This document shows positions 1 to 64,000 of a stretch of DNA of 64,000 bases, piece by piece. The stretch is from sequence record MH992122.1; one strand, 5' to 3'. Positions within the stretch are counted from its first letter, which is position 1. Each line of letters starts with the position of its first letter. Both the position numbers and the translations under genes were made by a program. A model generated the notes under the pieces. The model did no database searches. It had not been told where the DNA came from and worked only from the letters and a program-made list of their open reading frames with translations. Source of the stretch: Escherichia phage OLB35.

Positions 1-1531
1 GCTTCTTTAATTATTTCACCATTACGTTGAGCTGCAAGCATGTAACCTTTATGTTCTTTACGTTGATTAAAGACCTTAGTGATTTCAGTTGGAACTACAC
101 CATCACGGTCTTTATAATACATCATGCCGTTAGGAGAGCAACTGTACACATCTGAAGGACGTTCAGCGATTGCGTTAATATAATCATGCAATGGAGCTAC
201 TTTAAACGTTCCTGCTATTGTTTCTGGGCTAATATTCACTTGGCGAATAATACTTGGATACAGAGATGTAAGGTCGAAACTCATTACATATTTGTATCGA
301 TTTGGAATAGGTTCCTTAACAAAAGCGCCAGGATAAGGTTGAACCTGGTGAGAACGACCTTGTGGAATCACCTTGTTCTGCTCTTTAAGGCTATTAAAAA
401 TAATAACATCCCATGTTTTAATTGGGCTAAACACAGATTGAATCTGTATCTTAGCATAATAACCCATGTCCAAACTCAAGTTTATGAACTGGCGTTTAGC
501 ATCAATTTGCAATACACGATACACGTCGATAATGTTATAAGAAATATATCGTTGGTGATTACTTTCACGAAGTTTAGAAATAGGACCGTCATATTTCAGT
601 TTACCGACATTCAATTCAAATTCTGAAATGTAATCCAGAGAATACGACGGTTGGTTTGTGAAAGAGAATTTTTTGTAAAGGTCGATATAATCAAGAACAG
701 AGATACCGAACAATGTAATGATTTCACGAGAACCGTACATGTTTTCAATAACTTTAACACGAGTCTTGCGATACTGCAAAAACCTAGATCATTGTCGGGT
801 GGTGATAAACGTTTCGCAGTAGATTCGCCAAAAATATTCTTGATTCGGTTATACACATATGGAATATCAAATGACTCAACGTTCCATCCAGTCAAAATGA
901 CAGGAGTTTTCTGTTGCCAGAAGTTGAGATATTCCATCAACAATTCTTTTTCGTTATCAAACGGCATATAAATGATTTTATCAATAATTTCGGATGGAAC
1001 TTCATCACCACCTTGTTCTTGAAGCTTAGCAGCGATTTCAATAGACCATTCTTCTACATTACCATATGGAGAATTCAATAGATCAAATACGTAGAACCTG
1101 TCGTCAATTGAGTCATAATGGGTGATAGCATCAATCGGATGTTTTGCTTGTGACGGCTCAGGGAACCCATCCGGAGATGTTACTTCGATGTCGAAGTTAG
1201 CCACACGAATTTTTGTATGGTCGTATTTGATTTCATAGTTATAAGTGTCAGACAAATACGCCAATTTGAAATCGTCCATACCTAATGCTTCAAGACCAAT
1301 ATCTTCCATGCGTTTAATCCATTGGGAGGCATCACGCATATTAGCGAACAACTTACGAGTACACGGCTTACCGTAGATATCGAAATATTTAGTAGCCTGA
1401 CTTTCTGGACAATGAGCAAACAATGATGGTTTATATTCTACTTCACGAGTACGTTCACGGCCATTAGAATCGATGTAACGTTCAAAAATTGAATCACCAA
1501 TCTGTTCAACCGTTAAGTAAAATTCTTTCAT
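1..1531 (-). CDS. 43: DNA polymerase gp43 (B-family), N-terminal ~500 codons; frame interrupted near 775-800; gene runs off the window start
   Basis: From ATG at 1531: MKEFYLTVEQIGDSIFERY...FDIEVTS...GESTAKRLSP, RB69/T4 gp43-like exonuclease domain. Below ~782 the polymerase continues in a different frame (RKTRVKVIENMYGSR...SLYPSIIRQVNISPE...) to position 1. Confidence 0.9.
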
Positions 1532-1591
1532 TTAATTTCCTTTAGACGAGTTATTGTCTTTTGTTTGTTGATGAACTTATTATACTCCAAA

Positions 1592-1607
1592 TGGGACCGA
1601 AGTCCCA
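1592..1607 (-). other. GC-rich palindrome/hairpin (GGGAC-UUCG-GUCCC) between regA and gene 43
   Basis: Perfect 5-bp stem with 4-nt loop, immediately beside a TATAAT-like -10 on the minus strand; could be a terminator or operator. Confidence 0.4.
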
Positions 1608-1612
1608 TTGCT

Positions 1613-1990
1613 TTAATTACCAATTGTGTATTTTGCTTTCAAAGTCCAGTCATCTTTCTGTTTAAAAGAGATAACACGGAAGTTATTAGTCAGGCCAAAC
1701 AGATCTTCACGAGCAGAGTCTTCAATAACAATCAATCCCCAGTCTTCAAGCAGCTGAGCAATCGAATCACGTCGCTGATAGTCTTCACCATCAATATCAA
1801 CCTGACGTCCGTCCATACGCAGCATTTCTTTAAAGTGGACGATGTAATATTTACCTTGCTTTTGGAGGATATGACAGGACTGATAAAGGACTTTATCTTT
1901 GTTATTAGCGATGCCCATACGGGTTAGAGTCTCTTTGACTTTCAGAAAATCTTCAGGGTTCTTCAATTTAATTTCAATCATTTTTACCAT
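1613..1990 (-). CDS. regA: RegA translational repressor
   Basis: [41 protein letters not shown]... closely matches T4 RegA; T4 order 43-regA-62. Confidence 0.9.
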
Positions 1991-2547
1991 TCCAATGCTA
2001 ATTTTTTAAATTGTTTTTGTTCTTTTACGTTTTTAGTAACTTCTTTGAGAAATTCATCAGTGACCATGGCCTTCAGTTCTTTAAGGACTATTGGCAACTT
2101 GTTATTTTTTTCAAGGAGCCGCTTATACTCGGTAGCATCATTCATGTTGATTGTGTAATGTTTCATCAACAGTTTGATAACTAGTAACTCTGAAGTGTCT
2201 TCGACTAGTTTAGCCCATTTAGAGAATCGACGACCACGTGGAATTGCCGCCATCATATAGTTGAAGTGCGCTTCATCACTTAATTCAGAACCGACTAAGT
2301 TCATCATGTAAACGGCTGGCATACATTCTGGAAACTGTGATAATGAGTTCTCAACCATAAATTTTGAGTAGTCGACCTGAGCAATTGACATAGATTTCTT
2401 TTCATTAATAGCATTAATGATTTTAAAGAATTCATTCTCAGGTTTTTCTTTAAACATATCAGCACATTTTTGAATCGCATCAGCGTCATTAGACTTCCAT
2501 GCAATTTGGTGCTCGTTAAGCTGGACGTCATCATCGAATAAGTTCAT
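1984..2547 (-). CDS. 62: Clamp loader small subunit gp62
   Basis: 187-aa ORF between regA and 44, overlapping stop/start; synteny and size. Confidence 0.8.
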
Positions 2548-2548
2548 A

Positions 2549-3511
2549 TTATTTCCAAGTCAGTTCGCAGGTCAGTTGAAGAAGCATATACATAACATGT
2601 AATTCAATATTACTTGCTAGTCCATGAAACTTATTATTTTCGCCTGCAATTTCGTAAAGCGAAATAATACTTTTACCAGGTGCAACTTGATCATAACATT
2701 CTGAAACTAATTTATCGATGAACCATGAATAATCTGCAGCATATTTTGGAGCTAATGCACGAAGTTGTTTGATATCTTTGTTCTTCATTGCTTCGATAAC
2801 ATCGGAGACTGTGCCACGGTCATTAGTTACGATAGACAGAATACCTGCATCAAGAACACCTTTAGACGAGTACTGGTCTAATTGGCCAATTGTACGACGA
2901 AAGTCTGGGAAGTTCTTTTTAACCAGAGCTGCAACAACTTTCATATCAGCGATTTCGATATTTTCGTTCTTACAGATTTCAACCATACGATGAATCATTT
3001 TCTTCATCATCGAGATTTTATCTTCTTCAGTCGGACGACCGAATTCGATAACTCGACAACGACTACGTAATGGTTCAATAATTCCATCAATATTGTTAGC
3101 AGTGATAATAATAGAGCAGTTACTAGAGAATTCTTCCATAAACGTACGAAGGTGACGTTGTGATTCGGCAAGGCCACTACGGTCAAATTCGTCAATAACA
3201 ATAACTTTAGGCTTGCCTTCCATTGAGACTGAACGAGCGAATGCAGTTAACGGACCACGCACAAAATCAATCTTACAATCAGAACCGTTGACGAACATCA
3301 TTTCGGCATTGATATCATTACATAATGCTTTTGCTACGGTTGTTTTACCTGTACCAGGAGAAGGAGAGTGCAAAATAATATGAGGAAGTTTTCCTTTAGA
3401 TACTAAAGACTTGAATATTTCATGGTCATACGCAGGCAGAATACATTCGTCAATGGAAGAAGGACGATATTTCTGTTCTAGAATGTGTTCTTTGGAATTG
3501 ATAGTAATCAT
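2549..3511 (-). CDS. 44: Clamp loader AAA+ ATPase gp44
   Basis: 320 aa; Walker [11 protein letters not shown], Walker B VIVIDEFD; position between 62 and 45. Confidence 0.9.
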
Positions 3512-3586
3512 GTAATTTTCCTCATTATCATTAATCTGGAGGATTTCTCCTCCATAATCGTACTACATTAAACGTAAAGCTTTGAC

Positions 3587-4273
3587 TTAGAAGTCGTGAG
3601 TAGAATCGGCTTCCATTGCAATAACATAACTTACTTGAGAGCTTTCAAACTTGGCTGCAACTTTATCACCAGCTCCCCACAACATTACTTTATAGTTACC
3701 TGGCTGGATTTTCATATTAGCCATGTTGATTACGAAGTTAAAGTTGTTAGAACCATCATAATCGGTAAGAGTCAAAGAATACTTAGGACGAGTCAAGCCA
3801 GAATCTTCAACTTTATTGTAACCATTGATAACAATTTTACCATCTTTATTTGTAATAGCAATTGTATCAATCTGGAGACCACGTGAAACTCGAAGCAATT
3901 GTTGAAGGTCTTCAGCTTTAATTTCAGTAATCACAGAAGCCACCGGGAATTGAATTGGCTTATTAGGAAAAACAATGGTGCTCTTGTCGGCGGCAGGCCA
4001 ATAAACTGTGGAACGCGTATCGGCAATTTTAATATTGCCGTCAGTGTGCATTGAAATTTCAGCATCGTCAGACACTAGACTCAAAATGCTTAAGAAGCTA
4101 TTCAAATCATAAAGTGCTACGTCAAAATCAATTTCATCAGAGATATTTGCTTCCGCATAAGTAGTGCCATTAACTGCACGCGTCATAATAAATTTACCTT
4201 GACTCAGCAGAATACCGGAGTTAATAGAGGCAAAGTTTTTCAGAATAGCGATAGTATCTTTAGACAGTTTCAT
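3587..4273 (-). CDS. 45: Sliding clamp gp45
   Basis: MKLSKDTIAILKNFASINSGILL... matches T4 gp45; the track ORF starts 5 codons upstream at 4288. Confidence 0.9.
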   Translation of the reverse strand: MKLSKDTIAILKNFASINSGILLSQGKFIMTRAVNGTTYAEANISDEIDFDVALYDLNSFLSILSLVSDDAEISMHTDGNIKIADTRSTVYWPAADKSTIVFPNKPIQFPVASVITEIKAEDLQQLLRVSRGLQIDTIAITNKDGKIVINGYNKVEDSGLTRPKYSLTLTDYDGSNNFNFVINMANMKIQPGNYKVMLWGAGDKVAAKFESSQVSYVIAMEADSTHDF

Positions 4274-4315
4274 TTTATTTCCTTTCAAGACAATTCAAAG
4301 TTTATAACAAATTTA

Positions 4316-4732
4316 TTATGCAGCGACCATCTGCTTTTTAATAGCTTCAGGTAGTGATTCAATATATTCTGGAATTTTAGAAGCAACAATTTCGCCAGCT
4401 GCAATTAATTGTTCGTCGGCATCAACACAGTAGAAATCTTCCAGACGCTCAGAACCATCTTTATCAAGAACGATTTTTCCACCAGCTTCAATAGAATCTT
4501 TATAGTGCTTACGCATCAGATGAATCCACATATCAGATACATCGTTATCAATAAAACCATAAATCATAAAACGAGTTTCTTGTGGCAAAGATTGAAGCTT
4601 TTTAGCACTTGCGTCATCACAATGCAGGACCCATGCTTTACGAACACGATTATGGTTATGCGGGTTAGCGTCAGTACGGATAGAAGTAACTTTCAGATCA
4701 GCAGCGGTAAAACCTTTAGCAGTAGTAAACAT
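4316..4732 (-). CDS. rpbA: RNA polymerase-binding protein RpbA (by synteny)
   Basis: 138-aa ORF directly downstream of 45, as in T4; sequence not independently recognised. Confidence 0.55.
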   Translation of the reverse strand: MFTTAKGFTAADLKVTSIRTDANPHNHNRVRKAWVLHCDDASAKKLQSLPQETRFMIYGFIDNDVSDMWIHLMRKHYKDSIEAGGKIVLDKDGSERLEDFYCVDADEQLIAAGEIVASKIPEYIESLPEAIKKQMVAA

Positions 4733-4744
4733 ATTATTTCTCTC

Positions 4745-4945
4745 TTATTCGTAGAAGTCAGTAACTGTCCATGCGGAATTGCGATTAGACATTATTTTAT
4801 TATACTCATCTTTAAAAGCAGATTTGAGCATTTGTTCAGTAACAATATGTTCTTCACCTGAAAACGTATTGGTCAAAACATATTTTTTAATTTCAGGGAC
4901 AACAAGAAGATGTTGTCCGGTTGAATACTCCATGTTGTTCTCCAT
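4745..4945 (-). CDS. 45.2: Small conserved early protein (45.2-like)
   Basis: 66-aa ORF between rpbA and 46 by synteny. Confidence 0.5.
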   Translation of the reverse strand: MENNMEYSTGQHLLVVPEIKKYVLTNTFSGEEHIVTEQMLKSAFKDEYNKIMSNRNSAWTVTDFYE

Positions 4946-4987
4946 TTAATTTGATGTGGTCATTATAACCACATCGTGTTAAAGCGT

Positions 4988-6676
4988 TTATGAAACAGTC
5001 ATTACAGTAAATCGTCCAACTTTACTCATCTGAAGATGTTGTCCATAACGTTGAGGGTCATGGTCTCGATGAGAGATAATGAACACGTTAGTATTTTGTA
5101 AACTTCCAAGAATGGTATCTATAGCCTTAACAGCTTCAGAATCTACAGCGCCGTCAAAAACCTCATCAAGAATCAACGTGTTGATTTTAACACCAGAAAC
5201 CTTTTCAGCAATATCTCGCCATGTAAACAACAATGCGATATCGATACGTGCCTTTTCACCTTGACTAAATGAAGCATAACTAAAATCTTCACGACCACGT
5301 GATTTTATAGATTCATTGAATTCTTCATCAATAGAAAACACGTAATCAGCTTCCATGATTTTAAGGTAATGGTTAATCTGCTTGTTGAACAGAGGCACAT
5401 ATTTTTTAATGATAGCACCTTTAATACCAGAATCTTTTAACATATCTGTGATAATACCACGATGGTATTTTTCAAGAACGATATCCGATTTTGTTTTAAT
5501 GATTTTATCAAGTTCTTTTTGAAGCAAAGCTATCTCATCGGCATGGTCGATAAATTCTGCCGAGGCTTGCTCTATTGCAGCTTTAACTTTCTTAGCTTTA
5601 TCAATAGTGGCAATCATTGCTTGTTTCTTGGTACGAATATCAGATGCAAGGTCCTGTTTAGTCTTAACATTAGCTCTATATTCGTCCACTAGGACACTCA
5701 GATTATCTCTGTGACAGGTAAGTTGCTCGAATGAGTGATTACATTCATGAAGCTTATCGGTAATCTTAGAGACAATAGGATCACCCTGGTGCAACTGTGA
5801 TGCACAAGTAGGACATGTACCGCCATCGTGATACATCTTAATAACTTTGTTATACGAGTCAATTTTAGATTTAATCAAGAATGCTTCTTGTCCGATCTTG
5901 TTGAATGCCTCAGTAGGGTCTTCGTCAAGAACGATATTAAGTAGTCGCTCATTAGCTTCTTCGATTTCTGCTTTTAATGAACGAGCTTCTTTGGCTAGGT
6001 CGTCATACATATTCTGTAGACGCGCTACATTATCGCCAGATAATTTCTTTTGACGTTCGATATTCTCGTTATAAATCTTAATTTGTTGGATAATACCATC
6101 TTTCTTGGCATCGAGAACTTGTCCCTGGGAATTAAGTTCTCGAACTTGAGACTTATTGATTTTATCCATTTCAGCGAGTGTTCCAACTTCTAATAAGTCT
6201 TCAACAAGCTTTCTGCGAGCAGGGGTGTTAAGAGCCATGAAAGGGGTATACCCTGCCGTCCCAAGCACAACGATCTGTTTAAAAGACGCGTATGACATTC
6301 CGATGCTACGTTCAAATTCTTCTTGGAAGTCACGACTGCTGGCAGATTCATCAAGACGAACACCGTCAACGGAGATTTCGAAAATATTGGGCTTTTGGCC
6401 ACGTTTAATGAAGTATTTTTTATCATCAAATTCCATCCAAAGCTCAACTAAGAGCTCTTTCTTGTTCGTGCTATTAATGATTTGTCCTTTCTTAACATCA
6501 CGAAATGGTTTACCGAAAAGTCCGAAAGTAATGGCTTCTAACATCGTAGATTTACCACCGCCATTTTTACCAGTGATTAATGTCTTTTGGACTTTATCTA
6601 ATTGGATATCAATAGGATTCCCACCTACCGACATGATGTTTTGATAACGAACACGATTTAATTTAAATGATTTCAT
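4988..6676 (-). CDS. 46: Recombination endonuclease subunit gp46 (SbcC/Rad50-like ATPase)
   Basis: 562 aa; P-loop GKNGGGKST, long coiled-coil middle, C-terminal ABC-type motifs; precedes 47. Confidence 0.9.
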   Translation of the reverse strand: MKSFKLNRVRYQNIMSVGGNPIDIQLDKVQKTLITGKNGGGKSTMLEAITFGLFGKPFRDVKKGQIINSTNKKELLVELWMEFDDKKYFIKRGQKPNIFEISVDGVRLDESASSRDFQEEFERSIGMSYASFKQIVVLGTAGYTPFMALNTPARRKLVEDLLEVGTLAEMDKINKSQVRELNSQGQVLDAKKDGIIQQIKIYNENIERQKKLSGDNVARLQNMYDDLAKEARSLKAEIEEANERLLNIVLDEDPTEAFNKIGQEAFLIKSKIDSYNKVIKMYHDGGTCPTCASQLHQGDPIVSKITDKLHECNHSFEQLTCHRDNLSVLVDEYRANVKTKQDLASDIRTKKQAMIATIDKAKKVKAAIEQASAEFIDHADEIALLQKELDKIIKTKSDIVLEKYHRGIITDMLKDSGIKGAIIKKYVPLFNKQINHYLKIMEADYVFSIDEEFNESIKSRGREDFSYASFSQGEKARIDIALLFTWRDIAEKVSGVKINTLILDEVFDGAVDSEAVKAIDTILGSLQNTNVFIISHRDHDPQRYGQHLQMSKVGRFTVMTVS

Positions 6677-6927
6677 ATGTATTCTCTTCGAATGAAGTCC
6701 TCTACATATTTTAACATGTCATCCCTATCAGCAAAATATTCATCTAGTTCTGCATACATAACAACACCTGGTGCGTACTCACAGGTAACATACATTGTTC
6801 CAAAGAAACGAGGAGTTGATTCCTCGTAATTCTCAGTCCATTCAACTATACCAATATAACCGTCACCAATACTAAATTCATGACGATGGATTTCATAATC
6901 AGTCTTCGTCATTATACGCATCCTCAA
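6673..6927 (-). CDS. Hypothetical protein (46.1-like)
   Basis: 84-aa ORF overlapping the gp46 start by 4 nt; synteny with T4 46.1. Confidence 0.5.
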   Translation of the reverse strand: MRMRIMTKTDYEIHRHEFSIGDGYIGIVEWTENYEESTPRFFGTMYVTCEYAPGVVMYAELDEYFADRDDMLKYVEDFIRREYI

Positions 6928-7156
6928 TACACGCTTCAGCCATTTTAAGAATAGAGCCAGGAGTATCGTTGTCCATTATATTAAAGCTAAATTCAATAGC
7001 CCAGTCGGTACAGACATGAACGGCTTTAACTTCATTGCCTTCAACGCGTAATGGCTCAATCCAATACTTGATAGTGTTCTCGAATCCATCATCATCTTTA
7101 ACGTCTATTTCAACTTCAAGCCCAAGCCCAGCATTGTTAAATTCATCTAAAGTCAT
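6899..7156 (-). CDS. Hypothetical acidic protein (46.2-like)
   Basis: 85-aa ORF between 46.1 and 47. Confidence 0.45.
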   Translation of the reverse strand: MTLDEFNNAGLGLEVEIDVKDDDGFENTIKYWIEPLRVEGNEVKAVHVCTDWAIEFSFNIMDNDTPGSILKMAEACIEDAYNDED

Positions 7157-8172
7157 TGTGTTGCCTCAATATAAAGTTCGTTGGAATATTTGACCAGCGC
7201 TTCTCTGTCTTCGTCTGAGATATCCGGAATCGCGTCAATATATTCTTTAATGATATCTTGAAGTGATTTAATCTCGATTTCCTGGTCGTCATCAGATTCA
7301 ACACTGTTATCAACTTTAGAAACCATACGAAGAGAGTGAACTACTTTTTCAAGTTCAGATTCAAACTTAGTCAACTCTGAATCAATTTCTGATACTATAA
7401 CACGTACGGCTAGATTAGTATAATCAGAATAATTAATTTTGCCTTTAAACGGATAAGTGATTCGTCGATGCCATGTCGTTTCATTGGGAATAAATTCCAT
7501 ACGTTCAACAACAGTGTCAAATACCCAGAATCCTCGCGGATCGTTCTCATCACCTGCAGTAAGGGTCCATGGTGTCCCAATATATTTGACGTTAGCAGCT
7601 TCAGAGATTGTGTGGAAGTGGCCAGACCAGACTTGTTTATAGGTCTTTAAGAAATCAGGTTCAAGCCCATGAGACTTCATTCCTTTATAGAAATAAAAGC
7701 CGTTCAGTTCCCAGTGCCCAACACAGTACGCTGCGGAAGAAGTCTTGATGTGCTCTAAGATTTCACCTGTATTTTCTTCACACATCCACGGAACGATATC
7801 GATCAGACATCCGTCAAAATCTACAGTAGTTGGATGTTCGTAAATAGTAAAGTTTTCAAATTGAGTTAACAATTCAGAAACAGTGTTAGGTGTTATTGTA
7901 TTCTTAAACGCCATGTCATGGTTTCCTATCGTGACATGAACGTGAATGCCTGCCTTAGAAATCATATCAACTATTTCACGATTGAATTCCATCGTACGAT
8001 GTGTAATTGCTTTACGGACGTCAAACCAATCACCGTACTGAATCCAAGTTTTAATACCGTGTTTCTTAGAGTATTCAATTGCTTGACGAATACCATCACG
8101 TTGAATATCTTGAACCCATGGGTCGTCCTGTTTAACGCCGATATGGAAGTCACCTAAATGTAAAATTTTCAT
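7153..8172 (-). CDS. 47: Recombination nuclease subunit gp47 (Mre11/SbcD-like)
   Basis: MKILHLGDFHIG...GNHD phosphoesterase motifs, T4 gp47-like; the track ORF (to 8250) carries 26 extra N-terminal codons. Confidence 0.9.
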   Translation of the reverse strand: MKILHLGDFHIGVKQDDPWVQDIQRDGIRQAIEYSKKHGIKTWIQYGDWFDVRKAITHRTMEFNREIVDMISKAGIHVHVTIGNHDMAFKNTITPNTVSELLTQFENFTIYEHPTTVDFDGCLIDIVPWMCEENTGEILEHIKTSSAAYCVGHWELNGFYFYKGMKSHGLEPDFLKTYKQVWSGHFHTISEAANVKYIGTPWTLTAGDENDPRGFWVFDTVVERMEFIPNETTWHRRITYPFKGKINYSDYTNLAVRVIVSEIDSELTKFESELEKVVHSLRMVSKVDNSVESDDDQEIEIKSLQDIIKEYIDAIPDISDEDREALVKYSNELYIEATQ

Positions 8173-8218
8173 AAGTCTAACGCCGTTATCGCGATGCAAA
8201 TTAAAACCACAGAAATAA

Positions 8219-8244
8219 ATAAAAAAGGAAGCACTAGGCTTCCT
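8219..8244 (-). terminator. Rho-independent terminator
   Basis: Minus-strand GGAAGC-CUAGU-GCUUCC hairpin followed by a U6 tract, just upstream of the gene 47 start. Confidence 0.6.
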
Positions 8245-8416
8245 TTCCAATTAATACACCGTACAGAGGCTCATTTGAACTTTTAAATCGAATTGGCTTG
8301 TACGTAATAGTTCCTTCGGCTTTAGCTTTATCATAAGACTCTTTAAAACGTCTCATTCTTTCTGCTTTGCCTTTACGGATTTTATCGAAATTTTCAGAAG
8401 TCGGGATGTTCGTCAT
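8234..8416 (-). CDS. Hypothetical small basic protein
   Basis: 60-aa ORF (MTNIPTSENFDKIRKGK...) in the slot where T4 has a-gt; the terminator hairpin overlaps its stop. Confidence 0.4.
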   Translation of the reverse strand: MTNIPTSENFDKIRKGKAERMRRFKESYDKAKAEGTITYKPIRFKSSNEPLYGVLIGKEA

Positions 8417-8455
8417 GCATAAGCACCTCTCAGAAAAAGCCACCTGTCCACGTTA

Positions 8456-8662
8456 TCATCGTTTCCACCATTTCTTAACTTGAAATGAATCAACCCACAC
8501 GAGTTGTTTTGGGTCTGCCTTTACAATAGGCGGACAAATTTCTGTAATAGAACCGTCGTGATATTCCTTTTCAGAAATTTTAACACAAAGAGGACCTCCC
8601 AATTTAAGGGTGAACCCTGCGTTCAAATTCAGACGTTTAAACTTTGTTTGAAGTAGTGCCAT
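8456..8662 (-). CDS. Hypothetical protein
   Basis: Minus-strand ORF of ~68 aa in the 47-55 interval. Confidence 0.4.
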   Translation of the reverse strand: MALLQTKFKRLNLNAGFTLKLGGPLCVKISEKEYHDGSITEICPPIVKADPKQLVWVDSFQVKKWWKR

Positions 8663-8960
8663 TAATGATGTCCTCAATAGCCTGACGAGTAGTAACCCAT
8701 TGGATTTTAATTAACTTTTCATTATATGGTTGTCGTAGAATATCCCGAGATTTCTTAATAGCATATTCGTAAGCTTCGAAGTTGTTTTGAATTGCTGCTT
8801 CTTGAGCATGAGCATAAAGACGGTTTAGTTCAAAACGATTCTTTTTAAGAATCTTTTCGGATTTTTTACGTGCTTCAGCTTCATTTTTCTTTTGGATTTC
8901 TTGTAGCATTTTAGCTACTGCATCTTCTGCTTCTTTATTTTCAATAATCTCGGTAGTCAT
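8637..8960 (-). CDS. Hypothetical protein
   Basis: 107-aa charged/helical ORF in the 47-55 interval. Confidence 0.45.
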   Translation of the reverse strand: MTTEIIENKEAEDAVAKMLQEIQKKNEAEARKKSEKILKKNRFELNRLYAHAQEAAIQNNFEAYEYAIKKSRDILRQPYNEKLIKIQWVTTRQAIEDIINGTTSNKV

Positions 8961-8961
8961 A

Positions 8962-9177
8962 TTATCTCATTAAATTAAAATAAAAACGTCCGTCCTCTTC
9001 AATACAGAACTCGTACTCAACTGGAGTCCCATTTATCGAAAATGACACGTCATGTGGGTTCAAAGGGTCGATGTCAAAATTAATTTTAAATTCTCGACCC
9101 AACAGTTTTACCAAATAAGGGATTGCTTCGTCAAAAGGTTCTTCTAAGTAGTTAGAGATATCAATTGTCATCCTCAT
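8962..9177 (-). CDS. Hypothetical protein
   Basis: ORF starting at an internal Met ([15 protein letters not shown]...) and overlapping the gp55 stop. Confidence 0.4.
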
Positions 9178-9718
9178 ATAAAAAATCCAAACTAGGCGAA
9201 TCGCTAACAACTTCCTTCTTTTCAGCCCCAGGAGCTTTATAAGCGGATTCTTCATAATGCGTCATTTTATCGTAGATGTCTTGAATAAACGTTTCATCTA
9301 CCAACGCTACCATATCATCGTCATGACTGTCGTAGACATTATGAACGAAGTAACTATATTTCTTTGCAACTTCCTTACGTTCTTTTTTGATACGTTGGAC
9401 AAAAGCATTAAAACAAGCTCGAGTTATGTATGCATGTGGGTTATTGTACTTAGTTTCGTCGAAATTATGAAGTCCCTTAATAGAGGCTTCAATCCCATCT
9501 GCAATCATCTCCTGCTTCCAAGACTGGGTATATCCTGAAAAGTTGAAACGTTTGGACAGGCCTTCGGCGATAAGCATAATTGCTAAACCGATGGTATCAT
9601 TCTGACGAATAATTTTGTTTGGGTCTTTATTATTTAAGAGCTCCTTTTTCCACTCGATTATAGCGGCGAGAAGCTCTTTATTATTCACATAGTTATTTTT
9701 AGGTTTTTGTTCAGTCAT
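9161..9718 (-). CDS. 55: Late-promoter sigma factor gp55
   Basis: ...[31 protein letters not shown]...[39 protein letters not shown] matches T4 gp55. Confidence 0.9.
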
Positions 9719-9790
9719 AAGTACCTCTTGGCTCAATTCATAGGTCTATTATATCATAATATTTAGAGACCTATCTTAAAGCACGAGATA

Positions 9791-10060
9791 CTATCGGAGC
9801 AAACAATACGCCTGGAATACTTTTTCCATTAAACGTTTGAACTCATGGATATCGATATAAAGCTCAGTAAGACCGGCATTATAAAGAAAATCTAAAAAGT
9901 TCTCATGTGTTTCGTTATAGTCGCCTTCGTTTAATTGAGATACATGAGTTTCCCAAAAACCAACACCTTTAACGAATGGAAAATACGTGACTTTCATGTA
10001 TTCGTCAACATAAAATTCGCCCAGCTTTTCTTCAGTTATACTGATTCGAGTTAATTTCAT
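9791..10060 (-). CDS. Hypothetical protein
   Basis: 89-aa minus-strand ORF in the densely packed early block. Confidence 0.45.
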   Translation of the reverse strand: MKLTRISITEEKLGEFYVDEYMKVTYFPFVKGVGFWETHVSQLNEGDYNETHENFLDFLYNAGLTELYIDIHEFKRLMEKVFQAYCLLR

Positions 10061-10284
10061 TCTAGTTCCTTTGCTGCTTCAAGAGCAGCATCCAGCGAAT
10101 CAAATTGGTCAACGAAATCAATATTCAACGCATCGTCAACCGTAGCATATAACCACCATTGTTTGAATTCGTATTCTAGAATAAATCCAGGACCTTCAAT
10201 CTGAGGAAGACCTAGGCTATTTGTACCAACTTCGTAACCAGCTAGACGCAGGTCATTAATCAAAGTTTCTGTTAATACGCTCAT
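10057..10284 (-). CDS. Hypothetical acidic protein
   Basis: 75-aa ORF with 4-nt overlap to its neighbour. Confidence 0.45.
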   Translation of the reverse strand: MSVLTETLINDLRLAGYEVGTNSLGLPQIEGPGFILEYEFKQWWLYATVDDALNIDFVDQFDSLDAALEAAKELE

Positions 10285-10661
10285 TTTACCGCCTTAACAA
10301 TTTTCAGGTCAACGAATTTTTTCTTACGTTGATTTTTCATACGACGGATAGTCTTTTCAGAGATTTCATGTTTCTGATAAGCTTTAGATTCAACACCAAA
10401 TGCAGCAACGTCAAATTCAGAAAGAATATATTGTACTAGAATTTCACGAATAGAATTACGTCCAATTTTCTGGTCATGTTTTTGCATAATTTCGTAAAGA
10501 CGGAATTCCCACGCGTCAAGAACTTGAGGAGTAACAATATTGCCGGATTCCAGAAGAGCAACAACTTTATCGAAAGCGAAAGAATTAACTACGTTTTTGA
10601 TTTTAGTAGACATATTATTTTCCTCGGTTATTTTATTATCCAACGAGAGAATTATACTCAT
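10281..10661 (-). CDS. Hypothetical protein
   Basis: 126-aa ORF; start may be the internal Met (MSTKIKNV...). Confidence 0.45.
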   Translation of the reverse strand: MSIILSLDNKITEENNMSTKIKNVVNSFAFDKVVALLESGNIVTPQVLDAWEFRLYEIMQKHDQKIGRNSIREILVQYILSEFDVAAFGVESKAYQKHEISEKTIRRMKNQRKKKFVDLKIVKAVK

Positions 10662-10679
10662 CTCTCAAGAGTTTGTATA

Positions 10680-10919
10680 CTATTTTTTAAGCATGAAAAG
10701 CAAGTAATTTGTATCGCGTGGAGTAATATCAACACCCATATCAAAGATGCCTTTATAGATTGGGTATTTGTTTTCGGTTGTATCGAAGCTGAAACTATTT
10801 CCATCACAACTAACAGTAATAGCATCTGTTAAAATGTCATACTCAATCCTAACAATTGAATCTCCAATTTTAACGTCGAGGTGTTTTTTGAATTTGATAA
10901 AATCTAATTCTTGGGCCAT
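10680..10919 (-). CDS. Hypothetical protein
   Basis: 79-aa ORF. Confidence 0.45.
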   Translation of the reverse strand: MAQELDFIKFKKHLDVKIGDSIVRIEYDILTDAITVSCDGNSFSFDTTENKYPIYKGIFDMGVDITPRDTNYLLFMLKK

Positions 10920-10982
10920 GATATTTTCCTCATTTTAAGACGATAGGAAGACATGTTATTATCTTCCTATCGTTGTACATTA

Positions 10983-11195
10983 TTAACCGAACTTTTTAGC
11001 GCCTTTCCAGCCTTCGTACATAACTGCACAAGTCAATAGTACAGCATGTTGGCATTCTTTGTATTTGTAAATCCAGAACCAGCGTAAGAAGTCTTCATCC
11101 TCAACGCCGTTGAGTTTCATATTGGCAAAGAATTCAGCACGTTCTTCACGAAGCTTTTGCGATAACATAGATTCAGGATTCATTTTGTGTTCCAC
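10983..11195 (-). CDS. Hypothetical protein
   Basis: 70-aa ORF. Confidence 0.4.
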   Translation of the reverse strand: MEHKMNPESMLSQKLREERAEFFANMKLNGVEDEDFLRWFWIYKYKECQHAVLLTCAVMYEGWKGAKKFG

Positions 11196-11314
11196 ACCCC
11201 ATTTTCATCGATGAACTTAATCCAGTCATTTACAGACCATTTAGTTGTATCACCCTTTGGATTAACATTTAAAGTATATAATCCCTGCTTAAAAAGCATT
11301 CGTTTGATATTCAT
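11180..11314 (-). CDS. Hypothetical small protein
   Basis: 44-aa ORF from an internal Met (MNIKRMLFKQ...) preceded by GAGGAAA; the longer track form overlaps the upstream gene. Confidence 0.35.
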   Translation of the reverse strand: MNIKRMLFKQGLYTLNVNPKGDTTKWSVNDWIKFIDENGVWNTK

Positions 11315-11321
11315 AATTTCC

Positions 11322-11615
11322 TCAACTGTAACGATAACATTCGTTAGCTTTACGTTTGGCTTCAGTATGAGAAGTATTATAATCATACTCTTCTTTACTG
11401 TAAACATCTTTTTTCAACTTACGAACTTCTTTGCGGAGTTGTTGATTCATTTCATTCTTGACTTCAGAATCAACGCCTTTCATACGTTTCCATTTATCTG
11501 AGCGGAAAATGTTTTCAACCATGTCTTTGTGGCTAACACCGTCAGGAGCTTTACGTTTACCAAAATAGTCATAATCGCGAACTTTCAAATCTTTACGACG
11601 ATACGTTTTACCCAT
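11322..11615 (-). CDS. Hypothetical basic protein
   Basis: 97-aa lysine/arginine-rich ORF. Confidence 0.45.
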   Translation of the reverse strand: MGKTYRRKDLKVRDYDYFGKRKAPDGVSHKDMVENIFRSDKWKRMKGVDSEVKNEMNQQLRKEVRKLKKDVYSKEEYDYNTSHTEAKRKANECYRYS

Positions 11616-11622
11616 AAGTACC

Positions 11623-11871
11623 TCAGAGGTTGATTGATACGATGCGTTTGATAAAATTCACTTCACTTACTGAAAGGTTTTTAAGACCGATTGATTCTAA
11701 ACGCTGAGTAAGCGTCAACATTGGGATATAGTCCCAATGAGTTTTATATGCTTGATAAGTACGAACGCCATTAGCAATTTCAACATGCAAATCAGAAATG
11801 GTAACGAATACCGGATGCTCGTCATTAACTCTAAGTGTTAGAACAACCTTCTTTGAATCTAAACTAATCAT
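11623..11871 (-). CDS. Hypothetical protein
   Basis: 82-aa ORF. Confidence 0.45.
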   Translation of the reverse strand: MISLDSKKVVLTLRVNDEHPVFVTISDLHVEIANGVRTYQAYKTHWDYIPMLTLTQRLESIGLKNLSVSEVNFIKRIVSINL

Positions 11872-12170
11872 AGTTTAATTTCCTTCGCAATTGAACAGAA
11901 GATACTACGGTCACAAAGCATTTCACCAATTTCTGGATATTTGATTGAACGGTACCAAACATCCAGGCTTGAAACTCTGGTTATCTGTACGGCATTACCG
12001 TTGACAGAATAGTACTGGTCAACCTTAATTTCTTTATCTTCAATTGTCATTTTGTTTTCCTCTATAGCAGATGGTTTAATCTTAACATAACTATCGAGGA
12101 TGTAAACTGTTTTATGAAAATATTTTTGATTTGAGAGGGGCACAAGGAGATAGTGAAGTGAAGATTCCAA
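11868..12170 (-). CDS. Hypothetical protein
   Basis: 100-aa ORF with 4-nt overlap to the downstream gene. Confidence 0.45.
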   Translation of the reverse strand: MESSLHYLLVPLSNQKYFHKTVYILDSYVKIKPSAIEENKMTIEDKEIKVDQYYSVNGNAVQITRVSSLDVWYRSIKYPEIGEMLCDRSIFCSIAKEIKL

Positions 12171-12215
12171 TGGATTATATTAGAAATAAGATAAAGAAGA
12201 CCAGGCGGCACCTGG

Positions 12216-12539
12216 TCAATCTTCTATGATATCAGAGTCGTATCCTAATGAAATCAAGGACTTTTTAAACTCTGCAATATTCTTTTGTTTCTTATCATTT
12301 AAAAATATGACAGGATAACGAATATTAAGTGAAGTGAATCCTGCACGTTTAGCAAGAGATACGATTAAAGAACGGTCGTATTCGATCTTACCATTATTAG
12401 TGAGGACTTTATAAAATGTATAAGGAACATTGAGCTCCTTTAAAAGTTTTATAACAGTATAACATCCTGGACAACGTCCTACTTCTTCAGGGATACCATA
12501 AATTTCAATCTTGTTCTTTAAGTTCGAGTTTTGTTCCAC
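12216..12539 (-). CDS. Thioredoxin/glutaredoxin-fold protein (CPGC motif), NrdH-like
   Basis: IEIYGIPEEVGRCPGCYTVIKLLKEL...; probable GTG start at 12539 with an AAGGA Shine-Dalgarno; the track ORF extends upstream into the neighbouring gene. Confidence 0.5.
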   Translation of the reverse strand: MEQNSNLKNKIEIYGIPEEVGRCPGCYTVIKLLKELNVPYTFYKVLTNNGKIEYDRSLIVSLAKRAGFTSLNIRYPVIFLNDKKQKNIAEFKKSLISLGYDSDIIED

Positions 12540-12822
12540 GAGAAATAATTCCTTGGTAAGCCCAATAAGGAGGATTAACAGAATCCTCGCCAGAGTTTTC
12601 TTCAGGAAAATAAACCTGGATAACAAATCCAGATGCATCAAAGGTAAAATAAACCGTAGGCAGTTCACCTAACAATTCGGCACGAGCATTAATTTCTTCG
12701 AGATCTCGTTCACGTCCAGCCCAAAAACTAGGATTTAGATTACATTCGTAAAAATAATAGTCATTACCGAACATATCAAACCCCTTCCAACTCTCTACCA
12801 CGTACCGCTCAAAACTAATCAT
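12505..12822 (-). CDS. Hypothetical protein
   Basis: 105-aa ORF. Confidence 0.45.
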   Translation of the reverse strand: MISFERYVVESWKGFDMFGNDYYFYECNLNPSFWAGRERDLEEINARAELLGELPTVYFTFDASGFVIQVYFPEENSGEDSVNPPYWAYQGIISRGTKLELKEQD

Positions 12823-12824
12823 AA

Positions 12825-13040
12825 TTAAGCCTTTTTATCAAGAACAGAATTCAGTTTGTTAGTAATTTTATCCAGACGCTCATTGAACTCATTAGAAGAT
12901 AAGCCCTTTTCTGGAGAAATTAAACTAATCACGAAAAATACACCAGTAAAAGGAATAAGAAAAATAGCTCCAACTGCCATAAACAAAAAGAACGTTACAG
13001 TTGTAAGAAAATCAGCTAAACCTTTACGAAATTTATACAT
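12825..13040 (-). CDS. Small membrane protein
   Basis: 71 aa with one long hydrophobic segment (FLTTVTFFLFMAVGAIFLIPFTGVFFVISLI). Confidence 0.45.
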   Translation of the reverse strand: MYKFRKGLADFLTTVTFFLFMAVGAIFLIPFTGVFFVISLISPEKGLSSNEFNERLDKITNKLNSVLDKKA

Positions 13041-13154
13041 ATTTACCCTTAATTAATTAACCAAGCATTGATAAGCACTAAACCATATTGCGAATAAAAT
13101 TCTGGACCAAAATGAAAAATCATATCATTTATAGTATCCATAATGTAATTCAAT

Positions 13155-13625
13155 TTAATCATGTTTCCACACCCCATCGGTATTTGACCAAAGTCGCTGA
13201 TTATCTGATCCTCGCCACAGCTTTTTGGTCGGAAGATTTTTCTCATACTTCCCATCAATAATAACATCAACATATTTAAGCATTTCTAGCTGTTTAATAT
13301 CTTCAAACTTATATCCTGTCCACAACCAAATGCTTTTATTGGGATAAAAATTTTTTACTGTTTGAACAATGCAATGAATAACATCTCGATTGTCAGGATA
13401 GAGAGGGTCTCCTCCAGATATAGTTAATCCTTCTATATAATCATTATTCAAACATTCAATTAATTGTTCTAGTGTTTCACCAGTGAATGGAATACCATTT
13501 CTAGCATTCCATGTTGATTTATTATAACACCCTTCGCATTTATGCAAACACCCTGTAACGAAAAGAACAGTCCTGCAGCCCGGGCCATTCACAAAATCGC
13601 AAGGATAAAATCTATCATAATTCAT
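13155..13625 (-). CDS. nrdG: Anaerobic ribonucleotide reductase activating protein NrdG (radical SAM)
   Basis: CxxxCxxC cluster (GCLHKCEGCYN); sits directly downstream of nrdD. Confidence 0.85.
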   Translation of the reverse strand: MNYDRFYPCDFVNGPGCRTVLFVTGCLHKCEGCYNKSTWNARNGIPFTGETLEQLIECLNNDYIEGLTISGGDPLYPDNRDVIHCIVQTVKNFYPNKSIWLWTGYKFEDIKQLEMLKYVDVIIDGKYEKNLPTKKLWRGSDNQRLWSNTDGVWKHD

Positions 13626-15439
13626 TGGTGTTTAACCCTATGCATGATTTCTTTATTTTTACCGAGATTAAATCCGCGTTCGTTCGGATTTCCCAAATAA
13701 CCGCATGTCCTTCTTATAGTGTTCATCTTTTTAGGATCAGTTTCTCCACAAACTGAACAAACAAATCCGTTTTCAGTAGGAGTCATTTCATGAGTACTTC
13801 CGCATGTAAAACATTTATCCACTGGCATATTAACACCAAAATAATCTAAATGTTGTGCAGCATAATCCCAGACAGCCTCAAGACCCTTTAAATTGTTTTT
13901 CATATCTGGAAGTTCAACATAAGAAATGTGACCACCTGTCGCAATGAAATGATATGGGGCTTCGCGAGAAATCTTTTCAAACGGAGTGATATTTTCTTCT
14001 ACTGAAACATGGAAACTGTTAGTGTACCAGCCTTTATCAGTAACATCTTTTACACTTCCATATTTTTCAGTATCAAGTTTACAGAAGCGATAACAAAGGT
14101 TTTCAGCAGGAGTAGAATATAAGCTAAAAGCAAATCCAGTTCTTTCAGTCCACTGTTTAAGATGAGCATTCATTTTAGTTAAAATTTCTTGTCCAATATC
14201 ACGACCAACAAGAATATTCAATTCATGAATACCAATGTATCCTAAAGACACTGAACTTCTACCGTTTTTAAATAACTCAATTATATCGTCATCAGGTTTA
14301 AGACGAACCCCGAATGCACCTTCTTGGTAAAGAATAGGAGCAACAGTAGCTTTAACTCCTTTTAAGGAACCAATTCTACACATCAAGGCTTCAAAGCACA
14401 GATCCATTCGTTCATTGAATAATTCAACAAATTTCTGTTCATTGAACTGTGTTCCAATATAAGAATCTAATGCGATACGAGGAAGATTCAGTGTTACAAC
14501 ACCAAGATTATTGCGACCATCAAGAATTTCATTACCAGTCGAATCTTTCCATACGCTCAAGAAACTACGACAACCCATTGGAGAAACTGGAACTGAAGAA
14601 CCAGTAATAGCTTTATTATTCTTAACCGAAATAATGTCAGGATACATTCTTTTGCTTGCACATTCTAACGCAAGTTGTTTAATATCATAGTTTGGATCAT
14701 CTTTATAAAGATTAACACCTTCTTCAACAAACATAACAAGTTTAGGAAAAATAGGAGTTATTCCATCACGACCGAGACCTTTAATACGATTTTTCAGAAT
14801 TGCTTTCTGAATCATTCGTTCAGTCCAATCAGTTCCAGTACCAAATGTAATTGTTACAAAAGGCGTTTGTCCGTTTGAACTAAAGAGAGTATTTACTTCA
14901 TATTCATAAGCTTGGAATGCGTCATAGACATCTTTTTCTGTTTTGGATTGAGCATAATTCAGAATGTCCGGTATTTGCCATTTTTCTGCATCTTCAACAT
15001 GTTTAGCGTATGTACGTTTAACATAAGGAGAAAGTACTTTATCGACATTCGCAAATGTAGTTCCGCCATACTGATGTGAAGCAACTTGTGCAGTAATTTG
15101 TGCCATAATTGCAGTAGCAACACCAATCGATTTAGGCGTTTCAATTTGAGCATTGCCTAATTTAAATCCGTTCTCAAGCATTCCTTTTAAATCTACTAAA
15201 CAACAATTAGTAAATGGCAATGATATACTGTAATCTAAATCATGAAAATGAATTAACCCGGCATTATGAGCATTTACAATATGGCTTGGAAGAATACTAC
15301 AAGCGATATGTTTAGAAACAATACCGGCCATTAAATCTCTTTTTGTTGGAAAGACACGAGAATCTTTGTTGGCGTTTTCGGTATTTAATTCTTTATCTTT
15401 ATTTGAAATAAAATATAATAGTTTATATACTACATTCAT
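13622..15439 (-). CDS. nrdD: Anaerobic ribonucleoside-triphosphate reductase NrdD (glycyl radical enzyme), intronless
   Basis: 605 aa; C-terminal glycyl-radical motif RRTCGYLG and CxxC zinc ribbon; one contiguous ORF. Confidence 0.9.
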   Translation of the reverse strand: MNVVYKLLYFISNKDKELNTENANKDSRVFPTKRDLMAGIVSKHIACSILPSHIVNAHNAGLIHFHDLDYSISLPFTNCCLVDLKGMLENGFKLGNAQIETPKSIGVATAIMAQITAQVASHQYGGTTFANVDKVLSPYVKRTYAKHVEDAEKWQIPDILNYAQSKTEKDVYDAFQAYEYEVNTLFSSNGQTPFVTITFGTGTDWTERMIQKAILKNRIKGLGRDGITPIFPKLVMFVEEGVNLYKDDPNYDIKQLALECASKRMYPDIISVKNNKAITGSSVPVSPMGCRSFLSVWKDSTGNEILDGRNNLGVVTLNLPRIALDSYIGTQFNEQKFVELFNERMDLCFEALMCRIGSLKGVKATVAPILYQEGAFGVRLKPDDDIIELFKNGRSSVSLGYIGIHELNILVGRDIGQEILTKMNAHLKQWTERTGFAFSLYSTPAENLCYRFCKLDTEKYGSVKDVTDKGWYTNSFHVSVEENITPFEKISREAPYHFIATGGHISYVELPDMKNNLKGLEAVWDYAAQHLDYFGVNMPVDKCFTCGSTHEMTPTENGFVCSVCGETDPKKMNTIRRTCGYLGNPNERGFNLGKNKEIMHRVKHQ

Positions 15440-15909
15440 TTTAAACTCTTTCTAAGCTGCTTTTTGAATGAAGCTATTAATTGTGTTTTAGTATCAGATT
15501 CATTATATTCAAATCCTCTTTGAAGCATCTCAGTCATCATTTCCTCTTTACCTAGTCTTGAGAACTCTTTAGTTTTGTCTGGAACAAAATTAGGATGGAT
15601 ATTATTATCAGAATAATCTTGTTTCAAATAAACAAGAAGAGCTTCAAGCCATTCGAGGTAGTCGACATCACGACCTTTAAGACCAGAACGGTTGAACTTA
15701 TGCTTCATTTGACCTTCTGCTGCATTGCACAGGTTACATAGTAAACCACGAACCTTACCAGCTTTTGGCCCGTTTAATTCATGGTCGTGGTCAAGATGGT
15801 TACCTTGAACATCAGGGTCTAATTCACGGTGGCAAATAGGACACTTACCGTTCTGTGCATCATAAAATTTTTGTTTTTCTTCTTTATATTTTGCGCCTGA
15901 TAATAACAT
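15436..15909 (-). CDS. 49: Endonuclease VII (Holliday junction resolvase) gp49
   Basis: MLLSGAKYKEEKQKFYDAQNGKCPICHRELDPDVQGNHLDHDHELNGPKAGKVRGLLCNLCNAAEGQ... near-identical to T4 EndoVII. Confidence 0.92.
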   Translation of the reverse strand: MLLSGAKYKEEKQKFYDAQNGKCPICHRELDPDVQGNHLDHDHELNGPKAGKVRGLLCNLCNAAEGQMKHKFNRSGLKGRDVDYLEWLEALLVYLKQDYSDNNIHPNFVPDKTKEFSRLGKEEMMTEMLQRGFEYNESDTKTQLIASFKKQLRKSLK

Positions 15910-15948
15910 GATAAACCCTTACCTTAAATAGATAAGGGTATTTATAAT

Positions 15949-16119
15949 TTAGTAAATGTTATAAAAGTTACGATGAGAACGTTTAGCTTTGCGAAGCTGA
16001 CGTTTAGTAGGACGAACTGTAAATGGTTGTCCAGAGAAAAAATTCGGATCGGTTTTAATAAGCAAATACCAATCACGCTTGCCATTTTTTAATAAACGGT
16101 ACAATAATTTAACTTGCAT
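15949..16119 (-). CDS. Hypothetical small basic protein (56 aa, below the track threshold)
   Basis: ATG at 16119 to TAA at 15949: MQVKLLYRLLKNGKRDWYLL...RQLRKAKRSHRNFYNIY. Confidence 0.35.
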   Translation of the reverse strand: MQVKLLYRLLKNGKRDWYLLIKTDPNFFSGQPFTVRPTKRQLRKAKRSHRNFYNIY

Positions 16120-16276
16120 AATAATCTCTTCCCATTTCCATATCGATTAATTCATTTATTGAAGGTTCATCATAACATGGTTCTTCGTCGTTGTAATCTG
16201 TTTCGACGTCTGGCTCGACAGTCTCCCATCGAGCAGAATACCACGGTTTAACCCCGGAGTTTATTGAGCTCTTCAT
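16109..16276 (-). CDS. Hypothetical small acidic protein (55 aa)
   Basis: ATG at 16276: MKSSINSGVKPWYSARWETVEPDVETDYNDEEPCYDEPS...; overlaps both neighbouring genes. Confidence 0.3.
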   Translation of the reverse strand: MKSSINSGVKPWYSARWETVEPDVETDYNDEEPCYDEPSINELIDMEMGRDYYAS

Positions 16277-16604
16277 AATCAATCCAGGATTCTAGCCCTG
16301 ACGGCAGGTCACATTCAATGTTCCACAGAAGCTCTTCAATGGCTTGCAGGCGATTATATTCTTCAACGGTAATGGTAACCATTGGTGCAACCGGTTCTGC
16401 CTTTTTAACCATCATGTCGTTCATCAGGACGTAAAGGTCATCACGAACGACAGTGTCGTTCCATCCCCATGATTTGGCTTCGTAAGCTAATGATGAAGGG
16501 AGCACATTTAAAACTTCAATAATAGTTGGAGCATCAGGACCAAGTTCATTGGCACAAACTTCGTATACATCCTGGAAATCTTTAAGATTTAATGAATATG
16601 TCAT
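16248..16604 (-). CDS. Hypothetical protein
   Basis: 118-aa ORF. Confidence 0.5.
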   Translation of the reverse strand: MTYSLNLKDFQDVYEVCANELGPDAPTIIEVLNVLPSSLAYEAKSWGWNDTVVRDDLYVLMNDMMVKKAEPVAPMVTITVEEYNRLQAIEELLWNIECDLPSGLESWIDYEELNKLRG

Positions 16605-16622
16605 TTAAAATTTTCTCGCAGG

Positions 16623-16919
16623 TTATTGTTCTACCCATGAACAAGAGACTTCAAAATCAGGACCACCGTATTCCCAGTGATATTCACCAACAGGAATCCA
16701 GTCACCGTGCTCGTTTTCTTCATAGTCCTCAGGCTCAAGGCCAACGAATCGCCATTGGACACCGATGATTCGATTACCCATCATTACTCGAAATTCGCCC
16801 CATGGATTATCGATAGCATACTGAATATCGTTCTTGGCACGAGAGCACATTTCTTGATATAATAAAGCTTCTAATTCACCCTGGTCATAAGGGCCAGGGA
16901 AAGTTAAATCAATACTCAT
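16623..16919 (-). CDS. Hypothetical Trp-rich protein
   Basis: 98-aa ORF. Confidence 0.45.
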   Translation of the reverse strand: MSIDLTFPGPYDQGELEALLYQEMCSRAKNDIQYAIDNPWGEFRVMMGNRIIGVQWRFVGLEPEDYEENEHGDWIPVGEYHWEYGGPDFEVSCSWVEQ

Positions 16920-17179
16920 TTAAAATATTCTCGTAGTTGGTCAAATCCACCAATGTGACTTCCGTCAGGAGCAAACACTTGAGGCATAGTCAATCCAACT
17001 TGTGATTCACGTCCAAGCTTAACCAGAAGCTCAGCAATTTTCTCATCGTCGAACACACCTTTTTCCGGCATAACATTAATGAATTCGAATGGCTGTTTCT
17101 TAACAGTCAGCAATCGTTTCGCATTATCACAATAAATGCATTTATGAATAGTAGAGTCATACCCGTACACTTTAAACAT
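16916..17179 (-). CDS. nrdC: Glutaredoxin NrdC
   Basis: MFKVYGYDSTIHKCIYCDNAKRLLTVKKQPFEFINVMPEKG... matches T4 NrdC with a CxxC active site. Confidence 0.9.
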   Translation of the reverse strand: MFKVYGYDSTIHKCIYCDNAKRLLTVKKQPFEFINVMPEKGVFDDEKIAELLVKLGRESQVGLTMPQVFAPDGSHIGGFDQLREYFK

Positions 17180-17585
17180 TATTTTTCCTTTCATCGATTA
17201 AATATGCAATGCCAAATACAATACATGTAATAAAACCTGTGATACAGATAGAAACCAACAACACTGTACCAAAGAACCAAATCAAGTTATCTTTAGTAGT
17301 TTGTTTGATATCCATCTCACGAATTTCTATAGCTATCGTATCACCTTTATTCAGAAGCGTATAAAACGATGGCGATACACACCTGTCAAAAACTCGTCCT
17401 TGCTCATCTTTATAGACTGCAATAAATTCTAATTTAGAATATTTTCCTGTAGATTGGCCTGAGATTAATTCCACTACCTCCACAGGAATTACTTTAGTTT
17501 CCATGTAAGTATTCTGACTGTTCCAAATGAATGGAATAATAGCAAAAACTAAAGCTGCGATAAAACAACGAAGGCTATATCTCAT
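17172..17585 (-). CDS. Membrane protein (two predicted TM segments)
   Basis: 137 aa with N- and C-terminal hydrophobic helices. Confidence 0.5.
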   Translation of the reverse strand: MRYSLRCFIAALVFAIIPFIWNSQNTYMETKVIPVEVVELISGQSTGKYSKLEFIAVYKDEQGRVFDRCVSPSFYTLLNKGDTIAIEIREMDIKQTTKDNLIWFFGTVLLVSICITGFITCIVFGIAYLIDERKNNV

Positions 17586-17890
17586 TATAATGTTCTCTCA
17601 AATTTGTGGAAGCATTTACGGCATTTCAATTTCAAGTTATCAGTGGTCCAGTTAACCAGTTGGACCTGGATAGTTCCACATTCCGGGCATGGATGTTTTG
17701 CTGCTGATTTGGCAGCATTTTCACGTCGTTCAACCATTTTCATTATTTCGTTCCATGCTGGAGGAACGAACTCTTCTTCACCGTGGATTTTATCTCGCTG
17801 AACAAATTCAATCTTTGAACTATCGTCAATAAACTTAGCCAAGCCATGATTAGTGCTCATATCAATATCCTCTAAAAGACGTAGTTTCAT
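17585..17890 (-). CDS. Zinc-ribbon protein
   Basis: 101 aa; CPECG...CRKCFHKF four-cysteine motif. Confidence 0.5.
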   Translation of the reverse strand: MKLRLLEDIDMSTNHGLAKFIDDSSKIEFVQRDKIHGEEEFVPPAWNEIMKMVERRENAAKSAAKHPCPECGTIQVQLVNWTTDNLKLKCRKCFHKFERTL

Positions 17891-18840
17891 TATAACACCT
17901 CAATGGCATTTCGTAAACCGTCCGCTTTCGCATTCAGAGCTTTTAACGATTTAGTTTGTTCTTTAATCTGGGCTTCGACTTCTTTCAGACGAGATTTGAG
18001 GTACTCACGTTCTTCTCTCAAGTTGTCAACTTTTTCTACTTTAGGTTCTTTAATAGTCTTAAGTTTATACTCGTTAGGGTTCTTCAGCTTAATTCGGGTG
18101 CGAGAACTGTATAACATTGAACCGTTATCTTCGGATTCGTCGAACGTTTCAACAACATCCATAGTCTCTAACAATGTAATAAGTTTATAAGACAATGAAC
18201 GAACGGTTTTGTTATGCTTATTAATTTCTTCAGCTTTCATGGTACCGAGATTACGTGAGTAGTAATAAGGAACCTGGATATCAATTGATAATGATGCGTT
18301 ACCATTACCGGTCGGTTTGAATACTGCAGTAACCCAATCTTTAACATGAACTTTATTTGTACGACCATCACCGCCCGTGAATAATTTACGAGAATGTTTA
18401 AAAAGCATATTCACTTGGTTATTGAATTCACAAGCAAATTTATCAGCAAATTTAGTTTCAGGAATGGTAGATAACCAATCAGCCAAATGAGTCTTTTTAA
18501 CATCATTAACAATAGTGAATTCAACCAAATCGGTTTTAGATGTCACAGATTTAATAAAGCTCGGCTTCATAAAGTTTTTAATGTTATCGCGAGCTACAGT
18601 AGAAGATAATAAACGAGAACGTTTGAACCATTGAAGCAGTGTCCCTAATGAATGAGAATATGCATTCTGAGTATCTTTACAGATATGATTTTCTTGGCCT
18701 GTGTATGTACCAAAATCGCGAAGAATACCACTTACTACATCTCGGTGTGGAACATCAAATCCTAGTGCACCAGAAGCGCGCTGAGCATGAACGTTAGCGA
18801 TAAGACCGGCAAAGTATTCAATGTAATGTGAACGTGTCAT
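17890..18840 (-). CDS. Hypothetical protein with C-terminal coiled coil
   Basis: 316-aa ORF; C-terminal heptad-rich segment (REEREYLKSRLKEVEAQIKEQTKSLKALNAK). Confidence 0.55.
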   Translation of the reverse strand: MTRSHYIEYFAGLIANVHAQRASGALGFDVPHRDVVSGILRDFGTYTGQENHICKDTQNAYSHSLGTLLQWFKRSRLLSSTVARDNIKNFMKPSFIKSVTSKTDLVEFTIVNDVKKTHLADWLSTIPETKFADKFACEFNNQVNMLFKHSRKLFTGGDGRTNKVHVKDWVTAVFKPTGNGNASLSIDIQVPYYYSRNLGTMKAEEINKHNKTVRSLSYKLITLLETMDVVETFDESEDNGSMLYSSRTRIKLKNPNEYKLKTIKEPKVEKVDNLREEREYLKSRLKEVEAQIKEQTKSLKALNAKADGLRNAIEVL

Positions 18841-18868
18841 AATATTTTCCTCTAGTTAAGATAGATTC

Positions 18869-18897
18869 ATTATACTCCAACCATCCTTGGTTGTAAA
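18869..18897 (-). promoter_or_regulatory. Early sigma70-type promoter (GTTTACA-N17-TATAAT) with a palindromic spacer
   Basis: Minus strand reads GTTTACAaccaaggatggttggagTATAAT about 30 nt upstream of the ATG at 18840. Confidence 0.6.
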
Positions 18898-18902
18898 CTA
18901 TT

Positions 18903-19862
18903 TTATGATTTTAATGCATTCATTGCGTTAAAAAGTTTAGAATACTGCAACTGGAGATTCGTTACAACACTTTGAGCATCACGAAGCTTAGCTTGTGCTT
19001 TGTCAAGTTCAACAGACAGTTGGTCCATAGTGGCCTTGATTTGATTGTAATGGTAATCTTCGACCGGAAGAAGGTCATTAGAAACATTTAGTTTTACTGC
19101 AGACAGTTTGCACACATTTGGCAAACCTTTAAACATTGATTTACCCGAAGTAGAATATGAACCTAGAACTTCAGCATTACCAATTGGGGTTGCAGTAATT
19201 GACGCTTCAAATGTTGCATTTTCCTTTTTAAGATTTTGATAGTATTCAGAGTCTTTGTGCCACCACGGCGCAGGAACCTTTTTACCAATAGATACACGAG
19301 CCTGGATAGCGATATGGCCCTTATTCTTGATAGGGTCGATAATATTAAGCTCACGAGAATAAATTGCTTTAATCTGGTGGATATTATCACCTAAAACTTC
19401 CAACGCTTGGTGGAATACACGAGCAACGTTATCATTCTTAGGTTTATACGTAAGAGTGAACTCGTTCTCACTGATAACCATGATTTCTAACTTATCGTAA
19501 GTATATTTCAAATGTTTCATGTTAATTGCTTGAGGACGAATACGAGAAGCAATGGCCATCAGATTGTTAAGGTTATTCCGGAACTGCTTAGCGAAATATT
19601 GACCTTCACCGCCAATACAAAAATTACGAAGTTTCTGTTTGGCCAATAAACGGCTGAACTCACCATTTTTAATGAACTCTTTAACGGGTGTGTTAGTAAC
19701 GCATTCAAATTGGGTAAACATACGAGAAGTAATCCCATAATATGAACAGATTTCCTCAATCTCTTCAGGAGTCTTTACAGGCATACGGATAGGATTAGGT
19801 CCTGGAGTATATGCGTTCGAGGTAAATTCTTTGATAAGTTCTCTACGTGTAATAAAAGCCAT
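18903..19862 (-). CDS. Hypothetical protein with C-terminal coiled coil
   Basis: 319-aa ORF. Confidence 0.55.
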   Translation of the reverse strand: MAFITRRELIKEFTSNAYTPGPNPIRMPVKTPEEIEEICSYYGITSRMFTQFECVTNTPVKEFIKNGEFSRLLAKQKLRNFCIGGEGQYFAKQFRNNLNNLMAIASRIRPQAINMKHLKYTYDKLEIMVISENEFTLTYKPKNDNVARVFHQALEVLGDNIHQIKAIYSRELNIIDPIKNKGHIAIQARVSIGKKVPAPWWHKDSEYYQNLKKENATFEASITATPIGNAEVLGSYSTSGKSMFKGLPNVCKLSAVKLNVSNDLLPVEDYHYNQIKATMDQLSVELDKAQAKLRDAQSVVTNLQLQYSKLFNAMNALKS

Positions 19863-19888
19863 TTTATATTCCTCATGTTGAAAAATTT

Positions 19889-19917
19889 ATTATACTCCAA
19901 CCATCCTTGGTTGTACA
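19889..19917 (-). promoter_or_regulatory. Early promoter; core identical to the one at 18869-18897
   Basis: Identical ~28-nt core (ttatactccaaccatccttggttgta on the plus strand) upstream of the ATG at 19862. Confidence 0.6.
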
Positions 19918-20913
19918 TCATTCCTTAAGAAGTTTTACTACTTGAATAAGATTAGCTCGTTCTGTTTTATTTTTACCGTTTAAGCCTGCTAATCGTGAGA
20001 TTTCATCGTCAGTCTGTTGAATAGTTACATTAAGTTCGTTAATCAAAGCTTCAAAGTATTTGATTTGCTCAGCATGTTTTGATTCAAATTTCTGAACAGG
20101 AATAACATCTTGGTTCAGTTCATCAATAAGGTCTTTAAGAGCATCTTCTTGGTTGATATCATATTCAACTTCTTTTATTTCTTCAACGAGCTCGTCTTTA
20201 TATCTAACGTCTTTTAGTCCTGGAGCTGGTCCTGAAATCTCTTCTTTAAGAGTACAAACATACCCAATACGGTATCCAATGCCGTCTCGCTTGATATCAA
20301 CTTCGTCGATAAATCCACAATGTTTAAGACCAGAGCCGATTATGTCAAAATATCCTTGACGTCGTCCTTCAAACGTTACACGAACTACTAAGACAGTTTT
20401 ACCACCAACCTTTTGAAGCTCACATTTATAAAAGTCTGTTGAACCTGAATAACGTGGATGAGTTTTAAAGTTCATCTGACGATCTAGGCCCATTTGTAAA
20501 CGTGCTGTTACGGCCATAAAACGTGTTTGGTTCTCGTTAAGATGAGCAACAATCCATTTCAAAGGCATTTTACACTGTTCACGACCGAACAAATCAGTAC
20601 GTCCTAGATTACGCAGGATATTGTTAGAGTTAATCATCGACAGAACGTTAAGTTTATTCAGCGCGCTGAAGATTCCATCAGCCATTGATTTTCCATAACC
20701 TTTACACGCTTTAATAAGTGCTCGCGGCAGATTAGTATAGATTTCAGACGGCATATGAAAATCAAATTTACTAGTCAGTAATTGATGAACTTGGATAGCA
20801 ATTTGCTCGTAATTAAGTGCTCTGCGATCATTATGGTCTTTAAACCACACTTTAATCTGTGAAGCACATAAACCGTTAATTTCATGTTTTACCGCATCAG
20901 ATGTAATACTCAT
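19918..20913 (-). CDS. Hypothetical protein with C-terminal coiled coil
   Basis: 331-aa ORF. Confidence 0.55.
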   Translation of the reverse strand: MSITSDAVKHEINGLCASQIKVWFKDHNDRRALNYEQIAIQVHQLLTSKFDFHMPSEIYTNLPRALIKACKGYGKSMADGIFSALNKLNVLSMINSNNILRNLGRTDLFGREQCKMPLKWIVAHLNENQTRFMAVTARLQMGLDRQMNFKTHPRYSGSTDFYKCELQKVGGKTVLVVRVTFEGRRQGYFDIIGSGLKHCGFIDEVDIKRDGIGYRIGYVCTLKEEISGPAPGLKDVRYKDELVEEIKEVEYDINQEDALKDLIDELNQDVIPVQKFESKHAEQIKYFEALINELNVTIQQTDDEISRLAGLNGKNKTERANLIQVVKLLKE

Positions 20914-20975
20914 AACTATTTCCTCAGATTGAATTGGAACTCAAAACCATTATAACCCGTCCTTGGGTAAAGCGT

Positions 20976-21503
20976 TTATGCGTGAACCGTCTTTAAACGT
21001 TCTTCAAATTTCCGAAGAGTACTAATACGTTCTGCTTTCTGTTTTGTATAGTTTGCAATACGTTCTGAAGTGAGAGCGTATCGTTCGTTTACTGTTTCTT
21101 TCATGAAGTCAGGGATTTCACGAGAAGCTTTAATTTCATCAAACTTGTCGAGTACTGCCTGGTCTTCAGCGATTAAATTTTCGTACATCTCGATATCTTT
21201 CTTGATAAACTCGATATCTTCCTGGGTTACTTTGGATAAACGAGACGCTTTATCCTTTTTGTACTGCTCGTTAGTTTCACGAGACCAGAATAATGTACGT
21301 TTTTTGTTAGTGTTTTTGTAGACTTCCACAATTCCAACTGAATCGATGATAACAATCCAATTCCAGCGAGATTTGAAAATCTGACCTCCGTCCACGGTAA
21401 TCTCGTTATCATAAGCAACGTCATTAAAGAACTTGCTTTGTGCTTCAGATTTAAATTTACCGTCGTTATAATTTACCAGGTTGAAAATATCTTTAGCGTT
21501 CAT
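20976..21503 (-). CDS. Hypothetical protein
   Basis: 175-aa ORF with a Shine-Dalgarno GGAGGT upstream. Confidence 0.55.
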   Translation of the reverse strand: MNAKDIFNLVNYNDGKFKSEAQSKFFNDVAYDNEITVDGGQIFKSRWNWIVIIDSVGIVEVYKNTNKKRTLFWSRETNEQYKKDKASRLSKVTQEDIEFIKKDIEMYENLIAEDQAVLDKFDEIKASREIPDFMKETVNERYALTSERIANYTKQKAERISTLRKFEERLKTVHA

Positions 21504-21530
21504 GTTTTACCTCCAGTAGTTGATAGGTCT

Positions 21531-21559
21531 ATAATAACATAACCATAGACCTTGTAAAC
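21531..21559 (-). promoter_or_regulatory. Early promoter / PeSL-like element
   Basis: Minus-strand TTTACA, ~16-nt spacer, TATTAT; -10 flanked by inverted repeat AGGTCTAT/ATAGACCT. Confidence 0.5.
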
Positions 21560-21561
21560 AA

Positions 21562-21849
21562 CTAAAAGAAACTTTTTTCAGTATTTTTTCCACTGAACCA
21601 AACAGACTTCGGGATTTTTTGTAATTTTTCAGACTTAAGTTTCTCTTCCTGTTCTTTCTTATATACTCCCTTGTCGTACTGGAGCATCTCTAGGGCATTC
21701 TTTTGCAAACGATCTAAGGTAATTAAGGCTTTAGTTTTTCCTTTCAAGGAAGAGTCCTGGCGAACTTCCTCGCTATATTGCATCGTAGAACTAACCATAC
21801 GATGTGCATACAGTTCGACTGCGGCTTTGATTTTTTGCATAAAATCCAT
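21562..21849 (-). CDS. Hypothetical protein
   Basis: 95-aa ORF. Confidence 0.45.
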   Translation of the reverse strand: MDFMQKIKAAVELYAHRMVSSTMQYSEEVRQDSSLKGKTKALITLDRLQKNALEMLQYDKGVYKKEQEEKLKSEKLQKIPKSVWFSGKNTEKSFF

Positions 21850-21987
21850 AACATATCCTCTTTGATTTGTACATCATTATTTTTAAATATTTCTATGCCC
21901 TCAGTAGGTTCCTGGTGTCCTTCTTTGAGGTAAGCCATATGGTTATTAATCTTTATGGCTTTTGTTACCTCAGGACTTCCTGTAAGC

Positions 21988-22980
21988 TTATTTCAGTAAA
22001 GTTACTTCAGAGATTTCCTCCCAACCATCTTTATCAGTTGAAATAAAATCTGCTACATAAAGAGCCGTACGTAATGATACATTGCGAAGACGAGATACGT
22101 TAGCCTTCATCCAGGACAATGCTTTGTACGTTTCAGCATCAGTCAAGCCACGTTTCTGCATCATGTCAGTAGATAATATTACATCTTCAACTCGAACCAT
22201 AATCTCTTCATTAGAGTGTACTCCAAGGTCCAAATACACTGAACGAGATACTAAAGCTTGAAGGTGTGGAGCAAGTTTCGAACCGCGTTCTAACTCTTTA
22301 TCAATATCAACGTTTGTAATGAAAACGATAGTACCTTCAAACTCAAATTCTTTATCGATACCCTTATCATCGAGATAAGATGACGCAGTGCTCCAGCAAA
22401 CTTTGCGTTTATCACCAGTATCTAATGCTGCTTTAAGAAGGTTCAAGATGTCCATATCCGAGAATACGTCAACGTCGTCGATTAAGAGAACGCTGTCTGC
22501 ATCACGGTTGAGCCAAAGTTGTTCGTAAAGGCCAATACCAGAGATTTTACCATTAATGCTTTTGTATTTGATGAAACCGTTATCATTAGCATTATTAAGT
22601 GCTTTATCCAGAGAATACGTCTTACCAATACCGGCTGCACCTGAAATAATGAGTGAACGAATTTTGCCATCGATAATACCATTCGTCATCATGTTCATTA
22701 CTTTAAAGCGTTTGTTGATACGAGTTTTCATATCTTCAGTGCTTTCAACAACTGCAACTGGTGATGTCTCAACTCCTTCCATTACGATGTCTGATTTGAA
22801 GACCCATACTCCACGTTCAGAACCATCAATCATAACGAAAATTTTACCGTCACCTAAGTGGGAACATTCAGGATTAAGCTTTGCCGGGAACCATGTCTTT
22901 GTGGCAACATAAGAACCAGAGATTTCGTTATTACGATAGATACCTTTTTTGATTTGAACGTTGAACATTTTATTCTCCAA
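21988..22980 (-). CDS. P-loop NTPase
   Basis: 330 aa; Walker A GAAGIGKT and Walker B VLLIDDVD. Confidence 0.6.
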   Translation of the reverse strand: MENKMFNVQIKKGIYRNNEISGSYVATKTWFPAKLNPECSHLGDGKIFVMIDGSERGVWVFKSDIVMEGVETSPVAVVESTEDMKTRINKRFKVMNMMTNGIIDGKIRSLIISGAAGIGKTYSLDKALNNANDNGFIKYKSINGKISGIGLYEQLWLNRDADSVLLIDDVDVFSDMDILNLLKAALDTGDKRKVCWSTASSYLDDKGIDKEFEFEGTIVFITNVDIDKELERGSKLAPHLQALVSRSVYLDLGVHSNEEIMVRVEDVILSTDMMQKRGLTDAETYKALSWMKANVSRLRNVSLRTALYVADFISTDKDGWEEISEVTLLK

Positions 22981-23007
22981 ATTTACTCATTTCGTTTCGA
23001 TAGGTCT

Positions 23008-23036
23008 ATAATAACATGTTTAAAGCAAAAGTAAAC
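23008..23036 (-). promoter_or_regulatory. Early/middle promoter
   Basis: Minus-strand TTTACT-N17-TATTAT; a MotA-box-like TTGCTTTA overlaps the spacer. Confidence 0.45.
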
Positions 23037-23038
23037 AA

Positions 23039-23257
23039 TTATTTGCGACGAGATTTTTTGGTAAGAGGTTGAAAGAACACTGCTTTACCGGCAGGAGTCA
23101 AAGTGACTCGTAATGCATTACCGATTCCCAAGGATGCTTTAACCAGACCTTTAGATTTCAGTTCACCGAATGCTTGACGTTGGTCTGCATTACGAGTGTT
23201 AACCATAAGACCTTTATCACCAGCTTCACGAATCATTTCTAGCATTTTGGTTTTCAT
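23039..23257 (-). CDS. Small basic protein, possibly DNA-binding
   Basis: 72 aa from the internal Met (MKTKMLEMIREAGDKGLMVN...) preceded by GAGGAGAA. Confidence 0.45.
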   Translation of the reverse strand: MKTKMLEMIREAGDKGLMVNTRNADQRQAFGELKSKGLVKASLGIGNALRVTLTPAGKAVFFQPLTKKSRRK

Positions 23258-23346
23258 TTTGTTTTCTCCTCTTGTTTTGATAGGTCCTATAATAACATAT
23301 CCTAAAAGCATGTACACTACTTTTTAAAAATATTTTGACCCCTAAA

Positions 23347-23360
23347 GGGCCCGAAGGCCC
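23347..23360. terminator. GC hairpin (GGGCC-CGAA-GGCCC), bidirectional terminator candidate
   Basis: Perfect 5-bp GC stem with T-rich flanks on both strands, immediately 3' of the nucleotidyltransferase gene. Confidence 0.5.
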
Positions 23361-23363
23361 TTA

Positions 23364-24353
23364 TCATTTATAGTATGAATTATGATTTTCGAGATAGACT
23401 TGCTCAAGGAAATCATCCCAGAAACTCATATCTACCTTTTGTTGCATACCGTTCTTAGCGGCTTGTTCTGACGCGTGTTCAACTTGGTCAACGATATCTT
23501 CTAGGAATTCTTGTACAGTTTTAAACGTATGTTTACCAAGCTTAACATCGAGAATAAATGGAGCATCCTGAAGTGGGTAAACCAGGTCGCCGGTTTTGTA
23601 AATTTCCAATAATTGAAGTCCACCACGACACGCATGACTCAATGCTTTCCAGTCAATACCTTCATTGGCTTCTGCCTTACGAGCACGTTCACCATAGTTC
23701 TCTTCCAGTTTAACCAGGATGGCATTGAACTCTTTATTGGTTAACGTGTCTTGGAATTTACGGTCTAACAGATTATAGAATGTTTGCTTACCTGTTTTCT
23801 CGTTTTCGGTTTCAACCCACGAAGCAAATTCACCTATAGGCAGAACATTCTTCATATGTGATAAACGAATTACTGCACCGTTATCAAAGTATTGTCCCCA
23901 TTCATTAGAACGTTTAAGGGCTTGACGAAGAACAGCCAGTCGAGAACCCTTGACGCCATATTTAGAAGCTTGCTTACGGACATACCCTAAATAAGATTTC
24001 ATGTTAGTGGTATAGAAACGAGACCTGTTATCTTGAATATACTTCCATACATCAGGCAAATCAGATTTAACTACTAGACTTGGTGGAGTGTGAAGCATAT
24101 CTAATGCGACGGTTTCACCATCAGCAGCTAGTTTAAAGAAATATTTGAGACTATACAACTCATGGTCCACGTCGTCTTTTGTGTTCTTAGAAGATGTGTT
24201 ATTCGTGTTCTTGCTCATATGTTCTTTAACGTTACCGGTCAAGATATCACGAGCATGAGGGACATAAATTTCTTTAAAATCGACGTCAGATTCAGGAGTA
24301 GACGTTCCATAAAGGTGGCTACCAAAGTAGCCTTTCATAATTGTTTTCATCAT
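23364..24353 (-). CDS. Pol-beta-superfamily nucleotidyltransferase
   Basis: 329 aa; N-terminal GSHLYGTSTPESDVD fits the G[SG]x9-13Dx[DE] motif. Confidence 0.55.
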   Translation of the reverse strand: MMKTIMKGYFGSHLYGTSTPESDVDFKEIYVPHARDILTGNVKEHMSKNTNNTSSKNTKDDVDHELYSLKYFFKLAADGETVALDMLHTPPSLVVKSDLPDVWKYIQDNRSRFYTTNMKSYLGYVRKQASKYGVKGSRLAVLRQALKRSNEWGQYFDNGAVIRLSHMKNVLPIGEFASWVETENEKTGKQTFYNLLDRKFQDTLTNKEFNAILVKLEENYGERARKAEANEGIDWKALSHACRGGLQLLEIYKTGDLVYPLQDAPFILDVKLGKHTFKTVQEFLEDIVDQVEHASEQAAKNGMQQKVDMSFWDDFLEQVYLENHNSYYK

Positions 24354-24823
24354 TTAGCCTTATATTCAAGAGTAGGACAGACTTTTTCTTTACGAGCTTT
24401 AAGGTATTCACCTATTAATGATTTCTTACGTTCAATAGGCTCAAGTCCATTTTTAATTCGTTCTTGGTTTTGTGCAATGAGCTCAACTTCTTTATAATAC
24501 TTCCGCTCTCTGTATAAGTCGATTAGCCACGGTATGCCTAATACTAAAACTATAGAAATACCAACACATAATGCAATGAATAAAACACCTACACCAATTG
24601 AGGCCGGAACCAATGTCCATAAACTACTAAAGACAAAGAATTTAGTTAAAATTTCCTGGCCAACGATTGTGGCCGCTGCTAAAATCGCAAATCCAATAAT
24701 CGAAACAAACAATACCGGGAGAAACGTTTTCCAAAAATAAGCACACAACGTTTTCGGACGATTCCATGTACTATTAAACGCGGCATAAATTTTAAAGTGC
24801 CAAGAGTTTTCATTGATAATCAT
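24350..24823 (-). CDS. Integral membrane protein (3 predicted TM segments)
   Basis: 157 aa; stop/start overlap (ATGA) with the nucleotidyltransferase gene. Confidence 0.55.
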   Translation of the reverse strand: MIINENSWHFKIYAAFNSTWNRPKTLCAYFWKTFLPVLFVSIIGFAILAAATIVGQEILTKFFVFSSLWTLVPASIGVGVLFIALCVGISIVLVLGIPWLIDLYRERKYYKEVELIAQNQERIKNGLEPIERKKSLIGEYLKARKEKVCPTLEYKAK

Positions 24824-24832
24824 AATAATTCC

Positions 24833-25363
24833 TTATTTCAAAGTTGGGATAATAGAATCGAGATAAGCTTTAAGAGCAACTGCTTCATCTTTGTCTAATG
24901 TAACGATATGTTGACGAAGGTCATCAATTTGACGAATAACTACAACATCGCCATCTTCATAAGAAGGATTAACGCCTAGGACCGTTGTATAGTCAGGGCG
25001 GTCCTGATTTGTAATAAAAGCATTACGGCATTTAGCCCATTGAAGTTTGGCCTTTTTGGCTGTTTCAGATTCCATTAATTCTTTCACCTTAGTGACGAAT
25101 GTTTTCCAATTATTAATAGAAAGGCATTCATCTTCTGTTTCGATATTAACCCCACTATAAAGACCGTGATAAAAACGAACTTGAAGGTCTTCATCGATGT
25201 TAATTACAGATGCATGGCCGGGCGGATTGAGTTTCAAAATCTTGTCCAGTTCCATAGGAAGAATAGTAACAGAATCATCTTCTTGTGTCAGAACATACAC
25301 ATAACCACGTTTTTCGATACATAAATCGCCAAACAACTCGGTTGTTTCAATTACAGTTTTCAT
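24833..25363 (-). CDS. Hypothetical protein
   Basis: 177 aa from the ATG at 25363 (MKTVIETTELF...); the track form begins at a TTG four codons upstream. Confidence 0.5.
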   Translation of the reverse strand: MKTVIETTELFGDLCIEKRGYVYVLTQEDDSVTILPMELDKILKLNPPGHASVINIDEDLQVRFYHGLYSGVNIETEDECLSINNWKTFVTKVKELMESETAKKAKLQWAKCRNAFITNQDRPDYTTVLGVNPSYEDGDVVVIRQIDDLRQHIVTLDKDEAVALKAYLDSIIPTLK

Positions 25364-25364
25364 A

Positions 25365-25544
25365 TTATTCACCAATTAAAGTTTCAACAAAATTCACCAA
25401 ATCATTCAGACAAGCATCAACCTGTTTTTCATAAAAGTCTTCGTTATCATTTACTGCATGATAAGCTACATCATTCAAATCTGAATCGGCTTCACGTAAG
25501 TTACGGATAAGTTCCATCAATTTATTAGCTTGTTCACGGGTCAT
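25365..25544 (-). CDS. Hypothetical small acidic protein (59 aa)
   Basis: MTREQANKLMELIRNLREADSDLNDVAYHAVNDNEDFYEKQVDACLNDLVNFVETLIGE. Confidence 0.35.
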   Translation of the reverse strand: MTREQANKLMELIRNLREADSDLNDVAYHAVNDNEDFYEKQVDACLNDLVNFVETLIGE

Positions 25545-25651
25545 TTTACCATACTCGTTTCAATAAGATTCACTATGCCGTTTACCATGTTATAAGTAAA
25601 CATCGGATAATTGTATTGTACTACAACATAAGCGATAAGCAAAAGTTTCAT
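25541..25651 (-). CDS. Hydrophobic micro-protein (36 aa)
   Basis: MKLLLIAYVVVQYNYPMFTYNMVNGIVNLIETSMVK; Shine-Dalgarno GGAGAACAAA; its TGA overlaps the next ATG (ATGA). Confidence 0.35.
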   Translation of the reverse strand: MKLLLIAYVVVQYNYPMFTYNMVNGIVNLIETSMVK

Positions 25652-25679
25652 TTTGTTCTCCGTTCGTTTTGGTAGGACT

Positions 25680-25708
25680 ACTATAACATAATCCTACCAA
25701 GATGTAAA
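25680..25708 (-). promoter_or_regulatory. Early promoter / PeSL-like element
   Basis: Minus-strand GTTTACA-N17-TATAGT; -10 embedded between arms GGTAGGA/TCCTACC. Confidence 0.5.
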
Positions 25709-25945
25709 CTACCGATTGTGTTTTAAATGTTGATAAAGTTCTTCAACTTGTTTAGGGTCCAAAACAATTAGGTCATTTTCTTGACGAAGATAAATCCATC
25801 CCTTATCACCAGGTCCATTTTTACAAAACATCACCGTCGTCATATCATCATCTTCAGCGCTTTCAGGTAAAAGTTCAAGTACACCGTCTTCAGATTTTCC
25901 AGTATAATCGTAAAGCATAATATCCTCACATAATCTCGTTAACAT
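25709..25945 (-). CDS. Hypothetical protein
   Basis: 78-aa ORF. Confidence 0.45.
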   Translation of the reverse strand: MLTRLCEDIMLYDYTGKSEDGVLELLPESAEDDDMTTVMFCKNGPGDKGWIYLRQENDLIVLDPKQVEELYQHLKHNR

Positions 25946-26108
25946 ACATTTGCAATTCGGTGTGGGCGTCGGCCATCTTTTTCATTGCCTTATTGATATC
26001 AATATCGCCATCTTCGCACCCATGAGCATTTTCCCAATCGGATACAGAATTAGCATACTCTTCAATCAAAAACATCAACTTAGAAATCTTTTCTTTACGT
26101 GTCATAAC
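25926..26108 (-). CDS. Hypothetical protein
   Basis: Internal-Met start (MTRKEKISKLMF...) with Shine-Dalgarno GAGGAGAA. Confidence 0.4.
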   Translation of the reverse strand, partial: VMTRKEKISKLMFLIEEYANSVSDWENAHGCEDGDIDINKAMKKMADAHTELQMYVNEIM

Positions 26109-26172
26109 GTTCTCCTCTAGTAAGTAAGGACTACTATAACACAACCTGAGGAGAAGTAAACTGATAATATCC

Positions 26173-26200
26173 AAAAAGCCCCAACCATAAGGAAGGGGCT
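26173..26200 (-). terminator. Rho-independent terminator
   Basis: Minus-strand AGCCCC-UUCCUUAUGGUU-GGGGCU hairpin followed by a U5 tract. Confidence 0.6.
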
Positions 26201-26206
26201 AGTAAA

Positions 26207-26509
26207 TTAGATAGATGTAGACTCTAATTTTATTTTCATGAACTCGGCAAATTGTTTGGCAGTTTTTATGCCTTGTTCATGACATTCAAATGCATCATCA
26301 CAGGGGCTATTTTTGTAATGCTTTGCCATATACTTATAGAATTTTTCAGAGTTCTCGACATTTTGAATTTCAAACAAAGTATATACGTTTTTAATCCCTG
26401 ATTCCATAAAGTTATCAAAGTATGGGTCAACATATGCAGTACCAACGATAGGAGTTGTTGCTGCAAAAAACCCAAGCATCGCCATGACAGCTATCGCTCT
26501 TAAGGCCAT
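26207..26509 (-). CDS. rI: Lysis-inhibition regulator RI (periplasmic, signal-anchored)
   Basis: MALRAIAVMAMLGFFAAT...VDPYFDNFMESGIKNVYTLFE... matches T4 RI; lies just before tk. Confidence 0.8.
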   Translation of the reverse strand: MALRAIAVMAMLGFFAATTPIVGTAYVDPYFDNFMESGIKNVYTLFEIQNVENSEKFYKYMAKHYKNSPCDDAFECHEQGIKTAKQFAEFMKIKLESTSI

Positions 26510-26521
26510 ATAGGCCTCCTG

Positions 26522-26734
26522 TTAATTTTGGCCAGTATTTATTTTTCGCCTTTGGACGGCCTTAACATCTGCGAGGTATTTTTCCAGCTTTCGCTTGCGT
26601 GTATAATCAGCTTTAGAACCAGTTTGACGGATATCCTCGTTTAAATGAGAAATAGAATGTCCTAATTCTCTTCGGATTTCGTCCAATTGGGTTACAGTAA
26701 GATTACGAAGTTGTCTTTCGTTTAATTGCTGCAT
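26522..26734 (-). CDS. Hypothetical protein (rI.1 position)
   Basis: 70-aa ORF between rI and tk. Confidence 0.45.
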
Positions 26735-26761
26735 ATATACCTCTTGGTTAGATATTAGTAT

Positions 26762-27343
26762 TTATAACAACCCTGTCAAATCATTCCAATGCTTCCGGCA
26801 TAATGACACGTATCTATCGGTATCACCAATTTCAATTTGACTGCCATCTGTAATTGGAAGTCCGTCTTCCGTGACTCTAGCTACCATTGTGGCTTTTTTA
26901 CCGCAATGACAGACACCTTTAAGTTCAACAAGCTTATCGGCAATAGCCATTAATGCTTGAGAACCTTCAAATAGATTACCTTTAAAATCTGTTCGTAGTC
27001 CGTATGCCATTACCGGCACATTGTATACGTCAACAATACGACTAAGTTGATACACCTTTTCAGTAGTTAAGAACTGAGCTTCGTCAACAAATACACAGTG
27101 AATATCCTTTTGTGCTGCAGCCCATTTATAAAATTCAAAGATATCCATGTCTTTTGTAATTATATTGGCATCCTGACGAATACCAATACGGGAGACTATT
27201 TCACCTTTTGAATCGCGAGTATCAATAGCCGGTTTAAGAACTAATACACCCATGCCACGTTCTTTATAGTTATGTGCGGCAGTAAGTAATGAAGCAGACT
27301 TACCAGCGTTCATAGCGGCATAGGTAAAAATTAAACTAGCCAT
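26762..27343 (-). CDS. tk: Thymidine kinase
   Basis: 193 aa; P-loop YAAMNAGKS and C-terminal zinc ribbon CHCGKKA...CRKHW; T4 Tk-like. Confidence 0.9.
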   Translation of the reverse strand: MASLIFTYAAMNAGKSASLLTAAHNYKERGMGVLVLKPAIDTRDSKGEIVSRIGIRQDANIITKDMDIFEFYKWAAAQKDIHCVFVDEAQFLTTEKVYQLSRIVDVYNVPVMAYGLRTDFKGNLFEGSQALMAIADKLVELKGVCHCGKKATMVARVTEDGLPITDGSQIEIGDTDRYVSLCRKHWNDLTGLL

Positions 27344-27352
27344 AAGAGTCCC

Positions 27353-27535
27353 TTATAGTGAATTCACGTAGTCAATGAGTTCTTGTTCTTTCCTGTCAAA
27401 TGATTCCATCAATGCTTGATATTCTTCGTCTGTTAAAGGAGCATATTCATCGTACGCATTAGTGGCTGCTTGCTCATCCAATAGGTCATGGATAAGTTCG
27501 AACAGTTTAGTTTTCTCTTCTTTAGTTAATTTCAT
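27353..27535 (-). CDS. Hypothetical acidic protein
   Basis: 60-aa ORF. Confidence 0.4.
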   Translation of the reverse strand: MKLTKEEKTKLFELIHDLLDEQAATNAYDEYAPLTDEEYQALMESFDRKEQELIDYVNSL

Positions 27536-27753
27536 TTAGGTTCACCTTCTTTAATGAAATCCGGATAAGGATTAAATCCAGAATAAAATCCTTCACCTTT
27601 ATGATTGCTACAACCCTTGTTCGAGCAATAGCACCAATAATCAAAATCACAAGCCATTTCGTCATTGCATAGAGCAAATACTACAGGCCATTCACATTTT
27701 TCACATTTAGCACCTGTAAGAATTTTTGTTTGGCTCATAACAATGGTTCCCAA
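27532..27753 (-). CDS. Cysteine-rich small protein
   Basis: 73 aa with 9 Cys (CEKCEW...CNDEMACDFDYWCYCSNKGC). Confidence 0.45.
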   Translation of the reverse strand: MGTIVMSQTKILTGAKCEKCEWPVVFALCNDEMACDFDYWCYCSNKGCSNHKGEGFYSGFNPYPDFIKEGEPK

Positions 27754-28232
27754 TCAACAATCACAATTTCTAGTTTAGTGGAATACGTATCTAAAATCTC
27801 TTCGATGACATCCCAGTTTCCGCCACCGATACCTGCACCAATTCTTGGCATATAAATTACAGGCTTTGTTATCTTATTCTTTCCGAATTCATTTAATTCT
27901 ATTATACAATTCATTAAAGCAGGGTACTCAAAATTAGGTCCCGGCTCAAACTGTGTATAAAGATTAAAGCAATAAGCTTTATGGGTCTTAAAATATTTTT
28001 CATAAACCGAATAAGTCCCGAGTTTAGACTCGTCTCCGAATTCGGTTTGAAGTTTATCTGCTTCCAGAATTTTTGGATAAGCCTTTGCCAATTGACCTGC
28101 TACACCGGCACCCATTGTATGAAAACAATTGCACCCATGAGCAATATTATTACCTTTAGAAAACAGGGCGACAATATCGCCCTTGATATAGTTTTTAATC
28201 ACTTGCTGCAAGTCCTCTAGTATAAGAGTCAA
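27735..28232 (-). CDS. Macro-domain-like protein (putative ADP-ribose binding/processing)
   Basis: 165 aa; glycine-rich motifs MGAGVAGQLA and RIGAGIGGGNW resemble macro-domain signatures. Confidence 0.45.
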   Translation of the reverse strand: MTLILEDLQQVIKNYIKGDIVALFSKGNNIAHGCNCFHTMGAGVAGQLAKAYPKILEADKLQTEFGDESKLGTYSVYEKYFKTHKAYCFNLYTQFEPGPNFEYPALMNCIIELNEFGKNKITKPVIYMPRIGAGIGGGNWDVIEEILDTYSTKLEIVIVDWEPLL

Positions 28233-28533
28233 CTAGACGGTCCACCATAGAATTGCATGCTGCCTTATCTTTAGGTTCCGCCACCGAGCATTCTAATATT
28301 TGCCATTTTTTATGATATCGTTTAATTAAGGTAGACGCCTTGAACCTACTAGACGCCCCATCTTTTTCTCCGTCTTTATATGCGTATAACAATTTTTGTG
28401 AAAAATCTACTTTACACTCTTGACTTTTACCACAATAATCAGACGCCGTTCTGTTTGTATACTCCGTTACATCAGTATATGTAGTATTAGCAAGAGCGTT
28501 AAATGAAACCAAGCCAACTATTAAAGCCAACAT
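28195..28533 (-). CDS. Secreted/periplasmic protein with signal peptide
   Basis: MLALIVGLVSFNALA signal peptide; 4 Cys in the mature part. Confidence 0.5.
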   Translation of the reverse strand: MLALIVGLVSFNALANTTYTDVTEYTNRTASDYCGKSQECKVDFSQKLLYAYKDGEKDGASSRFKASTLIKRYHKKWQILECSVAEPKDKAACNSMVDRLVDSYTRGLAASD

Positions 28534-28538
28534 TTTGG

Positions 28539-29081
28539 TCATTCTTTTACTTCCAGTAGTTTATTTGATTTAAGGTAATTAGCCTTTTCTAGGACTTCAG
28601 AAGCATATTTACTGCCAGCACTTGTCTTCCATCCCGCATTATATGAGGATATAGCTTTTCTTATATCCCCGTTATGTATATTTAACCAATAAGAAAATTC
28701 GATATAAGCCCATCTTGTTGAATTAGACCGCTTAGATAGCATTTTCTTAATTTGGGCATCAGTCATATTATAACCAAGCTGGTTAATTCTTGCCCTCATT
28801 GTTGGTAGATAGTTTTGGAACATTCCATACGCATGGTGACCTTTCTTATCTTTAAGATTAATACCGGCAGATGATTCTTGCCATAGTATTGCGGCCATTA
28901 TGTATCCAAGTCCTTTCTTATGCATATTTTCATGCGTTTTAAATTTTCCGTCCTTAGAAAACTGTTCCCCAAACTGATAAGCATAATTCAAGTTATCGAG
29001 TTGGACATTACTAAAAGTATGCTCGGAGCTATGTGCTGATAACGAAAGAGCAAATAGACCAGCGAGTAGTGCTTTTCTCAT
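28539..29081 (-). CDS. Secreted lytic-transglycosylase-like (SLT domain) protein
   Basis: Signal peptide MRKALLAGLFALSLSAHS; WQESSAG...YGMFQ and SYNAGW resemble SLT catalytic motifs. Confidence 0.5.
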   Translation of the reverse strand: MRKALLAGLFALSLSAHSSEHTFSNVQLDNLNYAYQFGEQFSKDGKFKTHENMHKKGLGYIMAAILWQESSAGINLKDKKGHHAYGMFQNYLPTMRARINQLGYNMTDAQIKKMLSKRSNSTRWAYIEFSYWLNIHNGDIRKAISSYNAGWKTSAGSKYASEVLEKANYLKSNKLLEVKE

Positions 29082-29089
29082 GTTTACCT

Positions 29090-29548
29090 CTAGATTTTAA
29101 TCACTGCTTTAGAAGCTTTTCCTGGTAGTCGTTTACTGTTAATAATAGCCATTCTACATTGAAGAGTCTTCATTTTGAATGCCGGATTTTCGCGACAAAC
29201 TGTAAGTCCTAACCAAAGATTTCCATCAGTTATTTCTAAACGGCCTGGGCGATATTCGACACCTTCGACAAAATCTTCATCAACATCTGGACGTGCCGGC
29301 ATTGATAAAAATTCTGCAACTTCTTTAACATGATTTTTTACTTTACGAAATAATTCAAAAACGTAATTCTCATCTATTTCTCTCTGGATGGCACGATCTA
29401 AGAGATGTTGAGAATACTTGATATGAAAGCCTGGTAGTCCAAGAGACTTTGCAGCATCTTTTATACCGGCATTGATTTGACGAAACTCCGTTTCAAAGAT
29501 TCGACGGAGTTTATTGCGACGGATAAAAACTTCCGAATTGATAGTCAT
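29090..29548 (-). CDS. regB: RegB site-specific endoribonuclease
   Basis: MTINSEVFIRRNKLRRIFETEFRQIN...RLEITDGNLWLG...RLPGKASKAVIKI matches T4 RegB; the track ORF has 19 extra N-terminal codons. Confidence 0.88.
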   Translation of the reverse strand: MTINSEVFIRRNKLRRIFETEFRQINAGIKDAAKSLGLPGFHIKYSQHLLDRAIQREIDENYVFELFRKVKNHVKEVAEFLSMPARPDVDEDFVEGVEYRPGRLEITDGNLWLGLTVCRENPAFKMKTLQCRMAIINSKRLPGKASKAVIKI

Positions 29549-29628
29549 TTTTATTTCTCCTCTAGTTGACAGGTCTATAGTAACACAACTAGAGGAGAAG
29601 TAAACCACTTTTTGATAGGAATTAACTT

Positions 29629-29905
29629 TTAAACTGCTTTAGATACTTCGTCACGAACCTGGTGGAAGTTCTTGAGCTGTTCAAGGCGTTGTTCGTAATA
29701 CGCAATCTCATCTTCTTCAAGACAATCGTCAGCGTCTTCTTTCAGATATGCCTTGTACTCATTAAAGAGGGCCCATAGGCGGTTCTCAAAGTCATCAAGG
29801 CTTTGAATTTTCTTGTGCTTAGGAACAAGGCTAAAAGGATTGCTTTCAGTTATGCTTGTGACCTTTTCTTATGAGTTCCAAATACCCAGTAATAGTAGAA
29901 GCCAT
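29629..29905 (-). pseudogene. Frameshifted ORF ([14 protein letters not shown] then frame change)
   Basis: ATG at 29905 runs 19 codons to a TGA; an adjacent frame continues ...[15 protein letters not shown]...[28 protein letters not shown]; break at the T4 run 29864-29867. Confidence 0.5.
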
Positions 29906-30174
29906 TAGTATTTTTCCTCAGGTCGAAATACTGCACGACACGCCCACATGCTGGCTTCTTTTAGATGTTGCTTAGCGTACTTAAGAGCCTGCACTGCATC
30001 CATATCTTCTTTGGTTTGCTGCTCTGTTTCATTTTCTTTCAAGATATATGCTTCTTCAATAAGAGCATCAAACAGCAATCCAAGACGGACTTCTGCATCT
30101 TTAATAGCGTTCACTTTACCGATTTTATCATCGGTATGCGGCTTGTAGCCTTTGATGTCTTCAATCGACATAAG
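29905..30174 (-). CDS. Hypothetical protein
   Basis: Internal-Met start (MSIEDIKGYKPH...), ~89 aa; the longer track form overlaps the upstream gene. Confidence 0.45.
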   Translation of the reverse strand, partial: LMSIEDIKGYKPHTDDKIGKVNAIKDAEVRLGLLFDALIEEAYILKENETEQQTKEDMDAVQALKYAKQHLKEASMWACRAVFRPEEKY

Positions 30175-30385
30175 GAATTTCCTCATCGGTGGCAAGGTCA
30201 TATTCGACCAATTGGATAGGCTCGTTAATACCATATCCACGTACAGTGATATCGGTTGTCGGATATTTTCCAGTAATATCACCCATTCTAAATGATTCAG
30301 TGAATGATTGCTCGCCTGAATTACTAAACCATTCTGCGAAAGCATTTAGCACATCTTTAGACCCTTCTATAATCAATTTAGCCAT
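30161..30385 (-). CDS. Hypothetical acidic protein
   Basis: 74-aa ORF. Confidence 0.45.
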   Translation of the reverse strand: MAKLIIEGSKDVLNAFAEWFSNSGEQSFTESFRMGDITGKYPTTDITVRGYGINEPIQLVEYDLATDEEIPYVD

Positions 30386-30747
30386 TATAGACTCTCAGTA
30401 AAGGTACGAGCGATAACGTCGCGCTGCTGTTCCGGAGTCAGAGAGTTAAAGCGAACTGCATAACCGGATACACGGATGGTCAGCTGCGGATATTTTTCCG
30501 GATGCTTAACTGCATCTTCCAGAGTTTCACGTCGCAGAACATTAACGTTCAGGTGTTGTCCACCTTCAATTTTAACTTTAGGTTGATGTTCAATTTCAAT
30601 TTCACGGGCATTCAAACCGTAGAAAATTTCCGGGTCTACAATAGCGTCTTCTTTAAAAGTCTTAGAGGCAATAATCCGGGCTTGAGTACCGTCTTCAAAA
30701 TAAATAGTGCCTTTATGTGCACCTTCAAGAATTTGATATGCTTTCAT
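30385..30747 (-). CDS. Autonomous glycyl radical cofactor (GrcA/YfiD-like; T4 Y06I family)
   Basis: C-terminal [29 protein letters not shown] glycyl-radical motif; the last ~60 aa look like E. coli GrcA as recalled. Confidence 0.85.
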
Positions 30748-30753
30748 ATAACC

Positions 30754-31062
30754 TCAATTAGAAAATAAATTTATCCAAGTTTTTTCTTTAATCAAAAATG
30801 GGTCGGAATTAAACGCCATTAAACTTTGAGTGATTAATCCCTTAAATGGACCATCAATAAATTCCATTTTGAAATGCGGAATAGTAGTCATCAACCGTGC
30901 ATTAGGAGCAGTACAAAGAACCTGCTGCCCTGCGAACGGACCTTTAGTCAAACGGTATCGTTTAGGTTTAAAATGGTAAATCTCATAATTTTCTACAAGG
31001 GCCCTTTTATTGCATACTGGGCTGTTATAACAATATTCAAAAACTTCAATAGTGGTCATCAT
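30754..31062 (-). CDS. Hypothetical protein
   Basis: 102-aa ORF. Confidence 0.45.
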   Translation of the reverse strand: MMTTIEVFEYCYNSPVCNKRALVENYEIYHFKPKRYRLTKGPFAGQQVLCTAPNARLMTTIPHFKMEFIDGPFKGLITQSLMAFNSDPFLIKEKTWINLFSN

Positions 31063-31634
31063 TGCATTCCAATCACAAAAAATTGAGGACGAGCATTACC
31101 GCCGATGCAATATTTGCTTTTGCAGCAGTACTGTACTGTTTTAATATGGACATTGTAAATCTTATCCATATCAGGAGCTTTAATAGGCTCGTCAATTATA
31201 TACAGAATACGAGAAAGCGTTAATCCACGGAATTTAGAACCTTCATTGCCAATAAAACTACGGACAGAATCAGTAAATAAACGGAATCGAATATCATCGC
31301 TAGAATAACGAGAAAATTCTTTTTCAATGTTGCCAGCAGAAATTTTAGCATAAGCTGAAGTATTAGAAAGAACAATAACTGTTCCACCATCATACAGCCA
31401 ATTAGCAGCAAAATTAGTCACAGCAATTGATTTACCTGATTGTCTGCCGCCGTCTAAACGAAGTGTACAGTACTGCTTGAGTACGTCTTCAAATGGTGGG
31501 ATATAACCGTTCTTACAAATTTCTTCTACTCTAGCATCAGAATGGTGTGTAAAAGCATTCATCAGGGATAGATAAGGTCCAGTTAAAAATGTTCTCATAT
31601 TATTTCTCTTAAGGTTTGGGCCATTCCGTGGCAC
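31059..31634 (-). CDS. Hypothetical protein
   Basis: 191-aa ORF; true start may be the internal Met at 31598. Confidence 0.5.
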   Translation of the reverse strand: MPRNGPNLKRNNMRTFLTGPYLSLMNAFTHHSDARVEEICKNGYIPPFEDVLKQYCTLRLDGGRQSGKSIAVTNFAANWLYDGGTVIVLSNTSAYAKISAGNIEKEFSRYSSDDIRFRLFTDSVRSFIGNEGSKFRGLTLSRILYIIDEPIKAPDMDKIYNVHIKTVQYCCKSKYCIGGNARPQFFVIGMQ

Positions 31635-31711
31635 ATGTTAGGTCCTTCGACTCGCTATGTAAACCCATTACCGCATTGCGCTCGACCACAATTCTAGGAG
31701 AAAGTAAACTG

Positions 31712-32014
31712 TTATTTACCTTTAATTACTTTAGCTGCTTCGATAGCCGCTTGCTGAAGGTCATCCATAGACATACCGAATTTAGAAGCAAAGTTATCAA
31801 TTTTCTTTTCGACAGCATTCAAAGGCTTGGCCTGTTTACCTTCATTAGCGCCAGGAAGAGCGAGAATACGCTCTTTGTCAATATAAAGGCTTACAAGTTT
31901 CTTACGGTCTTTATCGGACAAATCATGAAATGAATGGGCCTTTTTATTTATAGCGGCTTCTAATTTACCTGCACTCACTCGCGCTTCAGTAATAAATTCT
32001 TGATATGTTTTCAT
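31712..32014 (-). CDS. ipII: Internal protein II-like (capsid-targeted)
   Basis: N-terminal capsid targeting sequence MKTYQEFITEA...; 100 aa; resembles T4 IPII as recalled. Confidence 0.8.
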   Translation of the reverse strand: MKTYQEFITEARVSAGKLEAAINKKAHSFHDLSDKDRKKLVSLYIDKERILALPGANEGKQAKPLNAVEKKIDNFASKFGMSMDDLQQAAIEAAKVIKGK

Positions 32015-32078
32015 TTTTTGTTTCCTTGTTTGTTTTGATAGAGTAATTATACCATATTAATACTTAAGCGTAAACAAT

Positions 32079-32339
32079 TTAAGCTTTACCGCCAGAAATA
32101 ATTCCGAAGTTGTTAAAATCGTATCCAATATCGTCAACATCTACTTTAGGATTTACTACAACATAAGCAATTTCACTACGTTTTGCATAGGTGTTGATTT
32201 CTTTACCATCGCCACCTAAGAAAGAATACCCATTACGTTTTAATGAGCCAAAGTCTTCGGCATCACCAATTTACTTCGATAGCAGCTTTCTGTTCCGCAG
32301 ATAATGTACTTCAGTGATAAACTCTTGATATGTTTTCAT
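32079..32339 (-). pseudogene. Internal-protein-like gene with in-frame TAA after codon 22
   Basis: ATG at 32339: MKTYQEFITEVHYLRNRKLLSK, TAA at 32271-32273, then the same frame stays open to 32079 (IGDAEDFGSLKRNGYSFLGGDGKEINTYAKRSEIAYVVVNPKVDVDDIGYDFNNFGIISGGKA). Confidence 0.5.
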
Positions 32340-32345
32340 TTTTCC

Positions 32346-32756
32346 TTAGTAAATTGATTTACCATAGTATTTGTACCAAGTCGGACGTTGAGCAATTTTT
32401 TCATCTAAGCGTGCTTGACTTATCGCAATGGACGCTTCGGACGGGACATAATTATTACGAAATTCGGCAGGGATGTCGGAAATATCCTGGACTGTCGTGT
32501 CCTTGATTTTGAAACCACGTTTCAAACATTCAGCGATTAGCTCGATTTGACGTAAACGTAAAAATTCGAGTTTGTCGTAAAAGAATGTTACGTGACCTGT
32601 GCCTAAGATAAATGTTGGAGAGATTTTAAAATCCTTTACACATTTACCATTTTGAACATGTTTACGGACTGCACCAAATACGCGTGGTAATTCACGATAC
32701 TCAGCCATAAGATGTTGGTCGGACAGTTCAGAAACAAGTGTTAAATTGATACGAGT
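32346..32756 (-). CDS. denV: Endonuclease V (pyrimidine-dimer DNA glycosylase) DenV
   Basis: [35 protein letters not shown]... near-identical to T4 DenV. Confidence 0.92.
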
Positions 32757-32817
32757 CATAATTTCCTCCAAGTAGTTGATGAATGTATAGTATCAAAACT
32801 CTTGGAGGAAGTAAACA

Positions 32818-33099
32818 CTATTTTTCTGAAGCGCCTGAAATATATTTTTCAAGACGTTGTTTCATCAGCGAGCCGTTCTTAGCGATTTCTTCCGGTTTAT
32901 CGCACATACGCAACAAGGCTTCAAGCTTAGCGATATCACTGGTGCGCTCAAATTTGCGAGTATCTATCTTACTAGCAAGTTCAGAAATACGTGCTAATAG
33001 ACTTTCAGCTTCAACCAAAGCTGCACCTAGCTTAGTTGCAAATGTGTCAGTAGCTTCGTTAAGAATAGATTCTGATAAAAATTCACTATATGTTTTCAT
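32818..33099 (-). CDS. Internal protein (CTS-bearing)
   Basis: Starts [10 protein letters not shown]...; 93 aa; adjacent to lysozyme e. Confidence 0.6.
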
Positions 33100-33557
33100 A
33101 TATACGCTTTCCAAGTTCCTGTTTTAAATGTTGAGATTACGCGTTTCGCGCGATTAGGTGTCTGACGATACCATTTAGATTGGGCTAGATTTACTGCCGC
33201 TTCATCCCAACGTTTCTGTTGAAGCATACGAAGAGAATTAGTAAAACCAGCGACGCCTGCTACACCCATTTGGAAGACCATATTGACCAATGCACACCGA
33301 CGAACTGCATCTAAAGAATCATATACCGGTTTAAGTTTAGCATTAACGTCTTCATTAAATAGCTTTTCAGCCTCATCAAGGGTAATTGTACCGTTGCATT
33401 TACGACCGATCATTCTGTCAAGTTCAGCTTTAGCTACGGCTAAAGACGGGTTCTTTGTTACTAAATGGCCTATGCCAATCGTCCAAAAGCCTTCAGTGTC
33501 TTTGTATAAAGTCAGTCTAAGACCTTCGTCATTACGAAGCATTTCAAATATATTCAT
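33096..33557 (-). CDS. e: Lysozyme (endolysin) e
   Basis: [32 protein letters not shown]... matches T4 lysozyme; appears to lack ~9 residues near T4 positions 70-80. Confidence 0.92.
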
Positions 33558-33591
33558 AATACCTCCCACGTTTATAGGAGGTATTTATTAC

Positions 33592-34050
33592 TTATATGAC
33601 GGTAGTGAGCACCTTATATAATGATTTGCCCATTACATATTCCCATTGAGAAGGTTTAATTAAAGCGTATGCATCAAATTCAGGAATCTGTCGTCCGTCT
33701 GGGAATGTATGATAGGAATTACAAACACTGTTTCTGAATTGCTCGTGCTCTACAGGGATGGTATATAGGAACAGATGAATATTCTTATTGTCTGAGTAAT
33801 GATGTTCACCTAGGTCTTTCAGGAAGGCAGGGTCATATTGTGTAAACCCAGTTTCTTCTTCGCATTCACGAATAGCGGCTTCAATAGGAGATTCGCCAGG
33901 TTCGACACGGCCTTTAGGAATATCCCACCGATGAGCTAAAGAACCTTTAGGACGAGAACCAGTTACACGGCCCATGAATAACTCTTTATCTTCGGTAAGG
34001 AAAATAATACCGGCTGATAGCTCTTTCACTTTATTTTTCTTACTCATCAT
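33592..34050 (-). CDS. nudE: Nudix hydrolase NudE (e.1)
   Basis: Nudix box GRVEPGESPIEAAIRECEEETG; downstream of e as in T4. Confidence 0.85.
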   Translation of the reverse strand: MMSKKNKVKELSAGIIFLTEDKELFMGRVTGSRPKGSLAHRWDIPKGRVEPGESPIEAAIRECEEETGFTQYDPAFLKDLGEHHYSDNKNIHLFLYTIPVEHEQFRNSVCNSYHTFPDGRQIPEFDAYALIKPSQWEYVMGKSLYKVLTTVI

Positions 34051-34276
34051 CTCGGTCCCATGATTTGGCCATTAATTCGGACATAAATTCTTCAATGCGC
34101 GTTTCTTTAGATGGACTTTCACTATTAGAGACCGCAAGTTTGTAATCTGCAATAGGACAGAACATATCAAGGTCCATATTAAGATCGTCTTTGATTTTTT
34201 CTTCTGACACATCTTTATCATATGTGTACAGATAACTATCACATGATTCTGATTTAATGTAAATTGCTATACTCAT
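34040..34276 (-). CDS. Hypothetical acidic protein
   Basis: ~78-aa ORF. Confidence 0.4.
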   Translation of the reverse strand: MSIAIYIKSESCDSYLYTYDKDVSEEKIKDDLNMDLDMFCPIADYKLAVSNSESPSKETRIEEFMSELMAKSWDRDDE

Positions 34277-34764
34277 CTCAAATTCCTGCATTCGGTAATA
34301 AAACGTTCAACTTCATTATTCTTGGCCTTTATCTTGTCTTTACGTTCCTGTAAACTACTTTTAACAAGATTAATAATGATGCCTATAGTACCTCCACCAA
34401 TAATACCACCAATAATACTTACGATAGTAGATGCTAATAAGATAGCGATAATATCTAATATAGCAAAGGCACTTACTTTAGTACTAAAAAACCACACCGA
34501 TGGTACAAATATAATCCATCCTGTTATCCATTGGCACTTATTGAAAAACTTTTCAAGCTCAGCTTGAGTTGTTCGTATTACTTCATCGATAGGTTGATAT
34601 CCATTAATGTATCTGTTCACGATAATACCTGCTGGTTTGTCGATTTTAAATGCTTGACATTGGTGTTTCACTAAATAAGATGGACATCCTGTCCAATCTA
34701 CTGAATAGTATGAAATACCTTCGTTGCCATCGTCTATATTAGACCAATATGTTTTGTTAATCAT
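34273..34764 (-). CDS. Membrane protein with glycine-zipper C-terminus
   Basis: 163 aa; two TM segments including IIGGIIGGGTIGIIINLV. Confidence 0.5.
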   Translation of the reverse strand: MINKTYWSNIDDGNEGISYYSVDWTGCPSYLVKHQCQAFKIDKPAGIIVNRYINGYQPIDEVIRTTQAELEKFFNKCQWITGWIIFVPSVWFFSTKVSAFAILDIIAILLASTIVSIIGGIIGGGTIGIIINLVKSSLQERKDKIKAKNNEVERFITECRNLR

Positions 34765-35450
34765 TACCAGCCTTCCATAGGGAATTCCAGATAAACTTGG
34801 GCATTGACACGAATTTCATTGGTGATCTTTTTAACTCGGTCTGTATTACGAGATACACGTCCGAACCAACGCCATCCATTACTAATTGCACGAGAACCAG
34901 TGTGCCATGTTTGCCAATCGAACTGAAGAAGAGTACGGTCTGGAGCTTCCCATTTCTCTAGTTCGCCTTTTTCAATTTTTTCGAGGACTTCTTTGTGCCA
35001 TTGGCGATAGATAAGTTCGCCATCAGGAATCTGACTGAACTCTGCAGTTCCTGTTGCAAAATGAGTAGGACACACGTCAGCGTTAACAAGACCAAGAATA
35101 TGTTCAGACAAATAGCGAGGATTGTCATAGTCAGGTTGTCCTGCAGTAATAAAATGTTGACCAACCGGAATATCCCGGCGCGGTACATCATCATGGTGAT
35201 AACCTGGAATAGCAGGATACCAACCAGGCATCAGCATATGAACCCGAGAATCAAATACAACATGTTGATTAGTCCAATCAATTGGGAGATTGACAATAAA
35301 GCTACGAGTAATAGGACCGCCGTTATCCTAAGCAAATTTTAAACTACAGTTAAAGAACATAGGCTCGTTCTTGATTTGATCATTAGAAATACCGCCGGCA
35401 AAACCACCTACTGCACGAGCTTGACTATTAAACACTTTAGAACTATTCAT
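34764..35450 (-). pseudogene. 229-codon reading frame interrupted by an in-frame amber codon
   Basis: ATG at 35450 (MNSSKVFNSQARAVGGFAGG...SLKFA), TAG at 35328-35330, same frame continues (DNGGPITRSFIVNLPIDW...) to 34764; the track sees only the C-terminal 157 aa. Confidence 0.5.
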
Positions 35451-35451
35451 A

Positions 35452-35757
35452 TTATTTTCCTCGACATTCTTTAATGAAATTTTCTAGATTGGTAGATTCA
35501 ATAGCTTTTTTACGAGCTTCTGCGTGTTCTTCTTCAGACAATTTACATTTATAATTAACCCAGACGTTATGGTCAAAACTAGTCGTGGCATATAATAACA
35601 AAGCCCCGACGAATAATAAAAATGGTGATAAGAATACAAAACCAGGAACACCATCCATATCGTAAGCCTTTTGTAATACTGCAACAGAAAGAGCTACGTA
35701 AAAAGGTGATACAAATATAGTTAAAAGACCAATTCGGTTGGTTTCGCCTAATTTCAT
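35452..35757 (-). CDS. Membrane protein
   Basis: 101 aa with two hydrophobic helices. Confidence 0.5.
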   Translation of the reverse strand: MKLGETNRIGLLTIFVSPFYVALSVAVLQKAYDMDGVPGFVFLSPFLLFVGALLLYATTSFDHNVWVNYKCKLSEEEHAEARKKAIESTNLENFIKECRGK

Positions 35758-35785
35758 AATATTCTCCTCATGTTTTAATAGGACT

Positions 35786-35814
35786 ACTATAACATAGTCC
35801 TATAATTGTGTAAA
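35786..35814 (-). promoter_or_regulatory. Early promoter / PeSL element
   Basis: Minus-strand TTTACA-N17-TATAGT; -10 between inverted arms ATAGGACTA/TAGTCCTAT. Confidence 0.55.
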
Positions 35815-35827
35815 CAGTTTTGCGAAA

Positions 35828-36784
35828 TTATTTGAAAGGTTTTACCATATGGAAATTTTGTTTAAAACGTTTTACATAATCGTCATGTCCTAAGCTTTGG
35901 TACATACTTACAACTTTGCTGTAGTTTTCCCAAGCGTATTCACGGAACCAGCCTGACGTGATTGAAGTACAGACTTTTTCTAATGCCATCATAAAACTAT
36001 CACGTGGATGGATTTCAAAGTTATTAGGAATCTGAGAACGTTCTAACGCTAGTACACATGATTCTTCGTATACGCCGGCTAATTTGACCATTTCTGGTAA
36101 TGATTCGAACTTCTCGCGTGAGGTCATGACTTCAGAACCATCTTTCATATAAAATGTATACGCTGGACGGTCTGTTAGTGCAATGGCTTCGTGAATAGTA
36201 TCATGGTCATACGTATAGATGTCATCTTTAAAGAATGCGCTTTTAGAAGTGTCAAGAACTGGGTGAGCATAGTTCAAGGTTTCTTTCTGGCGTTTCAGCA
36301 TAATTTCAGTAAGTTCATCGTTCAGTGTAACACCTTTACCACGAAGATACTGAATATGGTTCATAGTCTTTAAAAAGAATGGATTATTTTTCTTGAAACG
36401 ATGAGACATCTTAATTGCAAGACACATCTCAGGAGTTGCCCAGTAAAACCCGTTCAAACGGTCTTTAGTCAAATTTTTCTTGGCGTATTTTAAAAGGTCA
36501 TAAGAAGACGTGAAATCTTCAGGAGTGAGTTCACCGACTAATTCACGGACATTAGTGATTGCCGGAACAATATATGCTTCAAAATGAGTTTCGCGTCCAT
36601 TATGGAAGCATTTGAAAACTTGGACATCAGGGTTATCTTGGTGAACATATACACCCATCATTTGATTTTTGAATACATTCCAAGAACCTTGGTCCGCAAT
36701 AAAGTCCCAATCACTATTTTTGATAGCGCTAGAATCAATAAGGCCGTGATAGTGAAGTGCACGAGAACCAATAACTAACATCAT
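35828..36784 (-). CDS. Hypothetical protein (318 aa), candidate enzyme
   Basis: Large ORF (MMLVIGSRALHYHG...) with no motif I can assign. Confidence 0.55.
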   Translation of the reverse strand: MMLVIGSRALHYHGLIDSSAIKNSDWDFIADQGSWNVFKNQMMGVYVHQDNPDVQVFKCFHNGRETHFEAYIVPAITNVRELVGELTPEDFTSSYDLLKYAKKNLTKDRLNGFYWATPEMCLAIKMSHRFKKNNPFFLKTMNHIQYLRGKGVTLNDELTEIMLKRQKETLNYAHPVLDTSKSAFFKDDIYTYDHDTIHEAIALTDRPAYTFYMKDGSEVMTSREKFESLPEMVKLAGVYEESCVLALERSQIPNNFEIHPRDSFMMALEKVCTSITSGWFREYAWENYSKVVSMYQSLGHDDYVKRFKQNFHMVKPFK

Positions 36785-36812
36785 AATATTTTCCTCGGAT
36801 TAATTCATTAAC

Positions 36813-37064
36813 TTAAATTTCGCGACATGCGATATTATATTCATCCCAGAGGTCGTCATGTGAAGCCTCTACCAATGGAACGATTGTGCCGTTTATGTCT
36901 TCATTATAAGGGCAAATTGTACAGTGCGCATCTTCGAATCGGATGCCTTTGTGTTCAGATTTTTTATAACGCATATCGAATATCTTTGCAAACTTTTCAC
37001 GAGTAATAGTTTTAGCAACTACTTCTGTTCCTATACTTTCGTAATAAACCATTGTTGTCTCCAT
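36813..37064 (-). CDS. Cys/His-rich small protein
   Basis: 83 aa; HCTICPYNEDINGT...CREI. Confidence 0.45.
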   Translation of the reverse strand: METTMVYYESIGTEVVAKTITREKFAKIFDMRYKKSEHKGIRFEDAHCTICPYNEDINGTIVPLVEASHDDLWDEYNIACREI

Positions 37065-37080
37065 TTAATTTGATAGGACT

Positions 37081-37109
37081 ACTATAACATAGCCCTATCT
37101 TGTTGTAAA
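37081..37109 (-). promoter_or_regulatory. Early promoter / PeSL element
   Basis: Minus-strand TTTACA-N17-TATAGT with flanking GATAGGACT/AGCCCTATC arms. Confidence 0.5.
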
Positions 37110-37114
37110 CTGTT

Positions 37115-37312
37115 TTAGCAAGAATAACTAGATGATACCCAGCCTTGAACAGTAATACTATTATTTGATAACGAGATTGCGTCCTGGAGATTCAGACCTG
37201 CATTATCTTCAATCCACAATGTAACTTCTTCACGCTCTTCGGTTGCAATCTGGAACAGGTTTTCTAGAGCAGCTACTGCCGTACGTACAGCACAATCTAA
37301 TTCACGAGACAT
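37115..37312 (-). CDS. Small protein, WVSSSxxC-tail family, member 1
   Basis: 65 aa ending ...VQGWVSSSYSC. Confidence 0.5.
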   Translation of the reverse strand: MSRELDCAVRTAVAALENLFQIATEEREEVTLWIEDNAGLNLQDAISLSNNSITVQGWVSSSYSC

Positions 37313-37321
37313 ATGATTTCC

Positions 37322-37595
37322 TTAACAAGTGTGAGAAGATGCAACCCAACCACCATCTTCAAGGCTCAAGTTGTAGTCGTATTGGTAAACGTCGGCCCAT
37401 TCAGCATAACCGTTTTTTTGTACAACGTTCAAGATCGGCTTTAAGATGTCCTGGTGAATGATAGGTTCCACCCATGCCATAAGCTGGATACAAGTTGAAT
37501 GTTGTGTTTTGTTTATTAGCAATTTCTTTGGCAGCCTCAATAGCTGCATAGATTTTTGCTACAGCTTCAGCCAGTTCGGTTTGTTCTTTAGACAT
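37322..37595 (-). pseudogene. WVSSSxxC-tail family member 2, frameshifted
   Basis: N-terminal frame (37595-37401: MSKEQTELAEAVAKIYAAIEAAKE...YGMGGTYHSPG) and C-terminal frame (to 37322: ...NGYAEWADVYQYDYNLSLEDGGWVASSHTC) each match the intact paralogue. Confidence 0.5.
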
Positions 37596-37604
37596 AATGA
37601 TTCC

Positions 37605-37910
37605 TTAGCACAACGCAGAAGACGAAACCCAAGCACCTTCAGTAATAACGTAACCATTACCTTCACGCTTAACATCGCCACCATTATTTTCAATTTCATC
37701 TTTCATCCACTGGGATACGATTTCACCCTTAGGATAATAAGTACGACCGCTACCATAATCACCTACAGAAAATGATACTGCATATTGGTCTGCGATCTTT
37801 GTTGCTTCTTCTTCGATACGTTCAGCTTGATTCAGAAGTTTATAAATTGCATCTGAAGCGGATTTGGCATCATTAAACTCTGGTACTTTAATTTCAATAA
37901 TCTTACTCAT
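37605..37910 (-). CDS. WVSSSxxC-tail family member 3 (intact)
   Basis: 101 aa: MSKIIEIKVPEF...GDYGSGRTYYPKG...GNGYVITEGAWVSSSALC. Confidence 0.55.
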   Translation of the reverse strand: MSKIIEIKVPEFNDAKSASDAIYKLLNQAERIEEEATKIADQYAVSFSVGDYGSGRTYYPKGEIVSQWMKDEIENNGGDVKREGNGYVITEGAWVSSSALC

Positions 37911-37935
37911 TTTCTACATTCCTTAATAAAGTTTT

Positions 37936-38321
37936 CGATTGTTTCATTTTCACGTTTAGCTAGGAGTTCATTATAACTAATCATTTGAGAAGCGTAAACA
38001 GCATAAATTCAGTTAAGGCTTTTGCATCTTATTTCCTTAACGAATTCCATAGCTTCTTCATATTCATACTTTTTAACAGCTTCGATTGTTTCATTTTCAC
38101 GTTTAGCTAGGAGTTCATTATAACTAATCATTTGAGAAGCGTAAACAACGCCGTCAATAAGAAATCCAACTAATCCAAAGGCAAATCCCATGCCAATACT
38201 CATAATAAAAATTAGAATGTTCTCACCAAGAGAAGGCCAGCATAAATTCAGTTAAGGCTTTTGCATCTTATTTCCTTAACGAATTCCATAGCTTCTTCAT
38301 ATTCATACTTTTTAACAGCTT
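37936..38321. repeat. Segmental duplication, units A-B-A-x-B (A ~65 bp, B ~83 bp)
   Basis: A at 37936-38000 and 38083-38147; B at 38001-38083 and 38239-38321, near-identical; unit A carries GTTTAC-N17-TATAAT on the minus strand. Confidence 0.8.
38009..38203 (-). CDS. Chimeric small membrane protein sharing its C-terminus with the next gene
   Basis: 64 aa; last 22 aa (VKKYEYEEAMEFVKEIRCKSLN) identical to the end of 38248-38640 because of repeat unit B. Confidence 0.4.
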   Translation of the reverse strand: MSIGMGFAFGLVGFLIDGVVYASQMISYNELLAKRENETIEAVKKYEYEEAMEFVKEIRCKSLN

Positions 38322-38640
38322 CATCATACTGAGCTTGGGCTTTTGCGCACTGAACTTTCCATTCTCTTAATCGGGCTCTGTGATGACGTCCTTGGTACCA
38401 ATATCCCATCCAGTTAATAGGCATTAATAAAAACGGTACAATAAGTGGTGCGACGAACATTAATGAAAATGCTGCATCAGACGATATAACTTCACTAGAA
38501 TCTAAAACGGCTCCTATAATCATAAAGATTAAAAATGCTAAAGCTAAAATAGGGCCAAATAGTACTTCATTTGGGATTAATTTACGCTTGTATTCATACG
38601 CCCAGGGCTTACTTGGCATGTATAGGGTTGGCTTTGACAT
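38248..38640 (-). CDS. Membrane protein
   Basis: ~130 aa from the internal Met (MSKPTLYMPSKPWAY...); two TM helices. Confidence 0.5.
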   Translation of the reverse strand: MSKPTLYMPSKPWAYEYKRKLIPNEVLFGPILALAFLIFMIIGAVLDSSEVISSDAAFSLMFVAPLIVPFLLMPINWMGYWYQGRHHRARLREWKVQCAKAQAQYDEAVKKYEYEEAMEFVKEIRCKSLN

Positions 38641-39232
38641 ATTCTCTACATTCCATAATAAATTGCTCAAGGATTAAATTGTTAGTGAAATTAGGACTAA
38701 CAACCATAGTTTCATAAAGCGCATCAATAGCACTTAAAGCATCAACTCTCTTAAGCAAAGGCTTGCCTTCATACATAGTTTCAGAATCGACGATTAACGT
38801 AAAGTAGTATTTTTTATTATCGACTAGAACTTCTGTATCGATATAAAACATATTAGTCCTCAGAAGCTTATCTCTAAAACCATAATAATCTTCAGAGCGT
38901 TCGCTGATATATTCCCATTCAGTGTTTAAACAACAAACAGACCACGTAGGAGCAACGAAATCAGTGAATCTAATATCATGGTCTGCAACTAGTTTAGCAA
39001 TAGCTCCGATATCATGAATCATAATACCTGGGGCTAATAAAGATTTTCTGCTATGGCTAGCCGTTTTCTCGGTGGTCTCATAAGAAGACGACCAGTACCA
39101 TTTACGTCCGGTTGCAACATATCGTAATGAATCAACTAAAGACGTAGGTGGATTTACCTTATCTCGGAACTCTTCGAACATTGAGTCAATATCATTATTT
39201 TGGTTTCGCATGTTAACTCCTTTATTATCCAA
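38609..39232 (-). CDS. Hypothetical protein
   Basis: 207-aa ORF; start may be at 39211. Confidence 0.5.
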   Translation of the reverse strand: MDNKGVNMRNQNNDIDSMFEEFRDKVNPPTSLVDSLRYVATGRKWYWSSSYETTEKTASHSRKSLLAPGIMIHDIGAIAKLVADHDIRFTDFVAPTWSVCCLNTEWEYISERSEDYYGFRDKLLRTNMFYIDTEVLVDNKKYYFTLIVDSETMYEGKPLLKRVDALSAIDALYETMVVSPNFTNNLILEQFIMECREYVKANPIHAK

Positions 39233-39260
39233 AAGGAGGACCGGAGTCCTCCGTATTATT

Positions 39261-39854
39261 TTATTTCAAAGAGTTAATATATTCTTGTACATCAGCAGAA
39301 GTGGTTTCGACACCGGCTGGAGTGCCATTGAACGTTTCAACACGAGTCAGAGTGTCTTCGATATCAACCTTAGTCAGTGCAGCAATTTCAATCACATCAT
39401 CAGCCGTAGAGATACCAAGGGCATTGGCTGCTCGAGTTTCACGAATGTATTCGAGTTTGATTGCCAGATTCTGACGAGCATCATCAAGTTCAACCACCTT
39501 ACGAGCAATTTCAATTCGCATAGCGGCATAACCGTCAGCTTTTGTATTAAGTTGTTCGGCAGTTCGACGATACAGAAGACCAAGCTTAGCATGCATGGTA
39601 ACATCTTGTCCTTCAGCCAGGAGCTTACGAATTTCACGTTCCTTAGAAGCGGCTTGCTTGTTCTTTTCATTAACAAGTTCGCGAATACGTTTTTCTTCAT
39701 TAATAGATTTAACAGAAGCCGTTTTTAGTTCTTTGATTTGGGTAATCAACTTATCTGCAGCTGCGTTATACTGTTCTTCGACAGTCAGATTTTTAGCCAT
39801 AGCAGTACCCAGTTTAGTGCGGATGAATTCAACAAGTTTCTTCAGTGTGTTCAT
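39261..39854 (-). CDS. Alpha-helical coiled-coil protein (possibly PspA/IM30-like)
   Basis: ~198 aa, Ala/Lys/Glu/Arg-rich heptad pattern; family assignment is tentative. Confidence 0.4.
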
Positions 39855-39924
39855 ATTATTACCTTTCAATTGGTGGTTTATTATCCAATGAGAGCATTAT
39901 ACTCTGCTCTCAAGAGTTTGTAAA

Positions 39925-40152
39925 TTATTTTTTAATCAAATTGACATAAAACTTGGCGTCTTCCGGGTGCATGCCTTCGCAGTATTCTTCAACCATGAAC
40001 TTCTTAACAGCTTCATAAGGACCACTCAGATTAAGCTCAGTTGTCCAAAACTTGGAATCTTGGGCTGAATCGATACGAACTTCAGGGTGTCGGTTGCGAA
40101 TAACTTCTTCGGTGTATTCATAATCAACGACATCAATACTAACTTTAGCCAT
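39925..40152 (-). CDS. Hypothetical protein
   Basis: 75 aa: MAKVSIDVVDYEYTEEVIRNRHPEV... Confidence 0.5.
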   Translation of the reverse strand: MAKVSIDVVDYEYTEEVIRNRHPEVRIDSAQDSKFWTTELNLSGPYEAVKKFMVEEYCEGMHPEDAKFYVNLIKK

Positions 40153-40700
40153 TTTGTTTCTCCTCTGTAGTTGATAAGTCTTAACTATAGTATCACCATC
40201 ATTGGTGTTTGTACATCATTATTTTTAATTTTTCCAACTTAACAACCTTCAGCCAAGATACAACAGAGTTTTTATCTGAGGATTCAAATTCAGGCATTGG
40301 ACTTTCACCGCGAATAACTTCTTCGGTGTATTCATAATCAACGACATCAATACTAACTTTAGCCATTTTGTTTCTCCTCTGTAGTTGATAAGTCCTATAG
40401 TATCACCATCATTGGTGTTTGTACATCATTTATTTTTAATTTTTCCAACTTAACAACTTGTAGTGTCCTTCATTCATACGTGGTTTATCCCAAGAAATAC
40501 TAATATATGATTCGCCATCAATAGCTTTTTCTTCACCACCACCACTGATAGTCCTCTGTAGTTGATAAGTCCTATAGTATCACCATCATTGGTGTTTGTC
40601 AACTATTATTTTTAATTTTTCCAACTTAAAACTTGTAGTGTCCTTCATTCATACGTGGTTTATCCCAAGAAATACTAATATATGATTCGCCATCAATAGA
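40085..40700. repeat. Three tandem copies of a ~160-230-bp module (gene 3' end, promoter, leader, gene 5' start)
   Basis: Core ...ttttgtttctcctctgtagttgataagtc(c/t)ta...tagtatcaccatcattggtgtttgt... recurs at ~40153, ~40366 and ~40549 with flanking duplicated coding ends. Confidence 0.8.
40199..40366 (-). CDS. Chimeric 55-aa ORF created by the duplication
   Basis: MAKVSIDVVDYEYTEEVIRG...; first 19 aa identical to the start of 39925-40152, then diverges. Confidence 0.3.
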   Translation of the reverse strand: MAKVSIDVVDYEYTEEVIRGESPMPEFESSDKNSVVSWLKVVKLEKLKIMMYKHQ

Positions 40701-40916
40701 AGTCGCCGGGTTTTTCTCTACCGTAAGACCTTCACTTTCCAGCCATTCAATAGTATTTGCGCATAAATCTGAAGAACACCTCATCGGAAACTGGCAAGAT
40801 TTTTCACCTTTAGATGCAGCGTTATACATCTTTTCTAAAATACGCTTTTGCACGTTTTTAAAAATGGTTTCAGCAGATTCTTCAGATTTTTTATTCAGTT
40901 CAGTATAAAGACTCAT
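40626..40916 (-). CDS. Hypothetical protein
   Basis: Start at the second Met (MSLYTELNKK...) after GAGGAG; C-terminal coding end is duplicated in repeat copy 2. Confidence 0.5.
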   Translation of the reverse strand: MSLYTELNKKSEESAETIFKNVQKRILEKMYNAASKGEKSCQFPMRCSSDLCANTIEWLESEGLTVEKNPATSIDGESYISISWDKPRMNEGHYKF

Positions 40917-41005
40917 AATATTCTCCTCATTAATAGGGCTCATAATATCTCAATCATTAGCTCATTTACGTATTTATAGTAACAGCATTCTCTGAGAGAT
41001 TCAAA

Positions 41006-41033
41006 CTAAAAAGCCCCAACCTTTTGGCTAGGG
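41006..41033 (-). terminator. Rho-independent terminator
   Basis: Minus-strand AGCC-loop-GGCU hairpin followed by UUUUU, 3' of 41043-41507. Confidence 0.5.
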
Positions 41034-41042
41034 TACAGAATG

Positions 41043-41507
41043 TTATTTGATTTGTTTAGCAGACCAAATGCGGTCTTTAATAAGTTTTTGGATATCTTCA
41101 ACATACTCAAGGCTATGAGCGTGAGGATTATCTTTGAAGCTATGTGCTCGTGCCAGTTTCTGGCCTTCAGTTTTGATTACCAAAAGTTCTTTAAGAATTG
41201 CTTCATACTTAGAAATAATTCCTTTGGCGATATTTTTTTCTTGAGCTGCTTTAGGGCCCGCTTTTGGTGCTGGTGCTTTACCTGTAGCTTTCTGGAACAA
41301 TTCACCTGATGCAGCTAGGCTTTTAAAAACTCGGCTAACAGTATTAGCATTAGTAAAACCTTCGGCTTTAAAATCTCTAATAAAACGGAAACGTTCTTCA
41401 TCAGAGGCGTCTTTGTAAGAATATTTACCTGCTTGAATTGCTGCAATCGCAGCGGCTTTTACATCTGAACTAGATTGTTCAGTCAAAAATTCTGCATATG
41501 ATTTCAT
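41043..41507 (-). CDS. Internal-protein-like (CTS-bearing) protein
   Basis: N-terminus MKSYAEFLTE resembles the capsid targeting sequence; 154 aa, Ala/Lys-rich. Confidence 0.5.
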   Translation of the reverse strand: MKSYAEFLTEQSSSDVKAAAIAAIQAGKYSYKDASDEERFRFIRDFKAEGFTNANTVSRVFKSLAASGELFQKATGKAPAPKAGPKAAQEKNIAKGIISKYEAILKELLVIKTEGQKLARAHSFKDNPHAHSLEYVEDIQKLIKDRIWSAKQIK

Positions 41508-41551
41508 GTTACTTTTCCTAAGTTAATTAACTTATCTATTTATTATTATGC

Positions 41552-41580
41552 AAAAAAGCCCCAACCTTTCGGAAGGGGCT
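41552..41580 (-). terminator. Rho-independent terminator at the end of the tRNA/stable-RNA transcription unit
   Basis: Minus-strand AGCCCC-loop-GGGGCU hairpin followed by a U6 tract. Confidence 0.6.
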
Positions 41581-41582
41581 AA

Positions 41583-41886
41583 GCCTTGCGGTAACCTTGT
41601 CGGGGTTCCACCTGCTAAGGCAAGTGTTTGTACGAAACGCCGGGATTCGAACCCGGTTATTAAGCAGTTGACGCTACTCAATATTTTTAAAAGGCCATAT
41701 CTCGACCATATCCGAACGTTCCGTCAAAAACGCTACTCGGCTTACGGCAAAGATATTTCCTCGAATCGATAATTCGGTGCGCCGTTTCTGCTGTGATAGT
41801 AAAGAATCAGAACACAGTAAAACTGTGGGAGAAACTATACTCCAGGGAACATCAGTCCGACGACTTACCGGTAGCGACCCGGTTTC
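41583..41886 (-). ncRNA. Non-coding stable-RNA region with a tRNA-like T-arm (possibly analogous to T4 small RNAs)
   Basis: No plausible minus-strand ORF; contains CCGGG-TTCGAAT-CCCGG plus a repeated GAGTAGCG; bounded by tRNA-Arg and the terminator. No cloverleaf could be folded by hand. Confidence 0.3.
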
Positions 41887-42231
41887 TCATTTTGGCATAT
41901 CATCAATTTGCTCTCGACGCCGACGCCATAGATTAATCGCTTCATTAACACATTCGGCGTTTGGTATATGACGGCAATAATATAATGATTCGCGTTTCTG
42001 GAACCGATGTTGCAACGGGATTTCGTTTAAAAGATCTTTACGATCAAAGTATTCAAAACTAGTTAACCCTGAACGGTTTTTAATGAACTTCCAATGTCCG
42101 AATTCGTTTTGAACATAGATGTAATCGGCATGCTGATACAGCGAATTAATCAACCGGTCGGAAATAACTGTATCCTGTTCGTTAAAATAAAACGTTAAAT
42201 CATGAACTACCAGATAAATATTACCTTTCAT
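41887..42231 (-). CDS. Hypothetical protein inside the tRNA cluster
   Basis: 114 aa from the ATG at 42231 (MKGNIYLVVHDLTFYF...) with GAGGAAA; the longer track form would overlap tRNA-Arg. Confidence 0.5.
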   Translation of the reverse strand: MKGNIYLVVHDLTFYFNEQDTVISDRLINSLYQHADYIYVQNEFGHWKFIKNRSGLTSFEYFDRKDLLNEIPLQHRFQKRESLYYCRHIPNAECVNEAINLWRRRREQIDDMPK

Positions 42232-42249
42232 ATTTTCCTCACTTGAAGT

Positions 42250-42326
<77 letters not shown>

Positions 42327-42329
42327 AAT

Positions 42330-42404
42330 TGGTGACCCTGGCTGGTTTCGATCCAGCTACCTATCAGTTATGAGCTGACAGCTCTCCCATTGAGCTACAG
42401 GGCC
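42330..42404 (-). tRNA. tRNA with anticodon CAU (Met or Ile2-type)
   Basis: Acceptor GGCCCTG/CAGGGTC, D-arm GCTC-AATGGGA-GAGC, anticodon loop CTCATAA, T-arm GCTGG-ATCGAAA-CCAGC, encoded CCA; C4-G69/C5-G68 fit an Ile2-type tRNA. Confidence 0.8.
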
Positions 42405-42483
42405 TAAATAACTTTCTATTATGAAAGGCACTTTAGAGCACCTTTGGTAATAGAGGGTATGAATTAATAATAACACATAATTC

Positions 42484-42999
42484 TTAAAGCAAATCAATCA
42501 TTTTAACGGTTGGCAAAACGATTTCTTCTTCAATATAAGCAAATTCGACACGTTCAACTACACGCAAGAAATCGTAATCATAGTATTCAGAAGCATAGCC
42601 AAGAATATCAATAAGTCCTTGAGATATCTCATCGCCTTTCACAAAGAACAGGTCGAATACGCGGGCTTCGTCTTCTTCAGATTTATCACCAAGGTCTACT
42701 TCGATGCCAAAGACCTTTTTAATAAATTCCGGTTGGAGTTGGTCTGAGAACAGTCCTTCAACCAGATATTCGTAGATAATAAGCGAGCAACGACCGAATG
42801 GTGTATTACCGCAATAACGTTCGGCTTTGGTGCTAGAATGACGGCTCTTAAATTTCTTCAAGAGATATTTAAACTGTTGGAGCTCATGCTCTTCCACTTC
42901 AAACAATGTTTTGGTTTTATAGTTGTCACCATCACTTTCATAGGTAGTGACATCAATTACGTAGCCCTTAGGAATTGTACTGCCTAATCGAATATTCAT
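42484..42999 (-). CDS. Hypothetical protein
   Basis: 171-aa ORF. Confidence 0.5.
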   Translation of the reverse strand: MNIRLGSTIPKGYVIDVTTYESDGDNYKTKTLFEVEEHELQQFKYLLKKFKSRHSSTKAERYCGNTPFGRCSLIIYEYLVEGLFSDQLQPEFIKKVFGIEVDLGDKSEEDEARVFDLFFVKGDEISQGLIDILGYASEYYDYDFLRVVERVEFAYIEEEIVLPTVKMIDLL

Positions 43000-43003
43000 T
43001 TAA

Positions 43004-43294
43004 TCACCGTACCATATTAATGTAATTATATTCAATGCAACGTAATTTCAAAGGATTCTTGAAAATATCATATTCAAGAGGGCCTTTTTCTGTTTCAATA
43101 AAGAAATCAAAGTTAACTGTGTTAAATTTATCATCTTCACAGAGTAATTTAACCTGTGAAGACGAACGGTCAATGTAAACCTTTTCAACTTCAAAATATG
43201 TTAAAATGCCATAATCATCGATCAATGCTTTAGCTGCACGTTGATCGCTTTCGTATCCATTCTCGACAGATTTTACTTTAGCATAAAGAATCAT
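43004..43294 (-). CDS. Hypothetical protein
   Basis: 96-aa ORF. Confidence 0.45.
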   Translation of the reverse strand: MILYAKVKSVENGYESDQRAAKALIDDYGILTYFEVEKVYIDRSSSQVKLLCEDDKFNTVNFDFFIETEKGPLEYDIFKNPLKLRCIEYNYINMVR

Positions 43295-43653
43295 GAGTGT
43301 TCCACCGCTTCAAAAGTATGTGCATTTACAATCTGGTACCAGTCAAAATTTTCTTCAGCATTTTTGTAGATTTCACGAAGAGCTTCAACAGTTTTTCCTG
43401 TAGCAACAAGATCATCAATACCACCAAGAGGATAACAGTCATAACCAGCAAACAGAAGGAAATTAATAGTTTCTGTAGGTTCTGGATGCAGTGTACCATT
43501 GTCATCGACTACTTCAAAGAACATATAACCAGGCGATTTAGATTTAATCCAAGCCCATGCTTGAGCTGCTGAATCAAATGGTCTGCGTATCAAACGACAA
43601 TCAGGGTCTTTAGAAGGATTTGCTTCAAAATCTGCATATACATGATATTTCAT
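43291..43653 (-). CDS. Hypothetical protein
   Basis: 120-aa ORF with 4-nt overlap. Confidence 0.5.
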   Translation of the reverse strand: MKYHVYADFEANPSKDPDCRLIRRPFDSAAQAWAWIKSKSPGYMFFEVVDDNGTLHPEPTETINFLLFAGYDCYPLGGIDDLVATGKTVEALREIYKNAEENFDWYQIVNAHTFEAVEHS

Positions 43654-43839
43654 TTACTCACCTTTTGCAATTTTATCCATAACGATAGCGATTAAGCCGA
43701 TTAGAAATGCTACTACCAATGAGATAGAGTTTTCAGTTGTTGTCAGTAGTCCACAAATGAATCCTACAAACATCGAAAAGCTAAAAGCCATTGAAGCAAT
43801 TACTACAGCAACATTACGAATCAGTTCAGCGCGTTTCAT
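43654..43839 (-). CDS. Small membrane protein
   Basis: 61 aa with two hydrophobic helices (MKRAELIRNVAVVIASMAF...). Confidence 0.5.
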   Translation of the reverse strand: MKRAELIRNVAVVIASMAFSFSMFVGFICGLLTTTENSISLVVAFLIGLIAIVMDKIAKGE

Positions 43840-44265
43840 TTTATTTCTCCTTTACTCATTTTGTTTTGATAGGACTACTATAACATATCCATATAGGCTT
43901 GTATATCTTTATTTCAAATATATTGCGTATTTTTTATAGCCACCAGGCTCGTGTCGAAGACCTTTATCATTCGCAAAACGTTGAATGTTATTGAACTGGT
44001 TTTCATCGAATGATGATTTAATCTTAGCTTTAGATCCTTTAGTTATAGAAATAAACATCTCGGAAGACCCTTTCTTAAAGTCTGATGCAGATACTTCAAC
44101 ACCGTTCTTAGCAAGTGACCTCAGAATTGCATCTGCGTACACTTCATATGTGTCGAATATGAAAAAGTTTTGTTAGCTACCAAGCGTGATATATTGAGAA
44201 TCAGTTCAGCGCGTTTCATTTTATTTCTCCATTTACTCATTTTGTTTTGATAGGACTATTATAAC
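43819..44265. repeat. Direct repeat pair (~65 bp each) carrying a PeSL promoter plus the first codons of a gene
   Basis: gaatcagttcagcgcgtttcattttatttctcc...gataggact...ataacat at 43819-43885 and 44198-44265; the second copy starts a 32-codon ORF sharing MKRAELI with 43654-43839. Confidence 0.75.
43909..44142 (-). CDS. Hypothetical basic protein
   Basis: 77-aa ORF. Confidence 0.45.
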   Translation of the reverse strand: MYADAILRSLAKNGVEVSASDFKKGSSEMFISITKGSKAKIKSSFDENQFNNIQRFANDKGLRHEPGGYKKYAIYLK

Positions 44266-44286
44266 ATAGTCCTATCGGCATGTAAA
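44258..44286 (-). promoter_or_regulatory. Early promoter / PeSL element with perfect 10-bp inverted repeat around the -10
   Basis: Minus-strand TTTACA-N17-TATAAT; GATAGGACTA ... TAGTCCTATC arms flank the -10. Confidence 0.6.
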
Positions 44287-44290
44287 CTAC

Positions 44291-44578
44291 TTACAGAAGA
44301 GTTTTTGCAATAATTTTAAGCTGAGCTACAGAAATGTGCTTAGCTTTAAACAGTGCAGTCTCTTCAGCCGGAGAGATAACAATAGTAGCGCCATCTTTCT
44401 TAGCAGACCATCCATCCCCTAAGTAAACAGTACCTTTTACTTCTTCGCCGTCAGCCAGACTAATCATTGGTTTGCCCTCACGTCCTTTATTTGCTTTAAT
44501 AACTTCGGAAGTAAGGGTTGCTTCAGTCAGAGTAGAAACGTTAGCATCAGGTGATATAAATTCTTTATAGGTTTTCAT
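44291..44578 (-). CDS. Internal protein I-like (capsid-targeted)
   Basis: Starts MKTYKEFIS...; 95 aa; sits between the tRNA region and 57B as T4 ipI does. Confidence 0.6.
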   Translation of the reverse strand: MKTYKEFISPDANVSTLTEATLTSEVIKANKGREGKPMISLADGEEVKGTVYLGDGWSAKKDGATIVISPAEETALFKAKHISVAQLKIIAKTLL

Positions 44579-44624
44579 TTTATTTCCTTGAGGCTGTTTA
44601 TTTGATAGGATGATAGTAACACAC

Positions 44625-45395
<771 letters not shown>

Positions 45396-45399
45396 TTTA

Positions 45400-46134
45400 T
45401 TACCTTAAGATTTTTTCAATTTTATAATAAAGCTCTTCTAACGAGCCGTCGTTTGTAATAACTAAATCGCCTTCTTCAATAGGCAACCCAGCTTCTGTAA
45501 TATGTTTATCAGTGGATTCCGTACCAGAGCGAACCACATGAATAACTGTAGCACCCATCGCTCTAGCGGTTTCCATTTCATGGACTTGGCGTGTATCGGT
45601 TACAACATAGTAATCGAAATCACTTCCAATATAATCCATATAGTTTAATGCAAAAAGCTTAACCCAATACATACGGTCAAATAAATTAACGACAACATCC
45701 GTACCGAGGGCTTGCATAAGACGGCGGATCGACCATGTGTCGTTGATATTATTTATAGCTTCACGCAGGGCTTCATATGGTTTAATATCTAGATATGAAT
45801 ATCCACCTTCTAACGATGATAATACTTTAACATTATTAATTGGTAAATATTGACTTTGTAAATAAATTAGCGCTTCTTCCAATAATTCAATAACATCCAA
45901 CTTATTGAGATTTAATGGTGTTTCACGGTCGTATCCAATGCCTTCAAAGTATTCGTATTTCAACTCTGTGAATACATCAGGATTTTCAGCATGTCTACGT
46001 CCCCAGGCTATTGCTAGAGCGTCTTTAATTGGATATGCTAATTGGTATTTTACGGATTTAAAGTTTGAATTGATGTAATCAGCAGTAGTGTCTTTACCAC
46101 TACGTTTGATGCCACTTAAAAAGATTAGCTCCAT
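45400..46134 (-). CDS. 1: Deoxynucleoside monophosphate kinase gp1
   Basis: P-loop LSGIKRSGKDTTADY; T4 gp1-like; synteny 57A-1-3-2-4. Confidence 0.88.
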   Translation of the reverse strand: MELIFLSGIKRSGKDTTADYINSNFKSVKYQLAYPIKDALAIAWGRRHAENPDVFTELKYEYFEGIGYDRETPLNLNKLDVIELLEEALIYLQSQYLPINNVKVLSSLEGGYSYLDIKPYEALREAINNINDTWSIRRLMQALGTDVVVNLFDRMYWVKLFALNYMDYIGSDFDYYVVTDTRQVHEMETARAMGATVIHVVRSGTESTDKHITEAGLPIEEGDLVITNDGSLEELYYKIEKILR

Positions 46135-46187
46135 AGGTTTTCCTCATATAATTTATAAGTGATTATAACATACGGAGCTAGAAGCGA

Positions 46188-46778
46188 TTAACGCAAGGAA
46201 GGGTGTCTAGAAATGGATTTAGATTCGGCTGCTTGACGAGGCTGTTGAGATACAATGACTTCGCCGTCTTTTTCTATCGTCATATACGCGTAGTGAATAG
46301 TTGCTACGCACGTAACGGCAGGGTCAGAATCTTCAGTGTAACTAAATTCAATTTCGCTCAAATCAGAAATCCATGGTTTATAGAAATTTGCCGTCAAAAC
46401 GACTTCAGTCTTATTGTTGTTTAAAATGTGCAAAGTAACAAACTCAGGACCATCAGCATGGGCCGTATTATGTCCGGTTATATAGTTATTAGTGCTGAGC
46501 ATCCATTTATACATGTTCATCCAGGACGTCATGTCTTCATCAACTATAAATCGTACAATAAAAGGGTCATATTCAAATGTTGTGCCTGCACGCATTGCAC
46601 GCCCTAGCCCCATTGTGCCTGTCACAGTTTCAACAACAGGAATTCTCACACCTGGCAGTGGAGCCGTTTGGGCATTGAGCACAAAACCTGAAGTTCGTGT
46701 ACTATCCGGGATATCCACAACAAAGTTTGTTATATTTGTTTGGTTAAAAATCTGTCTCGCTGGACGAGTCATAAGCAC
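46188..46778 (-). CDS. 3: Tail completion / sheath stabiliser gp3
   Basis: ...MTRPARQIFNQTNITNFVVDIPDSTRTSGFVLNAQTAPLPG...; position between 1 and 2. Confidence 0.8.
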   Translation of the reverse strand: MLMTRPARQIFNQTNITNFVVDIPDSTRTSGFVLNAQTAPLPGVRIPVVETVTGTMGLGRAMRAGTTFEYDPFIVRFIVDEDMTSWMNMYKWMLSTNNYITGHNTAHADGPEFVTLHILNNNKTEVVLTANFYKPWISDLSEIEFSYTEDSDPAVTCVATIHYAYMTIEKDGEVIVSQQPRQAAESKSISRHPSLR

Positions 46779-46874
46779 CTCAAAAACGCTTTAATAAAAA
46801 TGCAGTATAATGGTTTTAGGTCTCTTCCATTAATCCGGTTCAACAGAATATCAGAAGAACGGAAGAGAATAGAA

Positions 46875-47696
46875 TTAAGATTTCCAAACAGTATTCGCAG
46901 AGAAACGTTTTCCTTTTGACATAAATTGCTGAGTAGGTAACATGATTATGTTAGCCCAGTCTTTAGGAGCGATTTCTGTTATTGTTCCTCTAATGTGTCC
47001 TGGTAGGTATGCTTTAATCATTTTGTCAGCACCTTGAAATCCTTTCACCTTGCTCCAGTCTATCTTCAACTTTGTGTTATTAGTAATAGTAGTTGTGCTA
47101 GCATATTGCTTCAGCAATTCTTCAAGAAACTGTTGACGTGCTTTAGGTGGGATATAGTGCAAGTTTAACCCGTACATCAAATTATGTTTACCTAATCCTA
47201 AATAAATAATCAAAGGATATCGGTCCCAATACGGCAGAGTATCTTTATGTTTGGCATCATACATGTAAGTATAAATTTTGCCTGGCGTAGGCTTGACTAC
47301 TTTATGACCTTTTACACTTTTCTTAATTGTTTCAACGAACCACTTAGATGATTTGTTGTTTACTGCTGCGCCTTCATTTCTAATCTTTTCTCGTATTGAA
47401 CTGCGAAACGAGTTTATCATCAGAAGTTGACGTTCTTGCTTATTTAGTTTATTTTTAGGTTTAGATTCAAGCGTTTCAATTTTCTGTGCAGTCTTAATAG
47501 ATGATGCATATCTAGACATTGCAGATGTAAACGATGAGTATTTTATTCCTTTTGATTCTGCAAATGCTTTTGCAGTGATTCCTTTCTCTTTAGCTTTCTT
47601 GTATTCTAATCCTATCTCAATCCATTTTCTTTCATTCATAGACTGAGCAATCTTAGGGGCTTGTACGCCTTCAGATATAATTTGGAATATGCTCAT
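46875..47696 (-). CDS. 2: DNA end protector protein gp2
   Basis: 273-aa lysine-rich ORF between 3 and 4. Confidence 0.8.
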
Positions 47697-47698
47697 AA

Positions 47699-48148
47699 TT
47701 ACCCCTTGTATCCGAGTTTCCTAAGTCCGTCTTCGGTTAAAACTCGAAATTTTATATTTCTCTTTTCTGCGACAGCAGAAGCAGCTTTCCATTTGTCACA
47801 GTTCACAGACCACACGTAGATCTCGTTCATATAACGTTTCTTTGCTGCGGTCGTAAGATTTACAGGCTTAATAGGTGGTTGAGTTTCTTTCTTTGGTTTT
47901 ATTTCTACAAAGAACTCTTGACCTGATGCATCTTTCATCCATATGTCCATATAGTATCGACGTTTCTTACCTTCAGCATTACAAAAATATGGAATTACGG
48001 CTGTTTCACTACCCCATGCAATAATTTCCGGATTTTTATCCAACCATTCGAAAAAGAATTTTTCCCAGTTTGAACGATACGTTATTTTGGTATGGTCTCC
48101 ACGGTATTTTTTTAAATTTTTTGGGACCCATTTACCAGAGTAGGCCAT
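47699..48148 (-). CDS. 4: Head completion protein gp4
   Basis: [49 protein letters not shown]... matches T4 gp4. Confidence 0.88.
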
Positions 48149-48159
48149 GTTGTCCTCCT

Positions 48160-48167
48160 TATAAATA
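48160..48167 (+). promoter_or_regulatory. Late promoter (TATAAATA) for gene 53
   Basis: Exact TATAAATA ~40 nt upstream of the gene 53 ATG. Confidence 0.7.
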
Positions 48168-48174
48168 GTATTAT

Positions 48175-48182
48175 TATTTATA
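48175..48182 (-). promoter_or_regulatory. Late promoter (TATAAATA on the minus strand) for gene 4
   Basis: Reverse-complement TATAAATA ~27 nt upstream of the gene 4 ATG; divergent with the gene 53 promoter. Confidence 0.65.
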
Positions 48183-48209
48183 CCAATTTAATATTGGAAG
48201 GAGACTATT

Positions 48210-48785
48210 TTGTTATTTACATTCTTCGACCCAATAGGATATAGTGCTAAAACAGTTGATAAGAATGCACCTACTATTCCTATGACAGACATATTTCGTA
48301 ACTATAAAGAGTACTTTAAACGTGTTGCTGCCAATTATAGATTACGTTCTTATTACATTAAAGGCTCTCCACGTCCTGAAGAACTAGCAAACATAATTTA
48401 TGGCAACCCTCAATTATACTGGGTCCTTTTGATGTGTAATGATAACTATGATCCGTATTATGGTTGGATTACATCTCAGGAAGCAGCGTATCAAGCGTCT
48501 ATTCAGAAATATGCAAATGCTGGCGGAGACCAAATTCTTTACCATATTAACGAGAACCGTGAGAAATTTTACAATTTAGTTTCATATCCAGACGAGCCTT
48601 TAGTATGGTATGATAAAGGTGATGAAGCTCGTAAGTATCCGCAATATAAAGGACCTTTGGCTGCAGTAGATACTTATGAAGCAGCTGTACTAGATAACGA
48701 AAAACTTCGTAAAATAAAAATTGTTGCAAAGGAAGATATAAACTCGTTTATCACTGATTTGATTCGTGAGATGGAGATTGCATAA
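48210..48785 (+). CDS. 53: Baseplate wedge protein gp53
   Basis: MLFTFFDPIGYSAKTVDKNAPTIPMTDIFRNYKEYFKR... matches T4 gp53. Confidence 0.9.
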   Translation: MLFTFFDPIGYSAKTVDKNAPTIPMTDIFRNYKEYFKRVAANYRLRSYYIKGSPRPEELANIIYGNPQLYWVLLMCNDNYDPYYGWITSQEAAYQASIQKYANAGGDQILYHINENREKFYNLVSYPDEPLVWYDKGDEARKYPQYKGPLAAVDTYEAAVLDNEKLRKIKIVAKEDINSFITDLIREMEIA

Positions 48786-50518
48786 TGGAAATGATTAGTA
48801 GTAGCCTTAATTGGTTCGTGGGTGTTGTCGAGGACAGAATGGACCCATTGAAACAAGGGCGTGTTCGAGTACGAGTCGTAGGACTTCATCCAGCGCAGAG
48901 AGCACAAGGTGACGTACAAGGTATTCCTACCGAAAAACTTCCATGGATGACTGTTATTCAACCTATTACATCGGCATCAATGTCGGGTATTGGTGGTTCT
49001 GTTACAGGCCCTGTCGAAGGAACTCGAGTATATGGTCATTTCTTAGACAAATGGAAAACAAACGGTATTGTACTCGGTACATATGGTGGAATTGTACGCG
49101 AAAAGCCTAATAGACTAGAAGGTTTTTCCGACCCTACAGGTCAATATCCACGACGTTTAGGTAATGATACGAACGTATTAAACCAAGGTGGTGAAGCTGG
49201 TTATTATTCGAATTCTAACGTAATTCAAGACAACAACTTGGATTATGGTATAAACCCAGATGATACAGATTTAGCAAATATTCCAGAAGATGATGACCCT
49301 AATTTTACAATAACAGAAATGTTACGTCGTGATGAAGGTCTTCGTGATAAAGTGTATTGGGACCATCTAGGGTATCCTACAGTAGGTATTGGACACCTTA
49401 TCGTAATGGAAAAGACCCGAGATATGTCTCGAATTAATAAATTATTATCTGATCAAGTAGGGCGTGAAGTAACAGGAAATCCCGGGACTATTACATTAGA
49501 AGAAGCAACAGCGTTATTTGAGAAAGACCTTGCTAAGATGCAGAAAGACATTCGTTCTAATTCTAAAGTAGGTCCTGTTTATGCTAAAATGAACAGGTCT
49601 CGTCAAATGGCATTAGAAAACATGTGCTTCCAAATGGGCGTTGGCGGTGTAGCAAAATTCAATACTATGCTTAAAGCAATGGCCACAGGTGATTGGAAAA
49701 CTGCATACAAATCTGGGCGTGATTCATTATGGTTCCAACAGACTAAAGGACGTGCTTCACGCGTAACAACAATTATTTTAACTGGTAACATGGAATCATA
49801 CGGTGTTCCTGTTAAAACACCACCTTCGCCTGGTGTTGGTGCCGATTTAGTTACTAGAAATACAGATCCAGAAGACCCGGCTGGTCCTCCTGTTCCATTA
49901 GATTCGCGTATCCTTTTTAAAGAACCTGAATCAAGTTATCGCGGTGAATACCCGTATGTTCATGCTATGGAAACAGAAAGCGGTCATATCCAAGAATTTG
50001 ATGACACTCCAGGTAACGAACGTTATCGCTTAGTTCATCCAACAGGGTCATATGAGGAAGTTTCTCCATCCGGGCGTCGTACTCGTAAAACTGTAGAAGA
50101 CCTTTTTGACATCACTAATGGTGATGGGAATTTCCTGGTTTCTGGTGATAAACTTGTTAACGTTGGTGCTAATGAAATATATTATAACATGGCAGACCGC
50201 CTCCATCAAATAGATGGCAGCGACACAATCTTTATTCGTGGTAACCAAACTAAAACTGTTGAAGGCGATGGAACTCTTTACGTTAAGGGCAATATCAAAA
50301 TAGTTGTTGACGGAAATGCAGATATTCTTGTTAAAGGTGATGCTAAGACTCAAGTTGAAGGGAATCATGACTATACTGTCAATGGTAATGTTAAATGGAC
50401 TGTCAATGGTAATGTTGATATGACTGTTGCTGGCAATTGGTCTGAGACAATGACTACAATGAGCTCAATAGCTTCAGGACAATATACTGTTGACGGATCT
50501 CGTATTGATATTGGGTAA
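48785..50518 (+). CDS. 5: Baseplate hub / tail lysozyme gp5
   Basis: 577 aa; N-terminal OB domain, central lysozyme domain (RDEGLRDKVYWDHLGYPTVGIGHL), C-terminal VxGxxxxxV beta-helix repeats. Confidence 0.92.
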   Translation: MEMISSSLNWFVGVVEDRMDPLKQGRVRVRVVGLHPAQRAQGDVQGIPTEKLPWMTVIQPITSASMSGIGGSVTGPVEGTRVYGHFLDKWKTNGIVLGTYGGIVREKPNRLEGFSDPTGQYPRRLGNDTNVLNQGGEAGYYSNSNVIQDNNLDYGINPDDTDLANIPEDDDPNFTITEMLRRDEGLRDKVYWDHLGYPTVGIGHLIVMEKTRDMSRINKLLSDQVGREVTGNPGTITLEEATALFEKDLAKMQKDIRSNSKVGPVYAKMNRSRQMALENMCFQMGVGGVAKFNTMLKAMATGDWKTAYKSGRDSLWFQQTKGRASRVTTIILTGNMESYGVPVKTPPSPGVGADLVTRNTDPEDPAGPPVPLDSRILFKEPESSYRGEYPYVHAMETESGHIQEFDDTPGNERYRLVHPTGSYEEVSPSGRRTRKTVEDLFDITNGDGNFLVSGDKLVNVGANEIYYNMADRLHQIDGSDTIFIRGNQTKTVEGDGTLYVKGNIKIVVDGNADILVKGDAKTQVEGNHDYTVNGNVKWTVNGNVDMTVAGNWSETMTTMSSIASGQYTVDGSRIDIG

Positions 50519-50521
50519 TAT

Positions 50522-51037
50522 ATGGCACAAATACTTCCTTTAAATACCGACTTAGGAGAAGACATGGAAGGGGCGTCTATTGACGTCCTTTTTACTCCTC
50601 AGCTAGAAACGTCCGAAACTTTAGTGTCAATAAATATAACAGATTATGAACCGACACAAGGCATTACGGTAGATGGTAATCGTTTATATGGAACATATGA
50701 AAGTGTGTTTAGCTTTTCTTCGGATGCATTGAAATATCGATTAAATGATGATTTTAAAACTGCATCTTCATGGGATGATTTACCGAAAGATGAATCCGCA
50801 CAGTTATATTTGTGGAGAGCTCCTCAGAATCTTCGTAAAGTGTTTAGTTATACGGTTGAAATGATTTATAACTACCAAGAAGAAAGTTCATCAGGCGGCA
50901 CAAGAAGTGACTCTGGTGCAGAACCTCCACCGGCTCCAGTACAAAAAACTCTTACTAAGGTTTATACAAAAACTATAGTAGGAAATTGGAGCAAATGGGC
51001 ACAACAATTACGAAACTATGTTTATATGAGGCCATAA
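50522..51037 (+). CDS. 5.1: gp5.1-like protein
   Basis: 171-aa ORF immediately after gene 5. Confidence 0.55.
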
Positions 51038-51039
51038 AA

Positions 51040-51333
51040 ATGTCTGGCTTAAGTTACGACCAGTGCGTTACAACAGGTCATGAAGCATGGCCTCCTACGG
51101 TAATTAACGCTTCTCAATCTAAAGTATTCACCGGTGGTATTCCTGTTCTTGTAGCAGGAGACCAAATAACACCTCATACAGAAATTAAAAAACCATACGA
51201 GACTCATGGAGGTGTTACTGAACCTCGTACATCTAAAGTATATGTCACCGGTAAAAAGGCCGTTCAAATGGCTGACCCAATTTCATGCGGGGACACTGTT
51301 TCTCAGGCCTCGTCAAAAGTCTTTATCAAATAG
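51040..51333 (+). CDS. 5.4: gp5.4 PAAR-like spike tip protein
   Basis: 97 aa from [19 protein letters not shown]...; PAAR-like [15 protein letters not shown] region; between 5.1 and 6. Confidence 0.75.
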
Positions 51334-51341
51334 GAATTAAA

Positions 51342-53312
51342 ATGGCAAACACTCCTGTAAATTATCAATTAACCCGAACAGCGAATGCTATTCCCGAGAT
51401 TTTTATCGGGGGCACATTTGCCGAAATCAAACAAAACATTATCGAATGGCTCAATGGACAGAACGAATTTCTTGATTATGATTTTGAAGGTTCGCGTTTA
51501 AACGTATTGTGCGACCTTTTAGCATATAATACTCTTTATATCCAACAGTTCAGTAATAGTGCGGTGTATGAAAGCTTTATGCGCACTGCAAACTTGCGTA
51601 GCTCTGTTGTACAAGCGGCTCAAGATAACGGATACCTGCCTTCATCTAAATCGGCAGCACAAACAGAAATTATGCTCACATGTACGGATGCATTAAATAG
51701 AAACTATATCACTATTCCACGTGGTACTCGTTTCCTGGCGTATGCTAAAGGTACTTCTGTAAATCCATATAACTTTGTTTCCACAGAAGACGTCATTGTA
51801 GTTAAAGACAAAAATAATCAATATTTCCCACGTCTTAGGTTAGCTCAGGGACGTATTGTTCGTACTGAATTAACATTTGATAAATTAAAACCTATCATTA
51901 TTCGTGATAAGAACATTGACCGTAATTTGGTTAAATTGTATGTTGACGGAGCAGAATGGATTAACTGGACTCGCAAATCGATGGTTCATGCTGGTTCTAC
52001 TTCAACCATTTATTATATGCGAGAAACTGTTGACGGGAACACTGAATTTTATTTTGGTGAAGGTGAAATCTCTATTAACACATCAGAAGGTGCTTTAACA
52101 TCTAACTACGTTGGCGGCCTTAAACCTGTCCAGGGTTCTAAAATCGTAATTGAATATATTTCTACTAATGGTGCTGAAGCAAATGGTGCAGTAGGATTCT
52201 CTTATGCTGATACATTAGCTAATATCACAGTTATTGGAATTAATGAAAACCCAAGTAATAACCCTGACTTCGTTGGTGCGGATGGCGGTGGCGACCCTGA
52301 AGATATTGAACGTATCCGTGAATTAGGTACAATTAAACGCGAAACTCAACAACGATGTGTGACTGCGACAGATTACGACACATTCGTCTCTGAACGATTT
52401 GGTTCTATTATTCAAGCGGTTCAGACATTTACGGATTCATCTAAGCCTGGGTACGCATTTATTGCTGCTAAACCTAAGTCTGGGTTATATTTGACTTCCG
52501 TCCAACGAGACGATATTAAAAATTATCTTAATGAGTATAACTTAGGGACGATAACTCCTGTTGTTATTTCTCCTGATTATTTGTTTATTAAAATGAATAT
52601 TCGCGTTACGTATGCATTGAACAAATTACAGGAATCTGAACAATGGTTAGAAGGCCAAATTATTAATAAAATCGACCGGTATTATATTGAAGACGTGGAA
52701 ATTTTTAACTCGTCATTCGCAAAATCTAAAATGCTAACGTATGTCGATGACGCAGATATTTCTATCATTGGTTCGTCTGCGACTATTCAAATGGTTCGCG
52801 AGGTACAGAACTTCTACAAAACACCTGAAACAGGTATTAAATACAATAACCAGATTAAAGATAGAACATTAGAATCTAACGTGTTTTCATTTGATAGTTT
52901 ACGCGTTGACCCTGAAACGGAAGATACTATTAAATATGACGTTCGCATTGTAGGTTCAGATAGAAATGACCGTGGCATTGGACAAGTTATTATTGGCCCG
53001 TTTGCAGATGGCGACGTTATAGAAAATGCTTATATTCAACCATATACTGGTGACGATTTTAATAAACTTCATGTTACGGACGGAAGAAACAAATATTACT
53101 CTATAGGTGAAGTAAATTATCCGGCTGATTCAATTTATTGGAATATAGCTAAAATTGATTTAACTTCCGATAGATTTGAAGTTCAAACTATTGAACTCTA
53201 TTCAGACCCAGCTGATGATGTTATCTTTACTAAAGACGGGTCATTAATTGTATTTGAAAATGACTTACGTCCACAATATTTAACCATAGATTTGGAGCCT
53301 ATTTCACAATGA
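51342..53312 (+). CDS. 6: Baseplate wedge protein gp6
   Basis: ~656 aa from MANTPVNYQ...; the track ORF starts 19 codons earlier; synteny 5-6-7. Confidence 0.88.
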   Translation: MANTPVNYQLTRTANAIPEIFIGGTFAEIKQNIIEWLNGQNEFLDYDFEGSRLNVLCDLLAYNTLYIQQFSNSAVYESFMRTANLRSSVVQAAQDNGYLPSSKSAAQTEIMLTCTDALNRNYITIPRGTRFLAYAKGTSVNPYNFVSTEDVIVVKDKNNQYFPRLRLAQGRIVRTELTFDKLKPIIIRDKNIDRNLVKLYVDGAEWINWTRKSMVHAGSTSTIYYMRETVDGNTEFYFGEGEISINTSEGALTSNYVGGLKPVQGSKIVIEYISTNGAEANGAVGFSYADTLANITVIGINENPSNNPDFVGADGGGDPEDIERIRELGTIKRETQQRCVTATDYDTFVSERFGSIIQAVQTFTDSSKPGYAFIAAKPKSGLYLTSVQRDDIKNYLNEYNLGTITPVVISPDYLFIKMNIRVTYALNKLQESEQWLEGQIINKIDRYYIEDVEIFNSSFAKSKMLTYVDDADISIIGSSATIQMVREVQNFYKTPETGIKYNNQIKDRTLESNVFSFDSLRVDPETEDTIKYDVRIVGSDRNDRGIGQVIIGPFADGDVIENAYIQPYTGDDFNKLHVTDGRNKYYSIGEVNYPADSIYWNIAKIDLTSDRFEVQTIELYSDPADDVIFTKDGSLIVFENDLRPQYLTIDLEPISQ

Positions 53313-56300
53313 CAGTAAAAGCGCCAGCAGTCACGAGTCTCAGATTATCTAAATTGTCCGCAAACCAAGTTCAAATTCGCTGGGATGAGGTTGGCGCTAA
53401 TTTCTACTATTTTGTGGAAATAGCTGAGACCAAAACAGCTAATGGGGAAGCAATTCCCCGTAATAGCTATAGATGGACTAATTTAGGATATACCGCTGAT
53501 AACAATTTCTTTGAGTCTGGTTTAAATTCATTAACAACATATATGATGCGTGTGGCTACAGCAGCGGAGGGATTTGAGCAGTCTGATTGGAGATACACCG
53601 AAGAGTTTGAAACATTTGAAATAAACGCTTACACATTCCAACATATGATTGAAATGCAATTAGCTAACGAGTTTATTTCTGAAAAATTTACAAAAAATAA
53701 TACAAACTACGTTGATTTTAATAATGACACTATCATGGCAGCACTGATGAGCGAGTCGTTCCAATTTAGTCCTGCATACACCGATGTGTCATCGATTAGA
53801 AATTTTATAATTGGTGAAAATCGGTATCATGAAATCCAGGGGCATATCCAGGACGTATGTAAAGATATAAATCGAGTATATCTAATGGAATCTGAAGGAA
53901 TTCTTTACCTTTTTGAAAGATTCCAACCTATTGTAAAAGTGTCTAATGATAAAGGCCAAACATGGAAAGCGGTTAAATTGCTTAATGACCGTGTAGGATA
54001 TCCACTTTCACGAACTGTATATTACCAATCAGAATATACGACGTATTTGCTCGGCTATGATAAGATTTTTTACGGGCGTAAATCATCCGATATTCGTTGG
54101 TCTGCTGATGATGTTCGTTTCAGTTCACAAGATGTAACATTTGCTAAAATCGGGGACCGATTAAATTTAGGTTTTGATGTAGAGATTTTCGGTACATACG
54201 CATCATTACCAGGAAACGTATCACGTATTGCAGAAGCTATTACTTGTAATGATGACTATGTTTATATTGCGGCCAGAGATAAAGTTCGCTTCGTTAAAAC
54301 CAGTAACGCTCCTATTGATTCAGATCCATTATCTCCGACCTATTCCGAACGGTTGTTTGAACCTGAGACGTTTACAATAACAGGCAACCCTAAAGCAGTT
54401 TGTTATAAAATGGATTCTGTTGGTGGAAGAATATTCGCTCTTATTATTGGTGAAGTCGAAAACGTTAATGACGACCCAAGAACAAAGCCTATTTTAGATT
54501 CCGTTGATAAAGGTGTATACGTTTTAGACCATGACGCTGGAAAATTTAAAAGGATATTTGGTAATACCGAAGAAGAACGCCGTCGTATAGAACCGGCTTT
54601 CACCAATATGTCTACTGATGGTGTTGAGCTTTATATCTCTTCTAGTAATTTTAAATTTTTAGAATCTGATATTGTTGACGACCCAGAAACGCAATCTAAG
54701 TATGGACTTTTAGGAGCAGTTAAGTATGAATATCCTAGAGAATGGCTCGCAGATAAACATTACCATATGATGATTTTCGCATCAAACGAAGAAAGTAATT
54801 GGGAAACTTTTTCACCAACTCCTATGCAGTATTATGCAGAACCTTTCTTTAGTTATTCTAGAAAATCAGGCACACGTTCTTGGATTAATAACTCTGATAG
54901 AGCGGTAGTGATTTATTCTGATTTGCTTTACACAAAGGTAGTGGAAAGCCACCCTAGCACTTCACCTGATCGTAAAGTTCATGAATACTGGAATGATGGC
55001 GATTGTAAGATTGTTATGCCGAATATAGAATTCACTGGATTTAAAAAATACGCATCTGGTATGTTGTTTTATAAATCATCAGGTGAAATAATTTCATATT
55101 ACGATTTTAGTTATCGTGTTAGAGATAACGTTTCTATAATTTGGAAGCCCACTAACGTATTTTTGACCTCCTCATTACAAAACCAAGAAAAAGAAACTTC
55201 TTGGGTTCCTGTTGAAGAGACTGGTCTAGCTGACCCGGATTTACGCCCATTACTCACTACAATGATGCCAGAGTCTTATCTGTTGGATAATACAAACTTT
55301 GAAGCATTTTGTGAAGCGTATATTCAATATCTTTCTGATGGATACGGGACTCATTATAATAACTTATTGAATTTGATTAAAAATAAATACCCACGAGAAG
55401 AACACGCATGGGAATATCTTTGGTCTGAAATTTATAAACGGAACATTTATTTGAATGCTGAGAAACGTGATTTAGTTTCTAGGTTCTTTGAGTCCAGAAG
55501 TTATGATTTTTATTCTACTAAAGGAACTGAAGCGTCGTATAAGTTTTTGTTTAAAGTTCTTTATAACGAAGACGTTGAAGTGGAAATTGAGTCATCTGCT
55601 GGAACAGAGTACGATATCATAATTCAATCTGATTCTATAAGTGAAGATTTGGTTGGACAAACTATATACACCGCTACAGGTAGATGTAATGTTACATATT
55701 TAGAAAGAAGCTATTCTAAAGGTAAATTACAATGGACTGTGACTATTCATAACCTTTTAGGTAGGCTTTTAGTCGGTCAAGAAGTAAAAGCCGAAAGACT
55801 AGCAGATTTTGAAGGTGAAATAGTTCGCGGTATTAAAGGTAAAGAACTTGCCCAAAACACTATCGATTATTTTAATCGTGGTAGAGCTTATTACGTCATG
55901 AAAATAAAGTCAAATCTTCCATCCTCTCGTTGGAAATCTGACGTACTACGTTTTGTACATCCGGTAGGATTTGGATTTATTGCAATAACCTTATTAACAA
56001 TGTTTATTAATACAGGATTAACGCTTAAACATGTTGAAACTATTATTAATAAATATAAAAATTATAAGTGGGATTCCGGACTGCCTACGGAATATGCAGA
56101 CCGCGTCGCTCGTTTAGACCCTCAAGGTAATGTAGAATTCAATCCTGTTACAGGTGAAGTAATTTATGATGCTGGTCCTTATGCCGGTATCGAATACCCT
56201 TTACCTGCAAATTATAACGAAGAAAATGATAACTCTATTTTCCAAGGACAATTACCGTCCGAACGACGCAAGCCAATGAGCCCATTATTTGATGCATCAG

Positions 56301-56407
56301 GTACAACGTTCTCTAGATTTAGAGAGCTTGTTAATGAAAGATTGTTAGATAACGTGGGAAATCCTAGAGACCCGATTAATCCACCACAGGTTAAATTAGA
56401 TGAATGA
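53309..56407 (+). CDS. 7: Baseplate wedge initiator gp7
   Basis: 1032 aa, same length as T4 gp7; overlapping stop/start with genes 6 and 8. Confidence 0.9.
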   Translation: MTVKAPAVTSLRLSKLSANQVQIRWDEVGANFYYFVEIAETKTANGEAIPRNSYRWTNLGYTADNNFFESGLNSLTTYMMRVATAAEGFEQSDWRYTEEFETFEINAYTFQHMIEMQLANEFISEKFTKNNTNYVDFNNDTIMAALMSESFQFSPAYTDVSSIRNFIIGENRYHEIQGHIQDVCKDINRVYLMESEGILYLFERFQPIVKVSNDKGQTWKAVKLLNDRVGYPLSRTVYYQSEYTTYLLGYDKIFYGRKSSDIRWSADDVRFSSQDVTFAKIGDRLNLGFDVEIFGTYASLPGNVSRIAEAITCNDDYVYIAARDKVRFVKTSNAPIDSDPLSPTYSERLFEPETFTITGNPKAVCYKMDSVGGRIFALIIGEVENVNDDPRTKPILDSVDKGVYVLDHDAGKFKRIFGNTEEERRRIEPAFTNMSTDGVELYISSSNFKFLESDIVDDPETQSKYGLLGAVKYEYPREWLADKHYHMMIFASNEESNWETFSPTPMQYYAEPFFSYSRKSGTRSWINNSDRAVVIYSDLLYTKVVESHPSTSPDRKVHEYWNDGDCKIVMPNIEFTGFKKYASGMLFYKSSGEIISYYDFSYRVRDNVSIIWKPTNVFLTSSLQNQEKETSWVPVEETGLADPDLRPLLTTMMPESYLLDNTNFEAFCEAYIQYLSDGYGTHYNNLLNLIKNKYPREEHAWEYLWSEIYKRNIYLNAEKRDLVSRFFESRSYDFYSTKGTEASYKFLFKVLYNEDVEVEIESSAGTEYDIIIQSDSISEDLVGQTIYTATGRCNVTYLERSYSKGKLQWTVTIHNLLGRLLVGQEVKAERLADFEGEIVRGIKGKELAQNTIDYFNRGRAYYVMKIKSNLPSSRWKSDVLRFVHPVGFGFIAITLLTMFINTGLTLKHVETIINKYKNYKWDSGLPTEYADRVARLDPQGNVEFNPVTGEVIYDAGPYAGIEYPLPANYNEENDNSIFQGQLPSERRKPMSPLFDASGTTFSRFRELVNERLLDNVGNPRDPINPPQVKLDE

Positions 56408-57404
56408 TTCAAGTGTTGTCTATCGTTCGATAGTTACTTCAAAATTTAGAACTGAAAAAATGTTGAATTTCTACAATTCAATAGGTGATGGTGATAATAA
56501 AAACACCATCTTTATAACGTTTGGTCGGTCTGAACCATGGGCTGCTAATGAAAATGAGGTGGGCTTCGCCCCACCGTATCCAACAGACTCGGTTTTAGGT
56601 GTAACAGATATGTGGACTAACATGATGGGTTTAGTTAAAGTTATCCCATCTATGTTAGACTCGGTTATTCCTAGACGTGACTGGGGAGATATTCGTTATC
56701 CGGACCCTTATACGTTCAAAATAAATGATATAGTCGTATGTAATACAGCCCCATATAACGCCACTGAAGTCGGAGCTGGATGGTTAGTATACCGTTGCGT
56801 AGATGTTCCTGATGTTGGGATGTGTTCTATTGAGTCTCTCGACAACAAAGAAGAATGTCTTAAATTAGGCGGTAAATGGACTCCATCTGTTAGGTCTTTA
56901 ACCCCTCCTGAAGGCCGTGGAGATGCTGAAGGGATTATCGAAGTTGGTGATGGATATATATGGGAGTATCTTTATGAGATTCCACCCGATGTGTCTATAA
57001 ACCGATGTACTAATGAATATATAGTCGTTCCATGGCCGGAAGAAGTTAAAGAAGATCCTGCTCGTTGGGGATATGAAAACAATCTAACCTGGCAACAAGA
57101 TGATTTTGACCTTGTGTATAGAGTTAAAGCAAACATAATTCGTTTTAAAGCCTATTTAGACTCAGTTTATTTCCCTAATGCAGCACTGCCTGGTAATAAA
57201 GGATTTAGACAAATTTCTATTATCACAAACCCCTTGGAAGCTAAACTCCGTCCTAATGACCCTAATATAAAAGCTGAAAAGGATTATTATGACCCCAGAG
57301 ATTTACAGCGTCATTCTGGTGAAATGATTTATATGGAAAACCGTCCACCTATTATTATGGCAATGGACCAAACCGAAGAGATCAATATTTTGTTTATGTT
57401 CTAA
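56400..57404 (+). CDS. 8: Baseplate wedge protein gp8
   Basis: 334 aa, same length as T4 gp8; synteny. Confidence 0.88.
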   Translation: MNDSSVVYRSIVTSKFRTEKMLNFYNSIGDGDNKNTIFITFGRSEPWAANENEVGFAPPYPTDSVLGVTDMWTNMMGLVKVIPSMLDSVIPRRDWGDIRYPDPYTFKINDIVVCNTAPYNATEVGAGWLVYRCVDVPDVGMCSIESLDNKEECLKLGGKWTPSVRSLTPPEGRGDAEGIIEVGDGYIWEYLYEIPPDVSINRCTNEYIVVPWPEEVKEDPARWGYENNLTWQQDDFDLVYRVKANIIRFKAYLDSVYFPNAALPGNKGFRQISIITNPLEAKLRPNDPNIKAEKDYYDPRDLQRHSGEMIYMENRPPIIMAMDQTEEINILFMF

Positions 57405-57433
57405 TTTAGGGAGACTTCGGTCTCCCTTTCGCG

Positions 57434-57441
57434 TATAAATA
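57434..57441 (+). promoter_or_regulatory. Late promoter (TATAAATA) for gene 9
   Basis: Exact TATAAATA ~25 nt upstream of the gene 9 ATG. Confidence 0.7.
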
Positions 57442-57466
57442 GTATAAACTATTAAGGATTAGCCAC

Positions 57467-58330
57467 ATGTATATTCAAACTCCAAAACAATTGATTGACG
57501 TTGGCGAAATTGGTAACGCTTCTACAGGCGATATCCTTTTTGACGGCGGTGTTAAAATAAACAATGATATAAATGCTATTTACAATGCGTTTGGTGACCA
57601 ACGAAAAATGGCAACTGCTAATGGGACAGGACCAAATGGACAAATAATCCATGCTACTGGATACTACCAAAAAGGAGGTCCTACTGATTATTTCACCCCT
57701 GTTCCAGTAGGAAGTAGACACGACATAGATGCTTCTACCGGTGGTGTTATTGTTACTGTTGCTAGAGGTGAACTCGGCGATTCCGTGGAATTTATAAATT
57801 CAAACGGGTCAATTTCGGTAAACAACCCATTAAGTATCCAAGCATTAGATTCTATTAAAGGTGTTGCAGGTAATTTAGTTATAACTACACCTTATACTAA
57901 AGTTACTCTTCGTTGTATTTCTTCTGGTGCAGGCGGTTCAATATGGGATTATTCTACAGAAAGTATGTTTAGTCATACCGAAATTCCTGTAGACGGGACA
58001 TGGAATATTATTTCAGACTATGTCAATATTCCTCTATTTTATAAAACTGAATATAATGCTGCTAAACTTTTGGTTACATGCCAATCTGCCAATGGCAGAA
58101 AAATTAAATCATGCGAAATAAATATTCTAATAGATACAATTAATTCAAGAGTTATTTCAACCGAATACGCAGTGATGCGCGTTGGTAATGATAACGAAGA
58201 AGATGAAATTGCGAATATTAGTTTTTCGATAATTAACAATTTTGCCACTATGACAGTTTCTTCACGTATAAATGGTCTTCGAGTGGCAGCTAAAGTTATT
58301 TCAACTCAGAAAATTAGGGTCGCTCAATAA
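57467..58330 (+). CDS. 9: Baseplate protein gp9 (long tail fibre socket)
   Basis: 287 aa; MYIQTPKQLIDVGEIGNASTGDILFDGG...; synteny. Confidence 0.88.
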   Translation: MYIQTPKQLIDVGEIGNASTGDILFDGGVKINNDINAIYNAFGDQRKMATANGTGPNGQIIHATGYYQKGGPTDYFTPVPVGSRHDIDASTGGVIVTVARGELGDSVEFINSNGSISVNNPLSIQALDSIKGVAGNLVITTPYTKVTLRCISSGAGGSIWDYSTESMFSHTEIPVDGTWNIISDYVNIPLFYKTEYNAAKLLVTCQSANGRKIKSCEINILIDTINSRVISTEYAVMRVGNDNEEDEIANISFSIINNFATMTVSSRINGLRVAAKVISTQKIRVAQ

Positions 58331-60144
58331 TGAAACAAAATATTAAAATTGGGAACGTCGTTGATGACGGACAAGGCGATTACCTTCGTCGTGGTGGTGC
58401 AAAAATTAATGAAAACTTTGATGAGTTGTATTATGAATTAGGCGATGGCGAAGTTCCATATTCCGCTGGTGCCTGGAAAACATACCATTCTTCAGATGGA
58501 CTTAATTTAGCTGCTGAATGGGGTAAATCATACGCAATTGATACTTCAACAGGGCGTGTTTCTATAAATTTACCTAAAGGAACAGTGGAAGATTATAATA
58601 AAGTAATTAGAGCCCGTGATGTATTCGCCACATGGAATATTAACCCTGTAACATTAATTGCTGCCAGTGGTGATACTATTAAAGGTTCTTCTAGCCCAGT
58701 AGAAATCAATGTGCAGTTTTCAGACTTAGAATTAGTTTACTGTTCTCCTGGACGCTGGGAATACGTTAAAAATAAACAAATAGACAAAATTACTAGTTCT
58801 GATATTAGTAGTGTAGCTCGTAAAGAATTTTTAGTCGAAGTTCAAGGTCAAACTGATTTTCTTGATGTATTTGGGTCTGTTTCTTATAATGTGAATAATA
58901 TCCGTGTAAAACATCGTGGTAACGAATTATACTACGGTGATGCGTTCAGTGACAATAGCGACTTTGGTTCTCCAGGAGCTAATCCTGGAGAAATCGTTGC
59001 ATTAGATGGTAAAAACATCCGTTTAAGACAACCATGTAATATTGGCGACACCGTACAAATTGAAACCTTTTTGGATGGGATTACACAATTACGCAGTTCT
59101 TATTCTCGCCGCCAAATACGTATTTTAGATTCAAAATTAACAACCCGTCCTTCCTTAGAAGGAAGTGTATATGTCGCTGATTTGTCAACTTTGAAATCTA
59201 TTCCTTTTTCCGCATTTGGAGTTAATCCTTCAGAACCGGTCAATACCAATTCTTTAGAAGTTCGTTTTAACGGTATTCTTCAAGAATTAGCTGGTACTGT
59301 TGGTTTACCTATGTTCAGATGTGAAGGAGCTGACGCAGAAACTTCTACTGAGTGTTCAGCTTTAGGTGGGACTTGGGTTACATCTAACACAGATTATTCT
59401 ATTGAATATGATGATAACGATGCAACTATCGCACGTGCTTTAGTCTTTGACCGTAAGTTTGAAGACCAAGACATTATTGATATTACATGGTTTAATAACG
59501 ATTTAGGCACTTTATTAAGTATCGATGACATTTTAGATACAACTGATGAAAGGTATGTCGCACAAGGTGCAACCGTAAATGTGACAGGCGATGTGGCTTT
59601 GACCGATTTCAATAATATCGGATGGCCTAATGTAGAACCTGTTCCGACATATAGCAGGGAATTCTCGTCTATTGCAAATATTTTTAACACTATTTACCCT
59701 GTCGGTACTATTTACGAAAATGCAGTGAACCCTAATAACCCAGCCACATATTTAGGATTTGGCTCTTGGAAATTATGGGGACAAGGAAAAGTATTAGTTG
59801 GATGGAACGACGATATTAGCGATCCTAATTTTGCATTAAATAATAACGACCTTGATTCTAGCGGGAATCCTACACATACCGCCGGTGGAACAGTCGGAAC
59901 AACGTCTAACACACTAACTAATTCTGATTTACCTCCTACTCAAACTGACGAGAAAGTTCTTATTTCCGATGAGAACGGTACAATTATTATTGGTGGTTGT
60001 CAATATGACCCTGATGCGGAAGGTCCTATATACACCAAATACCGTGAAGGCCACGCCACAACGAATAGTACACACGTACCGCCTCAAGCTGTAAATAATA
60101 TTCAACCGTCAATTACCGTATACCGTTGGGTAAGGATTGCATAA
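58330..60144 (+). CDS. 10: Baseplate wedge / short-tail-fibre attachment protein gp10
   Basis: 604 aa; synteny 9-10-11. Confidence 0.88.
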
Positions 60145-60803
60145 TGACCATACTTAATACTAAAGCGGGAGTAATATCCCGCGAAGCAGATTTTTTAGGA
60201 TTTAGAAAAAATCCTACTCAAATTGATATTTTAAACAACCAAGGCGTAGGTTCTGTAACTATTTCTCAATTGGCAAAAGGATTCTACGATGATAACGTGG
60301 AATCTGCAATAAACGATGTTCATAATATTGCTAGAGCAGATGTAGGAACAGTTACAATTAACACCTCAGGTGTATCTCCTGAAGGAACTTCACAGGTAGA
60401 TTATTGGTCCTTTAGTGGAAGTGTAACTGACCCTAGTTTGCCCGATGGAAGCCCTGTTATTGTAAAAGTTTACGGGCTTCCTGTTAACGCTACTGTAGGT
60501 ATGACAGCCGACGAATTTGTTGTACAATTACGTACTACTCTCCGGAATGCGATTTCCGACCAATTGGCTATTGCAGAGTATAAAGATGACCCTACTGTTG
60601 GGACTAAATTACAAATAACATATTTAGATAACCAAAGACACATACTCCCAACGTATTCCGCTTATGGTATCACGGTTTCTCAAGAAATAGTGTCTCAGGC
60701 TAAGTCCGGATACGGCACTTGGAATTTACTAGGTGCGCAAACCATTACTCTTGACAACCATACTTCACCTACAACCTTTTATTATTTTGTGAGAAGCGCA
60801 TGA
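60144..60803 (+). CDS. 11: Baseplate wedge protein gp11
   Basis: 219 aa from [20 protein letters not shown]...; ATG overlaps the gene 10 stop (TAATG). Confidence 0.88.
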
Positions 60804-62350
60804 GTAACAATACATATCAACACGTTTCGAATGAATCGGTATATGTTGAATTTGACCCTGCAGGGTCAAATTTTGATAGTTCAATAACCAATGTCCAGGC
60901 AGCCTTAGCCTCAATTAGCGCATATGGTGTTAAAGGTGTTCCGGACGCAAGCGAAGCAGAAAAAGGTGTAATTCAATTAGCGACAGAACAAGAAGTTCTT
61001 GATGGATTTAATAGTACTAAAGCCGTTACACCCGCCACATTAAATGCAAGACTTCAGTATCCGAACGCGTCAGAAACACAATACGGTGTAACTAAATATG
61101 CAACACAAGAGGAAGCCATTGCCGGCACTTTAGACACTGTTTCTATTACTCCACTTAAATTAAACCAAACTATTGATAACACGTTCTCTACTCGTTATTC
61201 CACCGAAACAACTAATGGTGTTATTAAAATTGCAACTCAAACCGCTGCACTTGCCGGGTCTGATGATACCACAGCAATGACACCGCTTAAAACTCAGCAA
61301 TTAGCAATAAAATTAATTTCTCAAATAGCTCCTAATAACGACCCGGCTTCAGAATCTATTACCGGTGTTGTGCGTTTAGCTACAGTGGCTCAAACACGTC
61401 AAGGAACTCTTCGCGAAGGATATGCAATTTCCCCGTATACCTTTATGAATTCTGTTGCAACACAAGAATATAAAGGTGTTATACGTCTAGGAACACAAGC
61501 AGAAATTAATAGTAATTTAGGAGATGTTGCTGTAACGGGTGAAACGCTAAATGGTAGAGGAGCTACCGGTTCTATGCGTGGAGTCGTAAAATTAACGTCA
61601 CAGGCCGGTGTTGCACCCGAAGGCGATAGCTCTGGAGCATTAGCATGGAACGCAGATGTAATTAATACACGCGGTGGGCAAACTATTAATGGTTCTTTAA
61701 ATTTAGACCATCTCACAGCAAATGGAATTTGGTCACGTGGCGGAATGTGGAAAAACGGTGACCAGCCGGTTGCAACAGAGCGATATGCATCTGAACGTGT
61801 TCCTGTTGGAACAATTCAAATGTTCGCAGGTGATAGCGCTCCTCCGGGTTGGGTTTTATGTTATGGCGGGACCATTTCTGGAGACCAATTTCCGGACTAT
61901 CGAAATGTGGTTGGAACGAGATTTGGCGGTGATTGGAATAATCCTGGAATTCCAGATATGCGCGGCCTTTTTGTTAGAGGAGCTGGTACAGGTAGCCATA
62001 TTTTAAATAATCGCGGACAAGACGGCTATGGAAAGGATAGATTAGGTGTAGGATGTGACGGCATGCATGTTGGCGGTGTCCAAGCGCAGCAAATGTCATA
62101 TCATAAACACGCTGGTGGATGGGGCGAATATCAACGTCACGAGGCACCATTCGGAGCATCCGTATATCAAGGTTATTTGGGTACTAGAAAATACTCTGAT
62201 TGGGATAATGCGTCGTATTTCACAAATGACGGCTTCGAATTAGGTGGTCACCGTGACGCAACAGGCACTCTTAACCGTGAAGGACTTATCGGATATGAGA
62301 CTCGTCCATGGAATATATCTTTAAATTATATTATTAAAGTCCATTACTAA
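60800..62350 (+). CDS. 12: Short tail fibre protein gp12
   Basis: 516 aa; N-terminal repeats (GV(I/V)(Q/K/R)LAT..) and C-terminal receptor-binding region with His-rich metal site (HKHAGGW). Confidence 0.9.
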
Positions 62351-62359
62351 GGGTAAAAA

Positions 62360-63802
62360 ATGATCGAATTAAAAAGTCTACCATACGTTGATGGCCCTCC
62401 TGATGAGGGTCAAAAACGTTTAAACTGGATTAAAAATTCAGAAGAAATAACTGGCGCTGATACGTTATACGGTTCTGAAGGAGTAATGAACCGTCCAATA
62501 ACAGAAGTTCAACGAAATGTAGAAACAATTAACGATAACGTTAAGACTATAGCAGAATCTTTAGATACCGCTAATGCTGATATTGACACAATTAAAAGTA
62601 TCTTGGATGTTTCTGGTGACGTAGATGCTTTAGCACAAATTGGACATAACACTGATGATATTGAAGTATTAAAACACACTGTAAATTCACACGGTGTTGA
62701 TATTTTAAACACTGAAGAAAAACTAGATGATACTATTGCTAATATCGGAGTAGTTAATCCAGAAACAGATTCGGTGTATCGTACGGTGCGTAACGACCTT
62801 CTTTGGATTAAAACCGAATTAGGGCAATATACTGGACAAGATATTAATGGTGTCCCAACCGAAGGTAATGAAAGCACCGGTATGAAACGACGTATTATTA
62901 CTAACAGTTCAGTGTTGGTTGACCAAGGCGTTCGTTTAACCGAGTTAGAAAATAAATTTGCCGATTCTGATGTTGGGGCTCTGACAACCGAAGTTGAAAA
63001 CCTCCGTCAAGAAATAGGTCCTAGACCATCGTTAACAGTACCGGTTTACACTCGTTTATCCGGTATTGATTCATCCATTTCTATCCAAACTAGAGATATT
63101 GCGGCATTAAAAGATTTTGTTGGATATCCTAATTCAACCGCTATTAAAACTCAAGTCGAGGCCAATAGTCTTTCTATATCAACAATAAATTCAGTCATTA
63201 ACTCGACTGGCGGTATTAAACCACGTTTGACAACGTTAGAAACTACTATAGGCTCTCCAGATTTACCAACTACTCTTCAGGGTAAGATCAAATTAAATAC
63301 CGATTCCATTTCAGGTATTAACACAGTTTTAGGTGTTGATTCTTCTAGTGGTTTACGTTTTAACGTAGCATGGCTTAATCAGGTGGTTGGAGTTGATTCA
63401 AACGGTGGACAACCTGAACCGGCTGGTTCACTTTTATATAGGACTCGTATTCTTGAAACTGGTGTTACCGACCTAGGCAATAACATTCAAAACGTTCAAA
63501 CCGAATTGGGAACTAATTCGTCTGGTATTAAAGGACAAGTAACTAGTTTAAATAAACTTATAAGCGGCACCAACCCAAACGGTCAAACCATAGAAGAACG
63601 TGGTATATTGCCAACAGTTAAAAACCACGACACGACAATTACGGATTTAACTACGCGTGTTACCACTTTAGAAACAGACCTTGCTGCAGCAGAAGCAGAA
63701 ATTCAGGCCCTTGAAGAGGCTGGATATATCGAAGATGCTCCTTCAGACGGTAAATTCTATGTTCGTAAAGATGGTGCTTGGGTTGAACTTCCTACAGCTT
63801 AA
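62360..63802 (+). CDS. wac: Fibritin (whisker antigen control) Wac
   Basis: 480 aa coiled-coil protein ending ...EAGYIEDAPSDGKFYVRKDGAWVELPTA (foldon). Confidence 0.9.
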   Translation: MIELKSLPYVDGPPDEGQKRLNWIKNSEEITGADTLYGSEGVMNRPITEVQRNVETINDNVKTIAESLDTANADIDTIKSILDVSGDVDALAQIGHNTDDIEVLKHTVNSHGVDILNTEEKLDDTIANIGVVNPETDSVYRTVRNDLLWIKTELGQYTGQDINGVPTEGNESTGMKRRIITNSSVLVDQGVRLTELENKFADSDVGALTTEVENLRQEIGPRPSLTVPVYTRLSGIDSSISIQTRDIAALKDFVGYPNSTAIKTQVEANSLSISTINSVINSTGGIKPRLTTLETTIGSPDLPTTLQGKIKLNTDSISGINTVLGVDSSSGLRFNVAWLNQVVGVDSNGGQPEPAGSLLYRTRILETGVTDLGNNIQNVQTELGTNSSGIKGQVTSLNKLISGTNPNGQTIEERGILPTVKNHDTTITDLTTRVTTLETDLAAAEAEIQALEEAGYIEDAPSDGKFYVRKDGAWVELPTA

Positions 63803-63808
63803 TGAAAA

Positions 63809-64000
<192 letters not shown>

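Follow-up and report, generated by a model that had tools for sequence, protein, structure and literature searches.

Inverted repeats at the early promoters of the T4-type phage analysed here are real and under selection for pairing, a conclusion that is statistically solid. They were studied in a window of 64,000 nucleotides (the whole stretch of Escherichia phage OLB35 DNA that was analysed; sequence record MH992122.1), with the promoter at 44287-44249 on the minus strand as the focal case (promoters are designated below by their -10 position, hence 44263), as well as in phage T4 and in loci of related phages. Judging from their sequences, the elements that carry these repeats are very probably the T-even type of PeSLs (promoter-early stem-loops) already described in T4-type phages, while the comparison of arm pairs points to pairing that probably acts in the sense-strand RNA. 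On balance, we favour an explanation of these elements as PeSLs in which a sense-RNA hairpin would form by read-through and have a boundary role.

The element at 44263 and its family

On the minus strand, the 44263 promoter reads GTTTAC atgcc GATAGGACTAT gttata ATAGTCCTATC aaaacaaaatgag (Table 1). It can be described as GTTTAC-N18-TATAAT or equally as TTTACA-N17-TATAAT at 44286-44258, with a TG extension and AT-rich sequence upstream. Its arms make up a perfect inverted repeat of 11 Watson–Crick (WC) pairs around a 6-nt loop and include AGGA...TCCT; as RNA, the hairpin reaches -16.9 kcal/mol, and the sequence 3' of it, AAAACAAAA, is devoid of any U-tract. With the standard sigma-70 spacing, +1 would fall at 44251 and the right arm would thus extend to about +3, which agrees with the initial annotation, where the promoter's own start had been located inside the right arm (here, at the 3' end of that arm).

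The early genes of the window are on the minus strand and all the promoters read there, including a GTTTAC-N18-TACTAT promoter (44642-44613) that lies 355 nt upstream of the 44263 site in the same direction. The 32-codon ORF downstream (44121-44219) duplicates, in truncated form, the 5' end of a trna.4-like gene (repeat family D18). The 3 kb surrounding the site, whose genes include those for dNMP kinase, 57A/57B and internal head proteins, match hundreds of Tequatrovirus (T4-like) phages, with an identity of 96% to Shigella phage Shf125875 and Escherichia phage TH12, and of 99% to CCU7; the window itself is collinear with T4 from about 28 to 94 kb, at 65-94% identity.

At all the sites cited in the initial annotation for a -10 between inverted-repeat arms, these arms are present on the minus strand as described there, and its list can be extended with copies at 37086, 39901, 10656 and 44618, as well as a degraded one at ~43882. 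The right arm is retained despite the loss of the left arm at 23013 and ~43882. Regarding the palindromic spacers reported at 18869 and 19889, the hairpin does exist, whereas the sequence given for it (CCAACC/GGTTGG) was only nearly right, the actual one being CAACCA-agga-TGGTTG.

Table 1. Coordinates of the focal promoter, its neighbours and the other copies in the window
Feature	Position	Strand	Remark
-35 hexamer GTTTAC	44282..44287	-	44263 promoter
Left arm GATAGGACTAT	44266..44276	-	in promoter spacer, about -25 to -15
Loop GTTATA, 6 nt	44260..44265	-	TGn element and first four bases of the -10
-10 hexamer TATAAT	44258..44263	-	last two bases are the right arm's first two pairs
Right arm ATAGTCCTATC	44249..44259	-	predicted +1 is the A at 44251, 7 nt past the -10
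Shine-Dalgarno GGAG (44230-44227) and ATG (44219-44217)	44217..44230	-	of the 32-codon ORF (44121-44219)
IpI-type internal protein gene (MKTYKEFI...)	44291..44578	-	upstream; stop codon 14 nt before the left arm
Early promoter GTTTAC-N18-TACTAT, stem GATGAT/ATCATC	44609..44642	-	upstream of the ipI-type gene
PeSL copy TTGGTAGGATTAT/GTAGTCCTACCAA	25669..25709	-	25685 promoter; 13 pairs, 2 G·U
PeSL copy ATAGGACTAT/GTAGTCCTAT	35778..35815	-	35791 promoter
PeSL copy AGGTCTATG/TATAGACCT	21525..21559	-	21536 promoter; 10-nt loop
PeSL copy GATAGGGCTAT/GTAGTCCTATC	37072..37110	-	37086 promoter; 11 pairs, 2 G·U on the sense strand
motB-type PeSL TGAGAGCA/TGCTCTCA	39889..39925	-	39901 promoter
Second motB-type PeSL TGAGAGA/TCTCTCG, compensatory change	10644..10680	-	10656 promoter; family D14
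Degraded PeSL ATATAC-N18-TATAGT	43868..43906	-	~43882; right arm GTAGTCCTATC kept, left arm diverged; families D1, D3
Class II promoter, spacer against Shine-Dalgarno pairing	26110..26161	-	TTCTCCTC (26155-26148) / GAGGAGAA (26117-26110); predicted start within the loop
Promoter with spacer-internal hairpin CAACCA agga TGGTTG	18869..18898	-	18874 promoter
Paralogous promoter ATGTAC-N18-TATAAT, same spacer hairpin as 18874	19889..19918	-	19894 promoter; family D7

The copies in the window display all the sequence-level features of PeSLs, and the label "PeSL-like" used in the initial annotation proved correct, as they match the published T-even PeSLs. For the PST/T4 pair, Comeau, Arbiol & Krisch 2014 (Genome Biol Evol 6:1611; PMC4122927) give a TTTACW-N17-TAYWAT promoter and more variable stems, "often AGNA-loop-TCNT", which is exactly the stem type seen here (tAGGActa/tagTCCTa). 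As in the window, PST/T4 PeSLs associate this promoter consensus and stem type with AT-rich sequence upstream and a Shine-Dalgarno and ATG at the 3' end, are intergenic beside small variable ORFs and are accompanied by indels and degraded half-copies; the comparison revealed no structural difference. PeSLs had been defined in RB49/phi1 as an early promoter plus a stem-loop (Arbiol, Comeau & Krisch 2010; PMC2839356), with stem-loops that mostly lie between the two hexamers or overlap the -10, G-T pairs drawn in the stems, and cassettes that flank ORFans and recombine. The elements studied here share with them the early promoter with its stem-loop, the overlap with the -10 and the G-T pairs, but the RB49 PeSLs differ in their GC-rich Gn-loop-Cn stems, in their near-perfect TTGACA/TATAAT hexamers and in that one of their stems was shown to block lacZ, and the T-even elements are termed analogues, not homologues, of RB49 PeSLs by these authors (PMC2839356). 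According to the account of Repoila 1994 given in the same article, analogous elements occur at the T-even IP loci, with T4 early promoters and weaker, AT-richer stems; so far as that account goes, the IP-locus elements (Repoila et al. 1994, EMBO J 13:4181) flank internal-protein genes, as is the case here with ipI.

Within our data, there are two repeat families, D1 with 6 copies (68 nt each) and D2 with 4 (86 nt each), whose copies border IP genes and small ORFs. The IP-locus element is itself reportedly a repeat of about 70 bp, in which an inverted repeat overlaps a T4 early promoter. Relative to T4, the window has an insertion of 381 bp, bounded by the 44263 copy and, at its lower boundary, by the degraded ~43882 copy (window 43851-44291 aligned with T4 73525-73591), and downstream of each boundary copy comes the same 5' portion of a trna.4-like ORF (MKRAELI...). 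A slippage product, in the form of a tandem half-copy, is found within 44624-44715, its -35-only part being at 44678-44715 (family D8), while the T4 promoters 123069 and 136312 (-10 positions) are identical. A search of the window against Rfam returned no family for the hairpins and matched just two tRNAs.

Selection for pairing between the arms

Promoters were called from the -35 and -10 hexamers together with a Shine-Dalgarno and a start codon downstream, never from the arms; they were called by pattern because the T4 GenBank and RefSeq records are without promoter features. In the window, GTTTAC-N16-18-TATAAT occurs 7 times, against 0.07 expected. For each promoter, we determined the best helix without gaps that spans the midpoint of the -10, and the control consisted of chimeras whose left and right halves came from two different promoters (300 sets). 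The mean helix amounted to 6.38 WC pairs for the window promoters (n = 13), versus 4.75±0.32 in chimeras, and to 6.45 WC pairs for the T4 promoters (n = 20), versus 4.39±0.20, with 0/300 chimera sets at or above the observed mean. Since natives outpair chimeras, the complementarity belongs to individual promoters and not to a palindromic consensus. To these promoters were added 84 loci from T4-like contigs, retrieved via relatives of the 57B, modB and cd proteins (a search for relatives' loci with the IpI-type protein found none). Altogether, a helix score of at least 6 is observed in 120 of the 191 unique promoters (window, T4 and the 84 loci), corresponding to 93 different arm pairs. This is the census that the initial annotation had proposed as a check on arm complementarity: the latter is above chance (about 5-10 sd over the chimera controls) and promoter-specific.

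Alignment-based measures lead to the same result. When 147 unique promoters are aligned without selection or gaps, pairing in the fixed-register structure (columns 9-22 with 29-42) amounts to 55.7%, while shuffled controls are at 47.7±0.8% (0/500 reach the observed value) and slid partners at 32-46%; the covariation score of this structure is 0.313, compared to 0.208 for shuffled and at most 0.168 for slid controls. Among homologous promoters, the motB-type family, recognizable by its flanks aaactct...agagTATAAT...ggatNataaa and including window promoters 39901 and 10656 along with the T4 motB promoter, has 94.3% of its cells paired and 5 out of 8 pairs changed on both sides, which 0/500 shuffles match. 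Its arms are GAGAGC/GCTCTC, GAGAGA/TCTCTC, GGGAGC/GCTCCC, AGGAGC/GCTCCT, GAGGAC/GTCCTC and GGGACC/GGTCCC. At the IP-locus promoter, one and the same pair is A-U in the window (44263, GATAGG..CCTATC), G·U in locus L007 (GGTAGG..CCTATC) and G-C in locus L005 (GGTAGG..CCTACC). In the orthologous T4 promoter upstream of trna.4, the right arm ACCCTAT is kept while its partner ATAGGGT is shifted by 5 nt and adjoins the -35, so that pairing is conserved and position is not. A weak arm consensus can be written (tAGGAcTA...TAgTCCTAtc), but many promoters have wholly different arms (e.g., GAGAGC, GGTACAGG and CCTAGAATTGTGA), and neither loop length (6 to >30 nt) nor register is constant across helices. 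The chimera, shuffle and homologous-family tests thus agree, and they sustain what had been proposed from the sequence of a few copies, namely that the arms co-vary and are selected for pairing.

Which strand pairs, and rival explanations

Among the internal helix mismatches of the 93 unique arm pairs, read on the sense strand, 20 are G·T, 4 are A·C and 4 are of other types, an excess that is modest in absolute numbers and drawn from arm pairs that are not fully phylogenetically independent. Counted in the fixed register, there are 18 G·T for 6 A·C (p=0.023), against a chimera null of 198:188. As transitions creating G·T and A·C are equally frequent at equilibrium, this excess indicates that G·U is tolerated on the sense strand. 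Only internal mismatches are informative on the strand; the helix extensions at the outer ends, which are not, have no G·T excess (18 vs 23 A·C). Moreover, the sense hairpin is stabler than the antisense one in 75 of the 93 arm pairs (mean -14.1 vs -12.2 kcal/mol, p about 1e-8) and in 18 out of 20 stems with internal mismatches, even though part of this energy gap is due to the consensus-fixed inner pairs G-16·T-7 and T-15·G-8 (TATAGT). The asymmetry between strands is thus an observed result; the G·T excess would also fit a hairpin of the non-template DNA strand, and we infer that the pairing strand is RNA rather than non-template DNA; that a non-template DNA-strand hairpin takes part in early-promoter shut-off is highly improbable.

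The initial annotation had regarded an RNA hairpin as unlikely, the start being inside the right arm, but it overlooked read-through from co-directional upstream early promoters, such as the one 355 nt upstream of the 44263 site. Between that promoter (44642-44613) and the 44263 hairpin, a terminator scan found no terminator-like site, and the hairpin is the dominant structure in the fold of the read-through RNA. The head-of-array promoters of T4 are few, with hairpins that are weak at 150739, AT-only at 107258 and strong at 123069; this last hairpin should count against the read-through model, as no read-through is expected at the head of an array, yet it is a duplicate of that at 136312. A literature search for T4 transcript 5'/3'-end maps, half-lives and structure probing found nothing usable.

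The arm pairs include two classes. In class I (tight), to which 44263 belongs and which includes 50 of the 93 pairs, the right arm ends at -1 to +5; none of the 50 downstream tails has a U-tract (51% A, 23% T) and these hairpins were not called by the terminator scan. Shine-Dalgarno sequestration was considered for class I and rejected on predicted accessibility, which is unchanged at 44263 (unpaired probability from Shine-Dalgarno to AUG of 0.62 in the read-through RNA vs 0.63 in the primary transcript). In class II, which includes 22 of the 93 pairs, it is the part of the spacer adjoining the -35 that pairs, its partner being the downstream Shine-Dalgarno, and the start is within the loop; about a quarter of the helices thus have the spacer as an anti-Shine-Dalgarno. 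For these, the Shine-Dalgarno is predicted to be less accessible in the read-through RNA than in the promoter's own RNA (0.27 vs 0.61 at 26138, 0.25 vs 0.73 at T4 regB, 62773).

At face value, pairing might be a by-product without function, left behind by cassette duplication or gene conversion, or by templated mutation at quasi-palindromes, a process known in T4. The repetition of the cassettes (D1), the slippage products (tandem half-copy within 44624-44715) and the promoters that are identical at two T4 loci are all in line with such an origin. Copying, however, would account for arms that are shared, not for 93 arm pairs that differ from one another and are each complementary, and halves taken from different promoters fail to pair. 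Under templated correction, pairs should be perfect and new mismatches evenly split between G·T and A·C, neither of which is seen, and the slid controls locate the enrichment specifically in the register around the -10, all of which makes a by-product very improbable. It is extremely unlikely that the complementarity is incidental to conserved spacer and post -10 bases contacted by RNA polymerase. T4 early promoters are said in reviews to have "additional regions of consensus" (PMC2988021), the arms do have a weak consensus, and right arms are kept without a left one (23013, ~43882), but a consensus should let chimeras pair like natives, whereas they fail to do so, and neither the entirely different arms of many promoters nor the compensatory double changes in homologous promoters are expected from it.

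The DNA-level readings put forward in the initial annotation, i.e., a cruciform or a dyad-symmetric protein site, fare hardly better and must be deemed very improbable. The cruciform would have to extrude in supercoiled DNA, and the protein might be, for instance, a factor for early-promoter shut-off. In their favour, the palindrome has the -10 at its centre, where melting is important, how T4 shuts off its early promoters is not understood (PMC3014915), and Arbiol et al. (PMC2839356) speculated that PeSL stems might be recognized by a DNA-binding protein. Neither a cruciform nor a dimer bound to the duplex should distinguish G·T from A·C, in contrast to the 20 vs 4 observed, and the sense hairpins are the stabler ones. 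A cruciform further needs the folding of both strands, while the antisense hairpins at 25685 and 37086 are weak with DNA parameters (-2.6 and -3.8 kcal/mol), therefore making a poor cruciform there; a dyad-binding protein would have to cope with 93 different arm pairs in 120 helices, with loops of 6 to >30 nt, a shifting register and no conserved half-site. In general, arms of 8-11 bp with loops of 6-10 nt are poor cruciform formers. The published view is that of a composite promoter-terminator, the hairpin acting as an efficient intrinsic terminator that halts upstream transcription before the next promoter. It draws on the RB49 PeSL211/210 stem-loop, which cut lacZ expression about like the rrnB T1 terminator (PMC2839356), and would agree with an intergenic hairpin directly past the upstream stop codon and with a stability of -13 to -20 kcal/mol. 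Nevertheless, we consider it unlikely, because a U-tract is found in 0/50 tight hairpins and the terminator scan is silent, whereas genuine terminators of the window have a GC-rich stem and TTTTT (e.g., 26173-26201, family D15, just upstream of the promoter at 26161); because the tested RB49 stem is a GC-rich Gn-loop-Cn, while the T-even stems are AT-richer and "weaker" according to the same authors (PMC2839356); and because T4 delayed-early expression needs read-through of early units (PMC2988021). A canonical intrinsic terminator can be rejected on sequence, and the "terminator" label, derived from one GC-rich RB49 stem, is not supported by the sequences of the T-even hairpins examined here.

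Possible roles and significance

According to the reading that we favour, namely a sense-RNA hairpin made by read-through, the PeSL would be an intergenic cassette of about 70 bp, with AT-rich sequence upstream, a very strong predicted sigma-70 early promoter (GTTTAC, TGn, TATAAT-like), a short A-rich leader, and a Shine-Dalgarno with its ATG. Complementarity would be kept between two unconstrained stretches, the spacer (about -26 to -16) and positions -6 to +4, the -10 serving as the loop, presumably because these are the only unconstrained bases in an intergenic space of about 70 nt. A polymerase coming from an upstream early promoter would cross the cassette and produce a stable sense-RNA hairpin (-13 to -20 kcal/mol), while the cassette's own transcript would begin at the 3' edge of the right arm and have no hairpin. 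In class I, the hairpin may then mark where the upstream message ends, whether by blocking 3'-to-5' decay once the RNA has been cleaved downstream (RegB cuts the GGAG of early Shine-Dalgarno sequences; PMC3014915) or by attenuating transcription weakly, and would leave the downstream ribosome-binding site open. By analogy, such a barrier or attenuator role is conceivable, and we advance it tentatively. REP-type intercistronic hairpins of E. coli operons are likewise stable and without U-tract, and they stop 3' exonucleases and protect the upstream message; the parallel with class I is an analogy only, REPs not being promoter-embedded.

In class II, pairing of the spacer with the Shine-Dalgarno would mean that only promoter-proximal transcripts are translated well. 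The T4 genes e, soc, 49 and I-TevI have a promoter inside a hairpin, and their long transcripts fold while the promoter-proximal ones do not (PMC3014915). The same promoter-in-hairpin logic is found in class II (26110-26161 and several T4 early promoters), but the promoters of these T4 genes are late ones and their hairpins always sequester the Shine-Dalgarno or AUG, unlike class I, where the ribosome-binding site is predicted to be left free. Being repeated, the cassette would also lend itself to homologous recombination, by which small genes are shuffled, as at the 44263 site.

A broader proposal, which we regard as possible but rather doubtful, is that the inverted repeats serve most T-even early promoters as a general "transcript-of-origin" code at the RNA level, with two interchangeable designs. 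A start at the edge of the hairpin or inside it would make read-through RNA and the promoter's own RNA structurally distinct: the tight -10 loop would close the upstream message, and the spacer used as anti-Shine-Dalgarno would silence the downstream gene on read-through RNA. If true, such a code would account for part of the "extra consensus" of T4 early promoters.

The element itself is ordinary for T4-type phages and has already been named. In PMC4122927, the stem is treated as a terminator and the focus is on recombination, with no covariation statistics, strand asymmetry, remark on the missing U-tract or class of Shine-Dalgarno pairing; what is new here is limited to the comparative evidence for sense-strand (RNA) pairing, to the missing terminator features and to the Shine-Dalgarno-pairing class. 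The mechanistic correction is that the comparative data favour sense-RNA pairing on read-through over a cruciform or a protein dyad, and it comes with a design rule, in which the hairpin arms fill exactly the two unconstrained segments of a minimal promoter. If confirmed, this would matter for annotating and engineering T4-like phages, whose promoter cassettes would hold a hidden RNA structure, and would bear on the insulation of tandem early units.

Variant hairpins among early promoters

Among the 147 unique T4-type early promoters of the unselected, ungapped alignment A1, the -10 is often TATAGT or TATTAT, not TATAAT, and with these hexamers the hairpin has G·U or U·G as its innermost pairs (79/147 at columns 21/30, i.e., positions -16/-7; 39/147 at columns 22/29, i.e., positions -15/-8). 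Two promoters (23008–23036 and about 43868–43906) still have the usual right arm (TAGACCTATC / GTAGTCCTATC) but no longer a left arm complementary to it; in the promoter at 23013, it is the -35 itself with which the spacer pairs instead (TGTTTA...TAAACA). In both OLB35 and T4, there are also early promoters in which the spacer (tTCTCC...) is the complement of the downstream Shine-Dalgarno and the start site lies inside the loop (see table). For these, the predicted accessibility of the ribosome site is far lower in read-through RNA, i.e., transcripts from an upstream early promoter, than in the promoter's own RNA.

The early promoter at 26161 is directly preceded by one copy (26173–26201) of a three-copy terminator family, the two forming a true terminator-promoter composite, which differs from the -10 hairpins.

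Locations of special promoters, terminators and leader sequences
Feature	Location	Strand	Sequence
Spacer-to-Shine-Dalgarno promoter	window 26110–26161	minus	
Spacer-to-Shine-Dalgarno promoters in T4	-10 sites 62773 (regB), 136312, 15264, 13162, 75405		
Canonical terminator family, three copies	26173–26201, 41008–41036, 41553–41581	minus	GCCCC...GGGGC then TTTTT
Internal head protein leader, five copies	31984–32018, 32309–32343, 33069–33103, 41477–41511, 44548–44582		reverse complement of ATGAAAACATATCAAGAATTTAT... (MKTYQEF...)

Repeats and internal-protein genes

Upstream of the ipI-type gene lies a 54-bp tandem duplication (44624–44715, minus strand), in which the segment tgggccgaagatctaaaataattt(t)cacaaaacaGTTTACataaRgatgatgg is present twice. 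Its upstream copy has a -35 without a -10, and so resembles the "degraded half-PeSLs" (promoter-early stem-loops) that Comeau et al. 2014 (PMC4122927) ascribed to recombinational slippage. Several other exact or near-exact tandem repeats, with a spacing of 147–239 bp (families D9–D13), occupy 37934–38322 and 40096–40699, and include a duplicated GTTTAC-N18-TATAAT match (37975/38122), which sits in a repeated sequence that appears to be coding. Internal head proteins share a conserved N-terminal leader, and its coding sequence occurs five times in the window, which therefore holds about five genes of this type, at no fewer than two loci.

Promoter-bearing segments that differ from T4

The region 43851–44291 contains a 381-bp segment with no counterpart in T4. 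One PeSL copy stands at each boundary, both followed by the same 5' end of a trna.4-like ORF (MKRAELI...), and the interior carries a truncated 32-codon ORF and a 77-codon ORF. The segment resembles a cassette whose insertion or duplication was mediated by PeSLs.

One 62-nt promoter cassette occurs at two distant loci (10632–10693 and 39877–39938), the two copies being 89% identical and having GAGAGA/TCTCTC and GAGAGC/GCTCTC as their respective arms. Since its T4 homologue is located upstream of motB, the genomic place of this cassette varies between phages.
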